Below are positions 1-21,977 of a stretch of 21,977 nucleotides of DNA, in pieces. Both the position numbers and the translations under genes were made by a program. This DNA comes from Abditibacteriaceae bacterium. GTDB lineage: Bacteria > Armatimonadota > Abditibacteriia > Abditibacteriales > Abditibacteriaceae. The stretch spans positions 1 to 21,977 of the forward strand of contig JANPJS010000041.1 in NCBI GenBank assembly GCA_031425655.1. The letters are read 5' to 3'. The stretch's first letter is position 1; each line of letters starts with the position of its first letter. Below the pieces are notes generated by a model. That model saw only the letters and a program-made list of their open reading frames with translations. It searched no databases and was not told the DNA's origin.

Positions 1-58
1 CGGGGCGCAGTTGGCGAAGTTGCGCCACAAAGGTAGCATAAAGTTGGTTGCTCGACAT
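1..58 (-). CDS. 5' fragment of a gene leaving the window; probable IS4-family transposase N-terminus
   Basis: ATG at 58 (minus) preceded by AAGGAG RBS. Translation MSSNQLYATFVAQLRQLRP is open to the window edge and, from recall, resembles N-termini of IS4-family transposases (..LY..[W/F]..RI/QLRQLRP..). Only 19 codons are visible. Confidence 0.55.
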   Translation of the reverse strand, partial: MSSNQLYATFVAQLRQLRP

Positions 59-137
59 TGGTTTCTCCTTGAAGATGCCCTATCTCTCAAGGATTCCAAC
101 TGTCGGGCAACCGTTCCCCAAACTGTCCGGTAGGTAG
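1..137 (-). mobile_element. Left end of a putative IS4-family insertion sequence (candidate terminal IR 120-137)
   Basis: CTACCTACCGGACAGTTT (minus, 137-120) lies about 60 bp upstream of the transposase-like start. The AACTGTC motif occurs twice (98-104, 121-127). The partner IR is outside the window. Confidence 0.45.
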
Positions 138-450
138 ATTCTATTTTTGTCCCGAACAGAGCCTGTGTTATCGGTTCGGCCTGTGACAAATTGTTCTTGG
201 CGACCTTTACAATGTTAAGCATTGTCAGCTTACGGTTGCCGATTTAGTGCGGTAGTCCTCAAAAACGCGGAAACTAACCCGCAGTTTGCAGCGGGAATTA
301 ACCGCTGACTCAGTGAAGGTCTGGCGCAGAAAGAAACCGATGTATGTTCCCCGAACCACGGCTGAAAAAATAAAGTTTTCAGAGCGGACTTATCCGGACT
401 TCATAACGACAAACCTAATTTCAATCAGGAGCATCGAAGAATCCTTACAA

Positions 451-1161
451 ATGAAAACCTCTCTTTCCATTTTCGCCGTGACCGGGTTGGCTCTGAGCGT
501 TGTATCGGGCGTTGCCCTTGTGCGCGCGGATGACGCCAAGTCTGCGCCCGATAGCCGCTATAAGGTCGCGGAGCCACCGGCCAACTATCCCGAAGACGTG
601 CGTGAGGCGCTGAAAAAAGTGGCCCTCCCGCCGCCGCCCGCAGGCGCCACGCCGGACAAAGTGCGCGTCAAAATGGAAACCTCACGCGGCCCGATTACGC
701 TCGAACTCGACGGCAAGGCCGCGCCGCTGCACGTCAAGAGCTTCGCTTATCTGGCGCAGAAGGGCTTCTACAACGGCACACATTTCCATCGCCACGCCGA
801 TTTGCTGGGCGACGATCAGGGCTGGATCATCCAGGGCGGTGATCCGCTCACTAAAGCGCCGGAGACGAAACAATACTCCGGCATCGGCGGGCCGGGCTAC
901 GCGATTCCACGCGAGCGCAACAGCCTGACCCACAAAAAGTTGGTCATCGCCATGGCGCGCAGCAGCGACCCCGATTCGGCGGGCAGCCAGTTCTACATCA
1001 CCCAGGCTCCGGTGTCGTTTCTGGATCAAGGCGCCGGCTACACCGTCTTCGGCGCGGTCGTTGACGGTGCGGACAACGCCCTCAAACTGACCAAAGATGA
1101 CGAGATCAAAAGCGTGACCGTCGAAGCACTTGCCTCGCCAGCCACGGCGCCAAAGCAATGA
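451..1161 (+). CDS. Exported cyclophilin-type peptidyl-prolyl cis-trans isomerase
   Basis: Cyclophilin motifs GFYNGTHFHR, IIQGGDP, AMARSSDPDSAGSQFYIT and YTVFG. Start at ATG 451 is preferred over 286 because it gives a Sec signal peptide (MKTSLSIFAVTGLALSVVSGVALVRA-DD). Confidence 0.93.
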   Translation: MKTSLSIFAVTGLALSVVSGVALVRADDAKSAPDSRYKVAEPPANYPEDVREALKKVALPPPPAGATPDKVRVKMETSRGPITLELDGKAAPLHVKSFAYLAQKGFYNGTHFHRHADLLGDDQGWIIQGGDPLTKAPETKQYSGIGGPGYAIPRERNSLTHKKLVIAMARSSDPDSAGSQFYITQAPVSFLDQGAGYTVFGAVVDGADNALKLTKDDEIKSVTVEALASPATAPKQ

Positions 1162-1193
1162 AATCAACAATTCCGCTGTGGAAAGGCATAACG

Positions 1194-2498
1194 ATGAGAA
1201 CGATTCGCCTGAGAACGATTTTTCTGCTGGCGATGCTGCTCAGCGTGGCCGTTAGCCACGCTGACGAGCCTGCACTTACGGTGAAACCAAATGATGTCTG
1301 GGTGATGGCCGGCGACAGCATAACGGCTCAACGCCTGCACAGTAACTTCATCGAGGCCTTCTACCGAACGCGCTATCCCAATCTCAATCTGCACTTTCGC
1401 AACTCCGGCATCGGCGGCAATCGCACCAATCATATTCTGGCGCGCTTCGACTATGACGTGGCGGCTTGGAAACCAACGATTGTCAGCATCGAATTGGGCA
1501 TGAACGATGTTGGCGGAGGCGATGATCCGAAGGGCTACATTGATGGGATGCGCCAACTCATCCAGAAAATCCGCGCGCTGCCTGCCCAGCCTGTGCTTAT
1601 CTCGTCCAGCCCGGTGAACGATGGCAGTCTGCCGGATCAATGGAAATCCGACCGCTGCCGACGGCTGCACCCTTACACCGAGGCACTCCAGAAGCTCGCC
1701 GCTGAGGAGAAAGTCGTTTTCGTGGACCAATATCATCCGCTGCTGGTGCTGTGGGGCAACAACAAACTCCCGCCCGAACCCGCCGCTGCGGCCCCTGCCG
1801 TGACGCCGCCTGCCGTAACGACGCCTACTGCGCCCGCCGCGCCCGTTCCCCCCACTGCTCCAGTGCGCCCGCGACCGCCAGCCGACCGGATTCCTCTGGG
1901 CGGCGATCCCGTGCATCCCGGCGATGTCGGCCAATATACGATGGCGGCTACCATTCTGGCCGCGCTCAAAGTTGACCGTGAAGTGAGTGCCGCAACGGTG
2001 CGAGCCGATGGCACCGTAGTCGAGGTCAAGCGGTGCAAAATTTCCGATGCGGCCCGGCGCGATGGCAAGTTGACTTTTACGCGCCTTGACGAAGCCGGGC
2101 CGTGGCCGATTGCGCTCCGCGCTCGCGCCGCCCTCGACCTAATGCCCGCTATGGCCGACCTTTCTCGCTACACCCTGACGGTGCCTGACCTGGCGCCGGG
2201 CCGCTATCGCGTGGCGATCAACGGTCAACCGGCGGCGGTGCTCACCGAGAAGGAATTGGCCGCCGGCTGGAACATGACCACCGTCTTTCAGGGCGCACTG
2301 GCGGAGCGTTCCACCACCATCCTCGGTTTGATTCGAAAACTTCAGACTGGTCTCAATCAGGAGTGGCGAGCCGCCAGCAAGGCAAAAGATCAGGCAAAGC
2401 TCGACGCCGCCCAAAAGGCGATAGAAGAATGCGAAACGCAACTTCAAGCCGCCTGCCAACCGCAGCCGCTGCGCTTTGAAATTGAGATGGAGAAATGA
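1194..2498 (+). CDS. Secreted SGNH/GDSL-family hydrolase (esterase/lipase-like) with C-terminal extension
   Basis: Blocks GDSIT, NSGIGG, ELGMND and DPVHP (DxxH). Signal peptide ends ..AVSHA-DE. ATG 1194 has a GAAAGG RBS; the alternative start at 1158 overlaps the cyclophilin stop (ATGA). Confidence 0.9.
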   Translation: MRTIRLRTIFLLAMLLSVAVSHADEPALTVKPNDVWVMAGDSITAQRLHSNFIEAFYRTRYPNLNLHFRNSGIGGNRTNHILARFDYDVAAWKPTIVSIELGMNDVGGGDDPKGYIDGMRQLIQKIRALPAQPVLISSSPVNDGSLPDQWKSDRCRRLHPYTEALQKLAAEEKVVFVDQYHPLLVLWGNNKLPPEPAAAAPAVTPPAVTTPTAPAAPVPPTAPVRPRPPADRIPLGGDPVHPGDVGQYTMAATILAALKVDREVSAATVRADGTVVEVKRCKISDAARRDGKLTFTRLDEAGPWPIALRARAALDLMPAMADLSRYTLTVPDLAPGRYRVAINGQPAAVLTEKELAAGWNMTTVFQGALAERSTTILGLIRKLQTGLNQEWRAASKAKDQAKLDAAQKAIEECETQLQAACQPQPLRFEIEMEK

Positions 2499-3123
2499 CC
2501 GTAGCCAGCGCATCAGACAGGCTAATCCATGCAAGCAAGCGCCAACACGTCCAGAAGTAGTCCTGATTGATGAACGACAATAATTCTTCCCGACGTATTG
2601 CCTCATATAAAAATCGAACTACTGGGGCGATTTTGTTTTTCCGCCCTTTCTACCACGGGCCGCGCCGCATCGGCGAAAAAACTGTTCCAGAGTGTGTCGT
2701 CGGAATACAGGTGCGTTCCCGAAAGTGCGCCGGAAGGCGGCGGGGCGCTGAGTTCCTCCTGACAGACAGGGGACGGGCTTTCTCTGGCTTGCCCGGTAAC
2801 CAAATTGTTCGCTCCGGCCAGCGTTTGGAATCAGCGGCGGGCGCGGAATCGTGTTCGCCTGTGCGCCAAACCCGGCGTGTCGCCAAGCGGCAAGGCCATC
2901 AGTCCCAATGCCACTAAGCGACGTCGGTGCATGGGAATCTTTGCATAAGCGCGTAGGTTCAAAATGGAGGGCCTATTTCGCGCCTGCATACGCTGGAGAT
3001 TTGGACGGCGCCAACGCGCGTATGTAAGCCCGGCGCAGGCAAAGCACTTAGCAGCGATTTTTCGGCGACGTTGACCTCGCGCGCACCGCACAAGAGTTTT
3101 TTATGTGGATTGCAGCGGCGGAT

Positions 3124-4602
3124 TTACACAAGAATTTCCGAGACCACGCGCCCGCCAAGATCGGTGAGACGGAAATCGCGCCCGTTGTGGCGGTAGGTGA
3201 GTTTTTCGTGATTGAGGCCCAGCAGGTGCAGAATGGTCGCGTGCAAGTCGTTGACATGCACCCGGTTTTCCACGGCCTTGTAACCAAATTCGTCGGTCGC
3301 TCCGAAGTGGCAGCCGCCTTTGACTCCACCGCCGGCCATCCACAGGGTGAAGCCGTTGGGGTTGTGATCGCGACCAACGGTGCCTTGAGAATCGGAAGTG
3401 CGGCCAAACTCGCCGCCCCAGATAACCAGCGTGTCGTTAAGCAGGCCACGGGCAGCGAGGTCGGTGAGCAGCGCAGCGGCGGGTTGATCGGTGGCAGCGC
3501 CGCAAGCGAGATGATTGGTTTCGATGTTGTTATGCCCATCCCAGGGCACGTCGTCTACGGCGCCGTCGCCGTTGGCGTTTTTGCCGGCGAATATCTGCAC
3601 GAAACGCACACCGCGCTCCACGAGCCGCCGCGCGGTCAGGCATTGGCGGGCAAAGACTTCGCAGTTTTTATTGTCGAGGCCATAAAGTTTTTTGGTGGCC
3701 TCGCTTTCTTGATTGATGTCGAGAGCCTCCGGCGCCGCAGTTTGCATACGATAAGCCAACTCGAAGGAGTTGATGCGCGCGGCGAGGTCGCTTTGTGAAG
3801 AGCGCTGTTGCGCGTGCTGATCGTTCATTTCTTTGAGCAAATCTAACGTGGCCCGCTGCTGCTCGGCGCTTTCCGACTGGTGCCGCGCGAGATTGTCAAT
3901 AACACCATTGCGTCGCGCATCCAGAGCAAGGGCCTGATAAGACTTGGGGAGAAAACCAGCCGACCAAATCTGGTCGTCGCCACGGGGCCGCCGCTCGTGC
4001 ATGACCACGAAGGCGGGCAGGTTTTGGTTTTCGGTGCCCAGTCCATAGGTGAGCCACGCTCCGGCACTGGGGCGACCGGGCAGGCTGTCTCCGCACATCA
4101 GTTCCATAGAGGCCGGAGCGTGGTTGTTGGCCTTGAGAAACATCGAATGGATAAAGGCCATTTTGTCCACATGCTGTGAGAGATGTGGAAAAATCGAAGA
4201 CACCCAACTGCCGGATTCGCCGTGCTGTTTCCAGTCGAAGGGCGATTTCAAAATCTTGCCGCTGGTGGTGAAAAAGCCGGTTTTGGAATCGCTGCCCGGC
4301 AAAGGTTCTCCATTGCGTTTCTGAAGCTCTGGTTTGTAATCCCAGGTGTCCATCTGCGAAGGCGCGCCGGTCATGAAGAGCCAGATCACGGATTTAGCGC
4401 GCGGTGCAAACATAGGAGGGCGCGCGGCCAGCGGATTGTTTGCCGCCACAGCCGCCGAAACAGACTTGGTAGGAGCCGCTTTGGCCTGTTGATCTTGCAG
4501 CAAGGCAGCTAATGCCAGCGAGCCGAAGCCAAGTCCGCTGCGTTTCAGGAACTGGCGCCGTGAGGGCAGGGCGACATCAGAAGGGATTTGGTCTTTAAAC
4601 AT
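3124..4602 (-). CDS. DUF1501 family protein (sulfatase-like), Tat signal
   Basis: SRRQFL twin-arginine motif, [74 protein letters not shown] precedes ATG 4602. Confidence 0.93.
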   Translation of the reverse strand: MFKDQIPSDVALPSRRQFLKRSGLGFGSLALAALLQDQQAKAAPTKSVSAAVAANNPLAARPPMFAPRAKSVIWLFMTGAPSQMDTWDYKPELQKRNGEPLPGSDSKTGFFTTSGKILKSPFDWKQHGESGSWVSSIFPHLSQHVDKMAFIHSMFLKANNHAPASMELMCGDSLPGRPSAGAWLTYGLGTENQNLPAFVVMHERRPRGDDQIWSAGFLPKSYQALALDARRNGVIDNLARHQSESAEQQRATLDLLKEMNDQHAQQRSSQSDLAARINSFELAYRMQTAAPEALDINQESEATKKLYGLDNKNCEVFARQCLTARRLVERGVRFVQIFAGKNANGDGAVDDVPWDGHNNIETNHLACGAATDQPAAALLTDLAARGLLNDTLVIWGGEFGRTSDSQGTVGRDHNPNGFTLWMAGGGVKGGCHFGATDEFGYKAVENRVHVNDLHATILHLLGLNHEKLTYRHNGRDFRLTDLGGRVVSEILV

Positions 4603-4619
4603 GAACTGAATACTCCTGG

Positions 4620-7600
4620 CTAATCCACGTAAATGAACTCGTTGAGGCACAGCAGCGCGTGGCAGAACTCGCGCATGGCCTGTGTGCCCGCGTCGGGCTT
4701 GTCGCCGAGCAAGCGGGTTTGCTGCGCGATGAAGGCTTTCATGCGTTGCATCTCGCCCGCGTTGGGGAGACGAGCAAACACGATTTCATAAGCCTTGCTG
4801 ATGCTGGCTTCGGTGCTGTCCGGTTTCGTGGCCATAACGCGATCCAGCAACTGGGCGGCGAGGCGATGCACAAGGGGCGAATTCATCACGGCTAAGGCCT
4901 GTGAAGGCACCGTGGTATTGCCGCGATCTCCGATGCTCTGCGTTGGCTCCGGCGCATCGAACATGGTCATAAAAGGCACCAGTTCGCTGCGTTTGACGCG
5001 CAGGTAAACACTGCGGCGTCCGCTTTCGTTGTTTGCTTCGGAAGGGCCATACATTTTGGAATCAAGCTGGCCGCCCACCTGTAGCAAAGCATCGCGGATG
5101 GCTTCAGCTTCAAGGCGCCGCGCCGGGCGTTGCGCCCACAAGCGATTGTCGGGGTCAATCTTCGCGGCGGCGGGGTTTATGGCGCCGGACTGCGTGTAAA
5201 CGTTGCTCAACATTATCAGGCGATGGATAGGTTTGAGCTTCCAGCCGTTTTTGACAAGCTCAGCGGCAAGCCAGTCCAGCAGTTCGGGATGCGTTGGCTT
5301 CTCGCCTTGCAATCCAAAATCGTTGCCGGTGGGCACTAAGCCGCGACCAAAATGCTGGCGCCACAGGCGGTTTACGATCACGCGAGCCAGTAGCAGCCCG
5401 CCGCCGGCTTCGGAATCGGTCATCCAGTTGGCGAGCGAGAGGCGCGGATGCACGGCGGGTTTTTGCGGTTCTGCCGGAGGCAGCCAGCGCTTTTCGGCGT
5501 CGCCGGAGCGCATCAGCACTTGAATAAAATTGGGGTTGGCTTTTCCGTCTTTGCGATCTACCTCGCCACGGCGCAAGAAAAACACGTCGCCCCCGCCGCT
5601 GGCGGTGGTGTAAATCTCCGTCAACACGGGCTGAGGACGCTTCTTCTGGTGTTCGGTCAGAGCGGCGGTGAGCTGCTGGGCGCGTTCGTCGAAGCGGCTA
5701 AACCAGCGCGTCATCGCGTCCTGCGCGGCCTTGGCCTCGATCAGCGCATGAATCTCGCGCAGGTTTTGCATATCTTGCGCGTCGGCCAATTGAGCTTCGG
5801 CGGTGCCGTTGGCAAACGACAGCTTCATGCGCCCCAGCCCGAAGTGGCCGCTGAAGCGCAGTTGAAATTCAAACTCGGTGCCGCCCTCGAAGCCGGCGGC
5901 ATCGCCATCAACGAGAAAAATCCCCGCGTGGTCTTTGCCCATCTGCGGGTGAACGGCCCAGCCGCTACCCTGGTTGTCGTCGAGCGCCGTGACGAACTCG
6001 TGCCCCTTTTGCTCGAACGAAAACGCGCCGGGTTTGAGCTTGAGCGTCACGGGTTTGGCGGGGTTTTTGGCATCGAGCGGCTTGACGATGATCTTCACGT
6101 CGGCCAGCACGAAGTTGCCGTTGTCGGAGAGTCCGGGGCCTTTGTTGGGCAGCGCCGGGTCGCTGAGCGCATCGAGGCGAAAGGCGCGCACGCCGGTTTG
6201 CTGCGTCACGGCTTTCACGGTGTAAATGTCGTCGTTGGTCTTGTTTCCGGTGTAAACGATGTGACCATCGAGATCGGTTACGAGGGTGGCGCTTTGAGCT
6301 GTGACCGACTGGATAGCGAAGACTTGCCACGGCGCCGTGGATTGTAATTTGGGCAACTGATCGCGCTGCCAATCGGCAAAGCGCCCGGCCAATTCCTCGG
6401 CCTCAAACTTTTTTAAAGCCGCCAGCAAAGTGGCGCCGGACTGGTCGTGTTCGGCCAATTTGCGCTGCGTCTCGGCGGCATTGAAATCTATTTTGGTTTG
6501 CGAATGCACTGTGGTCGCCAGCGCGGCGGCGAGACCATAATAATCGCGTTGCGGCAGCGGGTCGAATTTGTGATCGTGACAACGCGCGCAGGCCATTGTC
6601 AACCCCAAAAAGCCGCTGCCGATGGTGGAAACCATGTCATCAATTTGGTCGTAGCGAATTTTTTCTTCGGTTTTCGCGGTAATTTGCCCCGGATACGGCC
6701 CGGCAACTAAAAAGCCCGCCGCACTGGCGCCGTCGTATTCGCCGGGTTTGATCTGGTCGCCCGCAAGCTGCATCCGCACGAAGGCATCGTAGGGCATATC
6801 GTCGTTGAGCGCTTTAATAACCCAGTCGCGATAATGATAAGCCCCCGGACGGAAACCATCGAACTCATAACCGCCGCTTTCGGCGTAACGCACCACGTCC
6901 AGCCAGTGACGGCCCCATCGCTCGCCGTAACGAGGGCTTTCCAGCAAGCGGTCCAGGACTTTATCGTAAGCAGCGGGGCTGTTGTCGTTCAAAAAGGCCG
7001 CGCGCTCCTCCGGCGTAGGGGCCAGGCCGGTAAGATCGAAAGTCGCGCGACGCAGCAGCTTTTCTTTGCTTGCAACCGGGTTGGGCGTAATTCCGGCGGC
7101 TGCCAACCGCGCTAGAATGAAAGCATCAATGGGCGTGCGGGCCGTAGTTTTCTTCACAACAGGCACGGCGGGCTGCGTTAGAGGCTTGAAAGCCCACCAC
7201 TGCTTGCCTTTTTCAACATTGATCGTGTGGTGGACAGGAGCAATTGGTGCGGCGGCTCCGCGCGGATCGGGTGCGCCCATCTCAATCCACTTCGTGAGGT
7301 CGGTAATGACGCTTTCGGGCAATTTGCCGGTGGGTGGCATCTCCGCGCCTTTGATTTCGTGTCGAATGACTTTGAGCAGCAAACTTTCCTGCGGCTTGCC
7401 CGGCACCAGCGCGGGGCCGGATTCGCCTCCAGTCAGAAGACCTTGCCGACTGTCCACAAACAGGCCCGCTTTGAGCTTGCCCTTTTCCTTGGCCGCCGTC
7501 GAATGGCAGCTATAGCATTGTTCTGCCAGCACCGGGCGCACCTTATTTTCAAAAAAGGCCAGTTGCTCCGGCGAAATTGTAGTCACGCCGTCTGCCGCGT

Positions 7601-7655
7601 GCGTGGTCGTGGATATAAGCAGCAAAGCCGAAAGGTAAGTCAGAGCAAGTTTCAT
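4620..7655 (-). CDS. PSD1/planctomycete cytochrome c protein (PSCyt1 + DUF1549 + DUF1553)
   Basis: FFENKVRPVLAEQCYSCH, LLRRATFDLTGLAPT, YGERWGRHWLDVVRYAES, CARCHDHKFDP, PTHPELLDWLA, RRLEAEAIRD, NEFIYVD C-terminus; Sec signal peptide. Confidence 0.93.
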   Translation of the reverse strand: MKLALTYLSALLLISTTTHAADGVTTISPEQLAFFENKVRPVLAEQCYSCHSTAAKEKGKLKAGLFVDSRQGLLTGGESGPALVPGKPQESLLLKVIRHEIKGAEMPPTGKLPESVITDLTKWIEMGAPDPRGAAAPIAPVHHTINVEKGKQWWAFKPLTQPAVPVVKKTTARTPIDAFILARLAAAGITPNPVASKEKLLRRATFDLTGLAPTPEERAAFLNDNSPAAYDKVLDRLLESPRYGERWGRHWLDVVRYAESGGYEFDGFRPGAYHYRDWVIKALNDDMPYDAFVRMQLAGDQIKPGEYDGASAAGFLVAGPYPGQITAKTEEKIRYDQIDDMVSTIGSGFLGLTMACARCHDHKFDPLPQRDYYGLAAALATTVHSQTKIDFNAAETQRKLAEHDQSGATLLAALKKFEAEELAGRFADWQRDQLPKLQSTAPWQVFAIQSVTAQSATLVTDLDGHIVYTGNKTNDDIYTVKAVTQQTGVRAFRLDALSDPALPNKGPGLSDNGNFVLADVKIIVKPLDAKNPAKPVTLKLKPGAFSFEQKGHEFVTALDDNQGSGWAVHPQMGKDHAGIFLVDGDAAGFEGGTEFEFQLRFSGHFGLGRMKLSFANGTAEAQLADAQDMQNLREIHALIEAKAAQDAMTRWFSRFDERAQQLTAALTEHQKKRPQPVLTEIYTTASGGGDVFFLRRGEVDRKDGKANPNFIQVLMRSGDAEKRWLPPAEPQKPAVHPRLSLANWMTDSEAGGGLLLARVIVNRLWRQHFGRGLVPTGNDFGLQGEKPTHPELLDWLAAELVKNGWKLKPIHRLIMLSNVYTQSGAINPAAAKIDPDNRLWAQRPARRLEAEAIRDALLQVGGQLDSKMYGPSEANNESGRRSVYLRVKRSELVPFMTMFDAPEPTQSIGDRGNTTVPSQALAVMNSPLVHRLAAQLLDRVMATKPDSTEASISKAYEIVFARLPNAGEMQRMKAFIAQQTRLLGDKPDAGTQAMREFCHALLCLNEFIYVD

Positions 7656-7812
7656 GGTGTTGCAGTCGAATGTGGATTAGACAAAGCCAGAAGAAAAAAA
7701 TGGCTAACTTGCGATTTGCACAAGTCGTATTCTTTCTTGGTAGTTGCCAAACTCACAGACAAAGGTGTTCGCCTTAGTTTCTCATGTCTCTTGGCTTATT
7801 GGCAGCTATAGG

Positions 7813-7890
7813 TTCCTGCCCACGCTCATAGGGCAAATCCGTGAAACACCGAAGAATCCTAATGCGTTTGCCCTGTTCCTGCCCACGCTC
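7813..7890. mobile_element. Miniature (about 47 bp, 7829-7875) ISAs1-like scar flanked by a 15-bp direct repeat
   Basis: TTCCTGCCCACGCTC occurs at 7813-7827 and 7876-7890. The insert starts TAGGGCAAA and ends TTTGCCCTG. 7851-7875 matches 13912-13936 at 23/25 positions. Confidence 0.7.
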
Positions 7891-7958
7891 CGAATGCCCA
7901 TGCGCTCGGTGCCGACCAGTGAGTAAACTGGCCTTTTCACTTTGACTCGCTATTTTAT

Positions 7959-10900
7959 ATGATGAAACGCGCTCTTCATACTGCTTGCTTTTCTGCTTGG
8001 ATGGGCATTTGTGCATTGACGTCAATGGCGCAGGCAGCGCCATCACTGGCGCGGCCCGCTCCAGCTATTTTCAAGCAAAACACTAAGCTGCAATATAACC
8101 GCGATGTGAGGCCGATTCTTTCGGAAAACTGCTTCGCGTGCCATGGCTTCGACAAAAACCAGCGCAAGGCCGACTTGCGCCTTGATGTGCGCGAGGATGC
8201 ACTGGCGGCCAAAGCTTTCGTGCCGGGACAGCCCGATGCCAGCGAACTGCTCAAGCGCATTTTTAGCGACAAAGCCGAGGAGTTAATGCCCCCGGCGGAT
8301 TCACATAAATCCTTGACGGCTGAGCAAAAGCAAATTCTTAAACGCTGGATCGCCGAGGGCGCCGAATACGAGCCGCACTGGGCGTTTATCGCGCCGATGA
8401 AAGCGCCCGTGCCAAAAGTCAAAAATGCGAAGCTGGCGCGCAACATAATTGATAGTTTCATTCTGGCGCGACTGGAAAAAAGCGGACTGCAATTCGCCGC
8501 CGAAACTTCCAAAGAAGTGCTTTTGCGCCGCGTAACATTCGATCTGACCGGATTACCCCCGACACCCTTGGAAGTAGATGCGTTTCTGGCGGACAAAGCG
8601 CCCAATGCCTACGACAAAGTCGTTGACCGTTTGCTCGCTTCGCCGCGTTATGGGGAGCACATGGCGCTTTACTGGCTGGACGCGGTGCGCTATGCCGACA
8701 CGCACGGTTTGCACTTCGACAACGAGCGTCATATTTGGCCGTATCGCGATTGGGTAGTCAAGGCCTTTAACGACAACAAGTCCTTTGACCAGTTCACCAT
8801 CGAGCAACTGGCGGGCGACCTCTTGCCGAATGCGACACGCGACCAAAAAGTGGCTACGGGCTACAATCGCTGCGTGCCCACTTCCAACGAAGGCGGCTCA
8901 ATTGCCGAAGAGTTGCTTTATCGTTACAGCGTTGACCGCACCGAAACAACGGCTTCTGTATTTCTTGGTTTGACGGCGGGCTGCGCGGCCTGTCACGATC
9001 ACAAATTCGATCCGGTTTCGCAAAAAGACTTTTACCAACTCTACGCGTTTTTTAATTCCGGGACCGACCCGGCCCTGGATGGCAATCAGCCACGCACGCC
9101 CCCCATTCTCAAGCTTTCAACGCCTGAACAAGAAGCGCAACTGACCGCATGGGATGGCCAGATTGGGGACACGCGCGCGAAAATTAAAGAGGCCGTGGCG
9201 AAGCTGGATTACCAAGACCCGGCCCTGCAAACGCCGCCGCCCGCTGAACAAAAAGTGGAAACGGTATGGGTGGAGGATGCTTTTCCCGATAGCGAAGCCT
9301 TCTTTGCTAACGGTCATCCGCAAACCTTTATCGGCAAGGAAAACGGCCCCGTTTTCTCCGGCGAACGTTCACTCAAACGCACCGATGCCGGACTATCTCA
9401 GGATGTCTTTGAACGGTTGAAAACGCCCTTTACCGTTCCGGCGAACGGAACACTTTTTGCCTATGTTTATCTCGACCCAAAAAATTTGCCCAGGTCGGTA
9501 ATGTTGCAATGGAATACCGGAAGTTGGAGCCATCGCGCTAATTGGGGCGATGCGGACGCGATTCCCTACGGGCAAAAGAACACCGTCGAAAAAATCCAGA
9601 TGGGCGAACTGCCCAAAAGCGGCGAATGGGTGCGCCTTGAAGTGCCCGTAGAAAAGTTGAAACTGGCCTCCGGTGTCAAGTTTCAGGGCATGGCCTTCAC
9701 ACAGTTTGGCGGCACGGTTTATTGGGACAAAGCCGGTGTGGTTTACGATGCCAACCCGGCCAGCGACCCTGCTTTATCCCTTACGGCCTGGACGAACAAA
9801 TTAGGCGCCAAAGACCCCGGCAACACTTTCCCTCAGGATGTGCGCGACATCTTCAAAAAGAAGCCCGAAGAGCGCAACGACAGCCAAAAAACGCGCTTGC
9901 GCGAGTATTATCTGAGCGAGATTTTTTCCGGCGCGCGGGAGACTATTACGCCTCTCAAAAACCTCGCTGTCGATCTGGAAGCCAAGAAGAAAAAACTGGA
10001 TGGCGAAATCGCCGCGACCATGATTTGGGCCGATATGCCAGAGCCGCGTAAAGCGTTTGTGATGTTGCGCGGCCAATATGATAAGCCCGGCGAAGAAGTG
10101 CAACCGGGCACGCCCGCGTTTTTGCCCGCCCTCAAAAAGCAAACCACCGATGGCCGAGCCACACGCCTCGATCTGGCGCGCTGGATGGTAGAGCCGCAGC
10201 AGCCGCTTACGGCGCGGGTTTTCGTCAATCGCCTCTGGCAACAGGCTTTTGGCACTGGTTTTGTCCAAACATCCGCCGATTTCGGCGCGCAGGGGCAGGC
10301 GCCTTCGCATCCCGAACTGCTCGACTGGTTGGCGGTGGATTTCCGCGAAGGCGGCTGGGATATTAAGCGCCTGATGAAGCTTATCGTCAGCAGCGCGGCC
10401 TATCGGCAGGACTCGAAACTAACACCGCGATTGCGCGATCTCGACCCCGAAAATCGCCTGTTGGCGCGCGGGCCGCGTTTGCGTCTGGATGCCGAAGCAA
10501 TCCGCGACAACGCCCTGTTTGCCGGCGGTCTGATAAACCTGACGATGGGCGGGCGCGGTGTGCGGCCTTATCAGCCGATCAACGTCTGGGAGCCGCTCGC
10601 TTATCCCGGCTCTGACACGGACAAATACGTCCCCGACAAAGGCAGCGGCCTTTACCGGCGCAGTCTTTACACCTTCTGGAAACGCACTGCGCCGCAACCG
10701 GCGATTGTCGCTTTCGACGCGCCCACGCGGGAATTTTTCTGCACGCGCCGCGAACGCAGCAACACACCGATGCAAGCCTTAGTTTTGATGAACGATGTGC
10801 AGCACTTTGAAGCCGCGCGCGGATTAGCCACGCGCATTATCAAAGAAGGCGGCAAAAGCGACGATGAACGCTTGGTTTTTGGTTTTCGCACCGCTACGGC

Positions 10901-11111
10901 GCGGCGCCCAACGGCAAAGGAATTGGAGATTCTGCGCGGCGCCTTAGCCAAGCAGTTGGCACGCTATAAAGCCAACCCCGACGCGGCAAAAAAGGCGCTG
11001 GCGGTCGGGGAATCGAAAGCCGCCGAAGGCATCGAACCATCGGAATACGCAGCGTGGACAATGGTTGCCAACCTGATTTTAAATCTGGATGAGACGATAA
11101 CCAAAAATTAG
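7959..11111 (+). CDS. PSD1/planctomycete cytochrome c protein (PSCyt1 + DUF1549 + DUF1553), second paralogue
   Basis: YNRDVRPILSENCFACHG, LLRRVTFDLTGLPPT, YGEHMALYWLDAVRYADT, CAACHDHKFDP, PSHPELLDWLA, RLDAEAIRD, LNLDETITKN; signal peptide. Confidence 0.93.
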   Translation: MMKRALHTACFSAWMGICALTSMAQAAPSLARPAPAIFKQNTKLQYNRDVRPILSENCFACHGFDKNQRKADLRLDVREDALAAKAFVPGQPDASELLKRIFSDKAEELMPPADSHKSLTAEQKQILKRWIAEGAEYEPHWAFIAPMKAPVPKVKNAKLARNIIDSFILARLEKSGLQFAAETSKEVLLRRVTFDLTGLPPTPLEVDAFLADKAPNAYDKVVDRLLASPRYGEHMALYWLDAVRYADTHGLHFDNERHIWPYRDWVVKAFNDNKSFDQFTIEQLAGDLLPNATRDQKVATGYNRCVPTSNEGGSIAEELLYRYSVDRTETTASVFLGLTAGCAACHDHKFDPVSQKDFYQLYAFFNSGTDPALDGNQPRTPPILKLSTPEQEAQLTAWDGQIGDTRAKIKEAVAKLDYQDPALQTPPPAEQKVETVWVEDAFPDSEAFFANGHPQTFIGKENGPVFSGERSLKRTDAGLSQDVFERLKTPFTVPANGTLFAYVYLDPKNLPRSVMLQWNTGSWSHRANWGDADAIPYGQKNTVEKIQMGELPKSGEWVRLEVPVEKLKLASGVKFQGMAFTQFGGTVYWDKAGVVYDANPASDPALSLTAWTNKLGAKDPGNTFPQDVRDIFKKKPEERNDSQKTRLREYYLSEIFSGARETITPLKNLAVDLEAKKKKLDGEIAATMIWADMPEPRKAFVMLRGQYDKPGEEVQPGTPAFLPALKKQTTDGRATRLDLARWMVEPQQPLTARVFVNRLWQQAFGTGFVQTSADFGAQGQAPSHPELLDWLAVDFREGGWDIKRLMKLIVSSAAYRQDSKLTPRLRDLDPENRLLARGPRLRLDAEAIRDNALFAGGLINLTMGGRGVRPYQPINVWEPLAYPGSDTDKYVPDKGSGLYRRSLYTFWKRTAPQPAIVAFDAPTREFFCTRRERSNTPMQALVLMNDVQHFEAARGLATRIIKEGGKSDDERLVFGFRTATARRPTAKELEILRGALAKQLARYKANPDAAKKALAVGESKAAEGIEPSEYAAWTMVANLILNLDETITKN

Positions 11112-11132
11112 TTGTCAGTGTTGAGGAACACC

Positions 11133-12611
11133 ATGAACCCATTCGACGAATACAACGCGCAACAATCGCGGCGGCAGTTTTTGCAGGGGCTGGGCATTGG
11201 CGCGGGAGCCTTAGCACTGAATCAGTTGCTGGGCCAGGCCGCAACACAAAATGCCGGCGGCGCAAAGAACTATGGCTCGGTTGTGCATCCAGCTTTACCA
11301 GATTTGCCGCACTTTGCGCCAAAAGCCAAGCGCCTTATTTATTTGCAGATGAACGGCGCGCCCTCGCAGCTTGACACCTTCGACTGGAAGCCTGGCCTCA
11401 AAGCGCACTTCAACAAAGACTTGCCGGAATCCATCCGCAATGGCCAGCGCCTCAGCACCATGACCAGCGGGCAGACGCGTTTTCCCGTCGCACCGACGAT
11501 TTTTAAGTTCGCGCAGCATGGCCGGGCCGGAACATGGGTCAGCGACTTGTTGCCCAATATCGCCGGTGTTGTGGACGACATCAGCGTGGTTAAAACCGTT
11601 TATACCGAAGCCATCAACCACGACCCCGCCACGACGTTTTTGATGACCGGCAACGAACTGCCCGGCAAGGCCAGCCTCGGTTCGTGGCTTAGTTATGGGC
11701 TGGGCAGCGTGAGTCAGGATTTACCGGCTTTTGTGGTTCTCACACCCAAGTGGTCGGCGCGCAGCAGCGTGCAAGCGCTGTTTCATCGCTTGTGGGATGC
11801 CGGTTATCTGCCCTCCAAATACTCTGGCGTCGCGCTGCGCGGCGCGGGCGATCCGGTGCTTTATATCAAAGACCCGGACGGCGTAGATCGCGCCACGCGC
11901 CGCGCCATGTTAGACGATTTAAACAAGCTCAACGAAGAATCTTATGCGCGTTACAGCGACCCCGAAACACAAACGCGCATCGCCCAGTATGAAATGGCGT
12001 TTCGTATGCAGGCCAGCGTGCCCGAACTGGTGGATTTTTCAAAGGAATCGAAGAGCACGCTGGAAATGTATGGGCCTGATGTCAACACGCCCGGCACTTT
12101 TGCGGCCAGTGCGCTTTTAGCGCGGCGTCTTATCGAACGCGGCGTGCGGGTCGTGCAGCTTTTTCATCGCGGCTGGGATCAACACGGCAACTTGCCCAAC
12201 GAAATCAAGGCGCAGTGCGGCGATGTAGATCAACCGTGCGCGGCCTTGATAAAAGATTTGAAACAGCGCGGTTTGCTGGAAGATACCCTTGTGGTCTGGG
12301 GCGGCGAATTCGGTCGCACCGTTTATTCACAAGGCACATTAACCGAAACGACTTACGGACGCGACCATCATCCGCGCAACTTCTGCATGTGGATGGCTGG
12401 CGGCGGCGTGAAACCGGGTCTAACCTACGGCGAAACCGACGACTTTTCTTACAACGTGGTCAAAGACCCGGTTCATATCCGTGATTTGAACGCCACCATT
12501 ATGCACTGCATGGGTATTGATCATGAAAGGCTTAGTTTCAAGTCGCAGGGACTCGACCAGAAATTAACCGGCGTTGTCAAAGCCGAGCCGGTCAAGGGCA
12601 TTTTGCTGTAA
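11133..12611 (+). CDS. DUF1501 family protein (sulfatase-like), Tat signal, second paralogue
   Basis: [69 protein letters not shown] precedes ATG 11133. Confidence 0.93.
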
Positions 12612-12643
12612 AGCACTTTGATGTAGGGGGTTTTGACTATACT

Positions 12644-12679
12644 ATTGCGAAGTCACCCCGGCGTTGTGGGGATTGAAAC
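12644..12679 (+). CRISPR. Solitary CRISPR-like repeat (not an array)
   Basis: 36-nt ATTGCGAAGTCACCCCGGCGTTGTGGGGATTGAAAC has a CCCC/GGGG hairpin directly before the canonical ATTGAAAC 3' handle. It is followed by 33 nt and then ATTG. No second full copy and no cas genes were seen. Confidence 0.4.
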
Positions 12680-12754
12680 GACGAGCAGGCTCGCCATGTC
12701 GGCGACCAGCAGATTGTCTATGCTGACAGAAAGGAACCGGGATATTCCCTCGAC

Positions 12755-13225
12755 ATGATCCGCCGATTTCTATTCATTCCGACGTTGTTTGCTACTCTGG
12801 TTTTCACATCCTTGGGTTTCGCCCAAGGCGACCCCGGTATGGAGGAGAAGTTCATCGCGATGGTGAAGGACTCCACGCTCAAGGGCACCTGGGCACCCGT
12901 CATGGGCGGGCAACTGGGTGCCGAGAAGAAGGATGAAAGCTATCGCATCGCGCGCGCGGAGAAGAAGGATGGCGATAAATGGGCCATCGTCACGCTCTTT
13001 GAATTCAACGGCCAGAAGATCGAGTTTCCCATCCAGGCGAGCGTGAAGTTCGCCGGCGACACGGCAGTCCTTATCTTAGACGACGTCCCCGCTGGCCCCG
13101 GCAAGGCCAAATGGTCGGCTCGTGTCATGTTCCATGACGATGTTTATACTGGCCGCTGGTGGGAGGCTGCCAACCGTGAGCACGGTGGAACGATCGCGGG
13201 CACTGTCACGCGCCAGCAGAAGTAA
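12755..13225 (+). CDS. Secreted hypothetical protein, beta-rich
   Basis: 156-aa ORF with signal peptide (MIRRFLFIPTLFATLVFTSLGFA-Q), coding-like codon bias and amphipathic beta-strand pattern. Confidence 0.8.
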   Translation: MIRRFLFIPTLFATLVFTSLGFAQGDPGMEEKFIAMVKDSTLKGTWAPVMGGQLGAEKKDESYRIARAEKKDGDKWAIVTLFEFNGQKIEFPIQASVKFAGDTAVLILDDVPAGPGKAKWSARVMFHDDVYTGRWWEAANREHGGTIAGTVTRQQK

Positions 13226-13237
13226 CCAAACCGAATG

Positions 13238-13339
13238 GATTAACCACAGATAGCACAGAGAAGATGAAGTCGCGCACGAGATTGTTCTGCCCCTTGCACG
13301 GTCTCGCAATTTTTCTCTTTTTGCTCTCCATGGTTAATC
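13238..13339. repeat. Degenerate REP-like palindrome
   Basis: GATTAACCA (13238-13246) pairs with TGGTTAATC (13331-13339); the imperfect stem continues (CAGATAGCACAGAGAAGA / TCTTTTTTGCTCTCCA). Confidence 0.55.
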
Positions 13340-13345
13340 TCTAAT

Positions 13346-13560
13346 GTTACGCAGTGGGATGTGTCAGGCAGGCAAATTCAAGGAGCGCTGTCATTCTGAG
13401 CTTGCGAAGAATCCATTCTGCGGTCTGCTTGGTAAGAGCAATGGGGCGCAAAATAGATTCTTCCGGGTGCCCTCTGGGCAGGGCTCAGAATGACAAAATT
13501 CCTTTGCCTTTCCGTGATTCTCAGGCTAATGACAGCGCCTGTCACAACCCAACTGCGTAA
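13346..13560. mobile_element. MITE-like element A (about 215 bp) with internal palindromic doublet
   Basis: Imperfect TIRs TTACGCAGTGGGATGTGTCAGGC (13347-13369) and GCCTGTCACAACCCAACTGCGTAA (13537-13560). Flanking direct repeat GGTTAATCTCTAAT at 13332-13345 and 13561-13574. Internal TGTCATTCTGAGC..GAAGAATC / GATTCTTC..GCTCAGAATGACA spans 13389-13495. Confidence 0.78.
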
Positions 13561-13586
13561 GGTTAATCTCTAATTGAAATGTCCTT

Positions 13587-13883
13587 TGTTCTAACCGCGT
13601 AGCTGGATAGGGTGAGAAATCTTGGACTGCGCGCTTTGCAGATGGAACACAAGAAAAATTAGCAACCTATCCAGCTATGCGGCAGGGCAATCGCATGAGG
13701 ATTTTTCGGAGGCTTGCCTGAGTGCCTGGCGAATAAATTCGCGGCAACAAAGCGGCAAAGTCGCCCTGCGGCGACTAAAAACTCAGAAAATAGTCCGCGC
13801 AGGCGGACTTTGCCGAGTGGTTGCCGCGAATTTATTCGCCGGGCAGTTCTCATGCGATTGCCCTGAGCTATGCGGTTAGAACA
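13587..13883. mobile_element. Small inverted-repeat element B, right arm interrupted by element C
   Basis: Left arm TGTTCTAACCGCGTAGCTGGATAGGGTG (13587-13614). Removing 13683-13875 rebuilds the right arm CAACCTATCCAGCTATGCGGTTAGAACA, which is complementary at 26/28. Confidence 0.72.
13683..13865. mobile_element. MITE C (183 bp), ISAs1-family-like ends, 10-bp target duplication, REP-doublet cargo
   Basis: Perfect 17-bp TIR CAGGGCAATCGCATGAG / CTCATGCGATTGCCCTG. AGCTATGCGG is duplicated at 13673-13682 and 13866-13875. Internal perfect 21-bp IR at 13728-13748/13820-13840. CAGGG ends with a 10-bp DR fit the ISAs1 family. Confidence 0.88.
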
Positions 13884-13911
13884 CTACCTGCTAAAAATCC
13901 TTTGTGGCCCA

Positions 13912-13936
13912 GAAAAATCCTAATGCGATTGCCCTG
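13912..13936 (-). repeat. Solo copy of the MITE C left end
   Basis: GAAAAATCCTAATGCGATTGCCCTG is the reverse complement of 13683-13707 at 24/25 positions. Confidence 0.8.
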
Positions 13937-14246
13937 GATTTTCAGAAACTATTATGCGCGCTGGTTTCTACGCGCTTTTTTGGTCGGCCTTATAGTGCCG
14001 CCTATTTTTTTCGTTGGCTCGACTCTATTTAAGCATTTGTCCACTGTCGGTGAATTGCAAGCGCAAGGTTTGCCTGTTGTTTTCGTCACGAATTCCTTTG
14101 TAGATATTACAAACTCCTCAGGCAAAGTCATTGCTTCTGGCAACGTTGCATTAGTAATTGTGGCTGCCTTATGCGGCTTATGTTCAGGATTTTTCGGGTT
14201 GGGCGTTGCCGGTTTGAATCGCCTGATTCGTAAAGCATCGCGTTAA
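13923..14246 (+). CDS. Small membrane protein (2 predicted TM helices), probable integron cassette ORF, possibly 5'-truncated
   Basis: Hydrophobic segments WFLRAFLVGLIVPPIFFVGSTLF and VALVIVAALCGLCSGFFGLGVAGL. More AT-rich than the flanking large genes. The stop lies 35 bp before an attC. The ATG lies inside the solo TIR. Confidence 0.6.
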   Translation: MRLPWIFRNYYARWFLRAFLVGLIVPPIFFVGSTLFKHLSTVGELQAQGLPVVFVTNSFVDITNSSGKVIASGNVALVIVAALCGLCSGFFGLGVAGLNRLIRKASR

Positions 14247-14281
14247 GCAGCACAAGTCGTAACCGCAAAGTATCAACTGCA

Positions 14282-14370
14282 ACGCAACAAGGTGCTGCAC
14301 CCGACCGCCTACAACTCCGTTCGTTCCTCCTCGCTGCGCTTCCGGCGGCGGGTGGGGTTGGTCGTTAGCC
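14282..14370 (+). repeat. Integron attC site 1
   Basis: R'' ACGCAAC, 5-nt spacer AAGGT, L'' GCTGCAC, stem CCGACCGCC../..GGCGGCGGGTG, R' GTTAGCC; 89 bp; homologous to attC2 and attC3. Confidence 0.8.
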
Positions 14371-14425
14371 CAATTGTGTGCAAATTGGCTACAACTTGCG
14401 GGTGTAGTAAACTTGAAAACCCTCT

Positions 14426-15622
14426 ATGAGCGCCGATACAGAAAACACACAAACACAACTCACTGCGCTGGCCGATCACTTGTCGCAGGTTCACAACGAC
14501 ATTTTGGATGAGTGGCGTGCGCTGGCAGAAAGCGATCCCACATTGGCGCCTTCTTCACATCTCACGCGGACACAATTCATTGACCATATTCCGCATATTC
14601 TTAGGGCTTTGGGCACCCGACTCTGTTCGTGGCCTGATGATAACACGCCGGAGCAGCGCGAACTCGAACTTGAGGCTTCCAAGTCACATTCGCACCATCG
14701 TTGGCAGATGGGCTACAATATGCGCTCTCTGGTTCGGGATTGGGGGCACTTGAACGTTTGTTTCCTACAGCAACTGGATAGTTATGGAAGAAGCCATGCC
14801 GACTTGCAAATGGTTGTTTTGCCCGAAGCACGTCAGATATGGGCCAAACTCATCAATGACAGCATTGCACAGAGCACTGTTGAATATCACGATTTATTAC
14901 AAGTCGAATCCACCACGCGGTTGCACGATTTGGACCTCATATTAAAGAACCTGCAAGAGATGGAACTGCTGCGTGGGCACGACCTCCGCATTGCGACGCA
15001 CGACCTGAAAGGCGGTGTGACTATTTTAATGGGCACCACCGATTTGATAGGTAGTGATCGGGTAAGCCAGGCCGAGCGCATCCAAATGTGCCGGATGTTA
15101 AATCGAGGAGTTGCCACACTTCATCAAATGTTGGAAGAGTTGATGGATATGGCACGACTTGAAGCGGCGCAAGACCCGCGTCGTATCGCGCCGTTTGATG
15201 TCGGGCAAGTTTTCACTGAATTGTGTGAGACGTCACAACCATTAGCTGAGGCGCGCGGTTTATTTCTCAAGGCAGACGGGCCATCTAAATTTGTTATTGA
15301 AGGCGATTTTATAAAAACGCGGCGCATTGCTCAAAACTTGTTGCTCAATGCAATCAAATACACGAATGAAGGTGGCGTTTCGGTGACGTGGAAAGAGCAT
15401 GAGGGCGACCAATTGCTGCTTTGCGTGCAGGACTCAGGCCCCGGCTTAGAACGGAGCGCAACCGCCCTGCCCGGCAAAAATCAAGGCGAGGGTGTTGGCT
15501 TATCCATCGTTAAGCGGTTGTGTGAGTTGCTGGACGCCAAGATCAAAGTTGAAAGCAAAGCGGGCATCGGCACTACCTTTCAAGTCCTCTTCCCTACAGA
15601 AATCAAGAACGCTTCCGCATAA
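14426..15622 (+). CDS. Soluble sensor histidine kinase (RsbRD-N-like helical N-domain + HisKA + HATPase_c)
   Basis: H-box ATHDLKGGV, N-box NLLLNAIKYT, G1 DSGPGL, G2 GEGVGLSIVKRL, GIGTTF. No TM segments. The identity of the N-terminal domain is inferred. Confidence 0.9.
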   Translation: MSADTENTQTQLTALADHLSQVHNDILDEWRALAESDPTLAPSSHLTRTQFIDHIPHILRALGTRLCSWPDDNTPEQRELELEASKSHSHHRWQMGYNMRSLVRDWGHLNVCFLQQLDSYGRSHADLQMVVLPEARQIWAKLINDSIAQSTVEYHDLLQVESTTRLHDLDLILKNLQEMELLRGHDLRIATHDLKGGVTILMGTTDLIGSDRVSQAERIQMCRMLNRGVATLHQMLEELMDMARLEAAQDPRRIAPFDVGQVFTELCETSQPLAEARGLFLKADGPSKFVIEGDFIKTRRIAQNLLLNAIKYTNEGGVSVTWKEHEGDQLLLCVQDSGPGLERSATALPGKNQGEGVGLSIVKRLCELLDAKIKVESKAGIGTTFQVLFPTEIKNASA

Positions 15623-15638
15623 GAGGCAACGAACAAAC

Positions 15639-15720
15639 AGTTTGCAAGGCGCTGCAACCGACCGCCGGCAGCTTCTTTTTTCGCTACGCTTCCGGCGGAG
15701 GGTGAGCTTAATCGTTAAGC
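15639..15720 (+). repeat. Integron attC site 2 (R'' box degenerate)
   Basis: CAAGGCGCTGCAACCGACCGCC..GCTTCCGGCGGAGGGTGAGCTTAATC-GTTAAGC. The R'' position reads AGTTTGC and lacks AAC. Confidence 0.75.
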
Positions 15721-16056
15721 CGGTGCGCGCAGCTTGGCAGGAACTGCGGCGTCGGAAATCGTGTCGCCGATGTCTTGAGGTGTTGCACCCGTCGCCAGGA
15801 TCGCGCGCAGAAGCAATTCGATAGAAACCGAACGGTCTCCGTTCTCGGCTTTGGCAATGCGTGGCTGGCTGGAGTGAATCTTGGCTGCCAGTTCCGCTTG
15901 CGTCATTTGCTCTTGCCGGCGTTGGCGCAACTTGCGACTCAGCGCCAGCTTAATCTCAACCAAAGCTGATTCCTCTGGTGTCAATTCCAGAAATTCGGCT
16001 ACAGTTCCCACTTTCCAACCTTTGGCTTCCAACCGCTCACGCTTTGCTTTGTCCAT
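15715..16056 (-). CDS. Xre/HTH antitoxin (HigA-like)
   Basis: MDKAKRERLEAKGWKVG..FLELT N-terminus; HTH MTQAELAAKIHSSQPRIAKAENG..SIELL. AGGAG RBS precedes ATG 16056. Lies downstream of the toxin. Confidence 0.9.
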   Translation of the reverse strand: MDKAKRERLEAKGWKVGTVAEFLELTPEESALVEIKLALSRKLRQRRQEQMTQAELAAKIHSSQPRIAKAENGDRSVSIELLLRAILATGATPQDIGDTISDAAVPAKLRAPA

Positions 16057-16066
16057 TGTTTTGCTC

Positions 16067-16402
16067 CTAATTGTCGCTGTCAAACTTGTTCAATCGTCGT
16101 TGGCAATTCTCAATTACGCTTTTGGGCGTTTCTCTTGTCGTTTTGTTGAACACTTCCGCCACAACAATGGCGTCATCGTCAATTCGATACACGATTCGCC
16201 AGTTCTTGTTTTCGTCGCGCACTCGCAGTTCATGGCAATGCGTTCCAATACCGGGCATCGGGCGCGATTGAGGCAAACCTATGTTCTCGCCTTGCTGCAA
16301 ACGTCGTAATAACAATCCCGTTTCTAAACGCGCAGTTTGCGTAAATGGTGGCGTTTTCACTTCACCATGCAGCCAAACAACAGGCTTGTCCTCTTCATTC
16401 AT
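16067..16402 (-). CDS. Type II toxin, RelE/ParE superfamily (Gp49-like, HigB-type gene order)
   Basis: KPVVWLHGEVKTPPF, PQSRPMPGIG..CHELRVRD..WRIVYRID..VFNKTTRETP. Start at 16402 is preferred because the ATG at 16411 overlaps the -10 box. Confidence 0.9.
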   Translation of the reverse strand: MNEEDKPVVWLHGEVKTPPFTQTARLETGLLLRRLQQGENIGLPQSRPMPGIGTHCHELRVRDENKNWRIVYRIDDDAIVVAEVFNKTTRETPKSVIENCQRRLNKFDSDN

Positions 16403-16409
16403 ATGCGCC

Positions 16410-16418
16410 ATTATATCA
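16410..16418 (-). promoter_or_regulatory. Extended -10 promoter for the TA operon (probably leaderless transcript)
   Basis: The minus strand reads TG-A-TATAAT-GGCGCAT-ATG(16402): a perfect TGnTATAAT 7 nt before the start codon, with no SD. Confidence 0.6.
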
Positions 16419-16457
16419 CATCCGGCATACAGGCGATACCGACAAACACCGGCCTAA

Positions 16458-16601
16458 TGCGTGTCCACAGGAGTTGTTGTTCGATAGCGGGGCTGCGCCC
16501 TCTTCCAAACTTTGAGAGCCTCCTATAGCTCGATTGGAAGGGGGCGCAAGCCCCGCTATCGAGATTTTCACATTCTGAACAATAACTCTTGTGGAGATGC
16601 A
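16458..16601. mobile_element. MITE D (144 bp) inserted in the R'' box of attC3
   Basis: 25-bp TIRs TGCGTGTCCACAGGAGTTGTTGTTC / GAACAATAACTCTTGTGGAGATGCA (21/25). CTAA is duplicated at 16454-16457 and 16602-16605. Internal IR at 16481-16508/16534-16562. Confidence 0.8.
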
Positions 16602-16675
16602 CTAACAAGGCGCTACCTCTGACCGGCGGCAGCTTCGTTCGCTGCGCTTCCGGCGGGTGAGCTTAGTCGTTGTTC
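16600..16675 (+). repeat. Integron attC site 3
   Basis: CACTAAC-AAGGCGCT..GACCGGCGGCAGCTTCGTTCGCTGCGCTTCCGGCGGGTGAGCTTAGTC-GTTGTTC. Shares the GCTTCCGGCGG..GGTGAGCTTA.TCGTT core with attC2. Confidence 0.75.
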
Positions 16676-16760
16676 CGTCGCGATCGGCGTTTCGGCACGC
16701 ATCACGTTCTTTATTCACCTTACGCAATGGGGTATGGTAGGCAGGTCACCCAACAAGGTG

Positions 16761-16910
16761 ATGAGTAACGAAGTTGTGTTTATCGAAATGAACCCCGAAG
16801 ACGGCATTTACGAGCCGCTCATTGGTTACATCGTTCTGGAGCAATGTCAAGCTGCCGTTGATATGTTGGGTCACCGACTCATGCACGCCAAGCGTATGGA
16901 CTTAAAATGA
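16761..16910 (+). pseudogene. C-terminal gene fragment, possibly a clan AA aspartyl-protease-like protein
   Basis: 49-aa ORF MSNEVVFIEMNPEDGIYEPLIGYIVLEQCQAAVDMLGHRLMHAKRMDLK. The EPLIGYIVLE..VD...HRL pattern resembles the retropepsin-like C-terminal motif. No DTG catalytic motif is present in frame upstream. Confidence 0.55.
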
Positions 16911-16926
16911 GGCGCAAACAAACGAC

Positions 16927-16964
16927 AAAAAGGACAAGAGGTGAAATCACCTCTTGTCCTTTTT
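16927..16964. terminator. Bidirectional intrinsic terminator
   Basis: Perfect 18-bp IR AAAAAGGACAAGAGGTGA-AA-TCACCTCTTGTCCTTTTT with U-tracts on both strands, between convergent units. Confidence 0.88.
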
Positions 16965-17006
16965 CATTGCTTCGGCGGGTCGTTGCGTGTGCAGGGCGTC
17001 GAATTT

Positions 17007-20000
17007 TTACGGCGCGTTTTTAAATTCCCATTTGCCCCACAACTGCGGCGTGAGTTGGGCTTCGGAGGGCACGTCGGCGGTGATGCCCGTGGCTTTGTTG
17101 CTCCAATAAACGCGCTGCAAAGTCTGGAATCCGTTGCCGCGCAGAATGCCGATGTCACCTTTAATGCTTTGTCCGGCATCGGCTTTTAAATTCAGAGCCG
17201 CAATCGGAATCGAGATTTCGTAGTTGCCGTCGGCGCTTGCGAACTGCACTTTGTCGCTGATGTCGTCCACGCGATCAATATTGATCGTGCGCCACGGCGA
17301 CGAAAACGGCACCGGCTCTTTCGTGCCCGGCACGACGGCGCGGTAAAGCATGGCCAGCGTTTTTCCTTTCACTTGCGTAATCAACAAACGCGCATCGCCT
17401 TCGACTGGGTTTGGGCGCTTGGCGTCGGCGGCGGGGTTGGCGCCGAGCATTAAATCGAGGGCACCGCCGGTTTTAAAGGGCGCGTTCGACACTTCGCCGG
17501 TATTACGCAGCAGGTTCGCATCGCCGGTGCGCCACGCAGCGTAAAGACGGTCGCCGGCAATGGTAACGGCGCCGGCTACGTCATACGGTTTGGAGTTGGA
17601 ATCGAAGTTTGCGGCCACGCCACTTTTGTCAATCGAGGCCCAATCGGAGCCGGCCCAGTCGTCGAGTTTGCCGTCCACGACGGGCGGCGCGGCGCGCAGG
17701 GCCACTTGCAGCGTGCCGGTGCCCTGATTTTGCTGGCGCTGCGCTTCCGATTGCACGAAGTAGCTCTGTGCGTTCTTCAAATCGTCCGCTGTGACGCGCA
17801 GCGGCATGGCGGGCAGGCGGCGGATGCTTTCCAGTCCGTCCACGCGCACGATATTCGGCAGGCTGCTGTTCAGGTAAATCTGCCCGTCCGAAGTTTGATT
17901 GATGGTCGGCCAGAAGTTTTCGTCGTGCAGGCTCAGGTTGTTGACGCGCATATTGCGCTCGGCGATGGGCATCGTCCACGTTTTGGCTTGGCGCACGTCC
18001 TGAAAAAGCTGCGCTACGAAAAGCCCGTCCTGCGTGAAGATATACATATTGCCCATGTTGCCGTTGACCGCCCATAGTGGCCCGGCCTCGCCGCGTTTGG
18101 GCGTGACCATGTTGCCGATGAGTCGCGTGTGGCCAATGACTTGGCCGGGAAAACTGGGCGGCGGTGCCTCGTGGCTGGCGTGCAGACCGGGCCACGGCGA
18201 AGGATAGCTCCACAGCGCCGCGCCATTTTTCGAGCCGCCTAAGCTAAACGGACTAAACGGCTTCGGCGCGTTGGTGTGAATCGTCCAGCCGTCCGTGCCG
18301 ACTAAGGCTTGATCGCCGCCCGACGAAGCCGGCGGCTGCGCTCCGGCGACGAGCGTTTGGCCCGCCGACAAGTCGTAAAGCGGCACGCCTTGCGCGGTGA
18401 ATTTTTGCGGCGCGAAACGCATGGATGCATCGTCCACGCGCGAGGCCACAAACGACAAATCCGGCATGACGGTGATGCCGCCCGTGGCCTTTTTCACGAA
18501 CGTCACCTCGTCCGGCTGCATTAAGCCATCGCCGCTGGCATCCGACCAGCAAAACGCGGTCTGGTTTTTCCCGCGATCTCCTTTGAGATCAACACCGGCG
18601 GGCCAGCGTGGTTTGAAGATGTCGCCTTTGAGCAAATCCCAATCGTTGGCATGACCCAACGCCGCGACGGGAACCGCGATACCGTTCTTTTCCAGCCACA
18701 GCATGGCGATGGCGGCGCCGTTGGTGGGATTGCTGTTGAAGCAGTTGGTGAGATAGCGGCGCCCGTTGAGATAAAGCGGCGTTTCCGGCACGCCACCAGA
18801 GCCGTAGCCGTTGGGCACTGGCAATTCCTGCGGCCCCGGACGGAAAAGGACGTTGACCGGCGCGTTGGCACCGGTTTTCCAGTCGAGCTTGAATTCTATG
18901 CCGTGATAATAAAAGCGCGTTTTGTCCTGCGGATCGAGCGTGCCGCCGCCGCCGTATTCCGACGGGCCGTAAAAAGCGTTGACGAACTTGCCTTCGGTTG
19001 TCCAAACGCTGACGCGCTTCGGCTGATAATCTTCCTCGGCGACCCAAAGTTTGTTTTCCGCATCAATTGCCAAACCCTTCGGGTTGTTCATGTGCTGCGC
19101 GTCATACGGCCCGGCTTTGGGCGCTCCGGCATGGCCGATGGCGCGTAATAATTTGCCCGTCGGCTCGAAGACTTTCACCTGATGAGAGTTGCCCCGGTCG
19201 CTGACGTAGATGTTGCCCGCTGCATCAAGCGTGATGCCCTGCGGGTCTTCGAGATTATCCACCAGCACTTGCGGCGCGGGAAAGGCAGCAGCATTGGCGC
19301 CTGCCGGCACATTGAAAAGTTCGAGCGCGTTCAGCGACCAGAAAGAATCGGTTGTCGTTCCGGTCTGCGTGATTTTGAGAAAACGCGCCGAGGTCGGCGG
19401 CAGATTAATTGAGGTCACGCTTGGCGCGCCTTGTCCTGCTGCAATGTTGTTCCAAAGCTGGCCGTCGTCCGAAACCGCGACTTCATAGCCGGAAGGCAAG
19501 TCGCGGTCGGCGCTGGAACTCAAAACCACGCGCGAAAAGGTTTGCGGCGCTTTCATATCGAGGCTGAACCATTGGCCGGGCGCCTGTGCTGCATTCGTTG
19601 ACCAACGGCTGTTGGCGTCGGCGTCAATGGCTTTGGCCGCTTCTTCGGTGCGCGTGCTGGCCGATGCCGTCCAGCCGACGGAACTAAGGCGTGTGGCGGC
19701 TGAAAAACTCGCGGGCAGCGTGTAGCGCAAGAGTTTTGTGCCCGATAACGCTAATAAACGCCCTTGATTATCGAAAGCGAGGCCGCGACCGTCGGTTAAC
19801 GGCACGACGGCGCGCTGGGCGTGCAACGCGGCATCCACGAGCAGCAGTTGGTTTTGCTTCGGCAGGCTCGCGGCTAACAATCCGTTATGAACAGCGATGC
19901 CGCCAAGCATCGAGCTATCTTTCTTTTCCTGCTCGGTTGTGCCGGGAAATTTGAAGGGCGGCTTGAGGATGGCTTTATCGCCGCCCGCAGTCAGCGCGGT

Positions 20001-21737
20001 CAAGCGCAACTCGCCTTCCCACGCGGCGCCGACGTAAGCGAAGGCATCGGGCGCCGCTTTGTCGCCGGCATCGCGGGCTAAATAAGGCGCCGCCGTCCAG
20101 TTGCCGCCGATCCAGCCGCGCCCGCCCTGCTTACGCCCGTTGAGACTAACCCAAGCTAAGCCGGAGCCGCCTTCGCTGATATAACTGCCCAAATAAACCA
20201 GAGGCTTGCCGCCCGGAGCGGCGCGCGCGGGCACGAAGAGCGCGCTCGAAGGCGGCGTGTGATTGGTCAGCCAGCCGCCGGTGCCGTCGGCGGTTTCCCA
20301 CGCCGGCTGGCCCGCGCTGTAAATCGAAAACTCGTAATGCAGATCAATGGCCTTGCGATAAAGGCCGCGCACGCGATACGCTCCCGGCTGCACGAACTGG
20401 GCGGGAATATGATACAAGCCGTGCTTTGCCGCTTCTTCGTCGCGCAGCAGGTCATCCATGCCGTCCCACCAAACTACGTTTGGCCCGGCGGGGAAAAGTG
20501 TTTCGGCCACCAAATTCCGCACGCGCTTGCCGCTTTGACCTTCGATAACCAGAGTGACATAACCCGCCGTGGGCAGTGTGAAGCGAATCGGAATCGGCGG
20601 ATGCGGCGCGGCGACAACCGGCAGCGGCGGCAAAATCGCGGTTTTTACATCGGCGGCGTCAAGCGGCTGCAAGGCCATTAATTCACCGAGCCAGACCCGT
20701 TTACCGCCTTTGGTGTTGCCGTTGAGGTGCCCATGTCCTTCTTTGGTGACTTGGGTTAAGCGCAGTCGGATGGCGCGCGTAGTGACGGTTTGACCGAAAT
20801 CCATCCAGTTGGGGCCAAGAGCGCGCGGATACTGATTTTCAATCGCATCGAAAGTCCTAATAGTCTTCCAATCGGCGTTGCCGGCCTCGCGCGGATGCTT
20901 GTCGGCGGGGCCGCTGTAGGCTTGCACGTCCGTCGCACCAAAGCCGGCCCAAAGCGCGTTCAGGCCGCGCAGAGAAACCGCGCGTGGCCATGTCAGGATT
21001 ATCCATTCGGGCCGCTCGGCGACGGGCAGGGCCGCGCCCTGAGCGCCGTTATCCCAGATGCCCCACGTTCCGTCGTTGCTGCCGTTGTTGATTTTCGCGG
21101 CGACTTCATCGCGGGCGCTGGTCGTAGCAACCGCCTGCGGCGCGATGTTGGTCATGCGCTCGCTCATCACGAAAATGCCGCCGAGCCAGCCGGCATAGGT
21201 GTTGTCGGTTGGTGCGGCGGTGTGCGTGAAGCGTAATGCGCGCGTGCTGGTGTTGGGCGGCAAAGTCCAGAGCGCGTAATCTTCGTTGCCGGCTTCGGCG
21301 CGCGACACTTCGCCGCCTTTGAGCCGCGTGGCGGGAATCCATTGCGCGTCGTCCGCAAGATTGCCGGGATAAGGCGCTGCCGCTTTGAGAACGCTGAGTT
21401 GACCGCCCGCGCGCACCAAAACCGAGCCGATGGCGAGCGGCGCTTTGAATGCGATTCGCAAATGCCGAACGCCCGGCGTGTTCGAGGCGCCAAAGCGCAC
21501 GCCGTCCCATTCCGGCGCGGAATTTTGCGTCCACGAAACGTGTCGCGGCCCATCTTTTAACGCGACGGGCGTTTCGGCTCCGTCCGTCCACTGCGCGAAA
21601 GCTGCGAGATCGAGATTGTCGAGCGCGAGGGGTGTCTCGAAAGCCGTTTTCGCGGCCACAGCGGGTTGCGCCAGTGCGTGATTATGCGAGGCCAATACGA
21701 GCGCGATTAGTAAAGCGTTGAGCAGTTTTGGTTTCAT
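17007..21737 (-). CDS. Large secreted multi-domain protein: galactose-binding/discoidin-like, FlgD Ig-like, NHL beta-propeller, F5/8 type C (CBM32), C-terminal CBM9/DOMON-like
   Basis: Signal peptide; IRFTLPTAGYVTLVIE..GKRVRNLV..WWDG (FlgD-like); PQGITLDAAGNIYVSD and PKGLAIDAENKLWVAE (NHL); WTASAS..AIDADANSRWST..GQWFSLDM (F5/8C); PVVDGKLDDW (CBM9-like). Confidence 0.88.
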   Translation of the reverse strand: MKPKLLNALLIALVLASHNHALAQPAVAAKTAFETPLALDNLDLAAFAQWTDGAETPVALKDGPRHVSWTQNSAPEWDGVRFGASNTPGVRHLRIAFKAPLAIGSVLVRAGGQLSVLKAAAPYPGNLADDAQWIPATRLKGGEVSRAEAGNEDYALWTLPPNTSTRALRFTHTAAPTDNTYAGWLGGIFVMSERMTNIAPQAVATTSARDEVAAKINNGSNDGTWGIWDNGAQGAALPVAERPEWIILTWPRAVSLRGLNALWAGFGATDVQAYSGPADKHPREAGNADWKTIRTFDAIENQYPRALGPNWMDFGQTVTTRAIRLRLTQVTKEGHGHLNGNTKGGKRVWLGELMALQPLDAADVKTAILPPLPVVAAPHPPIPIRFTLPTAGYVTLVIEGQSGKRVRNLVAETLFPAGPNVVWWDGMDDLLRDEEAAKHGLYHIPAQFVQPGAYRVRGLYRKAIDLHYEFSIYSAGQPAWETADGTGGWLTNHTPPSSALFVPARAAPGGKPLVYLGSYISEGGSGLAWVSLNGRKQGGRGWIGGNWTAAPYLARDAGDKAAPDAFAYVGAAWEGELRLTALTAGGDKAILKPPFKFPGTTEQEKKDSSMLGGIAVHNGLLAASLPKQNQLLLVDAALHAQRAVVPLTDGRGLAFDNQGRLLALSGTKLLRYTLPASFSAATRLSSVGWTASASTRTEEAAKAIDADANSRWSTNAAQAPGQWFSLDMKAPQTFSRVVLSSSADRDLPSGYEVAVSDDGQLWNNIAAGQGAPSVTSINLPPTSARFLKITQTGTTTDSFWSLNALELFNVPAGANAAAFPAPQVLVDNLEDPQGITLDAAGNIYVSDRGNSHQVKVFEPTGKLLRAIGHAGAPKAGPYDAQHMNNPKGLAIDAENKLWVAEEDYQPKRVSVWTTEGKFVNAFYGPSEYGGGGTLDPQDKTRFYYHGIEFKLDWKTGANAPVNVLFRPGPQELPVPNGYGSGGVPETPLYLNGRRYLTNCFNSNPTNGAAIAMLWLEKNGIAVPVAALGHANDWDLLKGDIFKPRWPAGVDLKGDRGKNQTAFCWSDASGDGLMQPDEVTFVKKATGGITVMPDLSFVASRVDDASMRFAPQKFTAQGVPLYDLSAGQTLVAGAQPPASSGGDQALVGTDGWTIHTNAPKPFSPFSLGGSKNGAALWSYPSPWPGLHASHEAPPPSFPGQVIGHTRLIGNMVTPKRGEAGPLWAVNGNMGNMYIFTQDGLFVAQLFQDVRQAKTWTMPIAERNMRVNNLSLHDENFWPTINQTSDGQIYLNSSLPNIVRVDGLESIRRLPAMPLRVTADDLKNAQSYFVQSEAQRQQNQGTGTLQVALRAAPPVVDGKLDDWAGSDWASIDKSGVAANFDSNSKPYDVAGAVTIAGDRLYAAWRTGDANLLRNTGEVSNAPFKTGGALDLMLGANPAADAKRPNPVEGDARLLITQVKGKTLAMLYRAVVPGTKEPVPFSSPWRTINIDRVDDISDKVQFASADGNYEISIPIAALNLKADAGQSIKGDIGILRGNGFQTLQRVYWSNKATGITADVPSEAQLTPQLWGKWEFKNAP

Positions 21738-21805
21738 GGCGTGCTTCTCGTATTTTTCCGATTTAAGGGTTTATTGCAAAAGTTGGAGTCCGTTCGTTTT
21801 TTCGA

Positions 21806-21941
21806 AGGGGGGCTAACGCCCAATGGCATTAAGTTAAGCGATGAAGAAGCGTGGCTTCCCTCCCTCCGGGAGGGATTGAGGGAGGGCAAGACGGGGGGGT
21901 GGCCGCCGGGCACCCCCCCCCAAACACCCCCCCAAGGGGGG
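21806..21941. repeat. IS4-like terminal repeat followed by G/C-run REP-like hairpins (probable partial MITE at the window end)
   Basis: CAATGGCATTAAGTTAAG (21821-21838) resembles the IS4 end (TAATGCCGATCAGTTAAG, from recall). It is followed by CCCTCCCTCCGGGAGGG and CCCCCCCAAGGGGGGG. No partner IR is present, and the homopolymer runs may be low-quality sequence. Confidence 0.45.
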
Positions 21942-21977
21942 GTAAAATGTGATTGAAACCAGTAAAAAAAAACCATT

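Follow-up and report, generated by a model that had tools for sequence, protein, structure and literature searches.

Several mobile elements are established inserters in the attC sites of integrons. Group IIC-attC introns insert in the R'' region of attC, and insertion of IS1111 members in attC was reportedly described by Tetu and Holmes in 2008 and by Post and Hall in 2009. One account counts group II introns among the known attC inserters (PMC7923331), and another presents IS1111-attC elements (ISKpn4, ISPst6) and attC inserters of the IS110/IS621 type as site-specific systems with a DEDD recombinase and an RNA guide (PMC11187229). The 144-bp element described here lies in an attC site of the window, a 21,977-nucleotide stretch corresponding to contig C41 of a 5.98-Mb Abditibacteriaceae assembly (G000). 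Like the group IIC-attC introns it occupies the R'' region, but it has terminal inverted repeats (TIRs) and a target duplication and carries no ribozyme or reverse transcriptase (the window has no Rfam intron match and the element no ORF). Like the IS1111-attC and IS110 inserters it interrupts attC, but it has true TIRs, a target duplication and a DDE parent; its ends belong to DDE_3 elements and its copies are not confined to attC (one of eight family sites). The MITE in attC3 adds no new attC-targeting system.

Two other groups invite comparison. The element resembles IS630, ISY100 and their MITEs in its parent (HTH plus DDE_3), its TIRs and the TA at the centre of its target, and Tenzen and Ohtsubo are said to have found in 1991 that TA within CTAG is preferred. 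Duplication of TA only is described for ISY100 (Synechocystis) and IS630 (Shigella sonnei; PMC2170065), whereas the flanks analysed here point to a 4-bp duplication and the core of the MITE is a host REP doublet. That core, an inverted pair (~70 bp) of a genome-wide REP, is like the doublets of REPIN/BIME systems; unlike them, it is carried between the two ends of an IS, with which it moves. A literature search by title and abstract start, with ISfinder and most subscription papers outside its scope, returned no TIR/TSD MITE in attC, no 4-bp duplication by an IS630 element and no REP-cored IS630 MITE; the clade may already be named in ISfinder or the subscription literature.

The element, its parent and their target

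The element occupies positions 16458-16601 on the minus strand and consists, in minus-strand order, of an IS left end, a REP doublet and an IS right end. Its two 25-bp TIRs (both minus strand) are identical at 21 of 25 positions, with four mismatches. The TIR at 16577-16601 corresponds to the left ends of elements L039, L069 and L110, and that at 16458-16482 to the right ends of L039, L069 and L073, which in the parent overlap the last transposase codons. Between them lies a hairpin-forming doublet of a host repeat family (16487-16557). No ORF of at least 70 amino acids crosses the element, and a promoter scan found none within it. A CTAA target duplication flanks it on the plus strand: the left copy (16454-16457) stands at the original R'' position, and the right copy (16602-16605) together with position 16606 retains the attC AAC triplet (16604-16606), as the preliminary description had noted.

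Two further full copies are present in the assembly (C30:17489-17633 and C82:7457-7601). All three copies are 94-97% identical and their flanks are unrelated, so the interruption of R'' is not a chance similarity. A profile of the ends recovered eight family sites in this genome, a count that leaves out two weak matches (C1 and C164, score 16): the three full copies, two two-ended variants (C323, C258) and three single ends (C32, C111, C281). The C323 variant is 72 bp long and lacks the REP doublet, and the C258 variant (C258:21625-21803) has a unique core; both have the same ends. Short, non-coding, bounded by TIRs and a target duplication with a matching empty allele, and present at several unrelated sites, the element is a MITE, in agreement with the earlier reading. 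Broader searches added little: BLAST of the whole MITE across 60 relatives matched only the REP core, a TIR-pattern scan of genome contigs gave two chance-like matches (one within an ORF, neither with a partner end), and relaxing the end pattern yielded mostly chance matches in the five genomes scanned. Family ends also occur in or next to other transposase genes (L034, L035 and C82:7605-7700 of the host assembly; IS630-, IS701- and IS3-like by eye), and one locus, L189, was left out of the counts of element ends.

The ends of the MITE are shared with a clade of larger elements (L039, L069, L073, L110 and L112). Full-length members measure ~1160-1200 bp and have two genes in different frames, orfA with an HTH region and orfB with a DDE_3 domain. 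The orfB product matches PF13358 at 46.4 bits (cut-off 28.6) and orfA matches HTH_32 and HTH_29 above cut-off; orfB alone matches NF033545 with an E-value of 9e-21 but at 74.6 bits, below the cut-off of 100. This combination of HTH region and DDE_3 catalytic domain places the parent in the IS630 family. Full clade elements were found in the phylum, in metagenome stretches (80 of 225 retained) and on Azotobacter plasmids. An intact parent was not assembled in the host genome, where contig C281 carries a 3' transposase remnant that closes in a MITE-type TIR; in a family member, L039 is a transposase remnant likewise closed by such an end (remnant match to NF033545, E 3.5e-8). Three IS630-type (DDE_3) transposases of the host (C106, C172, C189) were rejected as partners, having other ends. 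These comparisons suggest that the MITE probably arose by deletion from an insertion sequence of the IS630 family that targets YTAR. Of the IS5- or IS630-like mobiliser proposed in the preliminary description, the IS630-like half stands, on a DDE_3 clade with matching ends, and the IS5-like half falls; for the autonomous partner that it called for, the candidates are this clade and the C281 remnant.

The REP family that supplies the core is represented in the host genome by 70 halves and 19 doublets and is common across the bacterial family. Mini-elements of the same clade contain other REPs in G264 (L222, L224) and G016 (L036), with 50 and 220 host matches, respectively, and unique hairpins in G002 (L037) and on C258 of the present assembly; three of the five mini-element types, in three hosts, therefore enclose a REP of their own host. 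Should MITEs with a REP core prove general in the clade, they would provide a second, RAYT-independent route for the spread of REP doublets. As a separate observation, REP doublets lie beside or just inside clade remnant ends in other hosts (L039:830-935, L200).

Target preference was assessed from 96 loci, among them 64 distinct elements with both ends (including L107, a 2501-bp pair that is probably mis-paired). Flanks were CTAG/CTAG in 49 of the 64, concordant for another motif in two and discordant in 13. TA was present on both sides in 64/64 pairs, TA having been a requirement of the end search, and was preceded by C or T in 146 of 149 distinct flanks; a C stood before the 4-mer in 95 of the 149, as it does in the GCCTAAC box. 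In the finished genome G264 (three contigs), seven near-identical copies were found, two of them flanked by CTAA/CTAA and ATAA/ATAA (L193 and L194, on G264:C2), and a TA-only model would need three terminal changes there, each copying the target. In this finished genome the base adjoining the element changes in step with the target, which suggests that the clade generates 4-bp (YTAR) duplications and does not duplicate TA alone. If the 4-bp duplication is true, the chemistry of the IS630 family shows more variety than the ISY100 model allows. The discordant pairs come mostly from short metagenome contigs, where chimeras are likely, with one in a 5-contig genome (G063); discordance might also arise when an overhang from the donor is carried over. 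The Azotobacter plasmids, with two CTAG/CTAG copies and two copies with a right end only, are uninformative on duplication length.

In the host of the present MITE, four of the five two-ended elements are flanked by CTAA/CTAA, and the C82 copy by CTAA/TTAG. CTAG is ~30-fold under-represented in this genome (140 observed versus ~4351 expected), and its near absence likely explains the use of CTAA.

The interrupted cassette

The MITE lies at the end of a toxin-antitoxin cassette, with both genes on the minus strand: an HTH_3 antitoxin gene (15715-16056) and a RelE/HigB-like toxin gene (16070-16402; Pfam Gp49/DUF891). The R' box (GTT, 15714-15716) of the upstream attC2 (15630-15720, plus strand) starts the cassette; AAC is absent at the consensus R'' position of that site. 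The downstream attC3 (plus strand) now extends over 16600-16675 and shows the features of an attC site, namely an R'' AAC, L'' and L' boxes, an R' GTT (16669-16671) and likeness to its family: a motif search of the genome gave 50 full attC-like sites, and the stretch 16604-16671 belongs to this set. Its new R'' 7-mer (16600-16606) deviates from RYYYAAC, as do most attC sites of this genome, and L'' (16612-16619) forms 5/7 pairs. The first recognisable site of the array, attC1 (14282-14370, plus strand), has a degenerate L'. The window has no integron integrase, and its three attC sites form a small cluster that is a CALIN by the definition given in PMC8618304; an integrase is encoded on contig C103 (TIGR02249, 428 bits, cut-off 265).

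Excising 16458-16605 restores the R'' 7-mer GCCTAAC and a 12-mer in which 11 positions agree with the reverse complement of 15714-15725, which confirms the cassette boundaries proposed earlier. The empty allele predicted from this excision was found in G003, of the same genus, whose homologous cassette (89% identity over 744 nt) ends uninterrupted in GCCTAAC-AAG and has a perfect start-end match. Runs X3/X4, from another study, yielded a 211-nt contig that tracks 16380-16457 and then passes straight into attC sequence; it too is uninterrupted at this point and has the reading GCCTAAC. A second contig from these runs is a filled allele, in which a MITE with three C30-type letters is joined to attC3 sequence. 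Runs X5, X7, X8 and X10 contained attC, REP or cassette-end pieces and no MITE ends, and the filled cassette was not seen beside other neighbours in the metagenome runs and relatives examined.

At this locus a DDE-type MITE has naturally entered an attC site and left the conserved triplet undamaged; beyond that triplet, attC has no conserved stretch (PMC5027507). When the bottom strand was folded under constraint, with ranges set by flank length, the filled site gave 0.004-0.02 in the integrated array versus 0.0006-0.005 for the empty one; in the excised circle the values were 0.008-0.18 (filled) and 0.02-0.62 (empty), against a native median of ~0.12 over 42 sites (site only). The MITE is thus predicted by this model not to kill attC3, and folding would permit recombination with the MITE inside the cassette, as the preliminary description had suggested. 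Excision of the cassette is nonetheless likely rare because the L box of attC3 pairs at only 5/7 positions, attC2 is without its consensus AAC and L' of attC1 is degenerate; this small integrase-less array looks decayed.

Origin of the insertion

Our data are best explained by a non-coding MITE, probably derived from the IS630 family (YTAR), that most probably entered the CTAA of the R'' box as a hit on its motif, without seeking attC. A DDE transposase supplied in trans would have cut and pasted the MITE, with the scarcity of CTAG in the host steering it to CTAA. The insertion may have persisted because it avoids the genes, does not damage AAC and is located in an array that is decaying and has no integrase.

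The distribution of the family bears on whether it seeks attC, as the preliminary description had raised. One of its eight sites in the host genome lies in attC and none of the other seven do, the remaining copies standing in ordinary YTAR sites, which tells against such targeting and is the outcome that the preliminary description had named as refuting it. The next nearest attC motif to another family site is 1469 nt away, and six of the contigs have no such motif. None of nine family ends in relatives lies at attC (an attC half-motif is 1.1 kb distant from one of them); since most of their hosts have few or no attC sites, only G002 being attC-rich, these ends test targeting little. Among full elements, TAAC followed in two of the 83 right flanks, neither of them attC-like by eye, and in none of the 75 left flanks, and intI exceeded the cut-off in 0/5 hosts of full clade elements. 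A second junction between a family end and attC was found neither in 26 genomes of the bacterial family nor in 400 genomes of the phylum, the latter a weak search in that its pattern misses the C41 junction itself (two mismatches). Nine pattern matches in the phylum set and six besides C41 in the family set were rejected, with no TIR or transposase upstream. Strict attC targeting by the MITE family is excluded, and 0/7 is still compatible with up to ~35% of insertions falling in attC.

A weak preference, in which attC would be an enriched and not the sole target, is accordingly the strongest rival, and we consider it rather improbable. CTAA could be favoured where attC DNA is extruded or distorted, or survival could be better for insertions there, for example through selection for dampened excision of the toxin-antitoxin cassette. 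On a naive calculation, 5-8 insertions would include one or more R'' hits by chance with a probability of only ~1-2.6% (relative to non-coding CTAA/TTAG sites), a value that we discount solely because the site had been chosen post hoc. Excision of such cassettes is reported to be costly in one source (PMC13108822), in the circle form the flanks lower the folding value from 0.62 to 0.008-0.18, and the filled allele with C30-type MITE letters recurs in another study's runs; folding in the integrated state, however, is not lowered by the MITE. Moreover, YTAAC occurs in 8 of the 50 R'' boxes of the genome, attC3 included, and the other seven are intact. The homologous cassette in G003 had its attC hit independently, by an IS110 relative (L192:131-1555, on G003:C29), but this is accounted for by that IS110 element's own attC targeting: an IS110 element in the host assembly has its right junctions in attC in 4/4 cases (C54:37875-39130, C143, C172 and C283). 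The IS110-family element inserts in attC directly after AACAAG.

A MITE specialised in attC and travelling inside cassettes would account for the exact R'' position and the preserved AAC, but is very unlikely given the 0/7 sites elsewhere in the genome and a parent clade that resides in intI-less genomes. It also lacks a guide RNA or DEDD partner, attC2 is damaged, and the filled cassette was not seen at a second array position. We likewise give little credence to movement of the unit by a REP-associated tyrosine transposase acting on the internal doublet, with the IS-like ends as passengers. Six Y1_Tnp matches in the genome and a core made of an abundant REP doublet would fit this, but the limits of the copies coincide with the TIRs and YTAR duplications, and the same ends bound C323, without a doublet, and C258, with a unique core.

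A chimeric assembly in which a repeat was fused to the flanking cassette and attC sequences has a negligible probability: no single Logan contig of run X1, possibly the source of the assembly, crosses the whole MITE with both flanks, but each junction stands on its own contig with 0 differences (15600-16582 and 16576-16950, the shared MITE end at ~3x single-copy depth), the right junction was also recovered in another study, and in the empty alleles the flanks are contiguous.

Returning to the motif hit, a wider scheme can be put forward as a speculation that we think will probably not hold in full: a clade that duplicates 4 bp, spawns MITEs around host REPs and shifts to CTAA where CTAG is scarce would have a passive door into cassettes, and insertion in R'' would regenerate AAC, so that an integrase could shuffle MITE and REP together.

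Other features of the window

Several minor observations concern the surrounding array. At 15630-15650, where attC2 lacks the consensus AAC, there seems to be an 11-bp insertion or partial duplication. Between attC1 and attC2 (14370-15630) lies a HATPase_c histidine-kinase-like gene, an unusual cassette cargo. Further upstream, 13590-13940 contains nested inverted repeats from other dispersed families (268 genome BLAST hits); an Rfam CRISPR-DR28 match at 13791-13814 was rejected as an array, being one arm of a dispersed inverted repeat. At the toxin gene, a TATAAT hexamer on the minus strand (16402-16417) ends seven bases before the ATG, would fit a leaderless transcript and is kept in G003.
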